Source: a phage. Taken from it: a stretch of 50,355 nucleotides of DNA. The notes below the pieces were generated by a model, which saw nothing but the letters and a program-made list of their open reading frames with translations, searched no databases and had not been told where the DNA came from. Position numbers and translations under genes: made by a program. The stretch lies in the sequence record PZ871096.1; one strand, written 5' to 3'. Shown here piece after piece: positions 1 to 50,355 of this stretch (position 1 is the stretch's first letter; the number at the start of each line of letters is the position of its first letter).

Positions 1-528
1 ATGGCTAAAAATGTTGAGCCTGCTGTAAAGGCATTAAATTTCAAAGAGTTATACAATAAAACTTATGGAGATATTGTTACGCTAAACAACCGCCACAAGT
101 ACACGCCGGAACAGGTTTTTGATATGGCGATCCGCTATTTCACTTGGGCCGAAGAGAATCACATCCAGGCGGCTGAAACTGCTTCCTTTCAGGGTGACGT
201 GCACGAAAGCAGAGTTTACAAGCCTCGCGTTTTCACGGTTAACGGATTCAGCTTGTATCTCGGCGTTACTGAGGCGGCTGTAAGCAAATGGCGTAAAGAG
301 CCTGGATTCTGCGATGTGATGGAGTTTGTTGATAAAGTAATTTACGAGCAAAAATTCCAGCTTGCGGCAAATAACATGATTAACGCTGGATTTATCGGTA
401 AAGAGATCGGAGTAGAGAAGCCAGCAACAGTGAGCGTTGAAGCGAGCGCGGCAGCTAATGCAAGCATTGACGCAGTAACTGCCGATGAGGTGAAAGAGGC
501 TGTGATTGATATTCTGGAGCAACTTTAA
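1..528 (+). CDS. terminase small subunit
   Basis: 175-aa ORF immediately upstream of and overlapping (ATGA) the large terminase; position and size typical of TerS; SD AGGAGG lies at the window end (50343-50348) if the sequence is circular. Confidence 0.6.
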   Translation: MAKNVEPAVKALNFKELYNKTYGDIVTLNNRHKYTPEQVFDMAIRYFTWAEENHIQAAETASFQGDVHESRVYKPRVFTVNGFSLYLGVTEAAVSKWRKEPGFCDVMEFVDKVIYEQKFQLAANNMINAGFIGKEIGVEKPATVSVEASAAANASIDAVTADEVKEAVIDILEQL

Positions 529-2096
529 TGATCATATGGGAAGATTTGACGGCGGCGCAAAAGCGAGCCATTAAAGAAATCAGTGAGCATTCATTCGAAA
601 AGATGATTAGAATCTGGTTCCAGTTATTGCAGGGGCAAAAATTCCAGAGCAACTGGCATTTTAGCTTATTGTGCAGAGAGGTAGAGAAGATCATCAATGG
701 AGAGTCGCAGAATGTGATTTTCAACATTACGCCAGGTAGCGGTAAGACTGAGATTTTCTCGATCCACATGTCACCCTACGCGTCATTGAAAAGCCGGAAG
801 GTGAGAAATCTTAACCTTTCGTTTAGTGATGGCCTTGTCCAGCAAAACAGCAACCGGATAAAGGAGATTATTGGTTCTCCTGAGTGGCAAGAGCTATGGC
901 CTGGGAAACTGGCAAAGGCGAGCGCTAAAGATCTGATAGTCACCGAAGGCGGCAAGGTTAAATTGCAAGCTAACTCACGTTCTATTGGCGGCCAGGTAAC
1001 AGGTTTGCGTGGCGGCTATATGGACGATGGTTTTACTGGTATGCTGGTTCTTGACGATCCAGACAAGCCGGATGACATGCTTTCTAAGGTTAAGCGTGAG
1101 GCGATCCACATGCGGTTAAAAAACACAGTGCGATCGCGTCGAATGAAAGACACCACGCCGATTGTTATGGTGCAACAGCGACTACACGTTAATGATTCCA
1201 CCTGGTTTATGCTTAATGGCGGGATGGGTGGTATTGAGTTTAAAGTTGTGAGCATTCCGGCGCTGGTTACGGAAGAATACCGCGAAACGCTTCCTGATTG
1301 GTTGAAGCCTGAATTTGATCGTGATGTGCTGTCAAGTAAGCCAGTTATGATAGATGGCGTTGCTCATTATTCATTCTGGCCTGCGAAGGAAAGCGCGGAG
1401 GAGTTGCTCGCATTGCGCAATGCAGATCCTTACACGTTCGCCAGCCAATACCAACAGCAACCAATCGCGCTGGGCGGGAACGTGTTTAAAACAGAGTGGT
1501 TCCAGTATTACGGCAGCGGCGAAAAATGCGCACTACCAAAACCGGATCGCTTTGAATACACATTTATTACTGGAGATACCGCGCAGAAGGCCGGAGAGCT
1601 TAACGACTATTCAGTTTTTTGTTACTGGGGGATGTATAAGAATCGCGTTTACTTCATTGATGGCATTCGCGGAAAGTGGGAAGCGCCGGATCTTGAATTA
1701 AATTTTATTGCCTTCGTTAATCAGTGCTGGAAGCGCAATAAGGAGTGTGGCAGCTTGCGACGTATCCACATTGAGGATAAGGCCAGCGGCACTGGTTTGA
1801 TTCAGGGGGCCAAAAAGAAGATCCCGATTGATATAAATCCCGTTCAGCGAAGCAATGACAAGGTAACGCGAGCAATGGACGCCGCGCCAGTGATGAGGGC
1901 CGGACGTGTGGCGCTGCCAGAAAATCACCCCATGCTGCCTGAGATACTGGCAGAGGTTGCAGCATTCACTTTTGATGATTCTCATCCCCATGATGATATT
2001 GTCGATAATATAGTTGATGCTGTTAACGTCGAAATGAACTTGGCAGATGATCCGGTGGCAAGGATGAAAAAGCTGGCTGGTCTACGCAATAAATAG
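528..2096 (+). CDS. terL: terminase large subunit
   Basis: 522 aa; ATPase and nuclease-type motifs (e.g. GMLVLDDPDKPDD Walker B-like); first gene pair of the packaging module. Confidence 0.85.
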   Translation: MIIWEDLTAAQKRAIKEISEHSFEKMIRIWFQLLQGQKFQSNWHFSLLCREVEKIINGESQNVIFNITPGSGKTEIFSIHMSPYASLKSRKVRNLNLSFSDGLVQQNSNRIKEIIGSPEWQELWPGKLAKASAKDLIVTEGGKVKLQANSRSIGGQVTGLRGGYMDDGFTGMLVLDDPDKPDDMLSKVKREAIHMRLKNTVRSRRMKDTTPIVMVQQRLHVNDSTWFMLNGGMGGIEFKVVSIPALVTEEYRETLPDWLKPEFDRDVLSSKPVMIDGVAHYSFWPAKESAEELLALRNADPYTFASQYQQQPIALGGNVFKTEWFQYYGSGEKCALPKPDRFEYTFITGDTAQKAGELNDYSVFCYWGMYKNRVYFIDGIRGKWEAPDLELNFIAFVNQCWKRNKECGSLRRIHIEDKASGTGLIQGAKKKIPIDINPVQRSNDKVTRAMDAAPVMRAGRVALPENHPMLPEILAEVAAFTFDDSHPHDDIVDNIVDAVNVEMNLADDPVARMKKLAGLRNK

Positions 2097-2123
2097 CACT
2101 AATTGCTAAAAAGTTATATAATC

Positions 2124-2149
2124 AAGGCTGGATTTTTCCAGCCTTTTTT
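2124..2149 (+). terminator. intrinsic terminator-like hairpin between terL and portal
   Basis: AAGGCTGGA-tttt-TCCAGCCTT 9-bp stem followed by T6. Confidence 0.5.
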
Positions 2150-2166
2150 ATTATGGAGATTTGACG

Positions 2167-3459
2167 ATGAGTGAAAAAACAAGGCTAGTTAAGGCCGATG
2201 GATACAACGAGATTTTCAAGGGCAGCAAGGGCAATGGGCGTGTAGAGTTGCCTTTCTTTATGCAAGGGTTCGAATACACCACGCACGCTGATTTTTACAT
2301 TCGCGACGGACTAGCAAAACGAATTATCGACGTTGTTCCAGAAGAAATGGTGACGCCTGGATTTAATATTGATGGCGTGGAAGATGAGGAAGGTTTTAGA
2401 TCTTTGTGGGATGAGAAGCGACTAAGCGATAAAATCATTGATGCGCTTTGCTGGTCGCGTCTTTTTGGTGGCGCGGCAATCGTGGCAATCGTTCAGGATG
2501 GCAGGTCGTTAAAGTCACCTGTAGCGCCTGGCGCAATCCTTGAAGATGTTCGCGTTTACGATCGCTTTCAGGTTCGCGTAGAAAAGCGCGAAACTAATCC
2601 ACGCAAGGTACGATATGGTGAGCCGTTAATTTACACCATTTCACCTGGTGCGGACTTGCCAGAATATCAGGTTCACTATTCGCGAGTCTGTATTATCGAC
2701 GGTGAGCGGCTACCAAATCAGCGACGTCAGTCAAATGATGGTTGGGGTGAGTCGATCTTGAATAAGCGACTTGTTGAGGCTATTTGTGATTATAACTACT
2801 GCGAAAACTTAGCAACTCAATTGTTGCGACGTAAGCAACAGGCGGTATGGAAAGCCAAAGGTCTTGCCGATCTTTGTGATGATGATGATGGTGTTAACGC
2901 CGCACGTTTGCGCCTTGCTCAAGTTGATGATGAGGGTGGCGTAGGCCGTGCGATCGGCATTGATGCGGAAGATGAGGAATATGATGTTTTAAATTCTGAT
3001 ATTTCCGGCGTCGATTCATTCCTGGAAAAGAAGATGGATCGCATTGTATCTCTTTCCGGCATCCATGAAATCATCCTCAAAAATAAGAACGTTGGCGGTG
3101 TTAGCGCGAGCCAAAACACGGCGCTTGAAACCTTCTACAAGCTGATCGATCGAAAGAGAAAGGAGGAATACAAACCAATCCTTGAATTTCTGATCCCGTT
3201 CCTGATTCAAGAGGAAGAATGGAGCATTCAGTTTGCGCCGTTAAGCGTTCCAAGTGAAAAGGACCAGGCCGAGATCTTGAACAAGAATATTGATTCTTTG
3301 AGCAAGGCTATTGACGGTCAATTCATGGATACAGAGGAGGCGCGCGACACATTGCGAGCCATTGCGCCTAACGTTAAACTAAAAGACGGCAATAACATTA
3401 AATTACCTGAGCAGGACGTAGAGCCGGAGCCAGGAACAACCGAGGGTAACGATCAATGA
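2167..3459 (+). CDS. portal protein
   Basis: ORF-track frame 2161-3459; first ATG at 2167 with GGAG 8 nt upstream; about 430 aa directly after terminase, canonical position. Confidence 0.8.
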   Translation: MSEKTRLVKADGYNEIFKGSKGNGRVELPFFMQGFEYTTHADFYIRDGLAKRIIDVVPEEMVTPGFNIDGVEDEEGFRSLWDEKRLSDKIIDALCWSRLFGGAAIVAIVQDGRSLKSPVAPGAILEDVRVYDRFQVRVEKRETNPRKVRYGEPLIYTISPGADLPEYQVHYSRVCIIDGERLPNQRRQSNDGWGESILNKRLVEAICDYNYCENLATQLLRRKQQAVWKAKGLADLCDDDDGVNAARLRLAQVDDEGGVGRAIGIDAEDEEYDVLNSDISGVDSFLEKKMDRIVSLSGIHEIILKNKNVGGVSASQNTALETFYKLIDRKRKEEYKPILEFLIPFLIQEEEWSIQFAPLSVPSEKDQAEILNKNIDSLSKAIDGQFMDTEEARDTLRAIAPNVKLKDGNNIKLPEQDVEPEPGTTEGNDQ

Positions 3460-4211
3460 TAGTGAAAGGCGTCGTTAAACAATGGCGCTTTCCTGAAGCA
3501 AGCGAGCGGCAATTGCGCCGCTCAATTCAGGAGGCGATAAGGGATCTTGTTGTGCTGATGCGCAGCAAAACAAAGGAAATGAAATTTGACGCGGACACCG
3601 AAGAAATCAACGCCGCAGAGGATGAGATTAGTAGCTTTGCGTTAAAGCTAATAGCTGGCATTGTCGCATCACTTCCGGCTATCGGCCTTGCTGTTTATAA
3701 GTTCAACGCGAAGCAATTTATTAACGTGGCGAAATCAACGGGAGGCAAGTCAAATCCCGCCGTTATCATCCTTATGGCTATTGGGGCCAATGCGAATGAG
3801 AGTTGGTATAGGACGCTATACGGTCAATGGCATGACATGACGATCGCATCGCTTCAAAAACTATTTGGAAACATCGTGTCTGACTGGTCAACCAATATCA
3901 GATCGGCAAACTTTCGCGGAATGAGAGATAGTCAGATTAATGAGTTGGCTGGTAAGAGGTTCGCAGTGTATAGCTCTTGGGGTAAGACTAGGGCTGAAAA
4001 CATCATAGGCGCTTGGAATAGTAGACTCATGCGCCAGCGTCTGTATGATGCAAAAGTAACTCATTATTTTTGGCATGGTATGCTTGATGACAGAGAGCGA
4101 TTGCAGCATGTACAATGGGAAGGTAAGCGCATTGCGCTAGATTCTGAACATGATTTTCCTGGTGAGCCTTTCGGTTGTCGTTGTTGGGCCATACCAGACT
4201 GGAACAGTTAA
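3456..4211 (+). CDS. head morphogenesis / minor capsid protein (SPP1 gp7-like)
   Basis: 251 aa, ATGA overlap with portal stop; conserved position after portal. Confidence 0.65.
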   Translation: MIVKGVVKQWRFPEASERQLRRSIQEAIRDLVVLMRSKTKEMKFDADTEEINAAEDEISSFALKLIAGIVASLPAIGLAVYKFNAKQFINVAKSTGGKSNPAVIILMAIGANANESWYRTLYGQWHDMTIASLQKLFGNIVSDWSTNIRSANFRGMRDSQINELAGKRFAVYSSWGKTRAENIIGAWNSRLMRQRLYDAKVTHYFWHGMLDDRERLQHVQWEGKRIALDSEHDFPGEPFGCRCWAIPDWNS

Positions 4212-4221
4212 GAGGTATTAA

Positions 4222-5337
4222 ATGAAAGCAAAACAAAGATTTGATAGCGCCAAAGTAAAGGCGCACTTTGATGATAACGGGTTTTTAGTTGATCGCCCTA
4301 TCGTGGCGCGAATTGGTTTACAAGTCTATCAGACTCCTTTCGGTGAGCGCCGAGAATTTCGTCCGGCGTCCGAAGTATTCAAGGCCGACTCGCTCGCCAC
4401 CTTCGCAGGGAAGCCAGTCACGGTTGGTCACGTCACGGTAACGCCAGAAAACGCCGAAAAGGTTGTGGTTGGTTCTTGTGCTGGCGCTGGTGTGCCGAAC
4501 GGGATCGGCGTAGAGGTTCCGTTAAGCATTTACTCAAAACGAGCAATCGAAAGCGCGAAGAAGCGAGACACGGCGGAAATTTCAGTTGGTTATACATCGG
4601 TTGATATTGATAAACCAGGCTGGGGCAATAATAAAACTGGTGAGTACGTTTTCGATGAGGACGTTAGCGAAGACTGGAAACCTGATTCTCCTGATTGGGT
4701 TAAGTTTGATGCAATCCAGACTGAAATCAAGGTAAACCACATCGCGTTAGTTTTCCGAGGTCGAGCTGGCATTGCAAAATTAAACCTTGATAGCCAGCAA
4801 GATTTTCCGTATAGTGACGACGTTATTAACAACAAAGAGGATCAAATCATGACTGTAAAAATTAAACTGGATGGCGCTGTAGAGTTTGACGTGCCGAAAG
4901 CAGTTGCGGATCACATTGAATCACTGAAAGCTGATGCCAAAGCACAGAAAGAAAAGGCGGACGGCCTGGAAGCTGAGCGAGACGCACTGCAAACCAAAGT
5001 AGATGGCATTCAGGATCAGATTGATGCCGCAGTCAAGAAGGCCAAAGAAGATGCCGAGCAATATGCTCAATTAGTGGCAGACGCTAAAGAGTTAGGCATC
5101 AAGTGCGACGGTCTGGATGCGAAAGCAATCAAGGTTGCATACATCAAAGAAGTTATGGGTAATGACGTTTCTGATAAAGCTGATGCCTATATCGAAACAG
5201 CTTTCGACATCGCCAAAAACTCTGATAAAATGGCGGCGCAGCGTAAGAGTATTAAAGGTGACTCTTTCGCTAATGAAAAACAGGATGACGCAGGTTGCAA
5301 GCTGAATCCTAACGCTCGTTTTGAGAAACTGAAATAA
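4222..5337 (+). CDS. capsid scaffolding / maturation protein
   Basis: 371 aa; globular N-terminal half plus long Ala/Lys/Glu/Asp-rich coiled-coil C-terminal half; sits between portal and capsid genes. Confidence 0.55.
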   Translation: MKAKQRFDSAKVKAHFDDNGFLVDRPIVARIGLQVYQTPFGERREFRPASEVFKADSLATFAGKPVTVGHVTVTPENAEKVVVGSCAGAGVPNGIGVEVPLSIYSKRAIESAKKRDTAEISVGYTSVDIDKPGWGNNKTGEYVFDEDVSEDWKPDSPDWVKFDAIQTEIKVNHIALVFRGRAGIAKLNLDSQQDFPYSDDVINNKEDQIMTVKIKLDGAVEFDVPKAVADHIESLKADAKAQKEKADGLEAERDALQTKVDGIQDQIDAAVKKAKEDAEQYAQLVADAKELGIKCDGLDAKAIKVAYIKEVMGNDVSDKADAYIETAFDIAKNSDKMAAQRKSIKGDSFANEKQDDAGCKLNPNARFEKLK

Positions 5338-5349
5338 GGAGTAATTAAA

Positions 5350-5859
5350 ATGGCTAAAATTGGAGCAAGTTATTTTGACACTATGGCGCGCGCGCTTCCT
5401 GGTCAGGTATCCGACACGTCTGCATATAACATCGACGGCGCTTGCGTTCTTGACAAGGAAGACGGCATCCCAATCCTGGTTGGCGTGGCTGTTAAGCTAA
5501 AAGGCGTTGACTCAATGGGTAATAAGCTGATCGACGCTATTTCTGGTGATGGTGATGTTCCTTATGGCGTTGGCATCCGCTCGCACTTTCAAACCACGGC
5601 TGATAATGGGCGAATGGTTTATGAGGCTGGAGGCGGAATCAACGTTATGACCGAGGGCCGTGTTTGGATGATTGGCGATGATTCCGACAAGAACAAAAAT
5701 CCATTGTATCGTGAGCCTGTAAAAATTGATGAAAACACTGGCAAGGTGAAAAGTACTGGCACTATCAATACTAACTGGATTTACACTGGTGATAAAACCA
5801 CATTTGGAACTGGCGAAGATGCGTTGACTTTGTTTGAAGTTCAAGTCTTCCCAAGCTAA
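5350..5859 (+). CDS. head decoration-like structural protein (paralog 1)
   Basis: 169 aa; shares YNIDG...INV(M/L)T(E/R)G(R/V)VW motifs with the next ORF; located before major capsid gene. Confidence 0.5.
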   Translation: MAKIGASYFDTMARALPGQVSDTSAYNIDGACVLDKEDGIPILVGVAVKLKGVDSMGNKLIDAISGDGDVPYGVGIRSHFQTTADNGRMVYEAGGGINVMTEGRVWMIGDDSDKNKNPLYREPVKIDENTGKVKSTGTINTNWIYTGDKTTFGTGEDALTLFEVQVFPS

Positions 5860-5864
5860 AATAA

Positions 5865-5890
5865 AGGCGCTCGCTTGAGCGCCTTTTTTA
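5865..5890 (+). terminator. intrinsic terminator
   Basis: AGGCGCTC-gctt-GAGCGCCT 8-bp stem followed by T6. Confidence 0.7.
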
Positions 5891-5909
5891 TTATATAAGG
5901 AGAAATGAA

Positions 5910-6692
5910 ATGGATAAAGATTATTCATCTGTCATGGGTCTTTCTTGCCCTGGTTGTTTGGTTGATTCTACTCGCTACAATATTGATGGTACTGGAGTTT
6001 GTGGTTCTGAATCGATCATTGCTGGTAAGGTTGTTTTCTTTAAGGAGAGAATCGGCGGTTACAACATATTTGTTGACCACAAAGAGGAGGACGCTGTGGT
6101 TGCGGGTGTTGCGCTAAGGAGCAACATAACAACGACAGTTAACGAGGAAGACGGGTATTCCGACTACAAGGAAGGAGACGCCATCAACATTTTGACAAGA
6201 GGTGTTGTATGGTGTGTAACTCAAACAATTGAATCTCCCCCTGAGCATGGGGATCTTGTTTATGTTAACAATGATGGTTTTGTAGCAAAGAGTGATGGCG
6301 ATGAAATCGTCGATGGCTGGATTTTTACTGGTGACTTCTACAAGTTTGATGAAACAATAAACATAGTCGGAGTCAGAATAACGCCGCTTTATCATAGAAA
6401 ATATCTTCTCACTGGTGCGATCATTGAAGCTGAAAATGGATACATAGAGGGGACAGAGACGATCAATAACGTTCAATTAAAGGTAACAGTTGTTCCGACT
6501 TGGGCTGATGACAAAACGGGTCAGTGGACAATTACAAACCCACAAGATCCAAAGGTTGCCAGTGTTAGCCGCACAGGTCTTGTTGTTCCTACTGGTGTAG
6601 GAGGCAGAGTTAACGTCAACTGGACTGCTAATGATGGTTCTGGAGTTGCTGACCAGTTTGATATTGTATTTACGAAAACCGCTGGCGAATAA
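5910..6692 (+). CDS. head decoration-like structural protein with C-terminal Ig-like domain (paralog 2)
   Basis: 260 aa; N-terminal similarity to 5350-5859 product; C-terminal Big_2-like stretch (VNVNWTANDGSGVADQFDIVF); SD AGGAG 7 nt upstream of ATG 5910. Confidence 0.5.
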   Translation: MDKDYSSVMGLSCPGCLVDSTRYNIDGTGVCGSESIIAGKVVFFKERIGGYNIFVDHKEEDAVVAGVALRSNITTTVNEEDGYSDYKEGDAINILTRGVVWCVTQTIESPPEHGDLVYVNNDGFVAKSDGDEIVDGWIFTGDFYKFDETINIVGVRITPLYHRKYLLTGAIIEAENGYIEGTETINNVQLKVTVVPTWADDKTGQWTITNPQDPKVASVSRTGLVVPTGVGGRVNVNWTANDGSGVADQFDIVFTKTAGE

Positions 6693-6741
6693 CTAATAGC
6701 ATAAAAAAACATTGCACGTTTAACAAAAAGTGCTATCATCT

Positions 6742-6768
6742 AGGCCGTTACATTTAACGGCCTTTTTT
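6742..6768 (+). terminator. intrinsic terminator immediately upstream of the capsid gene SD
   Basis: AGGCCGTTA-catt-TAACGGCCT 9-bp stem followed by T6. Confidence 0.65.
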
Positions 6769-6782
6769 ATGGAGGGAGCAAA

Positions 6783-7754
6783 ATGGCTAAAAAATATGAT
6801 GAACTAGATGCTACGATTGTAGCGAATCATTTGCAGATTCAGGGTGTTAAGACCGACGCTTCTGATATGGGTATTTGGACCGCTCAAGAGCTACACAAGA
6901 TCCGCTCTACCGCATACGAGAAAGAGTATCCGGCAGGTTCCGCGCTTCGCGTATTCCCTGTAACAAACGAGCTTTCTGATACTGACAAGACTTTCGAGTA
7001 TCAGACTTTTGATAAGGTTGGCTACGCGAAAATTATCGCCGACTACACCGATGATCTGCCGACTGTTGACGCGTTGATGACTTCTGAGTTTGGCAAAGTG
7101 TTCCGCCTGGGTAACGCTTATCTGATCTCCATTGATGAGATTAAAGCAGGTCAGCGAACTGGCAAGAGCCTGTCAACTCGCAAGGCTAACGCTGCGCAAA
7201 ATGCGCATGATCAGTTGATTAACTTCCTAGTGTTCAAAGGTTCCAAGCCTCATAAGATCGTTTCCGTTTTCGATCATCCTAACCTTACGAAAATTGCATC
7301 CAAAGGCTGGATGAGCAATGACGGCAATACCAAGTTCCCGCAGGTAGCAAGCGATGAACTGGAGGCCGCAATCGAAACGATCGAGGAAGTAACAAAAGGC
7401 CAGCACCGAGCGACTAACATCCTGATCCCGCCGTCCATGCGCAAAGTCCTGACGGTTCGAATGGAAAATACCACTGAAAGTTATCTGGAATACTTCCAGA
7501 AGCAAAACGGCGGTATCACTATCGACTCTATCGCAGAGCTTGAGGATATTGACGGCAAAGGTACGAAAGGTTGCTTGGTTTACGAAAAAGATCCAATGAA
7601 CATGAGCATTGAGATTCCAGAAGCGTTTAACATGCTTCCGGCGCAGCCAAAAGACCTTCATTTCAAGGTTCCTTGCACTTCCAAGTGTACTGGCCTTACG
7701 ATTTATCGTCCGTTTACGATGGTGCTTATTACTGGCTTGAAAAAAGCTGAGTAA
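6783..7754 (+). CDS. major capsid protein
   Basis: 323 aa; strong SD GGAGGG; size and position of a lambda-E/T1-type major head protein. Confidence 0.8.
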   Translation: MAKKYDELDATIVANHLQIQGVKTDASDMGIWTAQELHKIRSTAYEKEYPAGSALRVFPVTNELSDTDKTFEYQTFDKVGYAKIIADYTDDLPTVDALMTSEFGKVFRLGNAYLISIDEIKAGQRTGKSLSTRKANAAQNAHDQLINFLVFKGSKPHKIVSVFDHPNLTKIASKGWMSNDGNTKFPQVASDELEAAIETIEEVTKGQHRATNILIPPSMRKVLTVRMENTTESYLEYFQKQNGGITIDSIAELEDIDGKGTKGCLVYEKDPMNMSIEIPEAFNMLPAQPKDLHFKVPCTSKCTGLTIYRPFTMVLITGLKKAE

Positions 7755-7765
7755 TTAGATAACAT

Positions 7766-7794
7766 GGGGAGCCTTAAGGGTTCCCCTTTTTTTA
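7766..7794 (+). terminator. intrinsic terminator after capsid gene
   Basis: GGGGAGCCTT/AAGGGTTCCCC imperfect hairpin followed by T7. Confidence 0.6.
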
Positions 7795-7811
7795 TTTATG
7801 GAGTACACAAA

Positions 7812-8078
7812 ATGAGCAAGACTTTAAAACTTAAAGTAACTGGCGTTTGCATGATTATTATGGACGGTAAGCGTTATCATCCTGGTGATGAAATTGAAAT
7901 TGAATCCGATCGCATTAATGATTCCGCAGTTGAATACCTGATCGCTCGCGGTGATGTGGAAGTTAAAGACAATTCCGAAATTAACGAGCAAATCAAGGCG
8001 AAAGCGGAGAAGAAGCGCAAAAAAGATCCTACCGAGGGTAAGAGCCGCAAAGAGCTAGAGGATGGCGGCGAATATTAA
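7812..8078 (+). CDS. hypothetical protein (head-tail region)
   Basis: ORF-track frame 7764-8078; first ATG at 7812 after the terminator, SD GGAG; 88 aa. Confidence 0.5.
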
Positions 8079-8124
8079 TAATTGGGGCGCTTATGCGCCC
8101 TTTGTCACATCTGGAGAAAACAAA

Positions 8125-8544
8125 ATGGTAGATGAATTTTACACAGACGCTGAAATCGTTCAGCAAATCGTAAAGTTGGCCCCGCCAATGCAACAGGTTG
8201 ATCCCGATTTAATTGTGGCATGGATTGAGCTTGCTAAAGAGTTTGTTTGCAAAAAACGGTTTAAAAACTCATACCCGAAAGCGGTTGCGCTTTACACTCT
8301 TCACCTTATGACCTTAGACGGGGCAATGAAACAGGAAGGTGAAAGCGTAGAGAGCTACTCCCGCCGCGTTGCCTCGTTCACTCTGACTGGTGAGTTTAGT
8401 CAGACGTTTGATCGAATTTCTTCCGATACAAGCGGAAAGCAGATCCGACAAACGCCGTGGGGCAAAATGTACGAAGTGTTAAACCGTAAGCACGGTGGCG
8501 GCTTTGGCCTTGTGACTGGATTGCGCCGGAGATGCTGCCGATGA
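8125..8544 (+). CDS. head-tail connector protein (position-based)
   Basis: ORF-track frame 8062-8544; start moved to ATG 8125 (SD GGAG) because a GGGCGC/GCGCCC hairpin lies at 8085-8100 inside the longer frame. Confidence 0.5.
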
Positions 8545-8912
8545 ACTACAATGAGATTGCAAGAATGGCTACGGCTGGGATTAACTTTTTCAGCGACGCT
8601 AACGGTATGTTTAAGTGCATCACGCAGCAGGGAGGGGTTGAGATTATCGGAGGAGAGGAAGTTACCAAGCCGGAGATTTCAGTGATGATAAAGGGGCTTG
8701 TTAGATCTCCGAGGACTAGAGAGGTTGACGGTGAAACAATCCGAGTAACCGACAAGCTGGGAATATTCACCAATGAAACTGAGATCAAAAATGGTTATCA
8801 GATTGAAATTGATGGTGAACGTTATGTTGTCGTTGAAGCAAGACCAGTCAGGCAGACTAACATCACGGCGGCTTATCGTCCGATATTAAGGAGGATTGCT
8901 GTGCATGGCTGA
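8532..8912 (+). CDS. head-tail joining / head closure protein (position-based)
   Basis: 126 aa; overlaps previous gene; synteny. Confidence 0.45.
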
Positions 8913-9348
8913 TAATTATAAGATCAGGGAATTTCACGGTGATATAAGCAGGTGGATTGATTCAGTAAGCAGCGGCCTTGTTGATTGCGTTGAAATGTTC
9001 GCGACAAACGTCCACGAGGATCTTGTAAATCGCTCGCCAGTTGATACGGGCCGATATAAAGCCAACTGGCAGATAACAGCAAACAAGCCGCCGCTATATG
9101 CGCTCAACCAATACGATCGCGATGGTGGTAAAACCATTGCAGAAGGTAAGCGAGCAATATATGCAATCATGCGTGGCGGTGGCGCGGTGCGATCAATCTA
9201 TTTTTCAAACATGCTCATTTACGCCAACGCGCTTGAATACGGGCATTCAAAACAAGCGCCGTCCGGCGTACTTGGAATCGTGGCGGTAAAGCTGCGATCT
9301 TATATGGCTAAGGCAATAAAGGATTCGAGGGCAAAAAATGCACTATGA
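8905..9348 (+). CDS. tail-neck component (position-based)
   Basis: ATG 8905 preceded by AAGGAGGA; 147 aa. Confidence 0.45.
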   Translation: MADNYKIREFHGDISRWIDSVSSGLVDCVEMFATNVHEDLVNRSPVDTGRYKANWQITANKPPLYALNQYDRDGGKTIAEGKRAIYAIMRGGGAVRSIYFSNMLIYANALEYGHSKQAPSGVLGIVAVKLRSYMAKAIKDSRAKNAL

Positions 9349-9739
9349 TTTAATGTTGGCGGCAAGAAAGGCGCTGGCGGCTGAATATGAATCACGATTT
9401 AAGATAGCCTATGAAAACGTTGATTTTGTTCCGCCTGGAGATGGTTCTATGTGGTTAAAATTTAACTACATGGAAGCAGACACGGATCGCATATCTCTTG
9501 ATAGAAAATGTGTTTCTTATATCGGTTTGGTTCAGGTTGGGATTGTCATTCCTCCTGGCGGTGGCACTGATAAAGCGCGTTTGCTGGCTAAAGAGATTGC
9601 GAGATTTTTCTATGATGGTAGAATGATTGAAACTGGCTATATTAGCGAGGGGGCAAACGTCCACGCATTACTAAAAAGTGAAACAGGTTGGTTATTGCCG
9701 ATCCGTTTCAGTGTTAGGCTTGATACAAAGGAGGAATAA
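9338..9739 (+). CDS. tail completion / terminator-like protein (position-based)
   Basis: 133 aa immediately upstream of major tail protein gene. Confidence 0.45.
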   Translation: MHYDLMLAARKALAAEYESRFKIAYENVDFVPPGDGSMWLKFNYMEADTDRISLDRKCVSYIGLVQVGIVIPPGGGTDKARLLAKEIARFFYDGRMIETGYISEGANVHALLKSETGWLLPIRFSVRLDTKEE

Positions 9740-9741
9740 TC

Positions 9742-10404
9742 ATGCACTTGCCTAATGGTTCTCAAATTTTCATCGGCGTTAATATGGGTAAGCCAATTCA
9801 AGCTACTGATATTTCAAACGCTAAAGATCCGGTTTTTACTGTTAGTGATTCACAGCAGATCAAGAAGGGTGCTTATGTTCTGATTGAAACATCTCCTTGG
9901 GGTAAACTGGTTAGTCGTGTGTTGCGAGTAAAAGAAGTATCTGATAACGCAAGCGTAACTCTTGAAGGTGTAGACACAACCGATCAAAACGTGTTTCCGG
10001 CTGGTTCTAATACAGCAACCTTCCGAGAAGTAAAATCATGGGTAGAGATTCCTTGCGTACAGGATCTTGCGCAGGACGGCGGCGAGCAACAGTATTACAC
10101 TTATCAGTGTTTGGCTGACGACCAGGAGCAGCAGTTACCGACCTATAAGAGCGCCGTTTCTCTTACCTACACTTTCGCGCATGAATATGATAACCCGATT
10201 TATCCGATCTTGCGCGAGGCTGAGGAATCCGGCGACGTAACCGCTTTGCGTATGTACGTTCCGAAAGCTAAAGAGATGCGTTGCTGGGCTGGCGTATTGT
10301 CCTTTAATGACATTCCGCAAACCACTATGAACGAAATGGAAACTGTTTCCCTTTCCGTATCTCTGAAAGGTCGATTTACGCTCTTATCTTCCGACATCAA
10401 TTAA
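9742..10404 (+). CDS. major tail protein
   Basis: 220 aa; SD AAGGAGG; followed by strong terminator and then chaperone/tape-measure genes. Confidence 0.65.
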   Translation: MHLPNGSQIFIGVNMGKPIQATDISNAKDPVFTVSDSQQIKKGAYVLIETSPWGKLVSRVLRVKEVSDNASVTLEGVDTTDQNVFPAGSNTATFREVKSWVEIPCVQDLAQDGGEQQYYTYQCLADDQEQQLPTYKSAVSLTYTFAHEYDNPIYPILREAEESGDVTALRMYVPKAKEMRCWAGVLSFNDIPQTTMNEMETVSLSVSLKGRFTLLSSDIN

Positions 10405-10409
10405 AACAA

Positions 10410-10430
10410 GGGGCGTTGCGCCCCTTTTTT
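10410..10430 (+). terminator. intrinsic terminator after major tail gene
   Basis: GGGGCG-ttg-CGCCCC followed by T6. Confidence 0.7.
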
Positions 10431-10503
10431 CATTCCTGTAAAATCAATCTATCAAATAAATTAATTCCACTTTTAACAAAAAGTGCTATAAGGAGATCTT
10501 GAG

Positions 10504-10821
10504 ATGGCAAAGATGAAACTAACGTTAGGCCCACTGCCTGATTTTAAGCTGCCTGTTTCTTTCGTGCTTCCAAATGGTGATGAGCAAGTTATTGTTTTTA
10601 CCGTGCGCCACAAGAAGGCAAGCGAGATTCACGAACGATACACGGCAGAAAAGCCGATGAGCGACGTAGAAATGATCACCTTCCTTGCTTCCGGTTGGGA
10701 TCTGGAAGATGAATTTAACGAGGAAAACGTTGCTAAATTGCTGGATTATTACCCTTCTGCGTCATTATCGCTGACTGGTCATTATATGAAAGCACTTGCG
10801 GGGCAGCGGGTAAAAAACTAA
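10504..10821 (+). CDS. tail assembly chaperone (lambda G-like)
   Basis: 105 aa directly upstream of tape measure; ends ...GQRVKN*; contains slippery heptamer near its 3' end. Confidence 0.7.
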   Translation: MAKMKLTLGPLPDFKLPVSFVLPNGDEQVIVFTVRHKKASEIHERYTAEKPMSDVEMITFLASGWDLEDEFNEENVAKLLDYYPSASLSLTGHYMKALAGQRVKN

Positions 10822-11138
10822 AGCGGGCGGTTTACCTGTTTTACCTCAAGCCGCCAACTGACGCACAATTAGAGGCCGTCGGCCTATCCCGTTCAGACTA
10901 CGAAGGGGAGGAGCCGCCGGAGGTAATTTTTGATGAATCAATGTTTCAATCTTGGGATCTGTTTTGCGCTATGCAGACGCAATGGAGATCGACTAGCGGC
11001 AGTGTGTATGGGTTCGACTATAACGTTTTGCCTATGCTTTTTGACATTTACAAGATTGAGGATCGGGAGATGGCGCTAAATGATTTGCGCATCATGGAAC
11101 AAAAGGCGCTAGAAATGATTCATTCAAACAAAACATAA
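10504..11138 (+). CDS. tail assembly chaperone G-T fusion produced by programmed -1 ribosomal frameshift
   Basis: Slippery site A_AAA_AAC at 10812-10818 in the G frame; the -1 frame is open from 10818 to the stop at 11136-11138 (verified codon by codon, no stop), matching ORF 10941-11138. Confidence 0.7.
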
Positions 11139-11158
11139 GCGCCGCAAGGCGCTTTTTT
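11137..11158 (+). terminator. intrinsic terminator between chaperone and tape measure
   Basis: AAGCGCC-gcaa-GGCGCTT followed by T6. Confidence 0.6.
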
Positions 11159-11177
11159 AATATCTGGAGGTTTTAAA

Positions 11178-13859
11178 ATGGCTGAGAAATACGCTGGCCT
11201 AACGCTAGGCGTTGACGTGTCGCAGGTCAACAATGCTGTTAAATCATTGCAGCAATTCAAGAAGGCAAACGACGACGCAAAAAAAAGCGTTAATGAATTT
11301 GTTGATTCTGAGGTTGTGGCGCGACAGCAAGCTAAACAGTTTGCCGAAGAACTGGCGCGCCAGAAAGCAGAATTTAAGAAAATCCAGGAGTCAATTGATC
11401 CCACCGCGTCAAAGATGGATAAGCTGCGAAAAGCAGCGACACAGCTTGATGCGCTATGGAAAAAGGGCGTTGTTCCTGATGAGACTTTTTTTGAGCTTGG
11501 GGCAATTCTTGAGACACAGCAAAACAAGCTGATCGCAACCAAAAAGGCGATGACAGAGGAAGGCCGCGCGGCGCTTGAGGAATCAAAGAACAAGGCGCGT
11601 GCAGCGGAAGAGGCTAAAAAATTCATCCAGGCTTTGCGTGAGCAGGAAGAAGCAGCCGGAAAAAGCAAGTCTGAATTGCTGGAAATGAAAGCGGCACAGC
11701 TTGGAGTTAGCCAGGAGGCGTCGCCTTACATCGCAAGACTGAAAGAGCAGGAAAAGCAGATTCAAAAACTTGGGATTTCTACAGGCCAATACAATCAAGC
11801 AATGAAGCTATTGCCAATGCAGATCACAGACGTGGTGACTTCACTTGCTTCTGGTATGCCTGTTTGGCTGGTCGCAATCCAGCAGGGCGGACAGATTAAG
11901 GATTCTTTTGGTGGCGCATCCAATGCTTTAAAAGCGTTGCTATCTTTCCTGAATCCGGTAAACGTGGCTTTTGGCTTGCTTTCCGGCACGCTGGCAATTG
12001 CTGCATATAATGCCTACAAAACACAGACAGAGTTTGAGGCAATTAAAAAAACCGTTCAGGAAACAACTGGCTTGACTGGTGATTTTGCCGAAAAGATTGC
12101 TACAGGAATCCAGGAGCTTTCCGACAAGACGGGAGAAAGCGCAGAAGATCTGGCAAAGGCTTACATCACCACGAAAGACGGCGCGAGCGAGGCGATTAAA
12201 AAACTGGTTGACGTTGGCATGACTTATGATGATGCAAAAAAGAAAGTCAACGAGTACAAAGGCGCGTCTAGCTTTGTCAGCTTGAATAACGAAATTGCAA
12301 ACCACAAAAACAAAGTCCTTGAGTTGGGCGACTCGTGGTATGAAGTTTTGAAAGCGAAGCGTGATTACGCTTCCCCGTCCGGCGGCCTGTTAGGTAAAGA
12401 GCTTGGCTATGTTAATCCTATGCTTAAGTTTGCACTTAACACTTATGAAGACATTGGAAAGGTCGTAAAAGATGCGAATAAGGACATGGCTGAACGAGCG
12501 GAGCGAATCGACAAAGAAAACCTTGCCTTGAACAGAGTGAGAGCAGCGCAGGAGGCTTTAAACAAAGCCATTGAGGATCAGAAGGGCGTGGCGCGTTCGG
12601 CTGATGAAGAACTGAAAAAGCGTGCGGCTGAAAACGTGGAGTTCAGACGCAAAGAGCTTGAGGAGATCAAGAAGCAGGAGCAGAAAAAGAAAGAGGCTAA
12701 AGGCGGAATAGTTCGCGGCCCAACTGAGCAGCTTGATAAAGAGTTGTACGTTTTAAAAGCGCAACTGGAAACGCTTAAAGAGCATCGCACTGTTAACGAT
12801 GTTATTTCTCGCCAGCGTAAATCTTTATGGAGCATCGAAAAGCAGATCGAGATCCTGGAGGATGCGCAGAGCAAGCGTAAATTGACCGGAGCGGAACAGG
12901 CGCTACTAAATGAGCAAAAATCCGTTTTGGAAATGGCAAGGCAAAAGGCTGAATTAGGGGATCAGATTGTTTTGCAGGAGCGCAAAAACAAGCTGGAGCA
13001 AGATAGCATTAAGTTTATCCGTGAAACGCAGGCGGCTATTGATGTGCTTGGACTTAAGCAACTTGGCTACACTGAAAAGCAGATCGAGCGTGAGCTAGAG
13101 TTACGCAAGCTGCGCACCGACTACGAGGCGCAAGGAGGAAGCGTTAGCGATGAAGTTTTTCAGCAAATGGAGTCGAAACTTAAGCTGTATTACCAGACAC
13201 AAGACGAGGCGCAAAGCAACTGGTTAGCTGGAGCAAAGAACGCATGGGAGCTATTCGCGGAAGATGCAAACAATGCCTATGGTAATGTTCAGCAGATAGC
13301 AAGCGAGGCGTTAAACGGCCTTACAAACCAATTAGCGAATTTTATCGCTACTGGCAAGGCAAACTTTAAAGACTTCTCGACGGCTATCATCAAAATGATT
13401 ATTCAGATGATCACGAAAATGGTTGTCTTTAATGCTTTATCTGGCCTGATGGGCGGTCAAACCTGGACGATAGGGAGCTTGCTTAAGAACATTGGCGGAT
13501 TTGCTGGCGGTGGATACACTGGCGACGGCGGTAAGTATGAGCCAGCCGGAATTGTCCATAAAGGTGAATTTGTCATGACGAAGGAGGCGACGCAGCGTAT
13601 CGGGGTAGGCAACTTGTACCGCATGATGAGAGGCTATGCTAACGGCGGCGTTGTTGGTAGTTCCGGCTATACTGGCGGTGGCGCTGTCACTGGTGGAACA
13701 CCTCAGTTTAACATTGGTGGGATTGATGTTAGCATCAATAACGGCAGCGATCCGAAGGGCATCGAAACTGGCGTTAAGATGATCTTTACTGATATGATTA
13801 AACGTTCCTGTATGCAGGGCGGGGAGGTTTACGAATTTGTTATGAGCAAGCGAGGTTGA
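11178..13859 (+). CDS. tail tape measure protein
   Basis: 893 aa, long coiled-coil-rich protein with glycine-rich C-terminal region, downstream of G/G-T. Confidence 0.85.
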   Translation: MAEKYAGLTLGVDVSQVNNAVKSLQQFKKANDDAKKSVNEFVDSEVVARQQAKQFAEELARQKAEFKKIQESIDPTASKMDKLRKAATQLDALWKKGVVPDETFFELGAILETQQNKLIATKKAMTEEGRAALEESKNKARAAEEAKKFIQALREQEEAAGKSKSELLEMKAAQLGVSQEASPYIARLKEQEKQIQKLGISTGQYNQAMKLLPMQITDVVTSLASGMPVWLVAIQQGGQIKDSFGGASNALKALLSFLNPVNVAFGLLSGTLAIAAYNAYKTQTEFEAIKKTVQETTGLTGDFAEKIATGIQELSDKTGESAEDLAKAYITTKDGASEAIKKLVDVGMTYDDAKKKVNEYKGASSFVSLNNEIANHKNKVLELGDSWYEVLKAKRDYASPSGGLLGKELGYVNPMLKFALNTYEDIGKVVKDANKDMAERAERIDKENLALNRVRAAQEALNKAIEDQKGVARSADEELKKRAAENVEFRRKELEEIKKQEQKKKEAKGGIVRGPTEQLDKELYVLKAQLETLKEHRTVNDVISRQRKSLWSIEKQIEILEDAQSKRKLTGAEQALLNEQKSVLEMARQKAELGDQIVLQERKNKLEQDSIKFIRETQAAIDVLGLKQLGYTEKQIERELELRKLRTDYEAQGGSVSDEVFQQMESKLKLYYQTQDEAQSNWLAGAKNAWELFAEDANNAYGNVQQIASEALNGLTNQLANFIATGKANFKDFSTAIIKMIIQMITKMVVFNALSGLMGGQTWTIGSLLKNIGGFAGGGYTGDGGKYEPAGIVHKGEFVMTKEATQRIGVGNLYRMMRGYANGGVVGSSGYTGGGAVTGGTPQFNIGGIDVSINNGSDPKGIETGVKMIFTDMIKRSCMQGGEVYEFVMSKRG

Positions 13860-13861
13860 TA

Positions 13862-14212
13862 ATGAAGCTGGATCAGTTTAAGTGGTGTACGCAGGTTCAG
13901 AACGGCGGCGGGTCCATGACGTCATCAAATAACGATCGAGAGATTGCATTCGGTAACGGATACACACAGGTAGCATCTGGAGGCTTTAACACAATCCGGC
14001 GAGAGTTTAGCATTGTTTACGCTGGGCTTGATTACAGAGATGTTGTCAAGTTCCTGAATGAGCACAGGCTAAAACCTTTCTTGTGGATCATGCCAGATGG
14101 AAGCCCTGGATTGTTTAGGGTTAAAAGCGGTAGCGTCGGGCTTACCCCATTGTCGCCAACCGTTCAGGAAGTAAAAGCCACTTTTACGGAACAATTTACA
14201 TCAATGCAGTAA
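13862..14212 (+). CDS. minor tail protein (lambda M-like)
   Basis: ORF-track frame 13856-14212; first ATG at 13862; about 116 aa right after tape measure. Confidence 0.6.
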   Translation: MKLDQFKWCTQVQNGGGSMTSSNNDREIAFGNGYTQVASGGFNTIRREFSIVYAGLDYRDVVKFLNEHRLKPFLWIMPDGSPGLFRVKSGSVGLTPLSPTVQEVKATFTEQFTSMQ

Positions 14213-14216
14213 TTTA

Positions 14217-14243
14217 AAGCCGCCTTTGTGCGGCTTTTTTCTT
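14217..14243 (+). terminator. intrinsic terminator
   Basis: AGCCGC-ctttgt-GCGGCT followed by T6. Confidence 0.6.
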
Positions 14244-14274
14244 GATGTTACAATGAGCAAAAAGGAGGTAGAAA

Positions 14275-15036
14275 ATGGCTAATAAAGAATCAGGTAGAGT
14301 TGAATTTGAGAACTGCCTACAAAGTTTGTACCCAGGCGAGATTATAACGCTTGTAGAGATTGACGGGACGAAGTTCGGGGCAAATATTTACCGATTTCAC
14401 AATGAGAACATCTCTTATACTGCAGAAGAATTAATGCAAGCGCAGCAAACCGGAATCTTGCCGCCGAAAGATATTATTTTCCGTGGTGAGGTTTACGGAG
14501 CGCGGCCTTTTGGTGTGAGCGGGATTAACTTCACAAGTAACGGCAGGGCAGATAAGCCTCAGCTTATAGTGTCAAACCTTGACAGCAGGGTTAGCTCCAT
14601 GATCAGAAATTACAATGGCATGATGCAAGCAAGGGTGACTTTCTGGATCACGGCAAGGGAATTTATCGGAGAAGACGGAGCAATCAAAGATGGCGCTTAC
14701 AGAAAATTGGTTTATTACATTGAGCGCCCAAGCCAGTATAATAGAGAGGTGGCGAAATTTGACCTGACATCGCCTTACGATATGGATGGATTAATGATCC
14801 CGCCGCGCATCACTCAAAGCGTTTGCTATTGGGCGCAAAGGGGGTGGTACAGGAGCGGAAAGGGTTGCTCTTATAACGGATCGGCAATGTTCGATAAAGA
14901 CAATAAGCCAGTAACAGATCCATCACAAGACTATTGCGCCGGAACTGTAACGGCTTGCAAATTGAGGTTCGGTCAGCAAAACGAATTGGATTTCGGCGGT
15001 TGCGCGGTTGCGTCACTGCTACGGAGGAATCAATAA
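14275..15036 (+). CDS. minor tail protein (lambda L-like)
   Basis: 253 aa; SD AGGAGG; synteny M-L-K-I-J. Confidence 0.65.
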   Translation: MANKESGRVEFENCLQSLYPGEIITLVEIDGTKFGANIYRFHNENISYTAEELMQAQQTGILPPKDIIFRGEVYGARPFGVSGINFTSNGRADKPQLIVSNLDSRVSSMIRNYNGMMQARVTFWITAREFIGEDGAIKDGAYRKLVYYIERPSQYNREVAKFDLTSPYDMDGLMIPPRITQSVCYWAQRGWYRSGKGCSYNGSAMFDKDNKPVTDPSQDYCAGTVTACKLRFGQQNELDFGGCAVASLLRRNQ

Positions 15037-15767
15037 TGATTAGTGCAAAAATTAAACTTGAAATAATGCAGCACGTTAAAGAGGAATACCCTAAAGAGGC
15101 TTGCGGCGTCATAACTCAAAAGTCACGGGTACAGAAATATCACCGCATAACCAACGTGCATGACGATCCAGAAAATCATTTTGAAATGGACGCCGTAGAA
15201 TACGCTGAATCGCTCGACAAAGGCGAATTAATCGCGGTGGTGCATTCCCATTGCGGGGATGGTGCTAGTACGATACCGAGCGCGCACGACTCATGTATGT
15301 GCGATGAAATGGGTGTGTCGTGGATTATAGTGTCATGGCCCGAAGGTGATATGAGAATTGTCGAGCCGCAGGAGAGGCCGCTTATCGGTCGCCCGTGGTC
15401 GCTTGGGTCGTTCGATTGCTGGGGTCTTATCATGGCGTGGCATAAACAGCACGGAGTAGTATTGAATGACTTCCGAAAGCCTTACGAGTGGTGGAAGTCA
15501 GAATATGGTGAAAATCTTTACCAAGATAATTATTTGAAAGAGGGATTTGTTGAAACTAACGAGCCTCCAAAACCTGGCGATATGGTGATTATGCAGCTAT
15601 CATCGCCAGTCTGGAATCATGCGGGGATTTATTTGGGTAACAACCAGCTATTACATCATGCGTTTGGAAAGTTATCTCGCATCGACTTGTATTCTGGATG
15701 GTATCAGGAGCACACTGTAAAAATTTGCCGACATAAGGATCTGAAATATGACATTGAAAGTAATTAA
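15036..15767 (+). CDS. tail assembly protein (lambda K-like; JAMM/MPN plus NlpC/P60-type C-terminus)
   Basis: ORF-track frame 14934-15767; ATG 15036 overlaps the L stop (TAATG); HSHCGDGASTIPSAHD metal-binding-like motif. Confidence 0.65.
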   Translation: MISAKIKLEIMQHVKEEYPKEACGVITQKSRVQKYHRITNVHDDPENHFEMDAVEYAESLDKGELIAVVHSHCGDGASTIPSAHDSCMCDEMGVSWIIVSWPEGDMRIVEPQERPLIGRPWSLGSFDCWGLIMAWHKQHGVVLNDFRKPYEWWKSEYGENLYQDNYLKEGFVETNEPPKPGDMVIMQLSSPVWNHAGIYLGNNQLLHHAFGKLSRIDLYSGWYQEHTVKICRHKDLKYDIESN

Positions 15768-16347
15768 GTTATCTGGTTCCCTGGGTCGTAGATTTGGCGT
15801 CTTTCACAAAATGGCGGTTGACTCATACCCCGAGGCAATACGCGCGTTATCTTCCCAGGTTGAAGGGTTCAAAGACTACATGCAAAGCGAGGTGGGATCG
15901 CGTATGCGTTACGCTGTTATTGTTGACGGCAAAGAGATTAGCCAGCATGACGAACGCACTTGGAAATGCGCGAAAGAGGTCAGGATAATTCCAATTCCCA
16001 CGGGGTCGAAGTCAGGAGGGCTGTTCCAATCCATACTTGGTGTTACCATCATGGCTGTGGCAGTGATTGCAAGTGGCGGCGTGGCGGCAATGATGGCTAG
16101 TTCGTTTGCGTCTTCTGCTTTCCTCATGGGTGGTGCTATCGCACTTGGCGGTGTCATGCAAATGATCTCGCCGCAGCAGGGCGGAATGAAACTGCAAAGC
16201 CAATCAGCAGAAAACAAGCCTTCTTACGCTTTCGGCGGCGCAGTAAATACCACGGCGGCAGGTTATCCGGTTCCTTTGCCATATGGATATAGGACAGTAG
16301 GCGGCGCGATCTGGTCGGCTGGCAGCTACGCAGAAGATAAAGCATAA
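15748..16347 (+). CDS. tail assembly protein (lambda I-like)
   Basis: 199 aa with Gly/Ala-rich hydrophobic C-terminal part; synteny between K-like and J-like genes. Confidence 0.6.
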   Translation: MTLKVIKLSGSLGRRFGVFHKMAVDSYPEAIRALSSQVEGFKDYMQSEVGSRMRYAVIVDGKEISQHDERTWKCAKEVRIIPIPTGSKSGGLFQSILGVTIMAVAVIASGGVAAMMASSFASSAFLMGGAIALGGVMQMISPQQGGMKLQSQSAENKPSYAFGGAVNTTAAGYPVPLPYGYRTVGGAIWSAGSYAEDKA

Positions 16348-16352
16348 AAAAA

Positions 16353-16377
16353 TACCCGCCTTGCGCGGGTTTTTTTG
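16353..16377 (+). terminator. intrinsic terminator after I-like gene
   Basis: ACCCGC-cttgc-GCGGGT followed by T7. Confidence 0.7.
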
Positions 16378-16389
16378 TGCCTTTATAAT
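16361..16389 (+). promoter_or_regulatory. sigma70-like promoter overlapping the terminator, upstream of J-like gene
   Basis: TTGCGC (16361-16366), 17-nt spacer, TATAAT (16384-16389). Confidence 0.35.
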
Positions 16390-16425
16390 GTGCAAACCAA
16401 GAAACAGCACAAAAGGTTAAAAGTC

Positions 16426-19400
16426 ATGGCTAAATATATGATAAGCGGCAGTAAGGGAGGCGGTCAAAAGCCCTACGTGCCAAAAGAGATGGAAGATAAC
16501 CTGATCTCGATAAACAAGATTAAAGTTTTGCTGGCTGTATCTGATGGCGAGTGCGATCCAGATTTTACGTTGCGTGATCTTTATCTTGATGATGTTCCGG
16601 TTATTGCCAGCGATGGCACTGTTAACTACGAGGGAGTTACGGCTGAATATAGACCAGGTACGCAGACGCAAGATTACATCCAGGGTTTTACTGACACATC
16701 AAGTGAGGTTACAGTTGCCAGAGATATTACCGGAGACAATCCTTATGTTATTTCTGTTACAAATAAAAACCTATCTGCGGTAAGAATAAAGATCCTGATG
16801 CCAGTAGGCATTAAGCAGGAGGATAACGGCGATCTTGTTGGCGTAAGGGTTGAGTATGCCGTAGATATGGCTGTTGATGGCGGTTCTTATAGCGAGGTTA
16901 TGAGAGATGTAATTGACGGCAAGACAAGATCAGGATACGACCGCAGCAGAAGGATTGATCTTCCTAAGTTTGATGAGCGCGTTTTAATCAGGGTTAAGCG
17001 ACTTACCCCAGACAGCACATCTTCAAAGGTGACTGATAAAATCAAACTGCAAAGTTACGCTGAGGTTGTGGATGCAAAATTCCGTTATCCTCTGACTGGC
17101 CTTGTATTTGTAGAATTTGACAGCGAATTGTTTCCTACACAAATCCCTAACATTTCTATAAAAAAGAAATGGAAGATTATTAATGTGCCAAGCAACTATG
17201 ATCCAATATCAAGAGAATATCACGGGTCATGGGATGGGACTTTTAAAAAAGCGTGGTCAAATAATCCTGCATGGGTTCTTTATGATCTGGTGACGAATCA
17301 GCGTTATGGACTTGACCAGCGAGAGTTAGGAATACAGATCGACAAGTGGAGCTTATACGAGGCAGGCGTTTACTGTGATCAGAAAGTTCCAGACGGTAAG
17401 GGCGGTACAGAGCCTCGCTACCTATGCGATGTGGTGATCCAGAATCAGGTTGAGGCTTATCAGCTAATCCGTGACATTTGCTCAATCTTTCGCGGAATGA
17501 GCTTTTGGAATGGAGAGAGCTTATCAATCGTAATTGATAAACCGCGCGATCCATCATACGTGTTTACTAATGAAAACGTCATCAACGGTGATTTTCAGTA
17601 CACAGCAGCAAGCGAAAAAAGCATGTACACGCAATGTAATGTGACGTTTGACGACGAACAAAACATGTATCAGCAGGACGTAGAGGGGGTTTTTGATACT
17701 GAGGCGGCATTACGATTTGGATACAATCCAACAAGCATTACAGCGATCGGGTGTACACGCAGGAGCGAAGCGAATCGTCGCGGTCGGTGGGTTTTGAAAA
17801 CAAACCTTAGAAGCACTACTGTAAACTTTTCTACCGGACTAGAGGGGATGATTCCATCCATAGGTGATGTGATTGCTATCGCTGATAATTTTCAGAGCAG
17901 CAATCTAACGTTAAATCTTTCGGGCCGAGTAATGGAAGTTTCAGGCTTGCAAGTTTTCGTTCCGTTTAAGGTTGATGCGCGTCCTGGTGATTTTATTATC
18001 ATCAACAAGCCGGACGGAAAGCCAGTTAAGCGAACGATCTCAAAGGTGAGCGCAGACGGAAAAACCATTGAGTTAAATATTGGCTTTGGTTTTGATGTTA
18101 AGCCTGATACTGTTTTTGCGATTGACCGTACTGACCTTGCGTTGCAGCAATACGTTGTGACAACTATCAGCAAGGGTGATGACGAAAACGAGTTTACCTT
18201 TTCAATCACGGCTGTGGAGTACGATCCGAACAAATACGACGAGATTGATTATGGCGTAAACATTGATGACAGGCCAACTTCAATTGTTCAGCCTGACGTG
18301 ATGGCAGCGCCTGAGAATGTTCAGATCTCATCTTATTCTCGTGTCGTGCAGGGTGTTAGCGTTGAAACTATGGTTGTTTCATGGGATAAGGTTCCTTACG
18401 CATCGCTTTATGAAATGCAGTGGCGAAAAGGTGATGGTAACTGGCTGAACACGCCGCAGACCGCTAACAAAGAGATAGAGGTAGAAGGAATTTATTCAGG
18501 CAACTACCAAGTAAGGGTTAGATCTGTTTCTGCAAGTGGGAACACCTCCCCGTGGTCAAAGATTGTAACCGCCACCCTGACAGGTAAAGTTGGCGAGCCA
18601 GGAGCGCCGATTAATCTTACAGCTTCTGATAATGAAGTTTTTGGCATTCGTGTCAAATGGGGTATGCCGGAAGGATCAGGAGATACGGCTTACATTGAGC
18701 TTCACCAATCGCCAGATGGAACGGTGGAAAACTCAAGTTTGCTTACGCTGATCCCGTATCCTCAATATGAGTATTGGCATAGTACGTTACCAGCGGGGAA
18801 AGTTGTATGGTATAGAATCCGTAGCGTTGACAGAATAGGCAACGTTTCCGGCTGGACTGACTTTGTTCGTGGCATGGCGTCAGATGATGTTGAATCTGTT
18901 TTAGGCGACATTCTGGACAAGATTTTTGATACCGAAGCTGGTCAAGAAATCAAAGAGAACGCCATAGACAGTGCCAACAAAATCAAAGACCAGGCGCAAT
19001 CAATCATCCAGAACGCTTTGGCAAATGATTCTGATGTTAGAGTTATGAAAAAGGAGAATGGGAAACGGAAAGCTGAATTTAGGCAATCTATACAGATGAT
19101 TGCTGATGAAACAGAGGCAAGGGTAACAGCGTTAACGCAATTAAAAGCAGAATTTGATGAGGAGATAACTAGCGAAGTAACAAGACTTGATCAGGCGATC
19201 GCAACAGAATCAGAAACGCGAGCAACAGCTATAGAGGAATTAAAATCACAGATTGGTGATGATATTCAGGGGCAGTTAACGAGAGTTGAGGAAGCGATTG
19301 CAAGCGAAACAGAGGCGCGCGTTTCTGCCGATACTGCATTAACGGCAAAGTTTGGTGATCTTGAGTCGGCACTTACTGAAAAACTTGATTCATGGGCTGG

Positions 19401-19851
19401 CGTTGATTCCGTTGGTGCTCAATATTCAATGAAGCTGGGCCTAACCTATAATGGTCAGCAGTACAGCGCCGGAATGGTTATGCAGTTAACGCAATCACCG
19501 CAAGGATTAATATCACAGATTCTGTTTGACGCTAACAGATTCGCGATCATGACAAGTTCTAGCGGCGGGGCATATACGCTTCCTTTCGTGGTTGAGAATA
19601 ACCAGGTTTTCATCAATAGCTTACTTGTGAAAGATGGTTCAATAACTAATGCCATGATTGGAAACTTTATTCAGTCAAACAATTTTGTTCAAAATCAGCA
19701 AGGTTGGAGGCTTGATAAAAACGGAACATTTGAAAACTACGGATCAACTCCAGGAGAGGGAGCTACTAAATTCACCAACGAAGGATTGAAGGTAAAAGAT
19801 GCAAACGGAGTATTGAGGGTTGAAGTCGGAAGGATTACCGGAAGCTGGTAA
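16426..19851 (+). CDS. central tail fibre / host specificity protein (lambda J-like)
   Basis: ORF-track frame 16375-19851; first ATG 16426; >1100 aa with fibronectin-III-like repeats and coiled-coil segment; last gene of tail module. Confidence 0.8.
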   Translation: MAKYMISGSKGGGQKPYVPKEMEDNLISINKIKVLLAVSDGECDPDFTLRDLYLDDVPVIASDGTVNYEGVTAEYRPGTQTQDYIQGFTDTSSEVTVARDITGDNPYVISVTNKNLSAVRIKILMPVGIKQEDNGDLVGVRVEYAVDMAVDGGSYSEVMRDVIDGKTRSGYDRSRRIDLPKFDERVLIRVKRLTPDSTSSKVTDKIKLQSYAEVVDAKFRYPLTGLVFVEFDSELFPTQIPNISIKKKWKIINVPSNYDPISREYHGSWDGTFKKAWSNNPAWVLYDLVTNQRYGLDQRELGIQIDKWSLYEAGVYCDQKVPDGKGGTEPRYLCDVVIQNQVEAYQLIRDICSIFRGMSFWNGESLSIVIDKPRDPSYVFTNENVINGDFQYTAASEKSMYTQCNVTFDDEQNMYQQDVEGVFDTEAALRFGYNPTSITAIGCTRRSEANRRGRWVLKTNLRSTTVNFSTGLEGMIPSIGDVIAIADNFQSSNLTLNLSGRVMEVSGLQVFVPFKVDARPGDFIIINKPDGKPVKRTISKVSADGKTIELNIGFGFDVKPDTVFAIDRTDLALQQYVVTTISKGDDENEFTFSITAVEYDPNKYDEIDYGVNIDDRPTSIVQPDVMAAPENVQISSYSRVVQGVSVETMVVSWDKVPYASLYEMQWRKGDGNWLNTPQTANKEIEVEGIYSGNYQVRVRSVSASGNTSPWSKIVTATLTGKVGEPGAPINLTASDNEVFGIRVKWGMPEGSGDTAYIELHQSPDGTVENSSLLTLIPYPQYEYWHSTLPAGKVVWYRIRSVDRIGNVSGWTDFVRGMASDDVESVLGDILDKIFDTEAGQEIKENAIDSANKIKDQAQSIIQNALANDSDVRVMKKENGKRKAEFRQSIQMIADETEARVTALTQLKAEFDEEITSEVTRLDQAIATESETRATAIEELKSQIGDDIQGQLTRVEEAIASETEARVSADTALTAKFGDLESALTEKLDSWAGVDSVGAQYSMKLGLTYNGQQYSAGMVMQLTQSPQGLISQILFDANRFAIMTSSSGGAYTLPFVVENNQVFINSLLVKDGSITNAMIGNFIQSNNFVQNQQGWRLDKNGTFENYGSTPGEGATKFTNEGLKVKDANGVLRVEVGRITGSW

Positions 19852-19880
19852 AAAAAGGGGGCGTAGCCCCCTTTAATTTT
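19851..19880. terminator. bidirectional intrinsic terminator at convergent junction
   Basis: A6-GGGGGC-gta-GCCCCC-TTTAATTTT. Confidence 0.75.
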
Positions 19881-20493
19881 AATCATAGTGTGATGCATTT
19901 ATAACCAAAACAGATGAAGCGGTGTAAATACCAACAGGTCCAGGGGTTTGTGCAACCTGCCTGGAAAAAGAGTAGATCCCGTTACCATACGCGGCAGCTT
20001 GAGACTCAAAAATCATAAATCCACCTAAAGCCGGATTAGGTACAGAGTTTAACGCTGTTAGTGATGGCATTATTGCGCAAGGGTAGCCCAGGTTAACATC
20101 AAACGCGATCCCGCTCACACCAACTTGCTTTGCATCAAGCGGCCTCATTTTTCCATGATAAACCATTTCACCATGAGCGTTATAAAACGCTATGCCGTGA
20201 CTACCTGGAGGAGTCACCATGTTACTAAAAGCATAAACAATAACCTCCCCTTGATTATCAGATCTATAAATTCTTATTGCGTGCCTTCCACCATTGTTAA
20301 ATTGCGTAAATGATATGTATGATTTAGCAGTCAATCTAACAAAGAAAAAACATACCCTATCAACAGGAATTGACGAAGTAAAAACGGTTCCGGTATTAGC
20401 AGATATTACGGCCCGATCAATTAGATTAACTGGAGTGAAATCTGGACTTAACCATAACGATCCGTCTGGTTTTTTTATGCTCATCCCGTACAT
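19879..20493 (-). CDS. hypothetical Gly/Ser/Tyr-rich protein
   Basis: ORF-track frame 19879-20505 (TTG start); first ATG at 20493 with GGGGGTGA SD; third gene of leftward lipoprotein operon. Confidence 0.5.
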   Translation of the reverse strand: MYGMSIKKPDGSLWLSPDFTPVNLIDRAVISANTGTVFTSSIPVDRVCFFFVRLTAKSYISFTQFNNGGRHAIRIYRSDNQGEVIVYAFSNMVTPPGSHGIAFYNAHGEMVYHGKMRPLDAKQVGVSGIAFDVNLGYPCAIMPSLTALNSVPNPALGGFMIFESQAAAYGNGIYSFSRQVAQTPGPVGIYTASSVLVINASHYD

Positions 20494-20495
20494 TA

Positions 20496-20774
20496 TCACC
20501 CCCAAAAAGTATATATATATCTTGAATCAGATCCAGAAAGTCCACTCCATGTAACGGTGTCGCCACTTACCCCTAAGTTTGGTGCGCCAGGGTCGCCACC
20601 ACGCCAGGAATTCATGCCAACATATATTGCTTTCAATGATTTACCTGGCGGCCTGTTTTGGTAAGTCTTGCTACCTGATGGCTGAGTGAATTTATCAAGG
20701 AAGAAAACAGGCGTTAAAAGTCCTGTAACTTCCCTCCCTCGATCGTCATATATTGCATAACCATATTGCGCCAT
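20496..20774 (-). CDS. hypothetical protein
   Basis: 92 aa; ATG overlaps the lipoprotein stop (TAATG), translational coupling. Confidence 0.5.
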   Translation of the reverse strand: MAQYGYAIYDDRGREVTGLLTPVFFLDKFTQPSGSKTYQNRPPGKSLKAIYVGMNSWRGGDPGAPNLGVSGDTVTWSGLSGSDSRYIYTFWG

Positions 20775-21043
20775 TAATTACACCTCAAATCAATAAATTT
20801 ACTTTCATTTTGCCAGCGGTTGATAAATTTAACTTCTTTATTGTCAACGCTCAACCTGTATTGCTTTTGGCTGAATCTGTTTTCGCGGACTGCATTAATT
20901 TTAACCTCATGGAATCCGTTAACAGGGAATGTTTTAACGTTAAATTTTGCCGTGCAATCGATCTCTTTGAAGCCGCCAGTAGGCGACGCTGCGCATCCGG
21001 TCAGAGCGGCTACGGTGGCGATAACTGCGATTAATTTTTTCAT
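20774..21043 (-). CDS. outer-membrane lipoprotein, candidate superinfection-exclusion protein (Cor/Llp-like)
   Basis: ORF-track frame 20774-21049; ATG 21043 with AAGGAG SD; signal peptide plus lipobox MKKLIAVIATVAALTG|C; placed next to the receptor-binding tail gene as cor/llp are in T1/T5-type phages. Confidence 0.5.
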   Translation of the reverse strand: MKKLIAVIATVAALTGCAASPTGGFKEIDCTAKFNVKTFPVNGFHEVKINAVRENRFSQKQYRLSVDNKEVKFINRWQNESKFIDLRCN

Positions 21044-21074
21044 CTTCAATACTCCTTAGTTGTCGTTGCCTGTA

Positions 21075-21117
21075 ACTATACACGATCCGACAAGCGGCGT
21101 TTAGCAAAAAGTGCTAC
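21075..21117 (-). promoter_or_regulatory. conserved-box promoter (variant box GTAGCACTTTTTGCTAAAC, 18-nt spacer, TATAGT)
   Basis: box at 21099-21117, -10-like hexamer at 21075-21080 (minus strand). Confidence 0.5.
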
Positions 21118-21237
21118 TTGTTATTTTTTGTTTTCCGGTGTTATCGGATTTAAGACGGCGTAAATTTAGCGCAAATTTTAGCCAACATAAGAACAATAAA
21201 TAATCAATAAAATAGATATATACATATAAAATCAATA

Positions 21238-21400
21238 GTTTATTTATTTATGTATGTATATTTGTTTTTTCTTGTTATCTGTGTTTCTTGTGGTTTTGGT
21301 TGTTTGTGGTGATTTTTCTTTCTGAGTATCTGTATGTGCCATCATTCATGTGTATGTATATAATCCGGCGTATCTGAGAGAACAGGGGAACAAGAAAAAT
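21238..21400. repeat. AT-rich TG/TA-repeat element, copy A (homologous to 40737-40990)
   Basis: shared blocks TTATTTATTTAT, GTATGTATAT, TTGTTATCT, TTGTGGTTTTGGT, GTATCTGTATGTG, GGGAACAAGAAAAA. Confidence 0.6.
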
Positions 21401-21486
21401 AACACATATTAATCATTAACTTACGCGTCAAATTTGTTTTGTTGCCATCTGAGAACGTTTAGAAAACAGAAAAAACAAAACAACTA

Positions 21487-21514
21487 TTGACTAAATCAAC
21501 CAAATGGCTACAAT
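21487..21514 (+). promoter_or_regulatory. sigma70-type promoter for exonuclease-ERF-SSB operon
   Basis: TTGACT (21487-21492), 16-nt spacer, TACAAT (21509-21514); SD GAGGAG; ATG 21545. Confidence 0.55.
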
Positions 21515-21544
21515 GCACACACAAAGCAACGAGGAGCATTAAAG

Positions 21545-22600
21545 ATGAGTGATTTTAACGCCTATACTAGCGAAGAAATGAGCAATGAGCTTTATCATGA
21601 TCCTAACGCGTGGACGGCTGAATACGTCAGCGGTTCCAGCCTGGCGGAGATTTACAGCACTTGCCCGGCGTACTGGAAGTACAAGCCTCGCCAGGAAACT
21701 AAGGCACTTGTTTTCGGTACGCAGTCGCATACCAATTTTGAAAGCAAGGAGTTATTCGAAAAAACATATCGCCGCGCACCGTCGCAGGATGACTTTAAAG
21801 ATCTGATTACAAGCCAAACGGCGTTAGCTTCAAAGCTGAAATCTTTTGGCCTGAAAGGTACGACGGGTAAGCAATACCCTGAACTGCTGGAAATGCTGTA
21901 CAAGTGCGGTGAGGATCTCAATGTATGGTGGCTTATCGAAATGATGGCAGAATGCCAGGCCGCAGCGGACGGAGTGCAGTTAATCGACGCGAAAGATTAT
22001 GATGCCTGTGTAGCGATGCGGCGCGTACTTGAGGCAATACCTGAGCATAATGCTTGCATGAATAGCCCAACCGCGCAGCGTGAAATGTCAATATTCGGGA
22101 TCATCAATGGCGTAAAAGTTAAAGTGCGTCTTGATCACGTTGACGTAAACAAGGATGTAAAGGCCACAATCATTAACGGTTACGACGAAAAAGGACGACC
22201 GATTTATGAAGAAGTAATCTATCCAGAAGCTGTGATTATCACTGACTATAAAACAACGGTTAGCGCAAATCCGGTTGACTTCCAGCGCCTGGCTTACAAT
22301 CACGGCTATTATCTAAAAATGGCTTTGCAGCATGATTTATTTAAAAAGGCGTATCCAGACGAGGAAAGGCCAGTAATTGTGAGATTGCTTGCTCAGGAGA
22401 AGAAAGAGCCTTACTTGCCGCTCGCATTCCGCATGAACATTGAGCAATTGAAGATCGGGCGTATCCAGTACATGAGCGTGATCAACAAGTTCAACGTTTG
22501 CCAACAGTTAGATGAATGGCCTTCGTATGCAAACGGACAACCAGAAATTGATCTTGATACTCATGATTGGGTTCGTGCTCAATTCAGGCAGTATCTATGA
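21545..22600 (+). CDS. PD-(D/E)XK exonuclease (RecE / exonuclease VIII-like)
   Basis: 351 aa; D...DYKT-type nuclease motif (AVIITDYKTT); followed by an annealing protein gene. Confidence 0.6.
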   Translation: MSDFNAYTSEEMSNELYHDPNAWTAEYVSGSSLAEIYSTCPAYWKYKPRQETKALVFGTQSHTNFESKELFEKTYRRAPSQDDFKDLITSQTALASKLKSFGLKGTTGKQYPELLEMLYKCGEDLNVWWLIEMMAECQAAADGVQLIDAKDYDACVAMRRVLEAIPEHNACMNSPTAQREMSIFGIINGVKVKVRLDHVDVNKDVKATIINGYDEKGRPIYEEVIYPEAVIITDYKTTVSANPVDFQRLAYNHGYYLKMALQHDLFKKAYPDEERPVIVRLLAQEKKEPYLPLAFRMNIEQLKIGRIQYMSVINKFNVCQQLDEWPSYANGQPEIDLDTHDWVRAQFRQYL

Positions 22601-22620
22601 CAAACCAAACAAATAGCTAA

Positions 22621-23328
<708 letters not shown>

Positions 23329-23332
23329 TAAA

Positions 23333-23354
23333 CGGGGCGCTTGCGCCCCTTTTG
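23333..23354 (+). terminator. terminator-like hairpin between erf and ssb
   Basis: GGGGCG-cttg-CGCCCC followed by TTTT. Confidence 0.5.
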
Positions 23355-23371
23355 TCATAGGAGAAAACAAA

Positions 23372-23824
23372 ATGCACGTTATTACAGGTGAGATCCGAAA
23401 AGAGCCAAAAGTAAAGCAAATGCCTAACGGTAGCACGCTATATGTTGTTGAGCTTTCCGAACGATATAAAGACCGTGAAGGCAATTGGCAGTATACAAAC
23501 TATGTATTTTTCTTTAACGCGAAAACAGACGGCCTGAATGGTTGGTATGCTGAGGCGTTCCAGGTAGGCAAGGTTATTTCTGTTTCCTGCGACACCTTGC
23601 GGGTTGAAACGCGAGAATACAACGGAAAGATTTACAGCACCGTGCAGCCTGGCGGATTTGCAAACTTGCTATTTAGCCAGCGTAGGGAAAGCCAGCAACA
23701 ATATCAACAGCGAACGCAAGGAGGCTGGTGGCAACCACAACAGCAACAGCAACAAAATACTCAACAGCAACCACAGCAAAGCAATCAGCCTCCGATTGAC
23801 TTTGACGACGATATACCCTTCTAA
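23372..23824 (+). CDS. ssb: single-stranded DNA-binding protein
   Basis: ORF-track frame 23321-23824; ATG 23372 with AGGAG SD; OB-fold-like N-terminus, Gln-rich linker, acidic tail ...DFDDDIPF. Confidence 0.85.
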   Translation: MHVITGEIRKEPKVKQMPNGSTLYVVELSERYKDREGNWQYTNYVFFFNAKTDGLNGWYAEAFQVGKVISVSCDTLRVETREYNGKIYSTVQPGGFANLLFSQRRESQQQYQQRTQGGWWQPQQQQQQNTQQQPQQSNQPPIDFDDDIPF

Positions 23825-23827
23825 CAA

Positions 23828-23858
23828 TAAAAATCCCCGCTTGTGCGGGGATTTTTTT
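23828..23858. terminator. bidirectional intrinsic terminator at convergent junction
   Basis: A6-TCCCCGC-ttgt-GCGGGGA-T7. Confidence 0.75.
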
Positions 23859-25995
23859 ATTCTGTATCTGTTGGATTGTTTATTAATTTCGCTACCGCTT
23901 TTTTTAGATCCTCTATCTCTTTCTCCATTTTCTCAATTTTGTTTCCCATGTAGACCATAGCGCAAGCCATATCAGCCATGATAACGTTATTGTCAAGAGC
24001 TAGTGTATCATCTGCTTTGTCAACCACAATCTGACGATCCACATATTCTTCACCTTCATCATTAACGCCTATAACATCTGCAAAAATGTCCCCTCCAGGT
24101 ATTAGCTTTACATATTCAGGATCTATTTTTAACAGATCCTGAGCTATCATCCCGAATCGCTGGATGTTGCTTCCATTGTATTTAAACATGGTAGGCAGCC
24201 ACTGCATAACGCGATCATAGCTTTCTTTTCCATCTGTATAAATTATATCGTGCTTTAAATCCCTGTCAGAGTTAGCTGCCTTTTGGAAAATGAAATTTCC
24301 ACTTGATGACCATGTAGTTATATCGTTTGATGCCGGATTAAACTGGAAATTGCAGAAAAAACCACCATCACCACGAAGCCTTAGAGAACAAAGTGGCCAT
24401 GCATTATTACCTTGTGCGATAAGACCCCAAGTTGCACGAATCGGGTATCCACCAGTTGATTGTGTAGCCCAAGATAACCCAGGACACCAGCCGCCATCAT
24501 TATTGGTTATAATTTCACCCCAAACAAGAGCATTACCCCAATAATTTGGATCGTCCCACCCCATTTGTTGAGTTTTTCCGGTGTATTGAGCAGAATGCGT
24601 TCTGCCGTCAGGGTAAAACTTGTGCATATAGGACTGTATCCCTGCTTGATACAATTCTATTCCAAAAGATTCAACGTGTGTATCTCCTCTTCTGATTAAA
24701 CCAGCGATAGCGTAATCGTCATACCAGTTGTAACGACTTACACCAGTCCATGTGTTGATTGGTGGACTTGGAATTGAAAACAATTGCGACGCATTTCGCT
24801 CATTCCCATCTACATAAATACCAGCCCCAGGAGCTAAGGAAATGCTTTTCGCTCCTGAAAAAGCACCATTTTCATTAAACTGATAATACTGTGATGCCCC
24901 ATTATGAAATACGCCTATTGTATGCTTTCCTACGCCTACTTGAGTTTCAAAATAAGACTGAGAAGATCCAATATCTTCACCTTGTGTATTCTTTAGTTTT
25001 GAATGGTATATACCTGCGTTTGCAGTAGTTGCATTTTCCGTTTCGTTTTCAACATTAAGACTCAAAAACTTTGGTGCATGTTTTTCGCCAAGTCCTATAT
25101 TGTTTCTGATGCCATTTGCGTCAATAGCTCCAGTGCCACCAGAAGAAATAGCTAAAGGAACAGTTTCAAATGACCCAGACCCTGATACATCCCTCTGGAA
25201 AACAAGAAGACCATCATTTCTGATAACGAGCCTATATTCTCTATTTCTAGAGTACAAGATAGTATGCACGTAATCCTGAAAAAATGAATCAATGCTAAGA
25301 GTACTGCGAGCTTCATCAATGTCAGAAAGATTTTTAAGGTTCTGATCCTTATGCAATAGATTTTCAGGATTTACCTGTTGCGCCCACTGGCGAGCTTCAT
25401 CACGCGCAGTTTCAGCGCCAGCCTTTGCATTATTTGCATCAACGGCATGATTTCCAGCAGCATCACGCGCCAGTTCAGCCTGATCGCGAGCACCGAAAGC
25501 CTCTTGTTTAATGGCTTCAGTTTCGGTTACAGCTGAATCTTTAATCTGTTGCGTTTGAGTTTTGATCGCGTCAGTGTCTGCTTTAATCTGGTTTGTTTCA
25601 GCAACAGCAGATTCCTTAACTTGATTCACCAGATCCTTTAAGCCATCCAAATCAAAATCTTTAAAAAACTCTATTGCTTCTGCAATTTCTGTTTCCTTGC
25701 TCTGGTAATAACGCAAAGTTTCCGCTACATCCTGCGCAAGCCCGTCAACCGTTAACGAGTCATGAAGCAAGATCAGGTAATTTGTCTTCTGGACTACCGC
25801 GCCGCCAGTAGTAATTGCGCGAATGCTTGTATCGCTAATCACCTCTGTGATCACGGCAGCTTGCAAAGGTTGAGTAAGAAAGAAAATAGTTGCACCTTGG
25901 CGAATCAATGTTAATTGCTCGCGCCATTTTGTGTCGTAACCAGTTACATAACCTTGAGCGTCCATAGACGCTTGGCCTTGTCTGTAAATCGCCAT
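23857..25995 (-). CDS. tail fibre protein with C-terminal intramolecular chaperone (peptidase S74-like) domain
   Basis: ORF-track frame 23857-26019; ATG 25995 with AGGAGG SD; coiled-coil N-terminal part; C-terminal [11 protein letters not shown]...[15 protein letters not shown] matches the autoproteolytic chaperone motif of T5 L-shaped fibre and endosialidases. Confidence 0.7.
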
Positions 25996-26012
25996 TTGTA
26001 AAATCCTCCTAA

Positions 26013-26033
26013 ATAGCACTTTTTGCTAATGAC
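26013..26033 (+). promoter_or_regulatory. conserved box in inverted orientation immediately upstream of tail fibre SD
   Basis: ATAGCACTTTTTGCTAATGAC on + strand; on the minus strand GCAAAAAGTGCTAT is followed directly by AGGAGG and the ATG. Confidence 0.4.
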
Positions 26034-26060
26034 AATGCAGATAATAGCATTTTCAAATGC

Positions 26061-26085
26061 AAAAAAAAACCCCGCATAAGCGGGG
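26061..26085 (-). terminator. intrinsic terminator after primase gene
   Basis: minus strand CCCCGC-ttat-GCGGGG followed by T9. Confidence 0.7.
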
Positions 26086-26101
26086 TAATACTAGCGGAGT
26101 T

Positions 26102-27031
26102 TTATAGCAGTGATTCGGGCTTGTAGAGTTTTCTTTCTACGCCCTGTTTAAAATTATCGTTAACAGGCATCATTATGTCAAGACCTCTTTCCTCTGCCGA
26201 GATTATCACATCACGATCATCTTTCCGGCAGACTACACGCATTCTTCTTTCTCCTTTATATCTATGCGCAACCATTTCAAGATTTGAAGGAGTAAAGCAA
26301 GCCCACACCTCTTGACCAGTTGATAAATGAACATGCTGGGAGTCAACCCAATCAAGGCACAAATAGATCGTCTTATCTGTGCTACCTGTTTTAACAACAG
26401 ATCCGCGCGTGTAGTCGCGAGCTAAAAACCAATCCTTTCCATCCTCATCAATGAAAAGCACGTTACACATTTCATCATCCAGCCCGTCATCATGCACCAG
26501 GTGACAAGGTAGCGCGTGAATGTATCGACCATCCTTGACGCCGCAATCATAATAACAATCTTCCGGCGGATATATCCCCTCATAAACGCTTAAGGGTGTG
26601 CGATCGAATTTTAATGTTTTTGCCATCACTTTTTCGCAGCATTCATGACTTGCCTGTTTCCCGAACGAGTAACCAGAAGAACGCGAAGCGCGCTTGTTTG
26701 CTCTGATCCTGTAATCCTGCGGCACTTTTCCGAGGAAGCGGCCCAAAATGTTGATGGCCTCGCTGTAAGGTTCGCCAGTTAATTTCATTAACCAACCGAT
26801 CCCTGTGTCGTTACCGCATACGTTGCAGATAGCGCCGCCGTCGCCCTCTTCATTTAGCTTATCAGTCCATCTAAAACGATCCTTGCCGCCGCAGTGTGGG
26901 CAAGGCTGATGCTTTTTGTTGAAAACATCGCTATGCAGTCCGCAAATGCTTTGTAGTGCTTCACGCCATAACCCCTTCATATATGGCAAAACGTCTTCTT
27001 TCTGATAGGTCATAAAGTTTTCAGTATTCAT
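26102..27031 (-). CDS. DNA primase (zinc-finger containing)
   Basis: ORF-track frame 26102-27109; start moved to ATG 27031 because a terminator hairpin (27041-27080) lies inside the longer frame; CPHCGG...CNVCG zinc-binding motif. Confidence 0.55.
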   Translation of the reverse strand: MNTENFMTYQKEDVLPYMKGLWREALQSICGLHSDVFNKKHQPCPHCGGKDRFRWTDKLNEEGDGGAICNVCGNDTGIGWLMKLTGEPYSEAINILGRFLGKVPQDYRIRANKRASRSSGYSFGKQASHECCEKVMAKTLKFDRTPLSVYEGIYPPEDCYYDCGVKDGRYIHALPCHLVHDDGLDDEMCNVLFIDEDGKDWFLARDYTRGSVVKTGSTDKTIYLCLDWVDSQHVHLSTGQEVWACFTPSNLEMVAHRYKGERRMRVVCRKDDRDVIISAEERGLDIMMPVNDNFKQGVERKLYKPESLL

Positions 27032-27040
27032 GGCAAACCC

Positions 27041-27080
27041 TAATAAAAAAGCCCAGCAAATATTATCATTTCGCTGGGCC
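27041..27080 (-). terminator. intrinsic terminator between regulator and primase genes
   Basis: minus strand GCCCAGC ... GCTGGGC stem followed by T6. Confidence 0.55.
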
Positions 27081-27086
27081 TTATCA

Positions 27087-27563
27087 TTAGCTATTCGTGC
27101 TGTTATCACCTTTGTAGAATCGTCCGCCTGGTTCGTAGTCTGAATTTTTGACTACGCGCAACATTTCGTATTTGTCGCAACGGGTAGTAAGAGGCTTGCC
27201 GTTAGAATCAAACCGCAGATCTGGACGACAAAACGAGGCGCGGTATCCTTTGCATCCATTATATTTGTAGTCGTTATGCACCTTTTGTGCTCCAGCGGCT
27301 GAAATCATACCACGCTTTCGCCACTGGTTAACGACTTGCTGAGATACGCGCAGACGTCGGGCCATAGCAGGAACACCGCCGTAATACTCGATCAGAATGT
27401 CAAGGCGAGATTTCAGGCTTGCTTTTACCTCATCTCGCAGGATAAGAAATCCGGTTCGGTGTTTTCGTGGCTTTTTGTCTTTACCTCGTCGCGTTCCGTT
27501 GTTACCGTTAATAGTGCGCTTGTCGATCTCACCAGTAGATACTGCAATTCGTGCATCTTTCAT
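27087..27563 (-). CDS. HTH DNA-binding protein (Cro/CI / YdaS-like helix-turn-helix)
   Basis: 158 aa; GGVPAMARRLRVSQQVVNQWRKRGMIS HTH signature; GAGGTGA SD; divergent from helicase gene. Confidence 0.55.
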   Translation of the reverse strand: MKDARIAVSTGEIDKRTINGNNGTRRGKDKKPRKHRTGFLILRDEVKASLKSRLDILIEYYGGVPAMARRLRVSQQVVNQWRKRGMISAAGAQKVHNDYKYNGCKGYRASFCRPDLRFDSNGKPLTTRCDKYEMLRVVKNSDYEPGGRFYKGDNSTNS

Positions 27564-27574
27564 CTAGTCACCTC

Positions 27575-27618
27575 ATAGCATTTTTTGTTAAAACAGTTTA
27601 TTGTAATGAGTCTATTAT
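27575..27618 (+). promoter_or_regulatory. conserved-box promoter for helicase operon; box also abuts the SD of the divergent regulator gene
   Basis: ATAGCATTTTTTGTTAAAAC (27575-27594), 18-nt spacer, TATTAT (27613-27618). Confidence 0.5.
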
Positions 27619-27650
27619 ATACTCCAAATGGCATTTTTTAAAGGTTTAAG

Positions 27651-29648
27651 ATGATTCCAAATATCGAAAAACAAATATCAGCGTTAGGCGAGGCAGTAAT
27701 AAAAAGCATCCAAGAGCGATTCACGGTTGGCAATATAGTGCCTTATCCTTATCAGTGCGTTGCGTATGCCGAGATCGCAAAGCGCATGAAAAACTATGAG
27801 CATCCTTTCTTTGTTAAGGCTTCTGTGTCGGCTGGCAAAACATTGATGTTTGCGATGGTTGCGGCGCAATGCCGCAAAATGGGATTGAAAATGATGGTCC
27901 TTGCTCGCCAGGCTGAAATTGTTGATCAGGATTCTGAAGAGATCAGCAATCTTGGCGTGCCAAACTCAATCTATTGCGCCGGACTGAAAACAAAAAGCGC
28001 ATACTTTCCGATCGTAGTCGGTTCTGAGGGCACTGTAGTAAACGGATTGTTTAAGTCTTTAGGTGATTATGTTCCGCACGTTATCGGTATTGATGAATGT
28101 CACCAGGTGGATTGGGAGGATCTCGCGGACGCGATAGAAAATAATGAATCTTACCAGCAGATGACCACTAAGAAGGATTTGCCTGTACTGATTGGAGAAG
28201 AACAGCAATTTGATTCCAATGGCGATCCAATGTTCGGAACAGGACGCACACAGTACACGGTAATAATCATGGAAATGATGCGCAGGTGTCGCGAGGCATA
28301 CGGGCACGAATTGCGAATATTCGGTATGACTGGATCTGAATTTCGCGGCGTGGTTCCAATACTGGTTGAAGATAAGAACAAAAAGGGATTCTGGCGTGAG
28401 CAGGTGACTAACATAGACACAAACTACTTAATCAAATTCGGTTCTGTAGTGCCAACAAATTTCGGCGACGTAGGCGACCTGGGGTATGACCTTTCAGAGT
28501 TCGAAGCCAGTAGCGAGGATGGCGTTTCAGACTTTGACGCTAAAACATTGCGCAAGATGGAAGAAAAGATCCATCAAGACGCAACAATGACACAGAAAAT
28601 CATGGCTAAAGTCCATGAGATATGCAAAGACAGGAACGGAGTTTTAGTTACATGCGCAGGGGAAAGACACTGCAAGGAGGCCGCCGCCGCACTGCCGCCA
28701 GGCGTTGAATACAGGATCATAACTGGCAAGACTGGAGACAATCAGCGTAAAGAGTGGCTGAGGGAGGCATACGAGGGAAAAGTAAAATACATCTTCCAGG
28801 TACAGGCGCTTACCACTGGCGTTAACGTTCCGTTTTGGGATACTTCTGTAATACTGAGAAAGATAGGATCTCTAACATTGCTTATCCAGCTTTTGGGGCG
28901 CGGTATGCGACTGCTTAAGCAATGGCACATTGAGCAGGGATTCAAGAAAAAAGACCATCTTGTATTGGATTTTGCCGGTACTATGGATGAGTTAGGGGAT
29001 TTGTATTTCGATCCAATCCTTGAGCAAGCGCAATTCCAAAAGAGATTTACAAACGGGAAAGAGCCTAAGACTTGTCCGATATGTGGAACGCTAAACAGCT
29101 TTTACGCTCGCCGATGTATGCACGTAGACGATAACGGGAAGAGATGCGAGCATTTTTGGACTTACAGAATTTGCGAGGACCAAGTAGATCCGAGAACGAA
29201 AAAGATAATCAAGCGCGGTTGCGGAACAAAAAACGACGTAGTGGCGAGAGTATGCCGTTGTTGCGATATTTCTCTTGTCGATCCTAACGAGAAGTTAAGC
29301 GGCAAGCACTACACCAAAAACGATTGGTGCAACGTTAAATCTTTCCGCGTTGATATGACGAAAAACCAGAAAGGAATTGTTTTTTGCTATGAGCTTGAGG
29401 CCAACGGCGACACGTTCAAGGCATACGAAAGATTTTTCCCTGAGTCAGAAAGCAACATTTGCCGGACGATATGGAGAAAAATAGCATTGCAGCACATACC
29501 GGATCGCAAGATTGCTGGTATGGTGGCGAGCTATAGAAATGCGCGTAAAATAATGTCATACGCTCATCACATCATGCCTCCTGTACGCGTAACGCATCGC
29601 AAAAACGGCAAAGGTGAGGATAACATTGCAAAACGGGAGTTTGTTTAA
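27651..29648 (+). CDS. superfamily-2 DNA helicase with C-terminal zinc-ribbon
   Basis: 665 aa; Walker A (VSAGKT), DECH box (GIDECHQ), C-terminal CPICG...C..H cluster. Confidence 0.75.
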   Translation: MIPNIEKQISALGEAVIKSIQERFTVGNIVPYPYQCVAYAEIAKRMKNYEHPFFVKASVSAGKTLMFAMVAAQCRKMGLKMMVLARQAEIVDQDSEEISNLGVPNSIYCAGLKTKSAYFPIVVGSEGTVVNGLFKSLGDYVPHVIGIDECHQVDWEDLADAIENNESYQQMTTKKDLPVLIGEEQQFDSNGDPMFGTGRTQYTVIIMEMMRRCREAYGHELRIFGMTGSEFRGVVPILVEDKNKKGFWREQVTNIDTNYLIKFGSVVPTNFGDVGDLGYDLSEFEASSEDGVSDFDAKTLRKMEEKIHQDATMTQKIMAKVHEICKDRNGVLVTCAGERHCKEAAAALPPGVEYRIITGKTGDNQRKEWLREAYEGKVKYIFQVQALTTGVNVPFWDTSVILRKIGSLTLLIQLLGRGMRLLKQWHIEQGFKKKDHLVLDFAGTMDELGDLYFDPILEQAQFQKRFTNGKEPKTCPICGTLNSFYARRCMHVDDNGKRCEHFWTYRICEDQVDPRTKKIIKRGCGTKNDVVARVCRCCDISLVDPNEKLSGKHYTKNDWCNVKSFRVDMTKNQKGIVFCYELEANGDTFKAYERFFPESESNICRTIWRKIALQHIPDRKIAGMVASYRNARKIMSYAHHIMPPVRVTHRKNGKGEDNIAKREFV

Positions 29649-30067
29649 TGGCTATAACTGATAAAGGCGATTATCTTGAGTTTTACGAAAGGGATCCAAC
29701 CGACACGAGAAGGGAAGTTAATCACCAGATAGATAGTTTTCAGTGGTTGACTTATGCTCATCCTTATTTGCTGGCGTGGCATACGGTAAACGAGAATGAG
29801 AAGTCTAAAGTAACGGCGATGATTGATCAGCAGTCCGGCTTGGTTAAGGGAGTAAGCGATTTCATCATCCTGATTGGTTTAAACGGAAAATACCCCTTTG
29901 CAGCGATTGAGATCAAACGAGTGAATAAATCAGGCAAGGGGAAAGCATCACCAGTCAGCGATGAGCAAAAGGCTTTTTTGCGTCGCGTTCGCAGCTTAGG
30001 AGGATTCGCTGCGGTAGCCTACGGATTCAATCAGTTTAAGTTGGCTATTGAATACATGCTTAAATAG
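29648..30067 (+). CDS. VRR-NUC domain nuclease
   Basis: 139 aa; GVSDFIIL...AAIEIK...SPVSDEQ matches the VRR-NUC PD-(D/E)XK signature. Confidence 0.65.
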   Translation: MAITDKGDYLEFYERDPTDTRREVNHQIDSFQWLTYAHPYLLAWHTVNENEKSKVTAMIDQQSGLVKGVSDFIILIGLNGKYPFAAIEIKRVNKSGKGKASPVSDEQKAFLRRVRSLGGFAAVAYGFNQFKLAIEYMLK

Positions 30068-30107
30068 CACTTTTTGTTAAAACTGGCGCGATGGATTGCG
30101 CCATAAT
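30064..30107 (+). promoter_or_regulatory. conserved-box promoter
   Basis: ATAGCACTTTTTGTTAAAAC, 18-nt inverted-repeat spacer (GGCGC...GCGCC), CATAAT. Confidence 0.5.
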
Positions 30108-30147
30108 TCAATAACACGAGATGGCTTTTAATAGCGGAGAAATGAAA

Positions 30148-30873
30148 ATGGCTAAAGATATTTTAGATAAAGACACACATGACGCATTCGTTAGCTTTGA
30201 GCAGTTGGAGAGAGAAACGTTTATAGGGAATGCCCTTGCAACTGGAGGCCATTACCAGGCAGTAAAGCCAAATCAATATTATAAGGTAAGCGGAAACCGA
30301 TACGCTGGAAGCACTACGCCGGACGTTGTGCGAGATATGTGGAGCACGCCTCAAGAGATCGTGGAGTGGATGGAATCAGAATTTGGTGAATACGATCTCG
30401 ACGCGGCAGCAAGCCAGGAAAACGCAGTTTGCGAGAAGTTCTATAGCAAGGAGACAAACTGCTTAAAGCGTTGGTGGGGTAGCAACAAGCACGTATGGCT
30501 TAACCCGCCGTACAGCAACCCAACTCCATTTATCAAGAAAGCAATTGAGCAAATGGAGCACAACAACCAAATTGATGTTTTGTTGCCAGCCGACAACTCT
30601 ACAGCATGGTTTTATGAGGCGCAGAAAAACGCGGCTGAAATCATCTGGATCACTGGTGAGGTTTACGAAGAGGGTGGGGTAGAATACTCCCGCACCGGAA
30701 GAATTGCCTTTGTGTCTGGATTGACTGGCGAGCCTGTGCAGGGCAACAACAAGGGAAGCGTGATTTTTGTCATGCGCAAACTTAAAGAAGGCGAGGAGCA
30801 GAAAACGCGATACGTTAAGATCAGCGATATTTGCCCTTCTGTAACCGAACGTCGCGCACGCAAACGGAGCTAA
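30148..30873 (+). CDS. dam: DNA N6-adenine methyltransferase (phage Dam family)
   Basis: ORF-track frame 30121-30873; ATG 30148 best placed relative to GGAG; catalytic NPPY motif (WLNPPYS). Confidence 0.75.
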   Translation: MAKDILDKDTHDAFVSFEQLERETFIGNALATGGHYQAVKPNQYYKVSGNRYAGSTTPDVVRDMWSTPQEIVEWMESEFGEYDLDAAASQENAVCEKFYSKETNCLKRWWGSNKHVWLNPPYSNPTPFIKKAIEQMEHNNQIDVLLPADNSTAWFYEAQKNAAEIIWITGEVYEEGGVEYSRTGRIAFVSGLTGEPVQGNNKGSVIFVMRKLKEGEEQKTRYVKISDICPSVTERRARKRS

Positions 30874-30877
30874 CACG

Positions 30878-31135
30878 ATGAAAAAAGAGAGAAGCGTTTA
30901 TTTAAATGAAACTGGCGAGTGGTTGTTATTTCGCGCTATGGTGTGCGATGCACTTGATAAAAACCCTAACGTGAAAAAGATGATTGATTGCGATCCGTGG
31001 GAATTTTCAAGCGCATTAGATATGAGCTTTGAGGAGACAAGAAAACTCCCGCTTGAAAAATGGCACGAACAAATCAGAAATGACATGCAAGAGTTTGTCG
31101 ATTCGTGGAATTTTCAGCACGGAATGATCCACTAA
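30878..31135 (+). CDS. hypothetical protein
   Basis: 85 aa; SD ACGGAG. Confidence 0.5.
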   Translation: MKKERSVYLNETGEWLLFRAMVCDALDKNPNVKKMIDCDPWEFSSALDMSFEETRKLPLEKWHEQIRNDMQEFVDSWNFQHGMIH

Positions 31136-31178
31136 TAGCACTTTTTGTTAAAACGCCCGGCCTAGTGTCGGGCATAAT
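31135..31178 (+). promoter_or_regulatory. conserved-box promoter (inverted duplicate of 34351-34394)
   Basis: ATAGCACTTTTTGTTAAAAC, spacer GCCCGGCCTAGTGTCGGG, CATAAT. Confidence 0.5.
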
Positions 31179-31210
31179 TATTTCAACGAAGCAAACATGA
31201 GGAAATAAAA

Positions 31211-31390
31211 ATGGTGGTATTCGATAAACGCGCTTTTAATCTTGCTCAAGAAGTAGCAAAAGGTTCAGTGGATGGCGGTTCAAAGGAAGGATTCCAGTTT
31301 GATTGGGAGATCGCAATGTTTTTACTGAAAGTTGCATACGGTCACGCACCAATTGAACAAGCGGAGGCATATTATAAGCATGAAGGTTGA
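31211..31390 (+). CDS. small hypothetical protein (59 aa, below ORF-track threshold)
   Basis: ATG 31211 with GAGGA SD 7 nt upstream, downstream of promoter; translated by hand MVVFDKRAFNLAQEVAKGSVDGGSKEGFQFDWEIAMFLLKVAYGHAPIEQAEAYYKHEG. Confidence 0.45.
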   Translation: MVVFDKRAFNLAQEVAKGSVDGGSKEGFQFDWEIAMFLLKVAYGHAPIEQAEAYYKHEG

Positions 31391-31622
31391 GCAAGGAAGA
31401 GATGCGGTATGGAATCACGCTAAAGAATGCGGTATTGCCGACGATATAAAGAAGATCGCGCAATACTTTGATATTGCAGATGTGAGCATAATTAGCGGCA
31501 ACAAGATGACTTTCCTCAAGGAAAGGCCGCGAAAAATGGTAAGAGTTCCAGCAGTTCCAACAAAAATTGATTTCAAAGAGGCAATGGCTAAAATCCGAGA
31601 GCCTCGCAAATATTATAAATGA
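31380..31622 (+). CDS. hypothetical protein
   Basis: ORF-track frame 31332-31622; first ATG 31380 preceded by GGAGG. Confidence 0.45.
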   Translation: MKVEQGRDAVWNHAKECGIADDIKKIAQYFDIADVSIISGNKMTFLKERPRKMVRVPAVPTKIDFKEAMAKIREPRKYYK

Positions 31623-31716
31623 GGATAGTTATCATGTGGCGCTTGTTTGTTCTACCGTTACCCGTTATCATCGCTGTTACAGTTATGTACCATATAGTGA
31701 TGAGATAGGTAGCAGA

Positions 31717-32832
31717 ATGAAAAATGTAAAAATTACAGATGAGCAATTCAAGATCGAACGGGCGGCAGGTAAGACATATAAACAGATCGCTCAAGAGTAC
31801 GGAATGAATGTGAGAAGCGTCGAGCGTCGCGCGGCGCGTCTTGCAAAGCAAGGACAGTTATCGACCATCGGAGCGCCTGGTTTTGGTGTTCATGGTGAGT
31901 CAGTAATGACTGACAAAGAAGGAAATATAATCCTCAAGTGGACCAAAACCAGCAAGGATAAAGAGCAATTAGAGGCACTGATGCGCGCAGCTATGGAGGC
32001 GTTTAGCGAGGAAGTGCCGCGATTAGATCCAGTTCCATTGCAGGAGCGTAATTATAATGAAACGCTTTCATTGTATCCGATCTTTGACATGCACTTAGGC
32101 GCTATGGCCCATAAGCACGAATGCGGCGAAAATTGGGATACTGCGACGGCGGAGCGCGTTATGAATAACTTTATCGACTATGCTTTGATGTGCGCACCGG
32201 ACAGCGAAAAGGCTGTTATCCTGATTGGTGGCGATATGCTGCATAGCGACGGCCTGGAGGCGGTGACACCTGCAAGCGGTCACGTACTTGATCAAGATAG
32301 CCGATATGCAAAATTGGTTTACGTTGCAATACGTGCAATGCGCCGCGCAATTAATAAAATGCTGTTAAAGCATAAACATGTTGAGGTGCAGATCGTAGAG
32401 GGTAATCACGACCAATCAGGAATGATTTGGCTACGCGCAGCAATGGCGGCAGCATATGAGAACGAGCCGCGCGTTTACGTTGATGTTTCTCCTCGCGTTG
32501 TTCACCACACGCAATACGGAAAAACTTTCCTTGCGTACCATCACGGGCACACAGTGCGTAAACCGGAGACTTTGCTAATGATGTGCGCGTCAGATTGGCG
32601 GGAGGACTTCGGAAACTCAAAAACGATGTATGCGCACGTAGGGCACTGGCATCACCAGACCGTGACAGAAACGTCGCTTGGCATCGTGGAGGTGCATAGC
32701 ACCCTGGCGGCAAAAGACGCATACGCCGCGCGAGGTGGCTGGAGATCTCGACGCCGTGCAGCGGTTATCATTTACGACAAAGAGCATGGAGAAGTCGGGC
32801 GATTTGTTCACTATCCAGAAATGATGAATTGA
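31717..32832 (+). CDS. calcineurin-like metallophosphoesterase with N-terminal HTH-like region
   Basis: ORF-track frame 31567-32832; ATG 31717; phosphoesterase motifs DMH, GGDMLHSD, VEGNHDQ, YHHGH, GHWHH; N-terminal KTYKQIAQEYGMNVRSVERRAARL. Confidence 0.6.
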   Translation: MKNVKITDEQFKIERAAGKTYKQIAQEYGMNVRSVERRAARLAKQGQLSTIGAPGFGVHGESVMTDKEGNIILKWTKTSKDKEQLEALMRAAMEAFSEEVPRLDPVPLQERNYNETLSLYPIFDMHLGAMAHKHECGENWDTATAERVMNNFIDYALMCAPDSEKAVILIGGDMLHSDGLEAVTPASGHVLDQDSRYAKLVYVAIRAMRRAINKMLLKHKHVEVQIVEGNHDQSGMIWLRAAMAAAYENEPRVYVDVSPRVVHHTQYGKTFLAYHHGHTVRKPETLLMMCASDWREDFGNSKTMYAHVGHWHHQTVTETSLGIVEVHSTLAAKDAYAARGGWRSRRRAAVIIYDKEHGEVGRFVHYPEMMN

Positions 32833-32881
32833 TGAATTTTTATTTAAATCAATGACAAATTAAATCAAAAACTTGCAAAGG

Positions 32882-32906
32882 GGCGGCGTTTGTCGCCTCT
32901 TTTTTT
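32882..32906 (+). terminator. weak terminator-like hairpin followed by T7
   Basis: GGCG...CGCC short stem followed by T7. Confidence 0.35.
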
Positions 32907-32976
32907 GTTTAATTTTTTACCATGTGCGTTTATCATGCGGTCAATATATTGACTTTAATTAATATGGAGAATAAAA

Positions 32977-33192
32977 ATGAAAGATTTTATTAACGCAGCT
33001 ACCGCCGGATCTGGCGGTTCATCTATCGCAAGCGCCGCTACAGGGCAGTTAACCATTGCTATTGCCAGTTTTGTTTTAATGGCTGCATTCGGTGCGTGGG
33101 GCGCTTACCTTCGCTGGCGTGATAGTAAAAAATTCCACGAGGCGATCGAAAAAGGTGATATTCAAAAAGCTATTGAGATCAGGGGCAAGTAA
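32977..33192 (+). CDS. holin (single-TMD class)
   Basis: 71 aa; one hydrophobic helix ([21 protein letters not shown]) and charged C-terminus; immediately upstream of endolysin. Confidence 0.65.
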
Positions 33193-33683
33193 TGAGCATA
33201 AAGAACAGGGTAGCGGCTGCGGCCTTTGGCGTTGCGGTTGCCTTGACTTCTCCACTTCTTGAAGAGATCGAAGGGGTAAGATACAAGCCATACAAAGATA
33301 TTGCGGGGGTATGGACGGTTTGCGCAGGAATCACCGGACCAGATGTTATCCTGGGGAAAACGTACACTAAAAAAGAGTGTGATGCTTTGTTGGCTAAACA
33401 TATCCAGGTTGCTAAAAAAGAAGTTGACAAGCAGGTTAAGGTTGACATTCCTGATAGTATGCGTGCAGCAATGTACTCATTCACTTATAATGCAGGCGTG
33501 GGAGCTTTCAGAAATTCAACAATGCTGAAACTCATCAATCAGGGGAAATTAAAAGATGCTTGCGATCAGCTTTATCGTTGGACGTATTACCATAACCCCA
33601 AAACAGGAAAGCGCGAGAAGTCTAAAGGCTTACTTAACAGGCGCAAGGTCGAACACAAATATTGCACAATGGATCTGAAATGA
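33192..33683 (+). CDS. SAR endolysin (T4-lysozyme-like glycoside hydrolase)
   Basis: 163 aa; N-terminal signal-anchor-release stretch ([17 protein letters not shown]) followed by E-x8-D-x5-T catalytic triad ([16 protein letters not shown]). Confidence 0.75.
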
Positions 33684-34075
33684 TGAAGAAATTTTTACTT
33701 ACACCAATCGCAATGGCTGTGATCTTGTCTGGATGTTCAAGCGTTACGCCACTGACCGGATTAATCGGCAGTAAGCCGGAAATCACAGCACAGGCTGGCG
33801 CGGAGAACGTGAGGCAGACAGTTGGCATTACAGCAAAGCAGGACGCCAGCACAAAACAGGAAACCACAATAAAGGAATCTGCGGTTGACAAGGTGGACAC
33901 GTCCAGCAAGAAGGATTTCACAACATCAACCATTCAGGCCAATACCATCAAGGCAGACAAAATTCAGGTCGTGCAGGGTAATAACGGCAGATGGTACGAT
34001 CCAATAATCATATGCGTGGTTGTGTTAATTGTGCTGATTTGTCTTTACTGGAGAGAAAAGAAAAAGGAGGCTTAA
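33680..34075 (+). CDS. unimolecular spanin (T1 gp11-type)
   Basis: ORF-track frame 33662-34075; ATG 33680 overlapping endolysin stop; N-terminal lipoprotein signal (AMAVILSG|C) and C-terminal TMD ([16 protein letters not shown]). Confidence 0.7.
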
Positions 34076-34090
34076 TGCCTCCTTTATTTT
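34057..34090. terminator. bidirectional intrinsic terminator at convergent junction
   Basis: A-rich run, AGGAGGC-ttaat-GCCTCCT, T-rich run; spanin stop codon lies in the loop. Confidence 0.7.
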
Positions 34091-34314
34091 TATGCGTCGG
34101 GCCACATATGAGTTTCGTTTGTTGGCTTGTTCGATTCGTCGTACTGCCTTACTTCAATTCTGCAAGTGTCGCCGTACATTTCTGCAATCTTGCGCTCATT
34201 TTCAACCGCCGATTGCTCACTCCATCCAAAATCCCTGTCGTAAATTGTCGGGATTTCAGCAGAAGATCCGTTGTCATGATTATATACGCGAACTACTAAA
34301 AACTTGCTGGACAT
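34090..34314 (-). CDS. hypothetical protein
   Basis: 74 aa; first gene downstream of promoter 34351-34394. Confidence 0.45.
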   Translation of the reverse strand: MSSKFLVVRVYNHDNGSSAEIPTIYDRDFGWSEQSAVENERKIAEMYGDTCRIEVRQYDESNKPTNETHMWPDA

Positions 34315-34350
34315 AATTTTACCTTTTGGTTGTTTCGTTTCGATGAAACA

Positions 34351-34394
34351 AATATACCCGACACTAGGCCGGGCGTTTTAACAAAAAATGCTAT
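34351..34394 (-). promoter_or_regulatory. conserved-box promoter (inverted duplicate of 31135-31178)
   Basis: minus strand ATAGCATTTTTTGTTAAAAC, spacer GCCCGGCCTAGTGTCGGG, TATATT. Confidence 0.5.
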
Positions 34395-34511
34395 TCCATA
34401 CGCTTTACCGTAACCAGTAATACACCATCATCATTGCATAAAACATGTTCAGTGGTGCTAAAAGCGCGCATATCTGAATAAAGTAGCGTAAGTAAAGCAT
34501 GAATAAAATCC

Positions 34512-34907
34512 TCATGTGATATTGAATTTACGGCGCAGTGCTTCAAGATCTTGTCTATTAGCTTTTGCCTGGAACAATTCATCATCTCCCATCTCCCCTA
34601 TTCTAGCCATATCCCTGATCCAGTCGTTGCGCATACCATCCAGGCTATACAATTCGAATCCGAAAGGCCGCTTTGACGATCCTTTGGACCAGTATTTTCC
34701 GCAGACCCCATCTATATAACCAGCCGTCATCATTCTTGCGCAAAATTCCTTAGATGCAAGGCTGGCGAACATTCGCGGCGTAAGTCCGGCGGCCCGTGCG
34801 AGCCGCTCACATTCTCTATGCTGATAGATAAATTTGGCTATGTGCTGCCTGTTAAACCAGTCGTATGACTCACACCATTTATACAGATCAAGCAAAAACA
34901 TAATCAT
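34512..34907 (-). CDS. hypothetical protein
   Basis: 131 aa, overlaps stop of upstream ATPase gene. Confidence 0.45.
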   Translation of the reverse strand: MIMFLLDLYKWCESYDWFNRQHIAKFIYQHRECERLARAAGLTPRMFASLASKEFCARMMTAGYIDGVCGKYWSKGSSKRPFGFELYSLDGMRNDWIRDMARIGEMGDDELFQAKANRQDLEALRRKFNIT

Positions 34908-36484
34908 CCCAGCAGTATTGGATTGACAAAAATAACACCATTAATCACACAAACATAATTTCTTTCTTCCAGCATTGGCAGCAAGTGCCCCTCTATCCTC
35001 TTCATTACGCCAGCCTGACCAACGAAAGGTTTTACCTTTCTCGCTGATTCGTACAGGGCGCGAATATTCAGGATCCCTTTGTTAGCCTTGCCGTGCCTCG
35101 TGATCAATTCAATCAATTTACCCATTTCAGCATCATCACCAGCATAACCAGAAGCATTGGCGGCGCTAATGTATGTTTTGCTCAATTCCTGAAACATGAT
35201 CAACGCCTCTTGCATTGTTTCCACGTCGATCTCTTTCGACTTCTGCGGGTATCCGGCAGGATTAAACCAGTTACGGATAACATGCAGGACGGAAGCAAGC
35301 CTGATCACCTGTTTATCCATTTTACCCAGCGCACCGCGTAACATTGTATGAGAATACTTTCCGCCGTCTGCAAGATGCGGTTCCATATCCTGGCGAGCAA
35401 TGTTGAGCACTCGCATAGCTGAACGGCTTATTTTCAGCGATATATTTGATTCGCTCATGATGTTATGCACCAATTGATAATATTGGGCCTTCAATTCAGG
35501 ATCCACCGCCTCATAGGTAGAATCACCATTTTCATCAATGAATGAGCGACGGCCTAAGAATGATTCCTCACGGACCAACAAAAAGCGCTCACTCACACCG
35601 ATACCGCGCGATCCAGCGTCCATGATTCCGCTTATCGTTTCATCCTGTGCTATAACGCTCATACATCCAAGCGCGCGAAAACTCATGTTATTGTCAGCAT
35701 TAGCACGGGCAATTGATACGTGACCATTATCCCACGCCTTAAGCACTAGCTCACTGTTAGTCTTCCTTTCGCTATTTGCATAGGTCAAGCCTAACAGACT
35801 GTTAATACTTGTTGCTTCGTCAGATATTACGGCAAAGTTACCTTGCTTGTTGTTGATTTTCGCCAAGCCTTCTGGAGTTGTATCTGAAACAGGGAAAGTT
35901 ATATCACACATCTTTTCCAGCTTCTCTTCCAGATCCTCTTTTTCCTGGTATAGAGATTCCATATCAGCGCCTGATCTTTCGCTTTTCATCTCTTTTGCAA
36001 GACCTGCCAACTTTGCCTGTATTTTCTTTCTTTCCTTGCGGCGTTGCTCGTTGATCTTCTCAACTTCCGCAATCATCGGAGAAATAGCCATACTGTTGAT
36101 CGCAGATTTACCAGTTGACGGCGGCTGGCTTGTAACGACGTAAAGCGCAGTCGGCTGATCGGTCCCGTGATAGTCAACCGTAAAGCGTCCAAGCATGGCG
36201 GCAGAAATGCAGCCGATAAAGTGCATGTAAGCCGATGATTCAGGGAATTGAACTGATCGCGCAATACTGCGTGATAACTTTCCTACAACATCAATATCAT
36301 TACCAAGAGAAATTACGGGGTAGCGATCGTGACCGCTATTTACATCCTTCACGTCGCCCCAAAAGCTGGACGACTGGCGATAGCCGTTAGCCTGAATTGA
36401 TACGCGAACTGGTGAAAGGTTCTGGCTTTCAGCCATGGCGATTATTTGCTGTGGAGTTAATTTGTTCGTTTCTAATGAAAACAT
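34904..36484 (-). CDS. P-loop NTPase-like protein (degenerate Walker A SQPPSTGKS, Walker B FAVISDE); possible replication-associated ATPase
   Basis: 526 aa; motif spacing typical of P-loop ATPases; AAGGAG SD; first gene after promoter 36513-36556. Confidence 0.4.
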   Translation of the reverse strand: MFSLETNKLTPQQIIAMAESQNLSPVRVSIQANGYRQSSSFWGDVKDVNSGHDRYPVISLGNDIDVVGKLSRSIARSVQFPESSAYMHFIGCISAAMLGRFTVDYHGTDQPTALYVVTSQPPSTGKSAINSMAISPMIAEVEKINEQRRKERKKIQAKLAGLAKEMKSERSGADMESLYQEKEDLEEKLEKMCDITFPVSDTTPEGLAKINNKQGNFAVISDEATSINSLLGLTYANSERKTNSELVLKAWDNGHVSIARANADNNMSFRALGCMSVIAQDETISGIMDAGSRGIGVSERFLLVREESFLGRRSFIDENGDSTYEAVDPELKAQYYQLVHNIMSESNISLKISRSAMRVLNIARQDMEPHLADGGKYSHTMLRGALGKMDKQVIRLASVLHVIRNWFNPAGYPQKSKEIDVETMQEALIMFQELSKTYISAANASGYAGDDAEMGKLIELITRHGKANKGILNIRALYESARKVKPFVGQAGVMKRIEGHLLPMLEERNYVCVINGVIFVNPILLG

Positions 36485-36512
36485 TCGTTAGCTTCTCCTT
36501 TGTGGGCCATAA

Positions 36513-36556
36513 ATTTTAACGGCCCAATACTACCCCGTTTTGTCAAAAAGTGCTAT
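36513..36556 (-). promoter_or_regulatory. conserved-box promoter (box variant ATAGCACTTTTTGACAAAAC)
   Basis: 18-nt spacer then TAAAAT lying in the loop of hairpin GGGCC...GGCCC. Confidence 0.5.
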
Positions 36557-36774
36557 TTGATCCGCTCTATTGCAACCAGAAGTCGATCAGGCTGGCGGTC
36601 GCTGTAGCATTCTCCTGTAATCCCATCCTTAAACGTAAAGTAAAGCGCCTTATGATATGAAAAACCAATCAGCCAACCTACCGCCGTTTTTTTGATGGGC
36701 CTGACTATATCGCCAGGCTTGAAAGTCTTTGTGGTAGAATGCGTTACTTTGTAACGGTTTTCACTGTTTATCAC
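36553..36774 (-). CDS. hypothetical protein
   Basis: 73 aa ORF, operon context. Confidence 0.4.
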   Translation of the reverse strand: MINSENRYKVTHSTTKTFKPGDIVRPIKKTAVGWLIGFSYHKALYFTFKDGITGECYSDRQPDRLLVAIERIK

Positions 36775-37157
36775 AGATATTTACCCTCAAAAAGATAACA
36801 GCCGCCAGCAGAGAATCCGACCTCTTCACGGTACAGGTTCCAGCGGTCGCCGCACTCATCAAAAACATAACCCGCAACGCTTCCAAGCGGTCGCCCTTTC
36901 TCGATCTGGTATCGCTTGCCCTGCTTAAAGTGCTTTTTGCACGGCATGTTATGATCTACAAACGTGCAAAGAACGGTTTTTGTGTTAATGGCGCGGTAAT
37001 CATCTCGTTTTGCTGGAAGCCAGCGGCTACCCTTAACAAGCGTCTTAACCTGGAATTCTTCCACCTCGATCACATCATCACTTCCTGCAATCTTCTGATA
37101 AACCGTTTTAAAACGGCCTTTCATCAATACGTTGGTTTCATTACAGATAACATTCAT
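36771..37157 (-). CDS. hypothetical protein
   Basis: 128 aa ORF, operon context. Confidence 0.45.
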   Translation of the reverse strand: MNVICNETNVLMKGRFKTVYQKIAGSDDVIEVEEFQVKTLVKGSRWLPAKRDDYRAINTKTVLCTFVDHNMPCKKHFKQGKRYQIEKGRPLGSVAGYVFDECGDRWNLYREEVGFSAGGCYLFEGKYL

Positions 37158-37186
37158 GATCAGATCTCCTTTGTTTGTTCGATGTG

Positions 37187-37230
37187 ATTATGCCAGGTTT
37201 TTACACCTGGCTTTTAACAAAAAGTGCTAT
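37187..37230 (-). promoter_or_regulatory. conserved-box promoter
   Basis: minus strand ATAGCACTTTTTGTTAAAAG, hairpin spacer GCCAGG...CCTGGC, CATAAT. Confidence 0.5.
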
Positions 37231-37937
37231 TTTGAGTTTGACTCAAAGACGGCGCGAGCAAATCCGCGCGGAGTGAGGGAGCGGATCATCTTTGTGCGCG
37301 ATGACTTCCCGCCAGTTTTGGCCCAGCCTGGATTATCTTTGTCTTCCTCTTTCGGCAGGATTAAAGCGCGCGGAGGAATAACAAAGCCGTTGCCAGTCCA
37401 GAGGCACGTTTTCTTAAAATAGCGATCCCGTGCCGGAATAATATCAGGGAAGTCGGGATGTTTATCATCTTCCGGCAGATAGCCAGCGTAATCGCACGGA
37501 TGGAACGTATAATCAGGCTTTCGCCATAACGTTGACAACTTGCCAACCGGATTTTCGATCATGTAAGGAACACCGAAATAATCAGCTATATCAGCCGCGA
37601 TTCTGCAAGTGTCGGCGGCCTCATCCTGGAATGATGGATTCTCAAGGCGTTTTTTGGCCCAATGGCGAGATCCGCTATTTGCAAGGTCGGTGCATGGTGG
37701 GAAGGCCATAATAAAATCAGGATTGCCCAACTCATTATTGATTGCCTTAACATAAAAAGCATCATCAATCCAGACGTTAACGTATTCGATATTCTCATGC
37801 TGTATGCGCACTGACTGGTAATCACCGTGATCGCCACCGTCAGCATTAAAGCAAATGCACTTATAGCCATTATCAGCCCAATCTTTAACGGCTTTACCAG
37901 ATCCATCAAATAGGGAGAATATTAAACCTTTATACAT
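37227..37937 (-). CDS. DNA (cytosine-5)-methyltransferase
   Basis: ORF-track frame 37227-38006; ATG 37937 with GAGGT SD; motif I LFDGSG, motif IV FPPC(T), motif VI ENPVG in canonical order. Confidence 0.6.
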   Translation of the reverse strand: MYKGLIFSLFDGSGKAVKDWADNGYKCICFNADGGDHGDYQSVRIQHENIEYVNVWIDDAFYVKAINNELGNPDFIMAFPPCTDLANSGSRHWAKKRLENPSFQDEAADTCRIAADIADYFGVPYMIENPVGKLSTLWRKPDYTFHPCDYAGYLPEDDKHPDFPDIIPARDRYFKKTCLWTGNGFVIPPRALILPKEEDKDNPGWAKTGGKSSRTKMIRSLTPRGFARAVFESNSK

Positions 37938-37947
37938 CGTCATTACC

Positions 37948-38172
37948 TCAAAACGGAAAACAGCGCGCACAACCAGGATCGAAATCGCATCCACAATCAT
38001 TAACAATCATAGTGGGATCTGCAAATATTGCGCTTGATTCAAGATCCATATCCATATCACCTAAAGCCTCATCAAGAGTCTTAATTTTATATGCCACTTC
38101 AAGCGCCGCCTCTTTATTTAGTCCGGCATCTTCTGCCATTTGAAGGCGCTCAAAAAAGCCGTCTTGACTCAT
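37948..38172 (-). CDS. hypothetical acidic protein
   Basis: 74 aa ORF. Confidence 0.4.
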   Translation of the reverse strand: MSQDGFFERLQMAEDAGLNKEAALEVAYKIKTLDEALGDMDMDLESSAIFADPTMIVNDCGCDFDPGCARCFPF

Positions 38173-38285
38173 CGCATAATCCCCTTAATAACAGCCAAGA
38201 TAATAGCCAGGCCAGCAGCAGTAACCAAAAATCCAACCGCGCCAATAATCGAATAAAAAAAGAAATCAATAGCTTTATCTATCAT
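38169..38285 (-). CDS. small membrane peptide (38 aa, below ORF-track threshold)
   Basis: hand translation MIDKAIDFFFYSIIGAVGFLVTAAGLAIILAVIKGIMR; GAGGT SD 5 nt upstream; stop overlaps the next start (ATGA). Confidence 0.45.
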   Translation of the reverse strand: MIDKAIDFFFYSIIGAVGFLVTAAGLAIILAVIKGIMR

Positions 38286-38298
38286 TTTCTACCTCATT

Positions 38299-38320
38299 TA
38301 AAAGGCGGCAAAACGCCGCC
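38299..38320 (-). terminator. terminator-like hairpin
   Basis: minus strand GGCGGC-gtttt-GCCGCC followed by TTTT. Confidence 0.5.
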
Positions 38321-38327
38321 AGATTAA

Positions 38328-38555
38328 TTAAAGAGCGCGCCAACTTTGAATATAGAAAGCGTTTTCTTCCAGTAATTCTTTTACCTGATCTTTATTGTAT
38401 TTGCGCACCTTACCGCCTGGATGGATACCAATAAGATAGCCGCCTTTGCCCTCGGTGATAGTGATTTGGCTAATTCCGCAGGACTTATCAAGTTTTACAG
38501 CCACGCGGTGATGAGCGTCAATAGTTGCCATAATGTTTAAAACTTTTGCTTTCAT
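38328..38555 (-). CDS. hypothetical protein
   Basis: 75 aa ORF. Confidence 0.4.
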   Translation of the reverse strand: MKAKVLNIMATIDAHHRVAVKLDKSCGISQITITEGKGGYLIGIHPGGKVRKYNKDQVKELLEENAFYIQSWRAL

Positions 38556-38663
38556 TTAAATATCCTCAATTGAAATATGAATGACGTGGCGCTCTTTTTC
38601 CGTCGCCGCCGTAATGGTCATTTGCAACCGCCACCATCCAGGCGTTTTTGAAAATAAATAGCC

Positions 38664-38876
38664 TCACTTCTTATTTTTCATCTTAAATTTATGGCCTGGA
38701 ACACCAGAACCAATATAGCCATCGTTGTATTCCATTAAATAAAGGTGAAGGCCATTATCTGAAATTACATGAGGATCTTCTTTGAGATTTCCCATTAGCG
38801 GGTATTCTTTTCCGCGCGTAAATCTCCAAGTTGAGTCATAAGTTTCTACGCATTTAAGTTTTAATTGCTTTGCCAT
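38664..38876 (-). CDS. hypothetical protein
   Basis: 70 aa ORF. Confidence 0.4.
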   Translation of the reverse strand: MAKQLKLKCVETYDSTWRFTRGKEYPLMGNLKEDPHVISDNGLHLYLMEYNDGYIGSGVPGHKFKMKNKK

Positions 38877-39073
38877 TAGATGATCTCCATGTATGTTTCA
38901 AAGCCATTTAACTTGAACAGGCCGTTTTCACATTTGCGAACGTTCCAAGTTAGCCCTGAGTGGTACGCCTCCATATCATCAAGGTCAATGGTGATTTCAG
39001 CACCTTTCTTAAACAAACCTTTTTCGTGAGACTTGTCGCGCTTAACAACTTTAACATCAACCTGATTTTCCAT
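38876..39073 (-). CDS. hypothetical protein
   Basis: 65 aa ORF; SD GAGGA; downstream of promoter 39105-39148. Confidence 0.45.
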   Translation of the reverse strand: MENQVDVKVVKRDKSHEKGLFKKGAEITIDLDDMEAYHSGLTWNVRKCENGLFKLNGFETYMEII

Positions 39074-39104
39074 CTTTAAATCCTCGTTTGTTGTCGATGC
39101 GCTT

Positions 39105-39148
39105 ACTATACCAATCAGCAGCGCATCGTTTTTAACAAAAAGTGCTAT
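39105..39148 (-). promoter_or_regulatory. conserved-box promoter
   Basis: minus strand box, hairpin spacer CGATGCGC...GCGCATCG with TATAGT at fixed 18-nt offset. Confidence 0.5.
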
Positions 39149-39412
39149 TTAGTCCAGGAATTCGATTTCACGCTCTCCAGTTAACGGATCCACAAGCCAG
39201 AATCCGAGCGGTTCGCCGTGAGCACCGCCATAGAATCCAAGAGCCGTCAGATCTTCACCTTTAACGAATACCAGATTTCCGCTACGGCTTACGTGAGACA
39301 CGTTAACGATAACCGGAAATGTGCGATCCTTAAATGCAGGCCGCAGGGCGTAACATCCGTTATTGAGCAAGCGTGCTTTGCGCTTAACTGGAATAGGTGC
39401 ATTAATTTTCAT
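39149..39412 (-). CDS. hypothetical protein
   Basis: 87 aa ORF. Confidence 0.45.
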   Translation of the reverse strand: MKINAPIPVKRKARLLNNGCYALRPAFKDRTFPVIVNVSHVSRSGNLVFVKGEDLTALGFYGGAHGEPLGFWLVDPLTGEREIEFLD

Positions 39413-39424
39413 GGTTATTACTCC

Positions 39425-39637
39425 TTATCGTAAAGATTTAAAGACGTATAGTTTATTGCGGTAACTATATATCCGCATTGTTATTTCTCGCAGTGCAATA
39501 TATTCCTTCCTGTTTTCCGGCAGACTGGCGAGCAACAACAGACAGTATTTATAAGCGCGGTCAAGATTTCTTTCCGTGCCCCTGCAATATCCCTTGTTGC
39601 GCCTGGAACGGTACAGCCATAACAATTTCTTGAACAT
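39425..39637 (-). CDS. hypothetical basic Cys-rich protein
   Basis: ORF-track frame 39425-39727; start uncertain, ATG 39637 chosen because it directly follows the upstream stop. Confidence 0.3.
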   Translation of the reverse strand: MFKKLLWLYRSRRNKGYCRGTERNLDRAYKYCLLLLASLPENRKEYIALREITMRIYSYRNKLYVFKSLR

Positions 39638-39638
39638 T

Positions 39639-39848
39639 TCAGATACGCCCATACAGATCGCAAACTTCATTGATAAAACAGCGTTGAGACTCTTTATCCT
39701 GCTTCTCAAAAATTGCGCGGCATTCAAACTTAAGATTATGCACGATGACTACAACCATATTTTCAGGCATTGAGCGGTTATAGCGTCGCGCGTCAGTGAT
39801 TAAAACATCCATACCCATCTCACGGGCTTTCTTGATCACATCCAACAT
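39639..39848 (-). CDS. hypothetical protein
   Basis: ORF-track frame 39639-39872; ATG 39848 with AGGAG SD. Confidence 0.4.
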   Translation of the reverse strand: MLDVIKKAREMGMDVLITDARRYNRSMPENMVVVIVHNLKFECRAIFEKQDKESQRCFINEVCDLYGRI

Positions 39849-40102
39849 TTTTTCTTCTCCTGCAATAAGCAAACATCATTGATAAAATCAGCACGGCCCT
39901 TAATGTTGCTGATGTGGAACGTCTTTTCAGCGTACAGGCCATCACCTTCAATCACGATCATTACGCGAGTCGGTTTATTCACGGGCGCACACGAAAAGAG
40001 TGGTCGCGCCGGAAGAAATTTAGTGGTCACATCCAGGTTAGCCCTGGCGGCCCTGCAAAACGCCTCCGCCAGATCCAAATCATTTTCGGTAATCACCGCC
40101 AT
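39836..40102 (-). CDS. hypothetical protein
   Basis: 88 aa; TAATG overlap with upstream gene. Confidence 0.4.
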   Translation of the reverse strand: MAVITENDLDLAEAFCRAARANLDVTTKFLPARPLFSCAPVNKPTRVMIVIEGDGLYAEKTFHISNIKGRADFINDVCLLQEKKKCWM

Positions 40103-40374
40103 TACTTTTTGATCTCCTTACTGATAAATTTCAGCACCTGGCGCAAGAAAACTTCGTTGTTGATAGTCGCTGGCAATTCTTCTTTCACTTCTTGCGGCAG
40201 ATAGATATTGCCGTGCCAGGTCAAGCAATCGTAGTTGATACGATAAGAGCAAAGCCACTCGCAATCGTTATCTGCTTCCCAAATGCAGAGTTGCAGAACA
40301 TCGCCAAAATCTTCAACAGTCAGATCCAGACCGTGACGCTTAGCGAAATTGAAAGTGGTTTTGCTGATGTTCAT
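40102..40374 (-). CDS. hypothetical protein (first gene of leftward early operon)
   Basis: 90 aa; AGGAGA SD 6 nt upstream. Confidence 0.45.
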   Translation of the reverse strand: MNISKTTFNFAKRHGLDLTVEDFGDVLQLCIWEADNDCEWLCSYRINYDCLTWHGNIYLPQEVKEELPATINNEVFLRQVLKFISKEIKK

Positions 40375-40409
40375 TTAATATCTCCTGAGCGGTTCGTTTC
40401 GATGTGTGT

Positions 40410-40453
40410 AATGTACCCGATCAGGTGGCCTGAGTTTTAACAAAAAGTGCTAT
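40410..40453 (-). promoter_or_regulatory. conserved-box promoter heading the leftward operon
   Basis: minus strand ATAGCACTTTTTGTTAAAAC, 18-nt spacer, TACATT. Confidence 0.45.
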
Positions 40454-40460
40454 TTGACGG

Positions 40461-40575
40461 TTATCGCCAGGATTGCGATAGAAATAATCAAAAGTAATCA
40501 TTCGTAATCAAATCACGTCAAAATGATGATTGCCTTTGCAAATTTGATGAGAAAAGTAATCACGTTTAATCATTG
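40461..40575. repeat. palindrome TATCGC-N7-GCGATA plus five TAATCA repeats (iteron/operator-like)
   Basis: TAATCA at 40486, 40495, 40505, 40558, 40567; AATCACG twice. Confidence 0.5.
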
Positions 40576-40736
40576 GTTGCAGGGGAGATAGTGAAACCTT
40601 CCCCTCTTGCCTCACTTTTCCGCCTGGCTGTCAGTGGTTGTTATGTTCCGTTCCCGCCTGTTCTTTTGTTGACCTTCCGCAAAATACGATAACAAAAAAT
40701 AACAAACAGTACCTATATAATACATTGAAAAATAAG

Positions 40737-40990
40737 GATTATTTATTTATATGTATCTATATATTCTCTTTTGTTATCTTGGTTATTGTGGTATTTGGTG
40801 GGGGTATATAGTTTTTGTGTATCTGTATGTGTGTGTGGGTATGTATGGGCATATATATCTATATGGCACTTTCCGCGAGAAAACTTCGATAACAGGCAAT
40901 GATAACATTGATTTATAAGGAAAAATAACGCCCATATTGTTATTGTGCCACCATATAAAATTGATAAAACACGCGGGAACAAGAAAAAAC
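40737..40990. repeat. AT-rich TG/TA-repeat element, copy B (homologous to 21238-21400)
   Basis: same blocks as copy A in the same order, same strand. Confidence 0.6.
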
Positions 40991-40992
40991 AG

Positions 40993-41021
40993 TTGACACA
41001 TTAAATAGCATTATTGATAAT
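40993..41021 (+). promoter_or_regulatory. strong sigma70-type promoter for rightward operon
   Basis: TTGACA (40993-40998), 17-nt spacer, GATAAT (41016-41021); spacer contains a degenerate copy of the conserved box (ATAGCATTATTGATAATG). Confidence 0.6.
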
Positions 41022-41050
41022 GCCCACACCTAACAACCAGGAGGTAGAAA

Positions 41051-41515
41051 ATGAGCGAGCAATCATTCACTGACACGCTGCGCCGTGCCGCTATTATGCT
41101 GGCTAATGGCGAGGAAGAGACGATCAAGATTCCTGACGCGTATTTGCAGGTCCACATGTTCGGCAAGAAGTCGGCAAGCAATCCTGCGGCCTACATTCGC
41201 CAGATCATGAGTCGAGTGCCAGAAGTCGCCGAGCGGGGGCGCGTATCCGTTACCCGTGGCGTTTACGGGCCGGAAGATGAAAACTTCGGTAGCACTTTCT
41301 ACGAGGTGCGGATTGTTGAAGGCCGTCGCAAGGTTTACAACAAAGAAGCACTGGAAAGGGCAGTGCGCCAGGCTAAGCGCAAGGTTGCAGAGGCGATCAT
41401 TGATATGTCACCAAACCTGGCAAACTATGCGCCGGAAGAGTACGAAACATTATCAAAGGCCGTCGCTGACTTTCACGCGATGATCAAAAAAACTTTCCTG
41501 GATGATGAGCAATGA
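41051..41515 (+). CDS. hypothetical protein
   Basis: 154 aa; SD AGGAGG. Confidence 0.5.
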   Translation: MSEQSFTDTLRRAAIMLANGEEETIKIPDAYLQVHMFGKKSASNPAAYIRQIMSRVPEVAERGRVSVTRGVYGPEDENFGSTFYEVRIVEGRRKVYNKEALERAVRQAKRKVAEAIIDMSPNLANYAPEEYETLSKAVADFHAMIKKTFLDDEQ

Positions 41516-41784
41516 AAAAGGCATTAATCAGCGTTTTGGCGGCAATGGCATTCCTGACCGGATGCAAAGAAGATGGCGCGCATGTTGGCAATGTGCAGAT
41601 GGCTAACCCTGGCGATGACTACAGCGTAAGGGAGCTATTCACCGCTGACGGTTGCACCGTTTACCGATTCTATGACGATCGCACTGTTTACTTCACCAAC
41701 TGCAAGGGCGCTACTAGCTGGGAAGTGTCGAAAAGCAATGGCAAAGGCACGAAGACAGAACATATGACCGTCGAGACAAAATAG
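41512..41784 (+). CDS. lipoprotein (second lipobox protein in genome)
   Basis: 90 aa; signal peptide and lipobox MKKALISVLAAMAFLTG|C. Confidence 0.55.
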   Translation: MKKALISVLAAMAFLTGCKEDGAHVGNVQMANPGDDYSVRELFTADGCTVYRFYDDRTVYFTNCKGATSWEVSKSNGKGTKTEHMTVETK

Positions 41785-41824
41785 CACTTTTTGTTAAAAC
41801 GCCAGGCGCGAAGCCTGGCATAAT
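41781..41824 (+). promoter_or_regulatory. conserved-box promoter
   Basis: ATAGCACTTTTTGTTAAAAC, spacer hairpin GCCAGGC-gcgaa-GCCTGGC, CATAAT. Confidence 0.5.
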
Positions 41825-41856
41825 AGCCTCATCGAAACGAGATTGAGGAAACAAAA

Positions 41857-42042
41857 ATGGCACGTCGCATCACCAAAGACCTTAAAGTCCTGAACAAAGA
41901 AAACGTAGTTAAAATCCTGGTTATCTGGGGCTACAACGAAGAAACAGCAAAGCAGAAGGTAGAGGCAGGTTATGACCTGGCTGTAAAAGCAATGCCAAAC
42001 GACGACGCCAAAGGCATTGCAAACTATGTAGCGTTCTTTTAA
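41857..42042 (+). CDS. hypothetical small protein
   Basis: 61 aa; SD GAGGA. Confidence 0.45.
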   Translation: MARRITKDLKVLNKENVVKILVIWGYNEETAKQKVEAGYDLAVKAMPNDDAKGIANYVAFF

Positions 42043-42057
42043 TTAGCGGGTGAATAA

Positions 42058-42243
42058 ATGAAAACGAAATTAGTCCATAAATCAGAAATCAAGATCGGCG
42101 ATACTGTGATTCACAACGGCGAGCTTAGAACGGTTGGCAAAGAGTCAATAAGCCACGATGAATTTATGGGGATCTTGTTGTTCGGTGACTCTTATCGTCT
42201 TGGTTACAAGATGGTTGAGCTTGTGGAAGAGGTAAAATTCTAA
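42058..42243 (+). CDS. hypothetical small protein
   Basis: 61 aa ORF. Confidence 0.45.
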   Translation: MKTKLVHKSEIKIGDTVIHNGELRTVGKESISHDEFMGILLFGDSYRLGYKMVELVEEVKF

Positions 42244-42287
42244 ATAGCACTTTTTGTTAAAACTCAAAAACGATAACCAGGCATAAT
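42244..42287 (+). promoter_or_regulatory. conserved-box promoter driving a long GC-rich leader
   Basis: ATAGCACTTTTTGTTAAAAC, 18-nt spacer, CATAAT (42282-42287). Confidence 0.5.
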
Positions 42288-42293
42288 ACACAC

Positions 42294-42489
42294 ATAGACG
42301 GGCGGCAAGGATTGCTGCGGGAGAGGAGCGACGCAGGGGCTTGATCGAAGTGTCAGGATTCCCAACCGTGAGGCCAGAACTATCACACTCGCCACCAGGC
42401 AGAACGCTAGATAGGTCACTGAGCTGAGGCTGCCGACGAAGTGAAGCCCGTCACCAAAGATTAAACGGTTATTTATGTGAAAGGGGTTA
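42294..42489 (+). other. GC-rich ~195-nt untranslated leader, candidate structured RNA element
   Basis: no ORF with SD in any + frame; long-range complementarity GACGGGC (42297-42303) / GCCCGTC (42446-42452); local stem CTGCG/CGCAG. Confidence 0.35.
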
Positions 42490-42672
42490 ATGATGGATAA
42501 GATCATCAAAATGAGCGAAGTCAAGCCGGGAATGATGGTTAAGTTTGCTGGCAAATATCGCCTAGTGCTGGATAACTGCCGCAAAGAGAACATTCTTACA
42601 ATTCGTGTAAATGGCAAGGCGCAGCTATTCGCCCCTAACGCAGATATTGACGTTGAAGTTAGAATTAAGTAA
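42490..42672 (+). CDS. hypothetical small protein
   Basis: 60 aa ORF. Confidence 0.45.
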   Translation: MMDKIIKMSEVKPGMMVKFAGKYRLVLDNCRKENILTIRVNGKAQLFAPNADIDVEVRIK

Positions 42673-42687
42673 TTAGGAGAAATCACC

Positions 42688-43581
42688 ATGTTAAAACTTG
42701 CTGACATTAAATTCCCGATCACCTTCGAATCTCGCGGCATTGGTCATTACATTTTTACCGATGAAAAAACATGCCATAAGGTTGATATGAATAGCGACAA
42801 ACTAAGCCCATCAGACATGGAGATTGAACACTTTATTGATGCGCACAATACGCAGTACAACGCACTTAAAGACTATGGCTATGCAATGCCAGGATATACC
42901 AGCTTCCACTACAAGCCATATAAAGGCCAGGTGTTGCCAGTGCGCTCACCGGAACGCGCAGAGATTCCGATGGTCGAGATGAAAACATGCGACTATAAAA
43001 AGCTGTGGTGCTTAAGTGTTGACAATATCAAGTATCCGATCACGTTCTACACGGTTGGTAATTCAACGATTCGCTTCACATCGCGCGACAATGGCGTTTA
43101 TAGCGATGGTCAGAAATCAGAGTTGAAAGTTGATTTCTTTGTCAACGGTCACAATAGATACAATCCGCACAACGAAAAAGATAAAGTGTATTACGTGGAA
43201 GATATTACAAAACACTTGTTTGGAGAAACTCCATTCGGCGGCGGTAAGACGTCAATTCAAAAAATCATTGGCGATGAGATCCACAAAGCGGCTGCCGAAA
43301 TGAAAGCGCCTGGAGGCTGGCGCATTGACAAGAGCGCATTTGCAAATCAAGAAATCGTAACGCAGGGCGCAATTGAAGATATGCCAGTTGCAGCCACTCT
43401 AAAAGGAGTCCGGCTTGATGACGGCACCTGGTATGAAGTAACGGCTACGCCAAAGACGATCGAGATTCATGATGACGTTGTTATCCTTCTGCTTCACTAC
43501 GGCGGCTATAAAAACCGGACGATTGCAGGTGAGATCAGCATTAAGCGCGGAACGATGGTTAAGTGGAAGGTCAAAGTGTAA
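42688..43581 (+). CDS. hypothetical protein with internal repeat
   Basis: 297 aa; SD AGGAG; repeated segment IKFPITFESRG / IKYPITFYTVG. Confidence 0.5.
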   Translation: MLKLADIKFPITFESRGIGHYIFTDEKTCHKVDMNSDKLSPSDMEIEHFIDAHNTQYNALKDYGYAMPGYTSFHYKPYKGQVLPVRSPERAEIPMVEMKTCDYKKLWCLSVDNIKYPITFYTVGNSTIRFTSRDNGVYSDGQKSELKVDFFVNGHNRYNPHNEKDKVYYVEDITKHLFGETPFGGGKTSIQKIIGDEIHKAAAEMKAPGGWRIDKSAFANQEIVTQGAIEDMPVAATLKGVRLDDGTWYEVTATPKTIEIHDDVVILLLHYGGYKNRTIAGEISIKRGTMVKWKVKV

Positions 43582-43625
43582 ATAGCACGAATTGTTAAAA
43601 CTCAAATGTGGGGCCAGGTATAATG
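43582..43625 (+). promoter_or_regulatory. conserved-box promoter (box variant ATAGCACGAATTGTTAAAAC)
   Basis: TATAAT in loop of hairpin GGGCC...GGCCC. Confidence 0.5.
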
Positions 43626-43654
43626 GCCCTACTTTCAACGAAGGAGATAAAACG

Positions 43655-43876
43655 ATGTACATTAAAAAGAAGATGAAATGCGTTTCCGTTAACTATGCTT
43701 GCTCTGGTATGTTCAAGCCTGGCGAAATCTATACGGCGCAAAAACTGAAATCATCAACCGGATCTTTTTACGTGAGCAATAGCAAGGGGCATCGCATGTT
43801 CCTGAACGGCGGCGAAGGCACTAAGGTTATGGCGCACGCTATGGTAATGGCTGAATTTGAGGAAGTGAAACAATGA
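43655..43876 (+). CDS. hypothetical small protein (tandem paralog 1)
   Basis: ORF-track frame 43592-43876; ATG 43655 with AAGGAG SD; similar to next ORF (F-PG-Y...FLNGG-GT...AEFE). Confidence 0.5.
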   Translation: MYIKKKMKCVSVNYACSGMFKPGEIYTAQKLKSSTGSFYVSNSKGHRMFLNGGEGTKVMAHAMVMAEFEEVKQ

Positions 43877-44118
43877 TCATTGAAAACAATTTTCTTTGCG
43901 TTAAGAGCAATAGACCATTCTTCACGCCTGGCAAGGTGTACCAGGGCAAGAAGGACACAAGAGATGGTCACTCTTATTATGTTCACTGCAACAACGGATA
44001 CAAGTTTTACCTTAACGGCGAGAATGGAACAGAGATCGTTGCGTTTGAAAATGTAGTTGCCGAGTTTGAGCAGATTACAGACGCGGAATTTGAGGAAGTG
44101 AAAGATGAAAACAAATAA
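43873..44118 (+). CDS. hypothetical small protein (tandem paralog 2)
   Basis: 81 aa; ATGA overlap. Confidence 0.5.
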   Translation: MIIENNFLCVKSNRPFFTPGKVYQGKKDTRDGHSYYVHCNNGYKFYLNGENGTEIVAFENVVAEFEQITDAEFEEVKDENK

Positions 44119-44326
44119 GCGCGTCAAGCACAGGTTTACTGATAACCACGGCGACGCGATTGATGTATACAAGTTTGGCGATCGAGTTTTTATTGATGGC
44201 ACGTTTGAAGGTGGGCGTAGGCCGGATTTTAGGTCGATACTTACCGTTGACCAAGTGCGCAAGCTGGCAGATAAGTTAAATGATCTGGCAGATGAAATAG
44301 AATACAAGCAAATCCATTTTAATTGA
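44105..44326 (+). CDS. hypothetical protein
   Basis: 73 aa ORF. Confidence 0.45.
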   Translation: MKTNKRVKHRFTDNHGDAIDVYKFGDRVFIDGTFEGGRRPDFRSILTVDQVRKLADKLNDLADEIEYKQIHFN

Positions 44327-44337
44327 TAGGTTTTATA

Positions 44338-44874
44338 ATGAAAAAATACACTTTCGAACTATGGGGCAAGAAGTACGAATTAATGACCAGCAAGCCGATT
44401 GTTATCGTTGATCTCGACGGCACACTATCGGACGGATCGCATCGCTTGCACTTGCTGCCAACTGAAAACTTGCACCTTACGGAATCGTGGCGCGAGTTTA
44501 ACAGGGCCGCCGCCGGAGATTCACCGATTAAAAGCACGATCGCGGTTATTAACGGTTTATGGGTGTCGGGATTTGCCATCGTCATCTTGACCGGACGCAG
44601 CGACGAGGTTCGCTATGAAACCTTCAAATGGTTGAATGAGAACGGCGTGAAGTTTGACGAAATCATCATGCGCCGCCAGGAGGACAATCGAAAGGATACG
44701 GTTATTAAAGAAGAAGCCTTGCGCGCTATTGGCCTGGACAACATTGTTTGCGCCTTTGACGATTCGCCTAACGTGGTTAAGCACTTCCGCAGCTTGGGGA
44801 TCACAACCTATCAGGTCACGGAATACGACAAGCCACACGCTCACATACAATCTCACGGCGTGGAGAAATTATAG
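44338..44874 (+). CDS. HAD-superfamily phosphatase (polynucleotide 3'-phosphatase-like)
   Basis: ORF-track frame 44323-44874; ATG 44338; motif I IVIVDLDGTLSDG, C-terminal AFDDSPN. Confidence 0.6.
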   Translation: MKKYTFELWGKKYELMTSKPIVIVDLDGTLSDGSHRLHLLPTENLHLTESWREFNRAAAGDSPIKSTIAVINGLWVSGFAIVILTGRSDEVRYETFKWLNENGVKFDEIIMRRQEDNRKDTVIKEEALRAIGLDNIVCAFDDSPNVVKHFRSLGITTYQVTEYDKPHAHIQSHGVEKL

Positions 44875-45066
44875 ATGGCTGACTTTATGCATCAAATGAT
44901 TGTTGTATTTAAGGGCAGTGAAGATGAAGAGGTTCGCGAATGCTTCACCATTGAGAAATCATACAGCGCATCTTTAACCAGTTTTGGCAACATATCTATG
45001 ATTGATGATAATGGCGATCCGTGGATTTTTGAAGATGATACGGATTGCTTTGAGATTAAAGAATAG
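44875..45066 (+). CDS. hypothetical acidic small protein
   Basis: 63 aa; SD GGAG. Confidence 0.45.
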   Translation: MADFMHQMIVVFKGSEDEEVRECFTIEKSYSASLTSFGNISMIDDNGDPWIFEDDTDCFEIKE

Positions 45067-45106
45067 CACTTTTTGCAAAAACAGATTATCGGGCTTGCGG
45101 TATAGT
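45063..45106 (+). promoter_or_regulatory. conserved-box promoter
   Basis: ATAGCACTTTTTGCAAAAAC, hairpin GGGCTT...AAGCCC with TATAGT in loop. Confidence 0.5.
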
Positions 45107-45137
45107 AAGCCCATCGACAACGAAAGAGGAAACGGCG

Positions 45138-45437
45138 ATGTTAGTACGCAATGCGATTTATAAATTCACAAACGAGATGGGGGTTCACCTTTACCACGTA
45201 AACCATCAAGGCAACACCTCAATCGCGATGTATCGCGACGCTCGCGGGAAGTGTAGGCCTTCTCTGCGTGGCAGAATTTCTCCTGCGTTCTTCATGTTTA
45301 GATGGCATGCAACAGAACAAAGCAACCATAACCATTGGAATAAAGTATTGATTGCAGGAGGCCGAATTGTTGCCAGTCACGTAGTCGATCCGCGCAAACT
45401 AACCAGCCGCCAGCTTCGCAAAATGGCGCGCAAATAG
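45138..45437 (+). CDS. hypothetical basic protein
   Basis: 99 aa ORF. Confidence 0.45.
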   Translation: MLVRNAIYKFTNEMGVHLYHVNHQGNTSIAMYRDARGKCRPSLRGRISPAFFMFRWHATEQSNHNHWNKVLIAGGRIVASHVVDPRKLTSRQLRKMARK

Positions 45438-45477
45438 CACTTTTTGTTAAAATCAACTTTACGGCCTGCGGTATAGT
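45434..45477 (+). promoter_or_regulatory. conserved-box promoter
   Basis: ATAGCACTTTTTGTTAAAAT, hairpin GGCCT...AGGCC with TATAGT in loop. Confidence 0.5.
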
Positions 45478-45508
45478 AGGCCCATCAACAATAAACGAGG
45501 ATTAAATC

Positions 45509-45772
45509 ATGGCTAACAAGATCGAATTTTTTAAAGCGGTAGACATTATCGACGGCGCGCCTAGCTTCTTCGCTATCCATTCTATTGACGGCAAGGATAT
45601 TGGGTACAACGTTATCCGTCGAGATGGAATCTCAAAACTTAGTGACCTGGTAGGCCATATTGTGTCAATCGGGAAATGCGCATGGCCCGATTCGCCACGA
45701 GAGCCGCGCCGCCGCGACATGATTAATCCTGAATTGCTTTACACGCTGGTAGTAGAGGGAGAAAATAAATGA
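45509..45772 (+). CDS. hypothetical protein
   Basis: 87 aa; SD GAGGA. Confidence 0.45.
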   Translation: MANKIEFFKAVDIIDGAPSFFAIHSIDGKDIGYNVIRRDGISKLSDLVGHIVSIGKCAWPDSPREPRRRDMINPELLYTLVVEGENK

Positions 45773-45954
45773 TTTGGTTACTTGCTTTTTTGGTTGTTTT
45801 TCTTTACATTTCAGGCTTGTTTACGTTTCGCGCGTTGGTGAAATATTCTGACGCGACAGACAAAGACGATAAAATCGTTCTCGCTTTCTGGTTTGTTTGG
45901 GTGTGGTTAGCAATTTACGAGATCATCAGAGACAAACAGAAATTTGAGTGGTGA
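45769..45954 (+). CDS. small membrane protein (two predicted TM helices)
   Basis: 61 aa; hydrophobic segments LLAFLVVFLYISGLF and IVLAFWFVWVWLAIY. Confidence 0.45.
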   Translation: MIWLLAFLVVFLYISGLFTFRALVKYSDATDKDDKIVLAFWFVWVWLAIYEIIRDKQKFEW

Positions 45955-46013
45955 TTCTTGCTATGGCGCATTCATGCAGTGCGCCATGTTGAGAAAACCT
46001 AAAGGGGGAAATG

Positions 46014-46154
46014 ATGCGTAACTTTGAAAAAATCATTACCAAAAAGAAGCGTCGCGGATACGATGAGCATGTAGAGTTTGTGAACAAGCAACGCAAGAAG
46101 CGCCATAGACGCGAAATGCTGCATAATATCAACTCACGCTATGGAGAAAAATAA
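46014..46154 (+). CDS. small basic protein (46 aa, below ORF-track threshold)
   Basis: hand translation MRNFEKIITKKKRRGYDEHVEFVNKQRKKRHRREMLHNINSRYGEK; SD AAGGGGG 5 nt upstream; stop abuts next start. Confidence 0.4.
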   Translation: MRNFEKIITKKKRRGYDEHVEFVNKQRKKRHRREMLHNINSRYGEK

Positions 46155-46346
46155 ATGCAATTGCCACCATTTAACGAAAAAAGCGAAGAGATTGCAAAAA
46201 CTGCAAGTCACCTTCGAGAGCTTGCCGATATGATAGAGCGCGGTCAGGTTATGATTGTCAATATGACGATTAAAAGCGAGAATAGAAATTTCAAGGTTTT
46301 AAGCGAGACAACAGAAATTACTGTGTTGAAAGCAAGGGGAGAATAA
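46155..46346 (+). CDS. hypothetical protein
   Basis: 63 aa ORF. Confidence 0.4.
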   Translation: MQLPPFNEKSEEIAKTASHLRELADMIERGQVMIVNMTIKSENRNFKVLSETTEITVLKARGE

Positions 46347-46348
46347 TC

Positions 46349-46939
46349 ATGAAACGAGACATTATTATCCTTAATGGGCCGCCTGGTTGTGGAAAGGACA
46401 CTATTGCAGCTTACCTAACGGGCCATCGTTACCCAGCGGTTAAGGCATCATTCAAGCAACCTATGTTCGACATTGCTTTTTCTATGCTTGGCCCGACTCG
46501 ATACGATGAATTTATGGACCTGTACAACGACCGAGAGCAAAAAGAAAAGCCTCAAGTTATCTTAGGCGGCAAGTCACCTCGACAATTCATGATCTGGATT
46601 AGCGAGGATGTAATGAAGCCAGTTTTTGGGGATCACTATTTCGGGCGTCGAATGGTTGAAGAGATTCACGAGATGTACCGAGATTTGGCGGTTGTGATCA
46701 GTGATGGCGGATTCCCCGAAGAAATCAAGCCGCTCGTTAAGGCGGGGCATGAGGTGCATATTTGCCGATTGCATCGCGACGGCTTCACGTTTGCTGGCGA
46801 TTCGAGAGACTATATTGACCTGAGCGGTTATCACTATCGAATCCACCACTATGATTTCCACTTGCAGGACGGCAAGCCGGAACTGGCTGTAAGCGAGATC
46901 GTCAATGCAGTCAAATGGAAGCACACACAGATTAAATAG
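46349..46939 (+). CDS. P-loop nucleotide kinase (T4 dNMP-kinase-like)
   Basis: 196 aa; N-terminal Walker A ILNGPPGCGKDT resembling the SGKDT loop of phage dNMP kinases. Confidence 0.5.
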   Translation: MKRDIIILNGPPGCGKDTIAAYLTGHRYPAVKASFKQPMFDIAFSMLGPTRYDEFMDLYNDREQKEKPQVILGGKSPRQFMIWISEDVMKPVFGDHYFGRRMVEEIHEMYRDLAVVISDGGFPEEIKPLVKAGHEVHICRLHRDGFTFAGDSRDYIDLSGYHYRIHHYDFHLQDGKPELAVSEIVNAVKWKHTQIK

Positions 46940-46979
46940 CACGAATTGCTAAACGCGGGGTTATCGGCCCCGCTATAAT
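46936..46979 (+). promoter_or_regulatory. conserved-box promoter (box variant ATAGCACGAATTGCTAAAC)
   Basis: hairpin GCGGGG...CCCCGC then TATAAT. Confidence 0.5.
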
Positions 46980-47009
46980 GCTCACATCAACAATCAAGAG
47001 GAAATCACA

Positions 47010-47390
47010 ATGGTTAACATCAGAAAAATTCGCGTCGGCACTAAATTCTTAGTTACTTACGCAATTCCAGATAGCGGAATGAAGAAGGGCCAGATTGTTA
47101 AGGTTGATAGCAAAAGATTCGGAATCCCTGGTATCAATGGCTATCTAATCAATAGAGATCTTGGATTCGACGGATTCGCTATCCGTGCGCTTGAGGGTAT
47201 TGTTGCCACGCTTAAACGAATCACTAATCATCGCGGCTGCCCAATCAAGACGATTAAAGCGCCAATAAATTACGGCAAACTGGATAATCGTCGAATCCGC
47301 CGCCTGGCGCGTAACGCGTTAAAATTCCGTGGCGTAGGCGATGATTTCTACTATGGATACAAGAGGATTGCGCGCAATGCTGGGAAATAA
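47010..47390 (+). CDS. hypothetical protein
   Basis: 126 aa ORF. Confidence 0.45.
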   Translation: MVNIRKIRVGTKFLVTYAIPDSGMKKGQIVKVDSKRFGIPGINGYLINRDLGFDGFAIRALEGIVATLKRITNHRGCPIKTIKAPINYGKLDNRRIRRLARNALKFRGVGDDFYYGYKRIARNAGK

Positions 47391-47489
47391 CAATAACGCA
47401 ACGAATCCTAAGCCACCTTTTGATTTTCATTCCGCAATGATTGCGGTATTATCAATGCTACTTTTTCTTTATAGCATGAGGGCGCTACT

Positions 47490-47738
47490 ATGGTTTTTAA
47501 CGCATTGAAACGACTGTTTAAGCCGGAATACCGGATCGTATTTTGCCGCGACTGTTCTACTTATCATGTGCAGCGACGCAGCTTAGGCGGCAATTGGCAC
47601 TATGTTACAGATGACTTTTTCGGCATCATTGCCACTGAATTTAAGTATTACAGTGATGCTTATATGTACGTGAAGAAGCGCCACCGCTTACGCAAGTGTC
47701 GTTTTTCCGTGCTGATTCACGTTAATGATTGTTACTGA
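47490..47738 (+). CDS. hypothetical Cys-containing protein
   Basis: 82 aa; SD GAGGG. Confidence 0.45.
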   Translation: MVFNALKRLFKPEYRIVFCRDCSTYHVQRRSLGGNWHYVTDDFFGIIATEFKYYSDAYMYVKKRHRLRKCRFSVLIHVNDCY

Positions 47739-47745
47739 GGTGAAA

Positions 47746-47928
47746 ATGAAAACTGGTATTATTATTCTTTTCCTGATCCTTTTCGGTAGCCATTTAACCA
47801 TTAACTATGAGGGCATTATGGCCTTTTGGGGCAACTTGATGATTTTTGCCGCTGGTTCAATTACTGGCTACTCTGACGGGAAAAAGGACGGCGTTCGCAA
47901 GATGCTGATGGGACTTAAACAAAAATAA
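47746..47928 (+). CDS. small membrane protein
   Basis: ORF-track frame 47725-47928; ATG 47746 with GAGG SD; hydrophobic N-terminal half. Confidence 0.45.
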   Translation: MKTGIIILFLILFGSHLTINYEGIMAFWGNLMIFAAGSITGYSDGKKDGVRKMLMGLKQK

Positions 47929-47939
47929 GGGGATCTGAA

Positions 47940-48230
47940 ATGGCAAACAAAACTTACCGCAAACTACTGGTTAACGCTTTTGAAAACATTGCGCAGTGTA
48001 ACAAGTGGAACGACTCTAAACACTCGCCAGTCACAATGAAGCGCGCCGGATTCAAAAATGCTCGTTCATGGGCGCGAGCTTTCGCAGCTTGCTATATGCC
48101 GGATGGTGGACTAGGAGTGATGAACGATTTCTTGATCAACATGATAGAGGAAGCGGCGCGAGAGGATCGACCGCTGACACAGCGAGATTTTGACGACTTC
48201 GCGCGCGATGAGCTTTACTATCTGAGCTAA
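47940..48230 (+). CDS. hypothetical protein
   Basis: 96 aa ORF. Confidence 0.45.
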   Translation: MANKTYRKLLVNAFENIAQCNKWNDSKHSPVTMKRAGFKNARSWARAFAACYMPDGGLGVMNDFLINMIEEAAREDRPLTQRDFDDFARDELYYLS

Positions 48231-48273
48231 TAGCACTTTTTGTTAAAACTTCCGCAAGGGCATTTGATAAAGT
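48230..48273 (+). promoter_or_regulatory. conserved-box promoter
   Basis: ATAGCACTTTTTGTTAAAAC, hairpin AAGGGCA...TGCCCTT, TAAAGT at fixed offset. Confidence 0.45.
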
Positions 48274-48305
48274 GCCCTTATTGAAGCGAAACAGAGGAAA
48301 GCGCA

Positions 48306-48518
48306 ATGAAAATCAAAATCACCAAAATCGACACTATCAACGGCGACGGATCAATCACTCTTGAGCAATGTGGTTTGGTTGTTGGTGATGTGCTGGAAGT
48401 TGACGGCCATTTCAGCGACGGATCTTATTGTGTTATTGCGCCGCGTAACAGCGAGTTTATCAAGGCTGGCGACAATATTAGTGTTAACCATGACGAATGC
48501 GAGGTAGTAGAAGAATGA
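48306..48518 (+). CDS. hypothetical small acidic protein
   Basis: 70 aa ORF. Confidence 0.45.
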   Translation: MKIKITKIDTINGDGSITLEQCGLVVGDVLEVDGHFSDGSYCVIAPRNSEFIKAGDNISVNHDECEVVEE

Positions 48519-48778
48519 TCACGATTAACCTGTCAGAGCAGCAAGCGCGCATTATGTTAGCGGCCTTTGGTTGGCGAGATGATGACGGCATCAAGGCAAC
48601 TGTTAAAATTCCTGAGACGGTAGCGCGTGAAGTTTTTAACCAGCTTGAACACGCATTTGTTCCTGTTGGCACTGATCAGGCAGAAACAGCGGCTTGGTTC
48701 GGTGAGAACGGATACAGAGATCAGCAAGTCGAAAACTGGAAGCGCATAAACGAGACTATGGAGGAATCAGGTTTATGA
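48515..48778 (+). CDS. hypothetical protein
   Basis: ORF-track frame 48497-48778; ATG 48515 overlapping previous stop (ATGA). Confidence 0.45.
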   Translation: MITINLSEQQARIMLAAFGWRDDDGIKATVKIPETVAREVFNQLEHAFVPVGTDQAETAAWFGENGYRDQQVENWKRINETMEESGL

Positions 48779-49089
48779 TTTATATTCACTACTACCAAAT
48801 CGGAACTAACGAGAACAAGAAAGAGCATCGTTTCATCCATGATGATTTGGACAAGGCAAAGGCCCAGCAACAGGTTTTAGGCGGTGTCATTCAGGCTTTT
48901 GAGCCTGTAGAAAATATTGAGTACCGCGAGCATTTAAAAGATGTTGTTATTGATGAGATCTCTTGCTTGATTGATGATATGACAAATCACGGCCCTGGTT
49001 CCCCGTGGGAAGACGCAGGATCTGTAACGTGGGACAAGGCCAAAGTTAAGACGCTAAACAACTTTCGAGAGATTCTCGACGGTTTTTAA
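48775..49089 (+). CDS. hypothetical protein
   Basis: 104 aa ORF. Confidence 0.45.
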   Translation: MIYIHYYQIGTNENKKEHRFIHDDLDKAKAQQQVLGGVIQAFEPVENIEYREHLKDVVIDEISCLIDDMTNHGPGSPWEDAGSVTWDKAKVKTLNNFREILDGF

Positions 49090-49102
49090 TTAAAAACGCA
49101 TA

Positions 49103-49140
49103 GCCGTTAGAGCGCCTCAATCGCATTCTAACGAGCTATT
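49103..49140 (+). terminator. terminator-like hairpin
   Basis: CGTTAGA...TCTAACG stem followed by T-rich tract. Confidence 0.35.
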
Positions 49141-49159
49141 TTTCTGGTAAGGTGATTTA

Positions 49160-49288
49160 ATGGATGAGTACAAACAACCTTCGCAGTGGTGCAAAGAGAA
49201 GCAAGAAGAGGCACTGGAGCGCGGAGATGTAGAAGAAGCTATGAACTATTTCAAACTTGCGGAAGAATGGAAGGGGAGAGGGTACTGA
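49160..49288 (+). CDS. small acidic protein (42 aa, below ORF-track threshold)
   Basis: hand translation MDEYKQPSQWCKEKQEEALERGDVEEAMNYFKLAEEWKGRGY; stop TGA overlaps next ATG (TGATG). Confidence 0.4.
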   Translation: MDEYKQPSQWCKEKQEEALERGDVEEAMNYFKLAEEWKGRGY

Positions 49289-49518
49289 TGTTCGGCATGA
49301 ATGAGGCGCAATTCAACGCAGCTAAACGCCAGGCTAAAAAGTGCGGCGAGGCGATGAAAGCGGATGTGGAAAAGCGCGGGAAGTATGTTGATGAAGTAAT
49401 GAAGGGCATCATTGCAGAACACTACCAGCCAATCGCGCCAATGTTGACGATCACTCAATTCATTTGGCTATGTGGTTACTTGCGCGGACGTTGGGGGAAC
49501 GCTTTCGACAGGGAATGA
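49288..49518 (+). CDS. hypothetical protein
   Basis: ORF-track frame 49186-49518; ATG 49288 with GGGGAGAGGG SD. Confidence 0.45.
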   Translation: MFGMNEAQFNAAKRQAKKCGEAMKADVEKRGKYVDEVMKGIIAEHYQPIAPMLTITQFIWLCGYLRGRWGNAFDRE

Positions 49519-49547
49519 TTGACAACTCTTTCCTGATTGGTTAGCAT
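49519..49547 (+). promoter_or_regulatory. sigma70-like promoter
   Basis: TTGACA (49519-49524), 17-nt spacer, TAGCAT (49542-49547). Confidence 0.4.
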
Positions 49548-49607
49548 GGCGTCGTTTACATAAGAGCGGCTTAGTCCGAACGCGTGACGCGATAGTCACA
49601 CAACAAC

Positions 49608-49666
49608 GGCGATATGCAGGAGGTTTTTGCAATGCAAGATAATCCGTAAGACGTATCGCCTTTTTT
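49608..49666 (+). promoter_or_regulatory. candidate leader-peptide attenuator (mini-ORF inside terminator-like stem)
   Basis: stem GGCGATA (49608-49614) / TATCGCC (49654-49660) followed by T6; between them SD AGGAGG and mini-ORF ATG CAA GAT AAT CCG TAA (49632-49649). Confidence 0.3.
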
Positions 49667-49680
49667 AATGGAGATTCAAA

Positions 49681-49914
49681 ATGATTAAATACAAATTAAC
49701 CGTTTCTTTCCGTGATACCGTTATTCATCCTTTCTACAATAGCTTTGTTAACAGCTTTACAGTAGAAGCTACAGAGGATCAGCTAGACGGTGACGAAACT
49801 TGCATTTCTATCGGTAATGTTGCTTACCCGATTCACAACATTACCAGCATTAAGCGTGAGGTTGTCGCTGATGAATTACAAAGTGAAGATGACGATCCGG
49901 CGAATGGGGCGTAA
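49681..49914 (+). CDS. hypothetical protein
   Basis: 77 aa; SD GGAG. Confidence 0.45.
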   Translation: MIKYKLTVSFRDTVIHPFYNSFVNSFTVEATEDQLDGDETCISIGNVAYPIHNITSIKREVVADELQSEDDDPANGA

Positions 49915-50056
49915 TTGCCAATCATGCAAACAGGAATATGAATGCGTAGTTGATGCTCTTGATGAACTGGAGGCAGTAGCAAAAGCAAAAGAGCAATCGG
50001 GCGCTAATCCTGAAACACATCAATTTTCAATTAACCTTGTGAGGGCTTTACAATGA
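49871..50056 (+). CDS. hypothetical protein with CxxC pair
   Basis: ORF-track frame 49790-50056; first ATG 49871; CQSCKQEYEC. Confidence 0.35.
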   Translation: MNYKVKMTIRRMGRNCQSCKQEYECVVDALDELEAVAKAKEQSGANPETHQFSINLVRALQ

Positions 50057-50277
50057 TCGCATTATCTTTCTGCATTGGTTTTATCATGGCTATCATTATC
50101 TTTTCCGTTGTCATGCGCTTTGCTTATAAGTTCGTGATTAATAAAGGTTGGTACGCTTCTGCCATCTGGAGCGAAAAACAAAAGAAATGGCTTGTACGTG
50201 GTCAATACCTGATGATCGGCAGCAAGATCCTAAATTCCATTCGAGCCAAAGATGGAAAAGTAAAATATACAGCTTAA
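50053..50277 (+). CDS. small membrane protein
   Basis: 74 aa; N-terminal TM helix FCIGFIMAIIIFSVVM. Confidence 0.45.
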   Translation: MIALSFCIGFIMAIIIFSVVMRFAYKFVINKGWYASAIWSEKQKKWLVRGQYLMIGSKILNSIRAKDGKVKYTA

Positions 50278-50282
50278 AAATT

Positions 50283-50305
50283 ACCCGCCGCACGGCGGGT
50301 TTTTT
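50283..50305 (+). terminator. intrinsic terminator
   Basis: CCCGCC-gcac-GGCGGG followed by T5. Confidence 0.7.
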
Positions 50306-50318
50306 ATTGCCCGTTGTC

Positions 50319-50327
50319 TGGTATAAT
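50319..50327 (+). promoter_or_regulatory. extended -10 promoter element feeding the gene at position 1 across the window junction
   Basis: TGGTATAAT; followed by AGGAGG at 50343-50348, 7 nt before the window end. Confidence 0.4.
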
Positions 50328-50355
50328 CAGGCATCTAACAAAAGGAGGATTAACA

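What the first reader, a model, noticed from the sequence alone, without database searches (positions are those of the whole stretch)
34512..38555. Leftward accessory cluster: P-loop ATPase, C5-cytosine methyltransferase and several small proteins
Seen directly: a 526-aa protein with degenerate Walker A (SQPPSTGKS) and Walker B (FAVISDE) motifs; a 236-aa protein with C5-MTase motifs I, IV and VI in order; a hand-translated 38-aa single-TM peptide (38169-38285) translationally coupled to its neighbour; and several 70-130-aa ORFs, each sub-operon with its own box promoter. Together with Dam (30148-30873) and the VRR-NUC nuclease the phage would carry two DNA methyltransferases. Inference: a host-takeover and anti-restriction arm. 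The function of the large ATPase, possibly a replication-initiator or SF3-helicase-like protein, is the main unknown and is a candidate for an undescribed function.
Basis: partly seen in the sequence, partly recalled or inferred. Interest (0 to 1): 0.5.

Follow-up and report, generated by a model that had tools for sequence, protein, structure and literature searches.

The report
T1-like phage helicase and Dcm genes
This stretch is the ordinary leftward early-gene arm of a T1-like coliphage, and its large ATPase (an MCM-like replicative helicase), its mini cytosine methyltransferase and one of its small proteins all belong to families already described in the literature.

Summary
The window is a Warwickvirus (Drexlerviridae, T1-like), 98-99% identical here to phages tiwna, FritzSarasin and SECphi27.

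- **236-aa protein.** It is a miniature C5-cytosine methyltransferase: catalytic Cys82 and the ENP motif are conserved, and the fold matches DNMT3. It is 89% identical to the Dcm of phage KarlJaspers. The Dcm of K42, a strain of that phage, makes 5mC at a CCWGG site and triggers retron Ec86.
- **128-aa ORF.** It is 127/128 identical to the SECphi27 protein that triggers Mokosh type I.
- **Other features.** The 38-aa membrane peptide, the overlapping start/stop codons, Dam and VRR-NUC are confirmed. Conserved box promoters precede three of the four sub-operons.

"Anti-restriction arm" is only partly supported, and "undescribed ATPase function" is refuted. What remains open is a 131-aa protein always linked to the helicase, plus the other small ORFs.

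The parts
34904..36484 (-). 526-aa DUF3987 / MCM-like AAA+ helicase. Walker A is QPPSTGK126S and Walker B is ISD222E223. The candidate sensor-1 region is VIAQDE (277-282), the candidate Arg finger is SER300F, and the candidate sensor 2 is MLR383G. A winged-helix domain lies at about aa 450-526.
34512..34907 (-). 131-aa protein of unknown function. Its start overlaps the helicase stop (ATGA). Some records name it 'YdbL', which is not supported.
   Evidence: phrog_2794. No Pfam, NCBIfam, PADLOC or PDB hit. Found in 835 phage records, in the listed hits beside the helicase gene, with nearly the same host distribution as the helicase. Restricted to T1-like phages.
34391..34585 (-). 64-aa ORF overlapping the 3' end of the 131-aa ORF by 74 nt in another frame.
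   Evidence: phrog_9539 at E 1.6e-25. Annotated in FritzSarasin and KarlJaspers but not in SECphi27 RefSeq.
34090..34314 (-). 74-aa ORF, the last gene of the leftward arm. It lies just outside the finding.
   Evidence: phrog_27210. A bidirectional terminator-like hairpin at 34063-34085 separates it from the lysis genes.
34376..34394 (-). Conserved promoter box (1 mismatch) with a TATATT -10-like hexamer 19 nt downstream.
36538..36556 (-). Conserved promoter box in front of the helicase (ATAGCACTTTTTGACAAAA), with TAAAAT 19 nt downstream. It contains the stop codon of the 73-aa ORF.
36553..36774 (-). 73-aa ORF of unknown function. Its GTG start overlaps the stop of the 128-aa ORF.
   Evidence: phrog_12725 at E 6e-8
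36771..37157 (-). 128-aa protein, orthologue of the SECphi27 'protein of unknown function (128aa)' that triggers Mokosh type I. Its native function is unknown.
   Evidence: 385/387 nt and 127/128 aa identical to the sequence printed in the supplement of bioRxiv 10.1101/2022.08.27.505566. The SECphi27 escape mutation E7fs maps to gp13, the syntenic gene. phrog_2684. Only the C-terminal half (about aa 55-128) is conserved in most Drexlerviridae.
37212..37230 (-). Conserved promoter box in front of the 128-aa ORF, with CATAAT 19 nt downstream. It contains the stop codon of dcm.
37227..37937 (-). 236-aa mini C5-cytosine DNA methyltransferase (Dcm-like, 711-bp gene). C82 is the catalytic Cys, E128-N129-P130 is motif VI, and K175/K176 are the residues mutated in the published inactive variant.
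   Evidence: phrog_757 at E 3e-86. Family alignment. AF2 model pLDDT 93.8. Foldseek hits DNMT3A/3B catalytic domains, E 2e-7. 89% identical, with no gaps, to KarlJaspers Dcm. The K42 (KarlJaspers strain) Dcm was shown to make 5mC at a CCWGG site and to trigger retron Ec86.
37948..38172 (-). 74-aa acidic protein of unknown function, 10 nt upstream of dcm.
   Evidence: phrog_9323 at E 8e-37
38169..38285 (-). 38-aa single-pass membrane peptide. Its stop overlaps the next start (ATGA).
   Evidence: Sequence read directly. A hydrophobic homologue is conserved in KarlJaspers, a different genus.
38304..38320 (-). Terminator-like hairpin GGCGGCGTTTTGCCGCC followed by TTTT, between the 75-aa ORF and the 38-aa ORF.
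   Evidence: KarlJaspers has a different stem sequence (GGGAG...CTCCC, then a T run) at the same place.
38328..38555 (-). 75-aa protein of unknown function.
   Evidence: phrog_4344 at E 6e-27
38876..39073 (-). 65-aa homologue of Gp54 of phage Bas11 (SECphi27 Gp19). It lies outside the finding but in the same arm.
   Evidence: PDB 9AXB/9ERV 'Gp54' at E 4e-17; PMC11578894.

Best explanation
The region is the distal half of the leftward-transcribed early arm of a Warwickvirus, a T1-like siphovirus of the Drexlerviridae. It mixes one core replication gene with dispensable accessory genes.

(1) The 526-aa protein is the phage's MCM-like (SF6, DUF3987) AAA+ helicase. By inference it forms a ring, binds DNA through its C-terminal winged helix, and unwinds the fork. 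It would work with the phage's stand-alone primase (zinc-binding domain of the primase-helicase type, 26102-27031), SSB and the host polymerase. No DnaB-type helicase or DNA polymerase is named in the annotation of the near-identical phage FritzSarasin.

(2) The 131-aa protein is translationally coupled to the helicase and linked to it across the family. It is probably a helicase accessory factor, but this is inference only.

(3) The 236-aa protein is a miniature C5-cytosine methyltransferase. By orthology it methylates CCWGG. Together with Dam (GATC) it lets the phage keep its 123 CCWGG and 311 GATC sites instead of purging them. The cost is that the same activity is sensed by retron Ec86 (Eco1).

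(4) The 128-aa protein is the orthologue of the Mokosh type I trigger. The remaining small ORFs are accessory proteins of unknown role.

(5) Transcription is modular. A family-specific 19-nt box plus a -10-like hexamer precedes three units: helicase/131/64, 128/73 and the terminal 74-aa gene. The 38-aa / 74-aa / dcm unit has no box and lies behind a conserved terminator-like hairpin. It would therefore be expressed by read-through from the box at 39130.
For: Identity of the phage: 98-99% nucleotide identity over 4.4 kb to tiwna, FritzSarasin, SECphi27 and others, with the same gene order.

Helicase:
- PF13148 at 151.6 bits.
- Invariant K126, E223, R300 and R383.
- In 36-39% identical homologues the gene is immediately followed by an SF2 helicase, a DUF3799 exonuclease and AAA_24/SSB in one locus, and by a DnaG-type primase and an SF2 helicase in the other.
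- Present in 926 phage records, essentially the whole family.
- Literature: DUF3987 described as SF6, MCM-related, with a C-terminal wHTH and predicted to be replicative (PMC4889955). The PriCT-DUF3987 protein AgaPH is an ATP-dependent 5'->3' helicase that loses activity on Walker A/B mutation (PMC11724360).

Methyltransferase:
- Conserved C82, ENP and K175.
- Confident model matching DNMT3A/B.
- 89% identity to KarlJaspers Dcm, with residues 121-236 nearly identical.
- Published 5mC by LC-MS, dependence on the CCWGG site, and a C82A/E128A/K175A/K176A null.
- CCWGG and GATC are not depleted: 123 and 311 sites against Markov expectations of 127 and 306.

128-aa protein.

Promoters:
-.
- Mutations just upstream of the Gp54 gene in Bas11 lowered its expression (PMC11578894).
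- The window's Gp54 homologue lies directly downstream of the box at 39130.
Against: - No experiment exists on any Drexlerviridae DUF3987 protein. Ring formation, polarity, essentiality and partners are all inferred.
- The helicase gene is about 8 kb from the primase, not adjacent as is typical for DUF3987.
- The phage has a second helicase (SF2, 27651-29648).
- The protein lacks an MCM-type N-terminal OB domain.
- D222 of Walker B is Ala in some homologues.
- HMMER alone does not link either protein to a solved structure. The methyltransferase gets no Pfam or NCBIfam hit, so its assignment rests on motifs, the predicted fold and orthology.
- CCWGG specificity was shown on retron msDNA for an 89% identical enzyme, not for this one on phage DNA.
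- BASEL found no simple relation between methyltransferase content and restriction resistance.
- The box has a 22-nt gap between TTGTTA and the -10 hexamer, which is atypical for sigma-70. The standard promoter scan found no enrichment.
Confidence: 0.8

Rival explanations
1. First reader's reading. The cluster is a host-takeover and anti-restriction arm, and its large P-loop ATPase has an undescribed function, possibly SF3-like or an initiator.
For: The arm does carry a DNA methyltransferase and many small early proteins, several of them dispensable (K42 deletion of 2,262 bp; SECphi27 E7 frameshift). FritzSarasin, which is 98.6% identical here, is among the few restriction-resistant Drexlerviridae.
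Against: The ATPase is a textbook DUF3987/MCM-like helicase with a published family assignment and biochemistry. SF3 proteins (AAV Rep, SaPI5 primase-helicase, ASFV PrimPol) score far lower than MCM. No anti-restriction or host shut-off protein family was detected in any ORF. There is no methyltransferase/restriction-resistance correlation in BASEL.
Confidence: 0.08
2. The DUF3987 protein is not the fork helicase. It would be an origin-binding or melting initiator, or a helicase used for recombination-dependent replication or restart, while the host DnaB is recruited for bulk synthesis.
For: It has a C-terminal winged helix and a small N-terminal helical domain suited to site-specific DNA binding. 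Orc/Cdc6 winged-helix domains are among the hits. The gene is separated from the primase. The phage has RecE-like, Erf-like and SSB recombination genes.
Confidence: 0.12
3. The mini-Dcm does not serve to protect against restriction. Its role would be different, for example marking phage DNA for packaging or replication control, or acting on host DNA or RNA. Its retention despite retron sensing would reflect that other role.
For: There is no methyltransferase/restriction correlation in BASEL. E. coli K-12 hosts already methylate CCWGG through their own Dcm (established knowledge), which makes a phage copy redundant there. The gene sits behind an attenuating hairpin.
Against: The family is extremely widespread in unrelated virulent phages: 1,499 records including 137-149 kb myoviruses. 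That pattern is typical of mobile anti-restriction methyltransferases. The genome keeps its CCWGG sites. Many natural hosts, such as E. coli B, lack Dcm (established knowledge).
Confidence: 0.1

Closest known systems
DUF3987 (PF13148) SF6/MCM-like helicases of phages and mobile elements, e.g. [quoted passage not shown]
   Same: Strong Pfam match. Walker A GK[ST] and Walker B DE motifs. MCM-like AAA+ fold. C-terminal winged helix. Replication-module context in distant homologues.
   Different: No fused PriCT or primase domain. The primase is encoded 8 kb away, not immediately upstream. A family-specific 131-aa gene is coupled downstream. No biochemistry exists for any T1-like member.
Archaeal and eukaryotic MCM helicases
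   Different: About 12-16% sequence identity. No N-terminal OB/zinc domain. A long helical hairpin (aa 124-191) follows Walker A. If the family's measured 5'->3' polarity applies here, it is opposite to MCM's 3'->5'.
Dcm of phage KarlJaspers strain K42 (trigger of retron Ec86/Eco1)
   Same: Same length (236 aa, 711-bp gene). 89% identity to the KarlJaspers Bas06 protein. Identical C82, E128, K175 and K176. Same genomic position. The SD mutated in K42 escapers corresponds to the GAGG before the window's ATG.
   Different: 25 substitutions, nearly all in aa 1-120. Activity and specificity have not been tested for this allele.
Canonical C5-cytosine methyltransferases (PF00145: M.HhaI, EcoKDcm, DNMT3A/B catalytic domain)
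   Same: Rossmann SAM-binding fold. PC catalytic motif IV and ENx motif VI in the canonical order. Closest solved folds are DNMT3A/B.
   Different: Only 236 aa, with a very short target-recognition region. No significant PF00145 or NCBIfam hit. No recognisable QxRxR motif VIII. TM-score to DNMT3 is only about 0.5.
SECphi27 128-aa protein (Mokosh type I trigger) and Gp54 of Bas11 (CapRelSJ46 trigger)
   Same: The window's 128-aa ORF differs by one residue (K50 against N50) from the SECphi27 protein. The 65-aa ORF at 38876-39073 is a clear Gp54 homologue (E 4e-17 to PDB 9AXB).
   Different: [quoted passage not shown] The native functions of both proteins are unknown.

Membership tests
DUF3987 / SF6 MCM-like AAA+ helicase | Significant match to Pfam PF13148 above the gathering threshold | tested here: met
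   E 4.3e-44, 151.6 bits against a cut-off of 27. It covers aa 81-430, which is profile positions 3-350 of 364.
DUF3987 / SF6 MCM-like AAA+ helicase | Walker A (GxxxxGK[ST], with variation) and Walker B (hhhhDE) | tested here: met
   QPPSTGK126S is invariant. ISD222E223 has E223 invariant, and D222 is Ala in some homologues.
DUF3987 / SF6 MCM-like AAA+ helicase | MCM-like AAA+ fold | tested here: met
DUF3987 / SF6 MCM-like AAA+ helicase | [quoted passage not shown] | tested here: met
DUF3987 / SF6 MCM-like AAA+ helicase | Arginine finger, sensor 1 and sensor 2 placed as in MCM | tested here: inconclusive
   Invariant R300 (SERF), VIAQDE 277-282 and R383 are good candidates by order and conservation. 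No residue-level structural superposition was available.
DUF3987 / SF6 MCM-like AAA+ helicase | Association with a primase, fused or adjacent | tested here: not met
   In the window the primase (PF08273, 26102-27031) is about 8 kb away. A DnaG-type primase is adjacent in the 39% identical homologue L005.
DUF3987 / SF6 MCM-like AAA+ helicase | Oligomeric, ATP-dependent DNA unwinding | not testable with these tools
   Shown only for AgaPH (PMC11724360).
C5-cytosine DNA methyltransferase | Motif IV Pro-Cys with catalytic cysteine | tested here: met
   FPPC82TD. C82 is invariant and P80 nearly invariant in 59 sequences.
C5-cytosine DNA methyltransferase | Motif VI ENV | tested here: met
   E128-N129-P130. 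P130 is invariant and E128 and N129 are nearly invariant.
C5-cytosine DNA methyltransferase | Motif I FxGxG SAM-binding loop after beta-1 | tested here: inconclusive
   LFDGSG follows strand 5-9 and precedes helix 15-22 in the model. The family consensus is SLFDxTG, which is only a partial match to FxGxG.
C5-cytosine DNA methyltransferase | Motif VIII QxRxR and a sizeable target-recognition domain | tested here: not met
   No QxRxR is recognisable by eye. The conserved K175-x-T177-x-x-W180 segment sits where it would be. The whole protein is 236 aa.
C5-cytosine DNA methyltransferase | Match to Pfam PF00145 or an NCBIfam methyltransferase model | tested here: not met
   No hit for the window protein. 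Only 3 of 59 family members reach E about 0.007.
C5-cytosine DNA methyltransferase | C5-methyltransferase fold | tested here: met
   AF2 pLDDT 93.8. The top 46 Foldseek PDB hits are DNMT3A/B/C catalytic domains and a prophage DNA methyltransferase (3g7u), E 2e-7 to 4e-5, TM 0.4-0.57.
C5-cytosine DNA methyltransferase | Formation of 5-methylcytosine | not testable with these tools
   Shown by LC-MS for the Dcm of phage K42, a strain of KarlJaspers. The window protein is 89% identical to the KarlJaspers Bas06 Dcm.
Mokosh type I trigger (SECphi27 128-aa protein) | Sequence identity with the tested protein | tested here: met
   127/128 aa and 385/387 nt identical.
Mokosh type I trigger (SECphi27 128-aa protein) | Toxicity with Mokosh I and escape on loss of the gene | not testable with these tools
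   Reported for SECphi27.

The most novel reading that the evidence does not exclude
The DUF3987 helicase and the 131-aa protein form a two-protein initiation or helicase-loading module specific to Drexlerviridae. The 131-aa protein is always encoded directly downstream, is translationally coupled, has no detectable homologue outside T1-like phages, and resembles no known family. It would be a new kind of helicase accessory: an origin recogniser, a loader, or a bridge to the host polymerase. This would explain how T1-like phages replicate with no polymerase or DnaB of their own. A related possibility is that the remaining small ORFs (73, 74, 75 and 38 aa), which neighbour three known defence triggers, include undescribed counter-defence proteins.
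Probability: 0.25. Interest if true: 0.4.

Novelty: already known. Interest (0 to 1): 0.15.

Why it matters
Little is new here. The value is in correct labelling.
- The large ATPase should be called an MCM-like (DUF3987) replicative helicase.
- The 236-aa protein should be called a mini Dcm-type C5-methyltransferase and a retron Ec86 trigger orthologue.
- The 128-aa ORF should be called the Mokosh I trigger orthologue.

T1-like phage replication has never been reconstituted, so the helicase plus 131-aa pair is a reasonable, modest entry point. The mini-Dcm family is very large, with 1,196 clusters at 50% identity, and is invisible to Pfam and NCBIfam. That is a practical annotation gap.

Tried and rejected
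- **HMMER against PDB sequences.** Single-sequence and profile searches gave nothing meaningful for the helicase, the methyltransferase, the 128-aa protein or the 131-aa protein. Only predicted-structure comparison linked the two enzymes to solved folds.
- **NCBIfam and PADLOC.** No hits for any of the ten proteins.
- **Standard sigma-70 scan.** No enrichment: 14 sites against 16.8 expected. It misses the box promoters because of their unusual spacing.
- **Are the small ORFs a paralogous family?** All-against-all BLASTP found nothing below E 0.1. Rejected.
- **Do the small ORFs travel with DUF3987 in distant phages?** tblastn against two distant loci found only the helicase. The 131-aa link therefore holds within Drexlerviridae only.
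- **Other defence-trigger papers.** The Retron-Eco11 'phage helicase trigger' paper concerns SF2 UvsW/D10-type helicases, not DUF3987. The RAZR triggers in SECphi27 are a recombinase and a portal protein, not genes of this arm. A search for Drexlerviridae helicase escape mutants found nothing relevant.
- **Record names.** 'YdbL' for the 131-aa protein has no support from the family scans. 'TamB' for the 38-aa peptide gets no Pfam or NCBIfam hit.

Full report
**What the window is.** The 4.4 kb around the finding is 97.6-98.8% identical to about 30 sequenced coliphages, including tiwna, FritzSarasin (BASEL Bas04), tonijn and SECphi27. All of these are Warwickvirus, Tempevirinae, Drexlerviridae, that is, T1-like siphoviruses. 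Gene order matches FritzSarasin throughout:
- structural genes run rightward;
- a recombination/replication block follows (RecE-like exonuclease, Erf-like protein, SSB, primase, SF2 helicase, VRR-NUC, Dam);
- then lysis genes;
- then a long leftward arm, at about 34.1-41.4 kb of the window, to which the finding belongs.

**Observation.**
- The Walker motifs are present and conserved. In 34 homologues down to 36% identity, QPPSxGKS and E223 are invariant, while D222 is replaced by Ala in some.
- The methyltransferase motifs are present. C82 and P130 are invariant, and E128, N129 and K175 are nearly invariant, in 59 family members of 34-56% identity.
- The 38-aa peptide is hydrophobic throughout. 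It overlaps the next gene by ATGA and has a hydrophobic counterpart in a different genus.
- Stop/start overlaps also join helicase to 131-aa and 128-aa to 73-aa.

**The 'box'.**
- ATAGCACTTTTTGTTAAAA occurs 19 times in the window against 0.14 expected.
- Most copies point in the direction of the genes that follow them.
- In the 13 copies I measured, a CATAAT/TATAGT-type hexamer lies 22 nt (21 in one) downstream of TTGTTA, followed by a leader and a ribosome-binding site.
- Three copies lie in or at the edge of the finding, at 34376, 36538 and 37212. Two of them contain the stop codon of the upstream gene.
- The 38-aa / 74-aa / dcm group has no box. It follows a GC-rich hairpin plus T-run at 38304-38320.
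- KarlJaspers has a hairpin of different sequence at the same place. That argues for a conserved attenuator.
- Dam (PF05869) and VRR-NUC (PF08774) are confirmed.

**The 526-aa ATPase.**
- Sequence: it matches Pfam DUF3987 at 151.6 bits against a cut-off of 27, and PHROG 2373 'DNA helicase'. Plain and profile HMMER searches against PDB sequences found nothing.
- Literature: this is what Kazlauskas et al. described, namely that DUF3987 proteins are divergent SF6 helicases related to MCM, carry a C-terminal wHTH, are often linked to primases, and are predicted to be phage replicative helicases (PMC4889955). A 2025 study purified a PriCT-DUF3987 protein, AgaPH. It is oligomeric, binds its PrimPol, and unwinds 5'-tailed and forked DNA in an ATP-dependent way that is abolished by Walker A/B mutations (PMC11724360).
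- Candidate catalytic residues, inferred from order and conservation and not superposed: VIAQDE (277-282) as the sensor-1 region, SER300F as the arginine finger (compare MCM SRFD), and MLR383G as sensor 2.
- Context: in two metagenomic phages whose DUF3987 proteins are 36-39% identical, the gene is directly followed by replication genes. One has an SF2 helicase, a DUF3799 exonuclease, AAA_24 and SSB. The other has a DnaG-type primase, an SF2 helicase and a DUF3799 exonuclease.
- In the window the same partners exist but sit about 5-14 kb away. The primase has a zinc-binding domain of the primase-helicase type (PF08273), and no helicase domain was detected in it. No DnaB-type helicase or polymerase is named in the near-identical FritzSarasin annotation.
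- The protein is found in 926 phage records, essentially all Drexlerviridae.
- I conclude it is the family's replicative helicase. The family assignment and fold are shown. Ring formation, polarity, partners and essentiality in T1-like phages are inferred.

**The 131-aa neighbour.**
- It has no Pfam, NCBIfam, PADLOC or PDB relative, even with a profile. It occurs only in T1-like phages.
- It is found in 835 phage records with almost the same host breakdown as the helicase, down to about 46% identity. In the listed hits that show neighbouring annotation it lies next to the helicase gene. Its start overlaps the helicase stop.
- It is absent next to the distant DUF3987 genes.
- A helicase accessory role is a reasonable guess and the only mildly novel lead here.

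**The 236-aa methyltransferase.**
- Family size: it gets no Pfam or NCBIfam hit, and a 59-sequence profile does not reach PF00145 or any PDB sequence. Yet it belongs to a very large family of 210-260-aa proteins. The word-indexed search found 3,033 hits. The search of 50%-identity cluster representatives found 1,196. There are 1,499 phage records from many unrelated phage groups.
- Fold: the AF2 model is very confident (pLDDT 93.8). Its best PDB matches are the DNMT3A/3B/3C catalytic domains and a prophage DNA methyltransferase (E 2e-7 to 4e-5, TM about 0.5). The Rossmann core, motif IV Cys and motif VI Glu are in canonical order. Motif VIII and a normal-sized target-recognition domain are not recognisable.
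- Experiment: Dcm of phage K42, a strain of KarlJaspers/Bas06, is also a 711-bp gene. It was identified as the trigger of retron Ec86. It produces 5mC on msDNA by LC-MS, needs the CCWGG site, and is inactivated by C82A/E128A/K175A/K176A. [quoted passage not shown]
- Comparison: the window's protein is 89% identical to KarlJaspers Dcm without gaps, and nearly identical from residue 121 on. It has the same numbered residues. A GAGG Shine-Dalgarno covers the position matching the escape mutation. This supports the 236-aa start over the 257-aa start annotated in FritzSarasin.
- Sites: the genome keeps 123 CCWGG and 311 GATC sites, close to Markov expectation. That fits self-protection by methylation.
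- Caveat: BASEL found no simple relation between methyltransferase genes and restriction resistance in this family, although FritzSarasin itself is highly resistant (PMC8594841).

**The small ORFs.**
- The 128-aa ORF is 127/128 identical to the SECphi27 'protein of unknown function (128aa)'. Its expression is toxic with Mokosh type I, and its frameshift (E7fs at SECphi27 position 6995, inside gp13) lets the phage escape (bioRxiv 10.1101/2022.08.27.505566 and its supplement). Most Drexlerviridae conserve only its C-terminal half.
- Just outside the finding, the 65-aa ORF at 38876-39073 is a homologue of Gp54 of Bas11 (PDB 9AXB, E 4e-17). Gp54 is a non-essential beta-barrel protein that directly activates CapRelSJ46. 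The SECphi27 homologue Gp19 does not (PMC11578894).
- The 73-, 74-, 75-, 64- and 38-aa ORFs match only PHROGs of unknown function. They are not paralogues of one another.
- Three genes of this arm, or their close homologues, are therefore published triggers of abortive-infection systems. All three are dispensable in the laboratory.

**Verdict.** It is wrong on its main point, since the ATPase belongs to a known replicative helicase family. Novelty: already known. Interest is low. The residual leads are the helicase-linked 131-aa protein, the native roles of the trigger proteins, and the lack of Pfam/NCBIfam coverage for the mini-Dcm family.

Noticed in passing
whole window; e.g. 30064, 31135, 39130, 40435, 41781, 42244, 45434, 48230: The 19-nt box ATAGCACTTTTTGTTAAAA occurs 19 times (0.14 expected). 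A -10-like hexamer lies 22 nt (21 in one) after TTGTTA in the 13 copies measured, about 5 nt more than the usual sigma-70 spacing. The T-tract/A-tract resembles an UP element. The box is also present in FritzSarasin, SECphi27 and KarlJaspers. It may need a phage factor or act as a UP-element-driven promoter.
   Followed up: partly
window 6718-6736 (-) and 10471-10489 (-): Two box copies point leftward inside the rightward structural-gene block. They could be antisense promoters.
   Followed up: no
whole window: CCSGG is strongly depleted: CCCGG 2 against 10.8 expected and CCGGG 2 against 13.0. CCWGG (123) and GATC (311) are at expectation. This suggests past selection by a CCSGG- or CCNGG-type restriction system that the phage's methyltransferases do not cover.
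   Followed up: no
window 38876-39073 (-): A 65-aa ORF is a homologue of Gp54 of Bas11 (PDB 9AXB/9ERV, E 4e-17), the second trigger of CapRelSJ46. It lies directly downstream of the box at 39130.
   Followed up: partly
window 38304-38320 (-); L008 about 8143-8189: A terminator-like hairpin lies between the 75-aa and 38-aa ORFs. KarlJaspers keeps a hairpin at the same place with a different stem sequence (GGGAG/CTCCC) plus a T-run. This suggests a conserved attenuator in front of the dcm sub-operon.
   Followed up: partly
window 37938-38006 (-): The mechanical ORF for dcm starts at a TTG (259 aa), and FritzSarasin annotates 257 aa. The 236-aa start is supported by a GAGG SD, by the 711-bp gene length in the retron paper and in SECphi27/KarlJaspers, and by a K42 escape mutation 9 bp upstream.
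   Followed up: yes
window 34391-34585 (-) against 34512-34907 (-): The 64-aa ORF (phrog_9539) overlaps the 3' end of the 131-aa ORF by 74 nt in another frame. It is annotated in some relatives and not in others. KarlJaspers conversely leaves the 131-aa ORF unannotated.
   Followed up: no
window 26102-27031 (-), 27651-29648 (+), 29648-30067 (+): The primase matched only the zinc-binding domain of primase-helicases (PF08273), and no helicase domain was detected. The 665-aa SF2 helicase (ResIII + Helicase_C) is immediately followed by the VRR-NUC nuclease. SF2 helicases of the UvsW/D10 type are reported triggers of Retron-Eco11.
   Followed up: no
helicase aa 222 (window about 35819-35821): The Walker B aspartate is Ala (ISAE) in several DUF3987 homologues, while the following Glu is invariant.
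   Followed up: no
helicase aa 124-191: The model shows a long two-helix hairpin of about 65 residues, rich in Lys and Glu, directly after Walker A. I did not notice a counterpart in MCM, but no residue-level alignment was available. It falls within the span matched by the DUF3987 Pfam profile.
   Followed up: no

What the first reader, a model, noticed from the sequence alone, without database searches (positions are those of the whole stretch)
40461..40575. Palindrome plus five TAATCA repeats between the divergent early promoters: operator or iteron candidate
Seen directly: palindrome TATCGC-cagga-tt-GCGATA at 40461-40480; TAATCA at 40486, 40495, 40505, 40558 and 40567, two of them extended to GTAATCA AATCACG. 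Direct repeats of this kind with a nearby AT-rich region are typical of replication-initiator or repressor binding arrays. The location is immediately upstream of the leftward operon promoter (40410-40453).
Basis: partly seen in the sequence, partly recalled or inferred. Interest (0 to 1): 0.5.

Follow-up and report, generated by a model that had tools for sequence, protein, structure and literature searches.

The report
Likely packaging-start (pac) repeats, T1-like phage
The TAATCA repeats are real, but they most likely mark the site where this T1-like phage starts cutting and packaging its DNA, not a repressor operator or a replication origin; the neighbouring palindrome is a chance match.

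Summary
The window is a Warwickvirus (T1-like, Drexlerviridae) genome. Five exact TAATCA copies exist at 40485, 40495, 40505, 40557 and 40567, spaced 10, 10, 52 and 10 bp. Two looser copies lie at 40511 (+) and 40527 (-). Together they form the densest AATCA/TGATT cluster in the genome, on DNA predicted to be strongly curved.

The palindrome at 40462-40480 is perfect in none of 18 close relatives and is ordinary by chance.

The exact array occurs only in one shallow clade: 61 records, all at least 95.7% identical. The core motif YAATCAH, however, is the most enriched 5-mer at this position in nine otherwise unalignable lineages.

The published genome starts of T1 (start of its annotated terminal repeat), TLS (mapped pac) and Rtp, and the PhageTerm terminus of phage MSK, all fall inside or beside the homologous TGATT clusters. 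In window terms this is about 40520-40615.

Best reading (about 0.55): the repeats are recognition elements of the pac site, bound by the P22-gp3-type small terminase encoded at 1-528, in a layout like the P1 pac site.

Rivals are an upstream regulatory array for the leftward promoter, origin iterons, host-factor sites, and plain curved spacer DNA. No binding or cutting has been shown.

The parts
40485..40516 (+). Block A: three exact TAATCA copies at 40485, 40495 and 40505 (10-bp phase), plus an overlapping looser copy AATCAC at 40511-40516.
   Evidence: Copies 1 and 2 are kept in 18/18 close relatives and copy 3 in 17/18. The AATCAC copy varies (14/18).
40527..40531 (-). Inverted copy of the core motif: TGATT on the + strand, which reads cAATCAt on the - strand. 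It lies between the two blocks.
   Evidence: ATGATTG is kept in 18/18 relatives. It sits near the position equivalent to the T1 and Rtp record starts (about 40521-40523).
40557..40572 (+). Block B: two exact TAATCA copies at 40557 and 40567 (10-bp phase). It is 72 bp from the matching part of block A; the two 29-nt units are 72% alike.
   Evidence: Copy 4 is kept in 16/18 relatives (CAATCA in the other 2, which still fits YAATCAH) and copy 5 in 18/18. Other lineages have TGATTAATCA or TTAATCAaGTGATTAA palindromes, or TGATTGTG, at this position.
40582..40598 (+). Semi-conserved block GGGGAGATAGTGAAACC next to block B; the probable neighbourhood of the first packaging cut.
   Evidence: for conservation across lineages. 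The records of XY3 (same array) and PHB17 (another genus) are both opened at the homologous nucleotide, GGGGAGATA|GTGAAACC, which is 40590|40591 here. The haarsle record is opened about 11 nt to the left. The MSK PhageTerm terminus lies about 23 nt to the right of the equivalent block.
40434..40455 (-). One of 15 copies of the T1-family direct repeat AAATAGCACTTTTTGTTAAAAC. It is the upstream element of the first leftward promoter.
   Evidence: Described for TLS as a 21-nt repeat of unknown function (PMC11447400).
40410..40415 (-). -10-like hexamer TACATT of the leftward promoter. The predicted transcript start is near 40403, which places block A at about -82 to -107 and block B at about -154 to -169.
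   Evidence: Relatives have TATAGT or CATAAT at the same place.
40462..40480 (.). Palindrome TATCGC-N7-GCGATA. Listed because the finding names it; judged a chance match and not part of the element.
   Evidence: 191 such inverted repeats in the window; perfect in 0/18 relatives.
1..528 (+). Small terminase gene (175 aa), the proposed trans-acting partner of the repeats.
   Evidence: PF16677 GP3_package, E = 3.7e-11. P22 gp3 structure 3P9A, E = 3.3e-15. Residues 86-98 are the most variable stretch across seven lineages. This allele (at least 95% identity) occurs in 61 phage records, the same number as carry the array.
528..2096 (+). Probable large terminase gene (522 aa), the nuclease that would make the cut.
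   Evidence: ORF. Relatives annotate the feature that abuts the small terminase gene as terminase large subunit. Not checked further.
40993..41021 (+). Near-consensus sigma-70 promoter TTGACA-17-GATAAT for the rightward operon. It bounds the non-coding region on the right (context).
   Evidence: An equivalent strong promoter lies 610-690 nt from the leftward gene in all ten lineages examined.
40700..40870 (.). Conserved AT-rich core of the non-coding region (TATAATAC ... TATATGTATCTATATA ... TTTTGTT), flanked by GATAACA/TGTTAT-type repeats (context; a possible origin).

Best explanation
The TAATCA array is this phage's version of a cluster of YAATCAH (TGATTR) motifs that marks the packaging initiation (pac) region of T1-like phages. 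The cluster lies in the roughly 675-bp non-coding region between the divergent operons.

Proposed mechanism: late in infection, an oligomer of the small terminase (gene 1-528, P22 gp3 family) binds the repeats. The repeats sit on one face of the helix, on intrinsically curved DNA. The large terminase then makes the first cut close by, at about 40520-40615, probably near the GGGGAGATA|GTGAAACC block. Headful packaging then runs rightwards through the rightward operon and on into the terminase and structural genes.

Shown here:
- The cluster is real, unique in the genome and kept in its clade.
- The core motif is enriched at the same place in many lineages whose sequences cannot otherwise be aligned.
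- The deposited or measured genome ends of four relatives lie in or next to their clusters.

Inferred, not shown: that the small terminase is the binding protein, and where this particular phage is cut.
For: 1. Position of genome ends. The T1 record starts with its annotated 2800-bp terminal repeat, 538 nt upstream of the first rightward gene. That start is inside a TGATT cluster with motifs at -40, -29, -5, +25 and +46, against a background of 0.59 per 100 nt.
2. The TLS pac site was mapped by restriction digests. The TLS record starts AGATTTTGTGATTGAAATTGATTTGATTTGATT, with another TGATT 14 nt before the record end.
3. The Rtp record starts in the homologous array.
4. The MSK PhageTerm terminus at 36,862 (forward, p = 1.6e-9; PMC8421802) lies in its non-coding region, with TGATT at -115, -106, -59, +10 and +16.
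5. PMC7718038 states that the T1 pac site lies in this untranslated region.
6. Anchored on the GGGG/GTGAAAC block, these ends map to window positions of about 40521-40614. XY3, which has the same array, is opened at 40590|40591.
7. Motif conservation. AATCA/TGATT is the most enriched 5-mer in the 168 nt upstream of the leftward repeat-promoter over nine lineages: 33 observed against 8.0 expected, p = 3e-11. Without the window it is 26 against 7.1, and every lineage has at least two copies. The consensus is YAATCAH. Lineage L057 has its own 10-bp-phased AATCA run.
8. The cluster is unique in the genome.
9. Spacing is 10 bp, and predicted curvature is in the top 0.3% of the genome.
10. The small terminase is of the pac-phage P22 gp3 type. 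Its most variable stretch is flanked by conserved sequence. The allele and the array each occur in 61 records.
11. The layout resembles the P1 pac site, which has TGATCA/G hexamers in sets of 4 and 3 around an IHF site and the cut (PMC10028697).
Against: - No sequencing reads or virion ends exist for this phage, so the cut site is inferred by homology only.
- The T1, TLS and Rtp starts came from restriction mapping followed by an author's choice of nucleotide. For TLS that choice was made by likeness to P22. How the XY3, PHB17 and haarsle records were opened is unknown.
- All copies in this phage lie to the left of the XY3-type junction; they do not flank it.
- Block A sits where other lineages carry different, operator-like arrays (TTATTCC/GGAATAA, or AGACCGATTGGTCT twice). 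Those arrays occur with several different small terminase variants. Block A could therefore be regulatory instead.
- The 61 = 61 co-occurrence may only reflect common descent, and the two sets were not compared record by record.
- P22 gp3 itself recognises a single site inside its own gene, not remote repeats.
- Within the clade, substitutions do not avoid the motif significantly: 2 variable sites in 30 motif positions against 7 in 66 others.
Confidence: 0.55

Rival explanations
1. Upstream regulatory array. A sequence-specific regulator, from the phage or the host, binds the phased repeats at about -82 to -169 and activates or represses the first leftward repeat-type promoter. This applies mainly to block A. 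It does not exclude a pac role for block B.
For: The array lies directly upstream of the promoter. In relatives the same slot holds other operator-like arrays: two direct TTATTCC plus two inverted GGAATAA in Hanrivervirus-like phages, BEBK14, L055 and T1, and AGACCGATTGGTCT twice in TLS. Those arrays recur with different small terminase variants, so that slot seems to serve something other than the terminase.
Against: Neighbouring genes encode no recognisable DNA-binding protein. The only helix-turn-helix protein found (27087-27563) is conserved across lineages and its recognition helix does not track array type. No good match to the Fur, CpxR, IHF, DnaA, PhoP, PmrA, ArcA, OmpR or Zur consensus. 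The sites do not overlap the core promoter. The core motif is shared by lineages whose promoter-proximal arrays differ.
Confidence: 0.2
2. Origin iterons. The repeats bind a phage initiator, and the non-coding region is the replication origin.
For: The origin of T1-like phages is unknown (PMC11447400; PMC7718038). The same non-coding region holds a conserved AT-rich core and GATAACA/TGTTAT-type repeats. Cumulative GC skew has a local minimum here.
Against: The repeat core is 6 bp, and orientation and number vary freely among lineages. The AT-rich core is about 200 bp away and has its own, better conserved repeats. There is no initiator gene next to it and no DnaA box. GC skew simply follows transcription direction. 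Nothing ties the TAATCA copies themselves to replication.
Confidence: 0.07
3. No dedicated binding protein. A local duplication produced an A-rich, intrinsically curved spacer that at most boosts the adjacent promoter, or does nothing.
For: The two blocks look like a diverged 29-nt duplication, 72% alike. Predicted curvature is extreme. Within the clade, substitutions do not spare the motif significantly. The exact array is confined to one shallow clade.
Against: The same 5-mer core is enriched at the same place in eight other lineages that share no alignable sequence there. Strong curvature is not conserved in those lineages. The segment is as conserved as the neighbouring coding DNA.
Confidence: 0.1
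4. Host nucleoid-protein sites, for example IHF, whose core is WATCAR. These would bend the region as an accessory to packaging or transcription.
For: Some copies read AATCAA. The P1 pac site needs IHF and HU (PMC10028697).
Against: No full IHF consensus WATCAANNNNTTR occurs in the region. Only 11 of 29 copies have A after the core.
Confidence: 0.06

Closest known systems
Bacteriophage P1 pac site
   Same: Both have a short hexamer repeated in two sets, with the cut in or near the array. P1 has TGATCA/G in sets of 4 and 3 within 161 bp, around an IHF site and the cleavage site (PMC10028697). Here TAATCA (TGATTA on the other strand) occurs in sets of 3 and 2 within 88 bp. The hexamers differ by one base. 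Both are thought to work through a bent nucleoprotein complex.
   Different: The P1 site lies inside pacA, and its hexamers carry GATC and are controlled by Dam methylation. The TAATCA copies carry no GATC, and the site is about 9.8 kb upstream of the small terminase gene, in non-coding DNA. The terminase families differ. No binding or cutting has been shown here.
Bacteriophage P22 pac site and gp3
   Same: The small terminase here belongs to the P22 gp3 family (PF16677; PDB 3P9A). T1-like phages package by the headful mechanism from a pac site (PMC11447400).
   Different: The P22 pac site is a single asymmetric sequence of about 22 bp inside gene 3 (as quoted). No P22-like pac sequence occurs in or near the small terminase gene here; matches are at chance level. 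The candidate site here is a remote repeat array.
Bacillus phage SPP1 pac site (pacL-pacC-pacR) and lambda cosB
   Same: From general knowledge, not tested here: the small terminase binds several short repeats, partly phased by one helical turn, on bent DNA on either side of or next to the cut. In lambda an IHF site lies between the repeats.
   Different: The proteins and sequences are unrelated. Lambda cuts at a fixed cos site and is not a headful packager.
Earlier proposals for the pac sequence of T1-like phages
   Same: Same genomic region. The T1 and TLS pac sites were mapped to this non-coding stretch.
   Different: Earlier guesses were AGATTT for TLS, by likeness to P22, and five ATATA repeats for T1, credited to Wietzorrek et al. 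2006 in PMC8421802. No paper I could search names the repeated TGATT/AATCA motif.

Membership tests
pac site of a headful-packaging phage (repeat type, as in P1 or SPP1) | The phage encodes a pac-type small and large terminase and packages by the headful mechanism | tested here: met
   The small terminase is PF16677, related to P22 gp3 structure 3P9A. Headful packaging of T1, TLS and MSK comes from the literature. It was not measured for this phage.
pac site of a headful-packaging phage (repeat type, as in P1 or SPP1) | The site coincides with the physical end of the first packaged genome | tested here: inconclusive
   Met in relatives: the T1 terminal-repeat start, the TLS mapped pac, the Rtp record start and the MSK PhageTerm terminus all lie in or beside their TGATT clusters. 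XY3, with the same array, is opened at 40590|40591. No reads exist for this phage, and the method behind several record starts is unknown.
pac site of a headful-packaging phage (repeat type, as in P1 or SPP1) | Single occurrence in the genome | tested here: met
   The only window with 6-7 AATCA/TGATT per 120 bp; the next best has 5 and the mean is 0.62.
pac site of a headful-packaging phage (repeat type, as in P1 or SPP1) | Several short recognition repeats, helically phased, on bent DNA | tested here: met
   Spacing of 10, 10, 52 and 10 bp. Predicted curvature in the top 0.3% (wedge parameters recalled from memory).
pac site of a headful-packaging phage (repeat type, as in P1 or SPP1) | Specific binding by the small terminase, and a requirement for packaging | not testable with these tools
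   Needs a gel-shift or footprint assay and packaging or transduction assays.
P22-type pac (single site inside the small terminase gene) | A sequence like AAGATTTATCTG within or near the small terminase gene | tested here: not met
   No match with up to 2 mismatches in 1-528. There are 7 matches genome-wide against 6.5 expected.
Operator of a promoter | Sites overlap or adjoin the promoter they control | tested here: inconclusive
   The sites adjoin the promoter (about -82 to -169) but do not overlap the repeat element or the -10.
Operator of a promoter | A cognate DNA-binding regulator that goes with the sites | tested here: not met
   No DNA-binding domain in the flanking genes. The only helix-turn-helix protein (27087-27563) does not co-vary with array type.
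Operator of a promoter | Sites kept together with the promoter and gene in relatives | tested here: not met
   Relatives with the same promoter and a 93-98% identical first gene carry other arrays.
Iteron-type replication origin | Direct repeats of about 17-22 bp in fixed orientation | tested here: not met
   The core is 6 bp in a 10-bp unit. Orientation and number differ among lineages.
Iteron-type replication origin | Adjacent AT-rich unwinding element, with an initiator gene or DnaA boxes | tested here: not met
   The AT-rich core starts about 130-200 bp to the right and has its own repeats. No DnaA box matches at 8 of 8 specified positions. No initiator gene is adjacent.
IHF binding site | WATCAANNNNTTR | tested here: not met
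   No full match in 40375-41050.

The most novel reading that the evidence does not exclude
The repeated YAATCAH/TGATTR motif is the recognition element of the T1-family pac site, whose sequence has stayed undefined since the site was mapped. On this reading, a P22-gp3-type small terminase does not recognise a single site inside its own gene. It recognises a remote, P1-like repeat array placed in the same non-coding control region as the early promoter and perhaps the origin. The lineage-specific flanks of the motif (TAATCA against CAATCA) and the hypervariable stretch of the small terminase (residues 86-98) would then set packaging specificity between related phages.
Probability: 0.45. Interest if true: 0.55.

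Novelty: new member of a known kind. Interest (0 to 1): 0.42.

Why it matters
T1-like phages are common laboratory and fermentation contaminants, generalised transducers and candidates for phage therapy. Their pac site has been mapped only roughly. The sequence guesses in print (AGATTT, or ATATA repeats) are not shared across the family.

A conserved, testable motif would help in three ways. Genome ends could be predicted from sequence. Packaging signals could be built for plasmids or phagemids. Packaging specificity between co-infecting relatives could be explained.

It also corrects the annotation of this feature. It is probably not an operator or an origin, and the palindrome should be dropped.

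Tried and rejected
- Rfam scan of 39500-41600: only chance-level hits, E of 0.4 or worse.
- Consensus scans for Fur, CpxR, IHF, DnaA, PhoP, PmrA, ArcA, OmpR and Zur: nothing in the region.
- Sigma-70 scans: only weak 8/12 candidates inside the array on either strand. A promoter inside the array is neither supported nor excluded.
- Small ORFs over the array (22-39 aa): different annotators call different ones. There is no evidence that they code.
- Curvature as the conserved property: extreme in this clade but not clearly so in other lineages.
- Phylogenetic profiling to find a co-varying binding protein: phages with other arrays are only about 75-79% identical genome-wide, BEBK14 included, so everything co-varies.
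- Recognition helix of the Cro/YdaS-like protein against array type: no clean pattern.
- Variable stretch of the small terminase against TAATCA or CAATCA flavour: no clean pattern.
- Searching IMG/VR for three 10-bp-phased TAATCA copies: it returned unrelated tandem repeats and was not followed up.
- A 20-mer search of metagenome contigs: three loci only, one of them unrelated.
- P22-like pac sequence: chance level.
- The T1 genome paper (Roberts et al. 2004) is not in the library, so I could not check how T1 coordinate 1 was fixed.

Full report
**What the window is**

The region matches Escherichia phages AV105, MikeNSara, atuna and others at about 98% identity. These are Drexlerviridae, subfamily Tempevirinae, genus Warwickvirus, that is, T1-like phages. 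The finding lies in a 675-bp non-coding region (40375-41050). On its left is a leftward operon whose first gene is 40102-40374 (-). On its right is a rightward operon whose first gene is 41051-41515 (+).

**Checking the observation**

- TAATCA occurs exactly at 40485, 40495, 40505, 40557 and 40567.
- Spacing is 10, 10, 52 and 10 bp.
- There is also an overlapping AATCAC at 40511 and an inverted TGATT at 40527.
- Five copies of one hexamer in 90 bp ties for the genome maximum. The other two such clusters are codon repeats in genes. Only 1 of 30 Markov-simulated genomes reached this value.
- For the 5-mer AATCA/TGATT, this is the single densest window: 7 per 120 bp against a mean of 0.62.
- The palindrome TATCGC-N7-GCGATA (40462-40480) exists, but 191 comparable inverted repeats occur in the window. 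It is perfect in none of 18 close relatives. I treat it as chance.

**The promoter next to the array**

The 'leftward promoter' is one of 15 co-oriented copies of AAATAGCACTTTTTGTTAAAAC. This is the direct repeat described for TLS, whose function is listed there as an open question (PMC11447400). Each copy is followed, 15-18 nt later, by a -10-like hexamer and then a conserved CATCGAAACGA. With the -10 at 40415-40410, block A of the array lies at about -82 to -107 and block B at about -154 to -169. The rightward operon has a near-consensus sigma-70 promoter at 40993-41021.

**Conservation of the array**

The array segment is found in 61 GenBank phage records, all 95.7-99.5% identical, with nothing more distant. 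In 18 sampled relatives:

- Copies 1, 2 and 5 are invariant.
- Copy 3 changes once, to TAATCG.
- Copy 4 changes twice, to CAATCA.

Variable sites number 2 in 30 motif positions against 7 in 66 other positions. That gives no statistical power. Conservation within the clade therefore says little.

**Other lineages**

Phages whose first leftward gene is 93-98% identical at the protein level have quite different sequence here. Two regularities emerge.

First, next to the promoter many lineages carry other operator-like arrays:
- Two direct TTATTCC plus two inverted GGAATAA occur in Hanrivervirus-like phages, L055 and BEBK14; T1 carries a shorter version, one ATTATTCC plus two inverted GGAATA(A).
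- AGACCGATTGGTCT occurs twice in TLS.

Second, further from the promoter, next to a semi-conserved GGGGA..GTGAAAC block, every lineage has AATCA/TGATT motifs in its own arrangement:
- TGATTAATCA in BEBK14.
- TTAATCAaGTGATTAA in Hanrivervirus.
- Three 10-bp-phased AATCAA copies in L057.
- GATGTGATTGTTGC twice in T1.

An unbiased count over the 168 nt upstream of the promoter repeat in nine lineages ranks AATCA/TGATT first of all 5-mers. It is seen 33 times against 8.0 expected (p = 3e-11). Without the window it is 26 against 7.1, and every lineage has at least two copies. The consensus is YAATCAH. The motif core is therefore a family-wide feature, while the exact array is the Warwickvirus version of it.

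**The link to packaging**

- The T1 reference record begins with its annotated 2800-bp terminal repeat. Coordinate 1 lies 538 nt upstream of the first rightward gene, that is, inside the homologous non-coding region. It sits in the middle of a TGATT cluster, with motifs at -40, -29, -5, +25 and +46.
- The TLS pac site was mapped by restriction digests. The TLS record starts AGATTTTGTGATTGAAATTGATTTGATTTGATT, with a further TGATT just before the record's end.
- The Rtp record starts in the homologous array.
- For the Rtp-like phage MSK, PhageTerm placed the forward packaging start at 36,862 (PMC8421802). In the record this is inside the non-coding region, with TGATT at -115, -106, -59, +10 and +16.
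- PMC7718038 states that the pac site of T1 and other T1-like phages lies in this untranslated region.
- Three further records are opened here. XY3 (same array as the window) and PHB17 (another genus) are opened at the same homologous nucleotide, GGGGAGATA|GTGAAACC, which is 40590|40591 here. The haarsle record is opened about 11 nt to the left. How those ends were chosen is unknown.

Anchored on the GGGG/GTGAAAC block, all these ends fall at window positions of about 40521-40614. This zone overlaps the right half of the finding and the block beside it.

**The proposed partner**

The gene at 1-528 is a small terminase of the P22 gp3 family (PF16677; PDB 3P9A). Across seven lineages its most variable 12-residue stretch is residues 86-98, between well conserved flanks. 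This allele (at least 95% identity) occurs in 61 records, the same number as carry the array, with a sharp drop to 90% or less beyond them. I did not compare the two sets record by record, and common descent alone could explain the match. No P22-type pac sequence is present in or near the gene.

**Physical properties**

A wedge model predicts that 40471-40600 is among the most curved 0.3% of 120-bp windows in the genome. The model parameters were recalled from memory. Curvature is only mildly raised in other lineages, so it is not the conserved property.

**Interpretation**

The best-supported reading is that the repeats belong to the pac site. The small terminase would bind phased repeats on bent DNA, the large terminase would cut nearby, and headful packaging would run rightwards. 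The closest analogue in layout is the P1 pac site, which has TGATCA/G hexamers in sets of 4 and 3 around an IHF site and the cut (PMC10028697). Binding by the terminase and the cut position in this phage are inferences.

The main rival is a regulatory array for the leftward promoter. It is strongest for block A, because that slot holds other operator-like arrays in relatives, and those arrays do not track the small terminase variant. The two readings can both be true for different blocks.

Origin iterons, host-factor sites and a plain curved spacer are weaker, for the reasons given under each rival. The wider non-coding region, with its conserved AT-rich core and GATAACA/TGTTAT-type repeats, remains a reasonable origin candidate in its own right.

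**Novelty**

That the T1 pac site lies in this region is known. The papers I could search propose AGATTT or ATATA repeats as its sequence, and none names the TGATT/AATCA repeats. I class the finding as a new member of a known kind (repeat-type pac sites) and of moderate interest. It makes the pac sequence of this phage family directly testable.

Noticed in passing
15 sites in the window, e.g. 30062-30083(+), 40434-40455(-), 41779-41800(+), 42242-42263(+): The T1-family direct repeat ATAGCACnnnTTGnTAAAA is listed as an open question in the TLS paper. It fits the MarA/SoxS/Rob 'marbox' consensus AYnGCACnnWnnRYYAAAY at 13-14 of 14 specified positions. It lies 15-18 nt upstream of a -10-like hexamer with no -35, which from memory is the layout of class II marbox promoters. 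The window has 18 such sites against 0-3 in shuffles. These promoters may depend on host Rob/MarA/SoxS or on a phage protein that mimics them.
   Followed up: partly
Downstream of each direct repeat, e.g. 30084-30130, 41801-41850: The spacer between the repeat and the -10 often holds a short GC-rich dyad whose sequence differs between copies while the symmetry is kept, for example GCCAGGC-gcgaa-GCCTGGC and GCCCGGC-ctagtgt-CGGGC. The transcript start region carries a conserved CATCGAAACGA.
   Followed up: no
40600-41050: The rest of the non-coding region has the same build in ten lineages: TTTTGTTC/TTCCGC motifs, an invariant TATAAT-like hexamer, a conserved AT-rich core, (G/T)AACAG or GATAACA repeats, then a near-consensus rightward sigma-70 promoter 610-690 nt from the leftward gene. 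It is a candidate replication origin or early control region. The right part (from about 40663) is a mosaic module shared at high identity by only 16 relatives.
   Followed up: partly
Relatives: L049/L051/L053, L055, L223 1555-1615 (BEBK14), L258 1150-1205 (T1), L291 285-325 (TLS): Directly upstream of the leftward repeat-promoter, other lineages carry operator-like arrays absent from the window. Two direct TTATTCC plus two inverted GGAATAA recur in three unrelated sequence contexts, with a shorter version (one ATTATTCC plus two inverted GGAATA(A)) in T1. The palindrome AGACCGATTGGTCT occurs twice in TLS. The binding protein is unknown.
   Followed up: partly
27087-27563 (-): A 158-aa protein with a Cro/YdaS-like helix-turn-helix (PF15943, PF14549, both below their cut-offs). 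It lies just upstream of the primase gene (26102-27109, zinc-ribbon primase domain) and faces the helicase gene. It is conserved across T1-like lineages. It could be the factor that binds the 22-nt repeat, or an origin-binding protein.
   Followed up: partly
38876-39073 (-): A 65-aa protein that matches PF25180, 'Phage antiviral trigger protein Gp54', at E = 1.7e-38.
   Followed up: no
40102-40374 (-): The 90-aa first gene of the leftward operon (phrog_6147, function unknown) has relatives at about 70-84% DNA identity over parts of the gene in 150-170-kb myoviruses (RB49-like, Phi1, rV5-like). This suggests exchange between unrelated phage groups.
   Followed up: no
40419-40422 and the equivalent spacers in relatives: GATC sites lie in the spacer between the direct repeat and the -10 of this promoter in most lineages. 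In 18 of 18 close relatives position 40480 is C, which makes another GATC at 40477-40480 that the window lacks. The phage encodes a Dam-type methylase at 30121-30873 and a second methyltransferase at 37227-38006.
   Followed up: no
1-528 (+), residues 86-98: The small terminase has a hypervariable stretch (YLGVTEAAVSKWR here) between conserved flanks. It aligns with P22 gp3 residues of about 75-87. It is a candidate determinant of packaging specificity.
   Followed up: partly

What the first reader, a model, noticed from the sequence alone, without database searches (positions are those of the whole stretch)
40737..41021. Copy B of the TG/TA-rich element fused to a strong sigma70 promoter whose spacer contains a degenerate box
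Seen directly: the promoter TTGACA (40993-40998), 17 nt, GATAAT (41016-41021) has a spacer reading AAATAGCATTATTGATAATG, about 14 of 20 positions identical to the conserved box. A factor binding the box would here overlap the spacer and -10 of a canonical promoter. Inference: one factor could activate box promoters while repressing this early promoter, giving a temporal switch.
Basis: inference. Interest (0 to 1): 0.5.

Follow-up and report, generated by a model that had tools for sequence, protein, structure and literature searches.

The report
T1-like phage immediate-early promoter cassette
This is the near-consensus host-type promoter that starts the first operon of a T1-like coliphage, sitting in a ~360-bp upstream cassette present twice in the genome; the "degenerate box" in its spacer matches only half of the phage's known 21-nt repeat and is not convincingly more than chance.

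Summary
The window is an almost complete Drexlerviridae (T1-like, Warwickvirus) genome.

**Promoter.** It corresponds to promoter P01 predicted in phage TLS. Its hexamers are conserved upstream of gp01 in most genera examined.

**The "box".** This is the 21-nt repeat aaATAGCACnnnTTGnTAAAA already described for TLS and T1, whose function is an acknowledged open question.

**The spacer match.** It is 13/20 ungapped, and 37 other sites in the window match as well (shuffles give 51±9). It scores -2.4 bits against at least 26.5 for all 20 real boxes. Only the left half (AAATAGCA) is present; the right half is out of register. The spacer is not conserved outside close relatives.

**The temporal-switch idea.** It is better supported elsewhere. 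Real boxes sit 19 nt upstream of a -10 hexamer, centred near -42, with no -35. A Cro-like regulator (27087-27563, minus strand) is read from a sigma70-type promoter placed back-to-back with a box promoter.

**The TG/TA element.** It is real. Together with the promoter it forms a ~355-nt cassette that is paralogous to the one upstream of the exonuclease VIII gene. It is neither a conserved ORF nor a structured RNA, and its function is unknown.

The parts
40410..40454 (-). Leftward box promoter on the left flank of the intergenic region. Box 40454-40435, 19-nt spacer, -10 TACATT 40415-40410. It drives the minus-strand gene 40374-40102.
   Evidence: Exact match to the box consensus. Geometry read.
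40487..40606 (.). GTAATCA/TGATTAC repeats followed by GGGGAGATAGTGAAACCTTCCCCTC. The records of phages haarsle and PHB17 begin at the equivalent point, and the T1 physical end lies in the homologous intergenic region.
   Evidence: TAATCA occurs 7 times against 0.97 expected. The T1 terminal repeat spans 1-2800.
40680..41043 (+). Early-promoter cassette, copy B. It is collinear with copy A (21183-21536) through the TG/TA element, the A-rich upstream tract, the -35, the -10 and the 5'UTR.
   Evidence: Local alignment score 69, against 13±1.7 in dinucleotide shuffles (z 33) and 20.5±3.9 in 40-nt block shuffles (z 12.5).
40712..40761 (.). AT-rich core CCTATATAATACATTGAAAAATAAGGATTATTTATTTATATGTATCTATA. 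This is the part of the element best conserved across genera.
   Evidence: Window 40699-40762, which contains most of this core, is 81.5% identical in Tlsvirus, Citrobacter and Salmonella phages. Sequences were compared by eye.
40737..40880 (+). TG/TA-rich element, copy B (T 48, G 24, A 19, C 8 %). It is variable in sequence between genera.
   Evidence: No Rfam family matches. RNA folding gives z -1.57 (+) and -0.85 (-). The 55-aa ORF 40751-40918 is not conserved: it stops after 3 codons in haarsle and is 29 aa in Jahat. It has no Pfam match.
40688..40907 (.). Iterated ATAACA/TGTTAT motifs flanking the element. Starts are at 40689+, 40699+, 40772-, 40889+ and 40902+, with further copies at 40639- and 40938-.
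   Evidence: ATAACA is the most enriched 6-mer in regions A and B together: 11 copies against 0.73 expected, P=4e-10. T1 carries GTAACA/GATTAAC repeats instead.
40975..40992 (+). GGGAACAAGAAAAAACAG, an A-rich tract directly upstream of the -35. It resembles the proximal subsite of an UP element. A similar tract occurs in copy A.
   Evidence: Sequence and alignment. The UP-element comparison rests on my own knowledge of the Estrem/Gourse consensus.
40993..41021 (+). P01 sigma70 promoter: -35 TTGACA, 17-nt spacer, -10 GATAAT. The predicted transcription start is near 41026-41028.
   Evidence: The hexamers are conserved in most gp01 upstream regions examined. It is homologous to P01 of TLS.
41003..41022 (+). 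The box-like sequence AAATAGCAttatTGATAAtg: a left half-box only. It overlaps the 7-2-7 palindrome GCATTAT-TG-ATAATGC (41008-41023).
   Evidence: The palindrome was read and is absent in haarsle and TLS.
41039..41784 (+). RBS AGGAGG 41039-41044, gp01 (41051-41515, DUF7174) and gp02 (41512-41784, DUF4884). This operon ends at the next real box, 41780.
   Evidence: A 1-nt indel at 41048 among close relatives argues for ATG 41051 as the start.
21183..21536 (+). Cassette copy A: TG/TA element 21236-21365, then Pexo with TTGACT 21487-92, a 16-nt spacer and TACAAT 21509-14. It drives the exonuclease VIII gene 21545-22600. A leftward box lies at 21118-21099.
   Evidence: Pexo is conserved in 42 of 43 IMG/VR loci.
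27087..27642 (-). Candidate box-binding factor and its promoter. The ORF 27563-27087 (158 aa per ORF list) has a Cro-like HTH. Its promoter is TTTAAA 27642-37, a 17-nt spacer and TATAAT 27619-14. The helicase box (27574-27593, + strand) lies in this transcript's leader, and the helicase -10 TATTAT 27613-18 overlaps the regulator's -10.
   Evidence: T1, TLS and PsgS01F share the layout.

Best explanation
Positions 40680-41043 are the control region of the phage's first (immediate-early) operon.

**Shown from sequence.**
- P01 is a near-consensus sigma70 promoter: TTGACA, 17 nt, GATAAT, preceded by an A-rich tract and followed by a strong RBS.
- It drives gp01 (DUF7174) and gp02 (DUF4884).
- It is one of two paralogous ~355-nt cassettes. 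The other drives exonuclease VIII.
- A third sigma70-type promoter drives a Cro-like regulator together with the primase.

**Inferred.**
- Host RNA polymerase fires these promoters unaided immediately after DNA entry.
- The Cro-like regulator then binds the 21-nt boxes, whose core is the imperfect inverted repeat TAGCA-N5-TG(C/T)TA. These boxes are centred near -42 of about 18 promoters that have a -10 but no -35.
- The regulator activates those promoters as a class II activator would. It also shuts off its own promoter, which overlaps the box promoter of the helicase gene back-to-back.

**The box-like stretch in the P01 spacer.** It is a left half-box only. Most probably it is not a functional full operator. 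It is either a chance match or a remnant of an AAAT(A/G)GC spacer motif shared by the early-promoter family.

**The TG/TA-rich element.** It is non-coding and is not a structured RNA. It is the central part of the duplicated upstream cassette, lying between divergent promoters. I take it to be a DNA-level element: an easily unwound or flexible region flanked by iterated ATAACA motifs. Its function has not been established.
For: **Identity of the window and the box.**
- The window is a Warwickvirus-like Drexlerviridae genome.
- The box is the known 21-nt repeat. TLS has only three intergenic sigma70 promoters: P01, P51 (upstream of the exonuclease) and P57.

**The promoter.**
- It matches 11/12 consensus positions and is rare in the window.
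- Its hexamers are conserved across most lineages examined while the spacer varies.

**The cassette.** The two copies are paralogous, z 33 and 12.5, and copy A is conserved across genera.

**The spacer match.** It falls in the noise class: -2.4 bits against at least 26.5, and 13/20 identity is common in the window.

**The boxes.** Box-to-(-10) spacing is 19 nt in 16 cases and 18 nt in 2.

**The regulator.**
- It is annotated as a transcriptional regulator in PeterMerian, T1 and Jahat.
- It has a Cro HTH by sequence. The model (pLDDT 86.5) matches the Xfaso1 and N15 Cro folds, TM 0.72-0.75 normalised to the Cro chain for Xfaso1 (0.66-0.68 for N15).
- It is present in 850 phage records and is 59% identical to T1 ST23.
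- gp01, by contrast, is in only 206 records and is absent from T1.
- The back-to-back layout is conserved in the window, T1, TLS and PsgS01F.

**The TG/TA element.** It has no conserved ORF, no Rfam family and no significant RNA fold.
Against: - No transcription start, time course or binding data exist for any Drexlerviridae phage. The early and middle assignments, and the pairing of regulator with box, are therefore inferences.
- The 8-nt left half-box in the spacer is individually improbable, P about 0.002.
- Left-half-like motifs recur in the swan01 and Jahat P01 promoters and in many Pexo spacers. A real low-affinity site therefore remains possible.
- Sixteen of the 20 box promoters carry a GC-rich hairpin in or around the core promoter. 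A simple class II activator model does not explain this.
- The function of the TG/TA element is not established by anything I ran.
Confidence: 0.6

Rival explanations
1. The half-box in the P01 spacer (ATAGCA, 41005-41010) is a functional low-affinity operator. Once the box-binding regulator accumulates, it occupies about -26 to -7 of P01 and shuts the immediate-early operon off while activating the box promoters.
For: - The contiguous AAATAGCA matches AAATAGCAC at 8/9 positions, P about 0.002 in a random spacer.
- swan01 (AAATAGCtt) and Jahat (AAAaGGCAC) carry 7/9 matches at a similar offset. The Jahat and haarsle-type Pexo promoters carry AAATAGC directly abutting the -10.
- The same activate-and-repress logic is physically evident at the regulator's own promoter.
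- There are no substitutions in 40984-41024 among five close relatives, but this is not significant.
Against: - The right half-site is out of register (N4 rather than N5), while the 20 real boxes all align to the consensus without gaps.
- The weight-matrix score is -2.4 bits against at least 26.5.
- A 13/20 identity is no rarer than chance.
- The spacer is unrelated in Hanrivervirus, Tlsvirus, PHB17, L022/L023 and T1, although the -35 hexamer, and in most of them the -10, are kept.
- The three supporting lineages belong to one genus, so they are not independent.
- The commonest family-wide form is AAATGGC, not the box sequence.
Confidence: 0.17
2. The TG/TA-rich element with its flanking ATAACA repeats is a replication origin or DNA-unwinding region. 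Two copies would exist, each between divergent promoters whose transcription supplies negative supercoiling. The promoter is merely its neighbour.
For: - It combines an AT-rich conserved core with (TA)n tracts and iterated short motifs. ATAACA occurs 11 times against 0.73 expected, and the motif is lineage-specific: GTAACA/GATTAAC in T1.
- It is conserved in position across the family, in two copies.
- No origin has been identified in T1-like phages.
- The phage encodes a primase and a helicase but no polymerase.
Against: - There is no direct evidence. No initiator protein has been identified.
- GC skew follows gene orientation only.
- No identified promoter reads through the element.
- The Jahat lineage shows no enriched iteron-like 6-mer in these regions.
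Confidence: 0.15
3. The box is not a promoter element at all. It could be a stoperator or roadblock, part of an antisense terminator, or an RNA-level signal paired with the adjacent hairpin. In that case there is no activator, and the similarity in the P01 spacer is irrelevant.
For: - Sixteen of the 20 boxes are followed by a GC-rich hairpin, mean z -2.9.
- On the opposite strand, hairpin plus GTTTTAAC looks like a terminator.
- Boxes 2092 and 26012 lack the -10 geometry, and boxes 6737 and 10490 point antisense into the late operon.
- The TLS authors themselves list stoperator and UP-like options.
Against: - A TATAAT-like hexamer lies at an invariant 18-19 nt from 18 boxes, followed by a conserved leader and an RBS.
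- Orientation always follows the downstream gene.
- Without the boxes, most non-structural genes would have no promoter, since only three intergenic sigma70 promoters are predicted (for the window).
Confidence: 0.08

Closest known systems
Phage TLS promoters P01, P51 and P57, and the 21-nt direct repeats DR1-18 (PMC11447400)
   Same: The finding's promoter occupies the P01 position, upstream of gp01. The copy-A promoter corresponds to P51, upstream of the exonuclease. The box consensus is aaATAGCACnnnTTGnTAAAA. The divergent DR11/P57 pair matches window 27574-27642.
   Different: The TLS P01 spacer (agaacaaacggcgc) has no ATAGCA. The TLS paper does not report the 19-nt spacing to a -10, the centring near -42, the duplicated upstream cassette, the TG/TA element or the hairpins. 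It leaves the function of the repeat as an open question.
Lambda PRM/PR switch with CI at OR2 (own knowledge)
   Same: An HTH dimer bound near -42 activates one promoter and at the same time blocks a back-to-back divergent promoter. The protein concerned has a Cro-family fold.
   Different: The host here is a virulent phage with about 20 dispersed sites, not a three-operator array. The activator would switch on a whole gene class. No binding data exist.
Mu Mor- and C-dependent middle and late promoters (own knowledge)
   Same: The promoters have a -10 hexamer but no -35, and a phage-encoded dimeric activator binds a dyad from roughly -51 to -33.
   Different: The regulator is not a Mor/C homologue. 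Its fold matches all-alpha Cro proteins. The box sequence is unrelated.
Restriction-modification controller (C) proteins, for example C.BclI (own knowledge for the mechanism)
   Same: These are small HTH dimers that activate at one site and repress at an overlapping site, producing a timed switch. C.BclI appears among the fold matches at ranks 44 and 47.
   Different: The fold match is weak (E 1.6-1.7). C-boxes are tandem sites at a single promoter.
Strong early promoters of T5 (PN25) and T7 (A1) with AT-rich upstream regions (own knowledge)
   Same: They have near-consensus hexamers plus an A/T-rich upstream tract, and unmodified host polymerase uses them at once.
   Different: P01 is embedded in a duplicated ~355-nt cassette that carries a strand-asymmetric T/G-rich segment 120-250 nt upstream. 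I know of no counterpart to that segment.

Membership tests
Sigma70 (housekeeping) promoter | A -35 TTGACA and a -10 TATAAT separated by 16-18 nt | tested here: met
   TTGACA, 17 nt, GATAAT: 11/12. The hexamers are conserved in most relatives examined.
Sigma70 (housekeeping) promoter | Transcription initiates 6-8 nt downstream of the -10 with host holoenzyme alone | not testable with these tools
   No transcription-start or in vitro data were found for any Drexlerviridae phage.
T1-like 21-nt direct repeat (box): is the P01 spacer sequence a member? | A 5' block ATAGCAC and a 3' block TTGnTAAAA separated by exactly 3 nt | tested here: not met
   The 5' block is ATAGCAt (6/7). The 3' block reads TTGATAAtg and lies 1 nt too close. 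The score is -2.4 bits against at least 26.5 for the 20 members.
T1-like 21-nt direct repeat (box): is the P01 spacer sequence a member? | Location 18-19 nt upstream of a -10 hexamer and about 76 nt upstream of a start codon | tested here: not met
   The sequence overlaps the -10 itself and begins 48 nt before ATG 41051. Real boxes show the standard geometry, for example 41780 to ATG 41857, 77 nt.
T1-like 21-nt direct repeat (box): is the P01 spacer sequence a member? | Conservation of the site in related phages | tested here: not met
   The spacer is unrelated in haarsle, damhaus, TLS, YSP2, PHB17, G29-2, L022, L023 and T1. Partial left halves occur only in swan01 and Jahat.
Class II activator-dependent promoter (applied to the real box promoters) | An activator site centred near -41.5, a -10 present and a poor or absent -35 | tested here: met
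   The box spans about -51 to -32, with the centre of TAGCA-N5-TGYTA near -42. Positions -35 to -30 read AAAACN. The hexamers are TATAAT-like.
Class II activator-dependent promoter (applied to the real box promoters) | A protein binds the site and is required for transcription | not testable with these tools
   There is only a candidate: the Cro-like ORF 27087-27563.
Cro/CI-type HTH DNA-binding protein (the candidate factor) | An all-alpha Cro-like helix-turn-helix fold | tested here: met
   phmmer matches 5w8y at E 6e-4 and 3bd1 at E 6e-3. The AF2 model has pLDDT 86.5. Foldseek matches 3bd1 with probability 1.00, TMt 0.72-0.75 and rmsd 2.5 A, and also N15 Cro bound to DNA. The Pfam hits fall below their cutoffs.
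Structured non-coding RNA (for the TG/TA element) | A match to a known family, or folding better than shuffles | tested here: not met
   The best Rfam match is E 0.18, far below the gathering score. Folding z is -1.57 and -0.85.
Small protein gene (ORF 40751-40918) | The reading frame is conserved in relatives | tested here: not met
   There is a stop after 3 codons in haarsle, the ORF is 29 aa in Jahat, and YSP2 and PHB17 have no ATG. There is no Pfam hit.
Iteron-type replication origin (for the TG/TA element and its flanks) | Repeated short motifs next to an AT-rich, easily unwound segment | tested here: inconclusive
   ATAACA occurs 11 times against 0.73 expected, P=4e-10, in both regions, and an AT-rich core is present. 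However, Jahat shows no such enriched 6-mer, and no initiator protein is known.

The most novel reading that the evidence does not exclude
One early protein, the Cro-like regulator at 27087-27563, would run the whole early-to-middle switch of T1-like phages.
- It activates about 18 promoters that lack a -35, acting from 21-nt boxes centred near -42.
- It shuts off its own back-to-back promoter.
- It also turns down the two paralogous immediate-early promoters, P01 and Pexo, through the left half-box motif AAAT(A/G)GC(A) next to their -10.

The strand-asymmetric TG/TA element between the divergent promoters would be the supercoil-sensitive unwinding region, and so the long-sought origin, of these phages.
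Probability: 0.1. Interest if true: 0.6.

Novelty: new member of a known kind. Interest (0 to 1): 0.35.

Why it matters
T1-like phages (Drexlerviridae) are classic, abundant coliphages, yet their transcription programme is essentially unknown. A 2024 reannotation of phage TLS lists the function of the 21-nt repeat as an open question.

The specific claim in this finding, a degenerate box acting as an operator in P01, is weak. Re-examining it nevertheless gives a concrete and cheaply testable model, with four parts:
- three host-type early promoters;
- boxes placed like class II activator sites;
- a named candidate regulator with a built-in autoregulatory layout;
- a duplicated early-promoter cassette whose TG/TA-rich core has no assigned function.

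A close relative, BASEL phage PeterMerian, is about 98% identical across this locus, so the experiments would be straightforward if it can be obtained.

Tried and rejected
- **Small hydrophobic ORF.** The 55-aa ORF 40751-40918 inside the TG/TA element is rejected because the frame is broken in haarsle, YSP2 and PHB17 and it has no Pfam hit.
- **Structured RNA.** Rejected: no Rfam family matches and folding z-scores are insignificant.
- **gp01 (DUF7174) as the box-binding factor.** Rejected: it occurs in only 206 phage records against 850 for the regulator, T1 has boxes but no gp01 homologue, and no relative has a solved structure.
- **Covariation test of regulator against box.** I used the distant phage PsgS01F. 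It was uninformative because both the box and the regulator are conserved there.
- **Wider sampling of P01 through IMG/VR.** A word-index search for gp01 homologues found two proteins, so I did not predict a gp01 structure.
- **The 11/12 promoter match at 26181(-).** It lies inside a coding region and was set aside.
- **ORF 31717-32832.** It has a sub-threshold sigma70 region 4 hit. It is not a sigma factor but an HTH fused to a metallophosphoesterase.
- **Conservation among five close relatives.** There are no substitutions in 40984-41024, against an expected 2.4, which is not significant.
- **Literature.** I found no transcriptomics, start-site mapping or origin mapping for Drexlerviridae.
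Full report
**What the window is.** Megablast of 40400-41600 finds 14 phages that cover at least 80% of the query at 97-99% identity. They include AV105, brachmannus, MikeNSara, PeterMerian and tiwna. These phages are classified as Drexlerviridae, Tempevirinae, Warwickvirus. The window is therefore an almost complete T1-like genome. The finding lies in the ~680-nt intergenic region between a leftward gene block (34-40.4 kb, minus strand) and a rightward block of small genes (from 41.05 kb, plus strand). In T1 the physical genome end, with its terminal repeat 1-2800, falls in the homologous intergenic region. The records of haarsle and PHB17 begin at the equivalent of window ~40581-40592.

**Observation check: the promoter.** The coordinates are exact. 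TTGACA lies at 40993-98, the 17-nt spacer follows, and GATAAT lies at 41016-21. This is 11/12 consensus positions. Only four matches of at least 11/12 exist in the window, against 1.1±0.8 in shuffles, and at least one of the other three (26181-) is inside a coding sequence. Upstream lies GGGAACAAGAAAAAACAG, an A-rich tract resembling a proximal UP subsite (my own knowledge of the consensus). Downstream are AGGAGG (41039-44) and ATG 41051. A 1-nt indel at 41048 among close relatives puts the upstream ATG, which the PeterMerian annotation uses, out of frame in the window. This supports 41051 as the true start.

**The "conserved box".** The sequence AATAGCACTTTTTGTTAAAA has 19 matches with at most 3 mismatches, against 0.02 expected. 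With one further diverged copy that makes 20 sites. It is already in the literature. The 2024 reannotation of phage TLS describes an intergenic 21-nt direct repeat, aaATAGCACnnnTTGnTAAAA. It points in the direction of transcription, lies about 76 nt upstream of start codons, and is also present in T1, Rtp and Rogue1. That paper lists its function as an open question. The same paper predicts only three intergenic sigma70 promoters in TLS: P01 before gp01, P51 before the exonuclease gene, and P57 on the opposite strand. The finding's promoter corresponds to P01.

**How good is the box match in the spacer?**
- Against AAATAGCACTTTTTGTTAAA the ungapped identity is 13/20. By my hand alignment it is 16/21 with one gap. 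Thirty-seven other positions in the window reach 13-14/20, and shuffles give 51±9.
- A weight matrix separates the 20 real boxes (26.5-39 bits) from everything else (at most 5.9 bits). The spacer scores -2.4 bits.
- The real boxes contain an imperfect inverted repeat, TAGCA-N5-TG(C/T)TA. The spacer has TAGCA-N4-TGATA.
- The only unusual feature is the contiguous AAATAGCA. It occurs three times outside boxes, against 3.3 expected for the whole window. A match of at least 8/9 inside a random 17-nt spacer has P of about 0.002, but this is a post-hoc test.

**Comparative test.** I collected gp01 upstream regions from about 17 lineages.
- The hexamers, TTGACA(C) and (G/C/T)ATAATG, and their distance to the ATG are conserved in most of them.
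- The spacer is not conserved: cgccaggtggcggtaaat in haarsle, atgcgccagcacataag in YSP2, cgacattaatccaccag in PHB17, and agaacaaacggcgc in TLS.
- Only two other Warwickvirus lineages show a left-half-like motif: swan01 (AAATAGCtt) and Jahat (AAAaGGCAC). Both match 7/9, for which the null probability is 0.03. They belong to one genus, so they are not independent.
- The paralogous exonuclease promoter carries AAAT(G/A)GC directly abutting its -10 across the family: 43 IMG/VR loci, with AAATGGC or AATGGC the commonest form.

The motif may therefore be an old feature of this promoter family rather than a decayed box. Its resemblance to the box, 6-7 of 7 positions, is only marginally significant.

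**What the boxes look like functionally.** This part is sequence-derived inference.
- In 16 sites the box is followed by exactly 19 nt, and in 2 sites by 18 nt, and then by a TATAAT-like hexamer (CATAAT, TATAGT, TATAAT and similar). A conserved leader (CATCGAAACGA...) and an RBS follow.
- The box therefore spans about -51 to -32, with its dyad centre near -42. Positions -35 to -30 read AAAACN, so there is no -35 element.
- This is the geometry of class II activator sites such as CRP at -41.5, lambda CI at PRM, or Mu Mor and C (my own knowledge).
- T1 and the distant phage PsgS01F show the same geometry.

**Candidate factor.** ORF 27087-27563 (minus strand, 158 aa per ORF list) is annotated as a putative transcriptional regulator in PeterMerian, T1 (ST23) and Jahat.
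- Residues 52-91 match Cro proteins: 5w8y at E 6e-4 and 3bd1 at E 6e-3. The Pfam hits fall below their cutoffs.
- An AF2 model built from 40 homologues (pLDDT 86.5) matches Xfaso1 Cro with probability 1.00, TMt 0.72-0.75 and rmsd 2.5 A. It also matches N15 Cro bound to its operator.
- The protein is found in 850 phage records and is 59% identical to T1 ST23. This parallels the family-wide conservation of the box.
- gp01, by contrast, is in 206 records and has no homologue in T1.

**Layout of the regulator's own promoter.** The gene is read from a sigma70-type promoter: TTTAAA 27642-37, 17 nt, TATAAT 27619-14, which is 10/12. Its -10 overlaps, on the opposite strand, the -10 (TATTAT 27613-18) of the helicase box promoter. 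The helicase box (27574-93) lies in the regulator's own leader. T1, TLS (DR11/P57) and PsgS01F share this layout. This is a far better instance of "activate the box promoter, repress the early promoter" than the P01 spacer.

**The TG/TA-rich element.**
- Copy B (40737-40880: T 48, G 24, A 19, C 8 %) and copy A (21236-21365) are not isolated repeats.
- The whole of 40680-41043 aligns collinearly with 21183-21536, through the element, the A-rich tract, the -35, the -10 and the 5'UTR. The local score is 69, against 13±1.7 in dinucleotide shuffles and 20.5±3.9 in block shuffles.
- Each copy lies between a leftward box promoter and a rightward sigma70 promoter, with the element starting about 250 nt upstream of the -35.
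- The AT-rich core (40712-40761) is conserved across genera (window 40699-40762, which contains most of it, is 81.5% identical). The T/G-rich part varies in sequence.
- It is not a conserved ORF, not an Rfam family and not a significantly folded RNA. It shows no length polymorphism among close relatives.
- ATAACA is the most enriched 6-mer in the two regions: 11 copies against 0.73 expected, P=4e-10. T1 has GTAACA/GATTAAC there instead, and Jahat has none.

I could not determine the function of the element. The most defensible reading is a DNA-level element in a divergent control region. A replication-origin or unwinding role is possible, since no origin is known for these phages, but nothing I ran supports it.

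**Verdict.**
- The promoter is real, strong and conserved. It is an ordinary host-type immediate-early phage promoter, and its TLS counterpart has already been predicted.
- The TG/TA element is real and is part of a duplicated cassette that I did not find described.
- The "degenerate box" is a half-match that fails every membership criterion of the 21-nt repeat family. It is probably not a full operator, although a weak half-site cannot be excluded.
- The temporal-switch idea is plausible for the phage as a whole, but the evidence for it lies at 27574-27642 and at the real boxes, not in this spacer.

Noticed in passing
window 27574-27642: Two promoters sit back-to-back. The helicase box promoter on the + strand has its box at 27574-93 and its -10 TATTAT at 27613-18. 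The sigma70-type promoter of the Cro-like regulator and primase operon is on the - strand: TTTAAA 27642-37, 17 nt, TATAAT 27619-14. Their -10 hexamers overlap, and the box lies in the regulator's leader. T1, TLS and PsgS01F share the layout.
   Followed up: yes
window, the 42 nt downstream of each of the 20 boxes (for example 31154-31172, 41800-41818, 43590-43612, 45091-45112, 48237-48260): Sixteen of the 20 box promoters contain a GC-rich inverted repeat. It lies either between the box and the -10, or with its arms flanking the -10 so that the hexamer sits in the loop. Mean folding z is -2.9, and only 12.5% of random 42-mers reach z below -1.5. T1 shows the same feature. The TLS paper does not mention it, and a simple activator model does not explain it.
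   Followed up: partly
window 6718-6737 (-) and 10471-10490 (-): Two boxes point antisense inside the + strand structural (late) operon, each followed after 19 nt by a weak -10-like hexamer. T1 (15086-, 18850-) and TLS (DR7) have antisense boxes at equivalent places. They may be antisense promoters or roadblocks.
   Followed up: no
window 2092-2111 (+) and 26012-26031 (+): Two boxes lack the standard 19-nt spacing to a -10. The box at 2092 is followed directly by a strong terminator hairpin. The box at 26012 overlaps the RBS region of the minus-strand tail-fibre gene and faces a bidirectional terminator.
   Followed up: no
window 40455-41050 and 21119-21544: ATAACA/TGTTAT is the most enriched 6-mer in the two early control regions: 11 copies against 0.73 expected, including direct repeats 10 and 13 nt apart. 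The equivalent T1 regions carry GTAACA and GATTAAC repeats instead, and haarsle has four GTTAT(C/G/T) repeats at 9-10-nt spacing. They may be lineage-specific protein-binding iterons.
   Followed up: partly
window 40487-40606: GTAATCA/TGATTAC repeats are followed by GGGGAGATAGTGAAACCTTCCCCTC. Several related GenBank records start exactly here, and the T1 physical end maps to the homologous intergenic region. This is a candidate pac or terminus region.
   Followed up: no
window 31717-32832 (+): A 371-aa protein has a sub-threshold N-terminal sigma70 region 4 / HTH hit (E 0.002) fused to a metallophosphoesterase-like domain. It is annotated 'sigma 70 region' in Jahat and 'DNA repair exonuclease' in T1.
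   Followed up: partly
window 21487-21514, and loci L028-L070 upstream of the exonuclease VIII gene: The exonuclease promoter, spacer included, is conserved family-wide: TTGACT aaacgc....AAAT(G/A)GC TAnAAT. Conservation of a spacer to this degree is unusual and unexplained.
   Followed up: partly
window 41008-41023: The 7-2-7 palindrome GCATTAT-TG-ATAATGC overlaps the -10 of P01. It is present only in the window's close relatives.
   Followed up: no

What the first reader, a model, noticed from the sequence alone, without database searches (positions are those of the whole stretch)
42294..42489. GC-rich ~195-nt untranslated leader downstream of a box promoter: candidate structured RNA
Seen directly: between the hexamer at 42282-42287 and the ATG at 42490 there is no ORF with an SD in any forward frame (frame-by-frame stop check done by hand). 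The segment is visibly more GC-rich than surrounding sequence and contains long-range complementarity (GACGGGC 42297-42303 with GCCCGTC 42446-42452) plus local stems (CTGCG 42314-42318 / CGCAG 42332-42336 with a purine-rich loop). All other box promoters in the window have leaders of 20-70 nt. It does not look like a tRNA (no GTTC T-loop, acceptor arms about 150 nt apart). Inference: a cis-regulatory RNA or small phage ncRNA; it is the only long leader of its kind in the genome.
Basis: partly seen in the sequence, partly recalled or inferred. Interest (0 to 1): 0.6.

Follow-up and report, generated by a model that had tools for sequence, protein, structure and literature searches.

The report
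Conserved structured leader RNA in coliphages
The long GC-rich leader is one copy of an undescribed, roughly 155-nucleotide folded RNA that starts the transcripts of early or accessory operons in at least 172 sequenced phages of enteric bacteria; its function is untested, and my best guess is that it makes RNA polymerase read through terminators.

Summary
Window 42297-42452 (+) is one copy of a conserved RNA motif of about 155 nt.

Distribution: the motif is in 172 GenBank phage records (Warwickvirus subset, Changchunvirus, other Drexlerviridae, apparently most Dhillonvirus, Jilinvirus, the P2-tailed Serratia phage MQ-4). It is also in about 22 IMG/VR contigs and 14 metagenome contigs. It is absent from E. 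coli genomes and plasmids.

No match: Rfam 15 gives no hit even at E<=10, and the sequence strings are not in the paper library.

Structure: four helices are supported by compensatory changes.
- P2 is a hairpin with an invariant apical AGGA.
- P3 is a local hairpin.
- P4 is a long arm.
About 60 junction nucleotides are invariant. No reading frame is conserved.

Context: the motif always begins at the transcription start, just after a -10 box. The downstream genes belong to unrelated families.

Function is not shown. Best guess (about 0.35): a cis-acting processive antiterminator analogous to, but not homologous with, HK022 put. In HK578 it heads a 12-kb replication operon that holds three strong terminators abutting the next genes' ribosome sites. 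The window's own operon has no such terminators, so this remains inference. Rivals: a riboswitch-like sensor, a trans-acting RNA, a 5' stabiliser.

The parts
42243..42262 (+). Repeated phage promoter box AATAGCACTTTTTGTTAAAA
   Evidence: 20 matches in the window against 1.5 expected by chance. Each is followed about 22-24 nt later by a -10-like hexamer.
42282..42287 (+). -10-like hexamer CATAAT. The inferred transcription start is about 42293-42295, 2-4 nt before P1.
   Evidence: Read. Every homologue has a -10-like hexamer 7-10 nt before P1. The start site is inferred from promoter geometry and has not been mapped.
42297..42303 (+). P1, 5' strand (GACGGGC)
   Evidence: Pairs with 42446-42452. 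A P1 of 5-10 bp is found in 31 of 31 distinct homologues, with 14 different arm pairs, for example GGGCGGCG/CGCCGCCC, GTCGACAG/TTGTCGAC and GACGGGTG/CACCTGTC. GGCAG/CTGCC occurs in L074.
42304..42316 (+). P2 hairpin GGCAA-GGA-UUGCU, with an invariant apical AGGA
   Evidence: The loop AGGA is kept in all clades while the stem changes: UGC/GCA in Dhillonvirus and AGCUAUA/UAUAGCU in L074.
42317..42335 (+). Junction J2/3, GCGGGAGAGGAGCGACGCA, which contains the invariant GGAGAGG and ACGC
   Evidence: Invariant columns in alignment A2. Its pairing partner is unresolved.
42336..42363 (+). P3 hairpin GGGGCUUGAU-CGAAGU-GUCAGG-AU-UCCC
   Evidence: 96.8% of cells are paired. Three pairs change on both sides: C-G to U-A in L074, U-A to G-U in Lumpael, G-C to A-U in KMI8.
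42364..42371 (+). Junction J3/4, AACCGUGA (invariant)
   Evidence: Invariant in 31 of 31 sequences.
42372..42426 (+). P4 long arm. Outer pairs are GG/CU and CAG/CUG. The inner helix is CUAUC (42380-42384) with GAUAG (42410-42414). An invariant internal loop has CAC on one side and AGAACGC on the other. The terminal hairpin is 42388-42402.
   Evidence: The inner helix and the terminal hairpin are 100% paired, with up to 5 pair types per position. The loop is GNRA-type in most clades and ACCA here.
42427..42445 (+). Junction J4/1, AGGCUGCCGACGAAG-UGAA. G42432 is a substitution private to this phage, at a position that is A in 33 of 34 homologues.
   Evidence: AGGCYACC can pair with GGGGCY, or GCY with RGC; both are 100% compatible and neither is resolved.
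42446..42452 (+). P1, 3' strand (GCCCGUC)
   Evidence: It is followed by ACCA, and an A/C-rich tail follows P1 in most clades.
42453..42492 (+). A/C-rich linker, purine-rich ribosome site (AAAGGGG) and start of the first gene
   Evidence: The SD region is predicted to be mostly unpaired (0.76).
42493..42672 (+). First downstream gene (phrog_8121, 59-60 aa). ATG 42493 is the more likely start than 42490.
   Evidence: tblastn homologues align from residue 2, and Webervirus Skenny starts at the equivalent ATGGATAAG. This gene occurs without the RNA in 143 Klebsiella phage records.

Best explanation
What is shown: window 42297-42452 encodes, on the + strand, a member of a conserved family of structured RNAs of about 155 nt. 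The fold is a P1-closed junction with hairpins P2 and P3, a long arm P4, and about 60 invariant junction nucleotides. The RNA forms the extreme 5' end of the transcript made from the box promoter at 42243-42287.

What is inferred: the RNA acts in cis on its own transcription unit, not on one particular gene, by binding a conserved host machine as it emerges from RNA polymerase. The most likely specific mode is processive antitermination. In this model the nascent RNA stays bound to the elongating host polymerase and makes it resistant to terminators and polarity, so that polymerases which started at this promoter can transcribe the whole operon. This would be functionally like HK022 put, Bacillus EAR or Tn916 canT, but the RNA is unrelated to them in sequence and architecture.

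In the window itself the operon has no predicted intrinsic terminator. Here the element may matter only for Rho-dependent polarity, or it may be a partly redundant passenger of a mobile promoter-leader cassette.
For: RNA family and fold:
- 172 phage records hold the motif.
- On the model alignment 79% of cells are paired, 18 pairs change on both sides, and 0 of 500 shuffles reach this.
- P3 plus P4 are 98.3% paired with 10 double-change pairs; slid controls give 36-55%.
- P1 is present in 31 of 31 sequences with 14 different arm pairs.
- G-U pairs such as U-G in P3 exist only on the + strand.
- No ORF is conserved.

Position:
- A -10-like hexamer lies 7-10 nt before P1 in every clade, as for putL, which starts at the transcript's 5' end (PMC9378689).

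Not gene-specific:
- The first downstream genes fall in at least 8 unrelated PHROGs, or in none.
- The ribosome site is not consistently sequestered; unpaired probability is 0.34-0.76.

Long units with internal terminators:
- In HK578 the RNA heads a 12-kb, 19-gene replication operon.
- Three strong hairpin-plus-U-tract terminators (dG -16 and -14 for the first two) fill gaps of 48, 58 and 43 nt. They lie directly in front of the ribosome sites of gp43 (leading to the exonuclease), gp39 (leading to the DNA polymerase) and gp34 (leading to the helicase).
- No promoter-like site is found between the RNA's promoter and 32822.
- The first two terminators recur in four other Dhillonvirus contigs.
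- Strong same-strand terminators lie 0.5-2 kb downstream in most other clades.

Host and precedent:
- Strong conservation of unpaired nucleotides across otherwise unrelated phages (92% over a 52-nt core between Drexlerviridae and Dhillonvirus) points to a conserved host partner.
- Cis-acting antiterminator RNAs in mobile elements have precedent (PMC9378689; PMC11658703).
Against: - No experiment bears on function.
- The window has no + strand terminator-like site between 36.4 kb and 50.28 kb, and it has further box promoters downstream.
- The element is dispensable in close relatives: tinuso and tonn lack it.
- Distance to the first downstream terminator is not clearly shorter than background. 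The detector finds 0.28 sites per kb per strand. About 5 of 15 contexts have one within 0.75 kb, against about 3 expected.
- In several clades the terminator may simply end a promoter-genes-terminator cassette (L016, BUCT618).
- The model finds nothing in the HK022 region that holds putL and putR (best E = 0.34), and the architecture differs from put (about 70 nt, two stem-loops).
- Terminators can be leaky, and promoters can be missed by the simple scan.
Confidence: 0.35

Rival explanations
1. Riboswitch-like or host-factor-sensing leader. The P1-closed junction is an aptamer for a small molecule or a host protein, and binding changes the translation or stability of the first cistrons.
For: - The anatomy is typical of aptamers: P1 closure, invariant junction nucleotides, variable covarying peripheral helices, and GNRA loops on a long arm.
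- It lies in a 5' UTR, 36-61 nt before the first start codon.
- Two mutually exclusive pairings of GGGGCY are both 100% or nearly 100% compatible with all sequences: a local one with UCCC in P3, and a long-range one with RGGCYaCC. This is what a switch would look like.
- In Motto, C16, G30 and G162 change together.
Against: - The downstream genes share no family or theme.
- There is no conserved terminator or SD-sequestering platform after P1.
- The alternative pairings vary on one side only.
- There is no similarity to any Rfam riboswitch at E<=10 in three subtypes.
- Distribution is narrow, confined to phages of Enterobacterales.
Confidence: 0.25
2. Stable trans-acting ncRNA. The 5' domain is cut off from the mRNA in the A/U-rich linker and acts as a free RNA of about 160 nt, as a decoy or sponge for a host factor or defence system, for example CsrA through the AGGA hairpin.
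For: - The P2 loop CAGGAUG/CAGGACG matches the CsrB repeat CAGGA(U/C/A)G (this consensus is from my own knowledge).
- There are up to four GGA motifs within 55 nt.
- A compact P1-closed domain is followed by an A/C/U-rich single strand, often ACCA or ACCU.
- Function independent of the downstream gene fits a trans role.
Against: - No terminator or conserved processing signal follows P1.
- The second CAGGAU is part of helix P3 and becomes CAGAAU in L074 through a compensated pair change, which argues against a conserved two-site CsrA clamp.
- The element is always fused to an mRNA.
Confidence: 0.15
3. nut-like site. The conserved core recruits host Nus factors, and a clade-specific hairpin (P4 tip, P2 or P1) binds a phage-specific antiterminator protein, possibly the product of the first gene.
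For: - The order promoter - RNA - first gene - terminator in Dhillonvirus mirrors lambda PL-nutL-N-tL1 (the lambda layout is from my own knowledge).
- The P4 tip is a short stem with a GNRA-type loop, like boxB.
- Peripheral helices differ by clade.
Against: - The first genes are unrelated and in some clades look like lipoproteins or membrane peptides.
- No boxA-like GCUCUU is present in the leader (read).
- The Warwickvirus version has a non-GNRA tip.
Confidence: 0.1
4. Passive 5' element. It only protects the 5' end from RppH and RNase E, or shields a long untranslated leader from Rho.
For: - P1 begins 0-4 nt from the inferred start.
- Relatives that lost the core keep a P1-like hairpin, GGGCG-GCACGGCGU-CGCCC, at the same place.
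Against: A simple hairpin would do this job. It does not explain about 60 invariant unpaired nucleotides kept across phage families, or the conserved four-helix fold.
Confidence: 0.1
5. Not an RNA: a short protein-coding gene on either strand, as annotated in some GenBank records, or a DNA-level site.
For: - Some records annotate CDSs over it: ExeQuayColi CDS0077 on the minus strand, PT1 QIG65642, and an N-terminal extension of 22664B1_067.
- A 158-aa minus-strand ORF spans it in the window.
Against: - No frame is open in all 31 variants; the best frame is open in 17 of 31.
- Indels of 1-2 nt separate the clades.
- Paired double substitutions such as CCAGG/CCUGG to CCUGG/CCAGG to CCCGG/CCGGG keep base pairs while changing any encoded residues.
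- The G-U pairs are strand-specific.
Confidence: 0.02

Closest known systems
HK022 putL/putR antiterminator RNAs
   Same: Phage-encoded, and made at the very start of an early transcript from a sigma-70 promoter. They are independent of the identity of downstream genes. In Dhillonvirus the operon downstream holds terminators.
   Different: put is about 70 nt with two stem-loops and is found in lambdoid temperate phages. This RNA is about 155 nt with four helices and is found in non-lambdoid phages that are absent from E. coli chromosomes. The covariance model finds nothing in HK022 20-40.7 kb. Antitermination is untested here.
Other cis-acting processive antiterminator RNAs (Bacillus EAR; Tn916 canT)
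   Same: Structured RNAs of at least 100 nt in mobile elements or long operons that let polymerase pass several terminators in cis (PMC11658703).
   Different: They come from different hosts (Firmicutes). There is no Rfam match to EAR or any other family. canT is defined on a 452-nt fragment.
Lambda nut sites (boxA/boxB) with N
   Same: The layout is a leader site, then a first gene, then a terminator. A small GNRA-like hairpin sits at the tip of P4.
   Different: There is no boxA consensus, no conserved N-like first gene, and a much larger conserved core.
Orphan riboswitch candidates (complex-folded 5' UTR motifs)
   Same: A P1-closed multi-helix junction, invariant junction nucleotides, covarying peripheral stems, and a 5' UTR location.
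   Different: There is no consistent gene association and no recognisable expression platform. It is restricted to phages.
CsrB/RsmZ-type CsrA-binding hairpins
   Same: The P2 loop is A-GGA in a short hairpin and reads CAGGAUG or CAGGACG in most clades.
   Different: Only one such hairpin is invariant. The second GGA is a paired helix position that mutates with compensation. Most of the conserved core is unrelated to GGA motifs.

Membership tests
Any Rfam 15 family | Covariance-model match at the gathering score, or at least a weak match | tested here: not met
   There are no matches at gathering score in the whole window. There are none at E<=10 for the window copy, the HK578 copy or the MQ-4 copy.
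tRNA / tmRNA | Cloverleaf or tRNA-like domain detectable by ARAGORN | tested here: not met
   ARAGORN finds 0 genes in the window. No T-arm precedes the P1 3' strand (read), although P1 is often followed by ACCA or ACCU.
HK022 put RNA | Sequence and structure homology to putL/putR (about 70 nt, two stem-loops) | tested here: not met
   The model R1 scored every position of HK022 20000-40751, which holds both put sites, and its best E-value was 0.34. The architecture also differs.
HK022 put RNA | Located just downstream of an early promoter, at the 5' end of the transcript | tested here: met
   A -10-like hexamer lies 7-10 nt before P1 in all clades. The start site is inferred, not mapped.
HK022 put RNA / processive antiterminators in general | Suppresses downstream terminators in cis by modifying RNA polymerase | not testable with these tools
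   Only context is available. There are three strong terminators inside the HK578 operon and none in the window's operon.
Riboswitch | Conserved aptamer closed by P1, with invariant junction nucleotides and covarying stems | tested here: met
Riboswitch | Association with genes of one pathway or ligand | tested here: not met
   The first downstream genes fall in at least 8 unrelated PHROGs of unknown function. The 60-aa gene occurs in 143 records without the RNA.
Riboswitch | Expression platform (terminator or SD-sequestering helix) overlapping the aptamer's 3' side | tested here: inconclusive
   There is no conserved hairpin or U-tract after P1. The SD unpaired probability is 0.34-0.76 with no common pattern. 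Two alternative pairings inside the core are compatible with all sequences.
CsrA-sequestering / CsrA-regulated RNA | At least two conserved GGA sites, preferably in hairpin loops, suitably spaced | tested here: not met
   The P2 loop AGGA is invariant. The second CAGGAU lies in helix P3 and is CAGAAU in L074, with a compensating change.
Protein-coding gene | A reading frame kept open across homologues | tested here: not met
   No frame is open in all 31 variants; the best is 17 of 31. Indels between clades are not multiples of three.

The most novel reading that the evidence does not exclude
The RNA is a true phage riboswitch or aptamer. It would sense a host-state or immune-signalling molecule, or a conserved host protein, and switch on the accessory or anti-defence cassette or replication operon behind it. 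That would be a sensor carried as a mobile promoter-leader module between unrelated phages. The evidence does not exclude this: aptamer-like anatomy, two mutually exclusive core pairings that all sequences can form, and no gene-specific association.
Probability: 0.12. Interest if true: 0.9.

Novelty: new variant of a known kind. Interest (0 to 1): 0.68.

Why it matters
An ornate, strongly conserved RNA sits unannotated, or mis-annotated as small "hypothetical proteins", at the head of early or replication operons. It is present in well over a hundred cultured coliphages, including members of the BASEL collection and HK578.

If it is an antiterminator, it would be a second, unrelated class of RNA that reprograms E. 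coli RNA polymerase without a dedicated protein. It would also explain how Dhillonviruses express their DNA polymerase and helicase across three strong terminators.

If it is a sensor or a decoy, it would be a new kind of phage-host interface.

In either case it is directly testable in E. coli with simple reporters. It also gives annotators a model with which to stop calling spurious ORFs over it.

Tried and rejected
- Known RNA families: rejected (Rfam; ARAGORN).
- Thermodynamic stability as evidence: rejected (z = +1.42). The 7-bp complement alone occurs by chance in 13% of shuffles.
- Host-derived or prophage sequence: no match in 5,426 E. coli genomes or in plasmids.
- Coding, on either strand: rejected.
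- Partnership with the 60-aa downstream protein: rejected. That protein is mostly found without the RNA.
- IS200-type element next to the HK578 "transposase" gp45: rejected. gp45 is only an HTH protein, and the fold is specific to the opposite strand.
- Two-site CsrA clamp: weakened by L074.
- Conserved SD sequestration: not found.
- Enrichment of nearby downstream terminators over background: not significant.
- put homology: rejected.
- Wider family members: six viral-contig scans, one metagenome scan and one genome scan returned only the same few clades, plus Lumpael (L043) and one divergent variant (L074). The loose pattern gave only chance hits.
- Junction pairings (GGGGCY:RGGCYaCC, RGC:GCY, UCAGG:CC-UGA): these could not be resolved, because the columns are invariant or track the clade split.
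- Literature searches by sequence strings and by topic found no description. One 9-mer hit was an unrelated guide sequence.

Full report
OBSERVATION

The window is a T1-like Escherichia phage genome of the genus Warwickvirus. It is 96-99% identical to tunus, swan01 and ityhuna over the region.

- CATAAT lies at 42282-42287 and ATG at 42490.
- GACGGGC is at 42297-42303 and GCCCGTC at 42446-42452.
- CGCAG is at 42332-42336. CTGCG is at 42315-42319, one base off.

Other checks on the observation:
- The only forward ORF of at least 20 aa in the leader is a 28-aa TTG ORF.
- GC reaches 0.61 at 42300-42449, against 0.37-0.45 on either side.
- The box GCACTTTTTGTTAAAA has 20 matches in the window against 1.5 expected.
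- The boxes that precede genes have leaders of about 30-45 nt, so this leader is indeed the exception.

Taken alone, however, the sequence does not prove a structure. Its fold is no more stable than shuffles (z = +1.42). A 7-bp complement at least 100 nt apart appears in 13% of shuffles.

NOT A KNOWN RNA, NOT A GENE

- Rfam 15 gives nothing at gathering score in the window.
- It gives nothing at E<=10 for three subtypes of the element.
- ARAGORN finds nothing.
- No reading frame stays open across 31 distinct homologues; the best is 17 of 31. The clades also differ by 1-2-nt indels.
- CDSs annotated over the element in a few GenBank records are therefore probably spurious.

THE ELEMENT IS CONSERVED FAR BEYOND THIS PHAGE

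A 205-nt query finds 172 phage records. Two other subtypes used as queries find the same 172. They comprise:
- about 20 Warwickvirus records, at least 95% identical;
- PHB17 (Changchunvirus), Motto and KMI8 (other Drexlerviridae);
- about 125 Dhillonvirus records, including HK578, JL1 and Sodalis phage SO-1, which share a 52-nt core at 92%;
- Jilinvirus-like phages (PT1, HeidiAbel_Bas97, BUCT618);
- a group with MQ-4, KA2-1, Arya, IME279, sortkaff and Lumpael.

MQ-4 has P2-type baseplate and tail genes, so the element crosses tail morphotypes.

Pattern scans added 20 IMG/VR contigs, plus Lumpael (L043) and one divergent T1-like variant, L074. They also added 14 true metagenome contigs and one phage-like contig filed under a bacterial MAG.

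There is no match in 5,426 complete E. coli genomes or in plasmids. The element is thus not host-derived and is not found in prophages there.

STRUCTURE

Four helices are supported.

It is 5-10 bp long and has 14 different arm pairs. A fifteenth, GGCAG/CTGCC, occurs in L074.

P2 is a short hairpin. Its apical AGGA never changes, while its stem is rebuilt: GGCAA/UUGCU here, UGC/GCA in Dhillonvirus, AGCUAUA/UAUAGCU in L074.

P3 (GGGGCUUGAU-CGAAGU-GUCAGG-AU-UCCC) is 96.8% paired. It has three pairs changed on both sides, each in a different lineage.

P4 is a long arm. Its inner helix and terminal hairpin are 100% paired, with up to five pair types per position. Within Dhillonvirus alone one pair runs A-U, U-A, C-G.

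On the model-based alignment the whole structure has these values:
- 79% of cells paired, against 67.0 +/- 0.6 in shuffles;
- 18 pairs with double changes;
- a covariation score of 0.310 against 0.113, reached by 0 of 500 shuffles.

P1 and P2 are under-counted there because their register differs between clades. P3 plus P4 alone give 98.3% paired, against 36-55% when partners are slid.

These alignments are fitted to the model, and the sequences fall into only five or six clades. The shuffle counts are therefore not probabilities. The independent double changes are the real evidence.

About 60 positions, mostly in the junctions, are invariant: GGAGAGG, ACGC, GGGGC, GGAUUCC, AACCGUGA, CAC, AGAACGC, AGGC, CCGACGA.

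How the junction strands pair is unresolved.
- GGGGCY can pair locally with UCCC, or at long range with RGGCYaCC. The long-range pairing is 100% of 204 cells, but the changes are on one side only.
- RGC:GCY is also 100% paired, with A-U changing to G-C.
- Most such correlations simply follow the clade split.

ANATOMY IN THE WINDOW

| Part | Coordinates |
|---|---|
| Box | 42243-42262 |
| -10 hexamer | 42282-42287 |
| Inferred start | about 42294 |
| P1 | 42297-42303 with 42446-42452 |
| P2 | 42304-42316 |
| J2/3 | 42317-42335 |
| P3 | 42336-42363 |
| J3/4 | 42364-42371 |
| P4 | 42372-42426 |
| J4/1 | 42427-42445 |
| A/C-rich linker and ribosome site | 42453-42492 |
| First gene | from ATG 42493 (or 42490) to 42672 |

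The covariance model finds this single copy and no other in the window (170.8 bits). This copy has a non-GNRA tip on P4 (ACCA). It also has one private substitution, G42432, at a position that is A in 33 of 34 homologues.

CONTEXT

In every clade a -10-like hexamer lies 7-10 nt before P1. The element is on the strand of the downstream genes. It therefore forms the 5' end of the transcript.

The first start codon follows the CCGACGARG motif of J4/1 by 36-61 nt. The first genes are unrelated: phrog_8121 here, and phrog_3127, 2684, 4344, 27467 and 20174, or none, elsewhere.

The 60-aa gene behind the RNA in the window occurs in 187 records. Of these, 143 are Klebsiella phages that lack the RNA and have an ordinary 35-nt leader.

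Close relatives such as tinuso and tonn lack both the RNA core and the 60-aa gene. At the same promoter they keep a hairpin, GGGCG-GCACGGCGU-CGCCC, with the flanks of the MQ-4-type element. This looks like an internal deletion.

The element thus behaves as an optional, horizontally exchanged promoter-leader cassette.

HOW IT MAY WORK

Nothing here is experimental.

A gene-specific riboswitch is unlikely, because the genes differ and no expression platform is conserved. The SD unpaired probability ranges from 0.34 to 0.76 with no pattern.

What the contexts share is that the RNA heads a transcription unit. HK578 is the clearest case.
- The RNA's promoter (TTGACT-17-TAATAT) is followed by 19 co-oriented genes over 12 kb. 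These include the exonuclease, SSB, DNA polymerase, helicase and methylases.
- Three strong terminators lie inside this unit: GGCCCGC...GCGGGCC-UCUUUUU (dG -15.8), AGCCCGC...GCGGGCU-UUUU (dG -13.8), and GGCGGGC...CCCGCC-AUUUUU.
- Each fills an intergenic gap of 43-58 nt and abuts the next gene's ribosome site.
- The scan sees no promoter between the RNA's promoter and the one in front of the SSB gene.
- The first two terminators recur in four other Dhillonvirus contigs.

This is the layout of lambda and HK022 early operons. The conserved leader RNA is the obvious candidate for the antitermination site. putL likewise starts at the 5' end of the PL transcript and works without any phage protein (PMC9378689). 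Tn916 canT shows that such RNAs exist in other mobile elements (PMC11658703).

I therefore commit to processive antitermination by the nascent RNA as the most likely mechanism, at about 0.35.

The weaknesses are plain:
- The window's own operon has no predicted terminator for 8 kb.
- The element is dispensable in relatives.
- Terminators near the RNA in other clades are not clearly more frequent than background, and may just end small cassettes.
- The RNA is not related to put.

The rivals are:
- a riboswitch-like sensor (0.25);
- a processed trans-acting RNA or decoy (0.15);
- a nut-like site needing a phage protein (0.10);
- a passive 5' stabiliser (0.10);
- not an RNA at all (0.02).

A two-site CsrA clamp is weakened. 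The second CAGGAU is a helix position that mutates with compensation in L074. The invariant AGGA loop of P2 still needs an explanation.

COMPARISON AND NOVELTY

The element works, if my guess is right, like put, EAR or canT. It is not a member of any of these families, nor of any Rfam family.

No paper in the held library contains its sequence strings or describes it.

I rate it a new variant of a known kind: a structured, promoter-proximal leader RNA of a mobile element. It is a new family and its function is unproven.

It matters for three reasons. It sits in many cultured model coliphages. It is easy to test. It would either add a second class of polymerase-reprogramming RNA in E. coli or reveal a new phage sensor or decoy.

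Noticed in passing
window, about 18 sites, e.g. 30067, 31138, 37212(-), 41784, 42247, 45437, 48233: The box ATAGCACTTTTTGTTAAAA lies about 22-24 nt upstream of the -10-like hexamer, so its TTGTTA is too far away to be a -35. In several copies the spacer is an inverted repeat whose 3' arm runs into the -10, for example GCCAGGCGCGAAGCCTGGCATAAT at 41800-41826. This looks like an operator or a structured promoter element.
   Followed up: partly
window 2096-2170 (+): A box and TATAAT are followed at once by GGCTGGATTTTTCCAGCC-TTTTTTATT, a terminator-like hairpin with a T run, before the ATG near 2170. This could be a promoter-proximal terminator or attenuator. A similar box followed by a terminator lies at 10471 on the minus strand.
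   Followed up: no
L002 (phage tinuso) 1791-1829, equivalent to window 42290-42470: Relatives without the RNA keep a leader hairpin, GGGCG-GCACGGCGU-CGCCC. Its flanks are those of the MQ-4-type element, not of the window's own type. This implies separate acquisitions or deletions at the same promoter.
   Followed up: partly
window 42490-42672: The real start of the downstream gene is probably ATG 42493. Its homologues (phrog_8121) are in 143 Klebsiella Webervirus records, and one record labels it "anti-RM protein stp1".
   Followed up: partly
L197 (HK578) record 34712-34731, 31969-31988, 28640-28656, minus strand: Three strong terminator hairpins fill the gaps gp44/gp43, gp40/gp39 and gp35/gp34 of the replication operon, each directly before the next ribosome site. 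A second promoter-like site (TTGACC-17-TAGATT) precedes the SSB gene.
   Followed up: yes
GenBank records OR896819 (CDS0077, minus strand), MT012302 (QIG65642), MZ234008 (22664B1_067), NC_054892 ("DNA methyltransferase"): CDSs are annotated across the RNA element. In Dhillonvirus an AUG in the P2 region opens a frame that runs through the whole element into gp44. Compensatory helix changes would alter its residues non-conservatively, so these calls are probably artefacts.
   Followed up: partly
3' side of P1 in most homologues; window 42453-42456: P1 is followed by ACCA or ACCU, or by the same motif shifted by one base, in most clades. This is reminiscent of a tRNA or 4.5S-type 3' end that RNase P recognises. 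L013, KMI8, L020 and L016 lack it.
   Followed up: no
L198 (Serratia phage MQ-4), whole genome: A phage with P2-like baseplate and tail genes and an ogr/delta-like gene carries the same RNA downstream of its helicase gene, so the element is not confined to siphoviruses.
   Followed up: no
phage records ON843697 (Pseudomonas phage Motto), MG065648 (Campylobacter phage A144), OQ221563 (Acinetobacter phage NJ01): Records assigned to non-enteric hosts carry elements typical of T1-like or Dhillonvirus coliphages. The host labels may be wrong, or the records may be contaminated.
   Followed up: no
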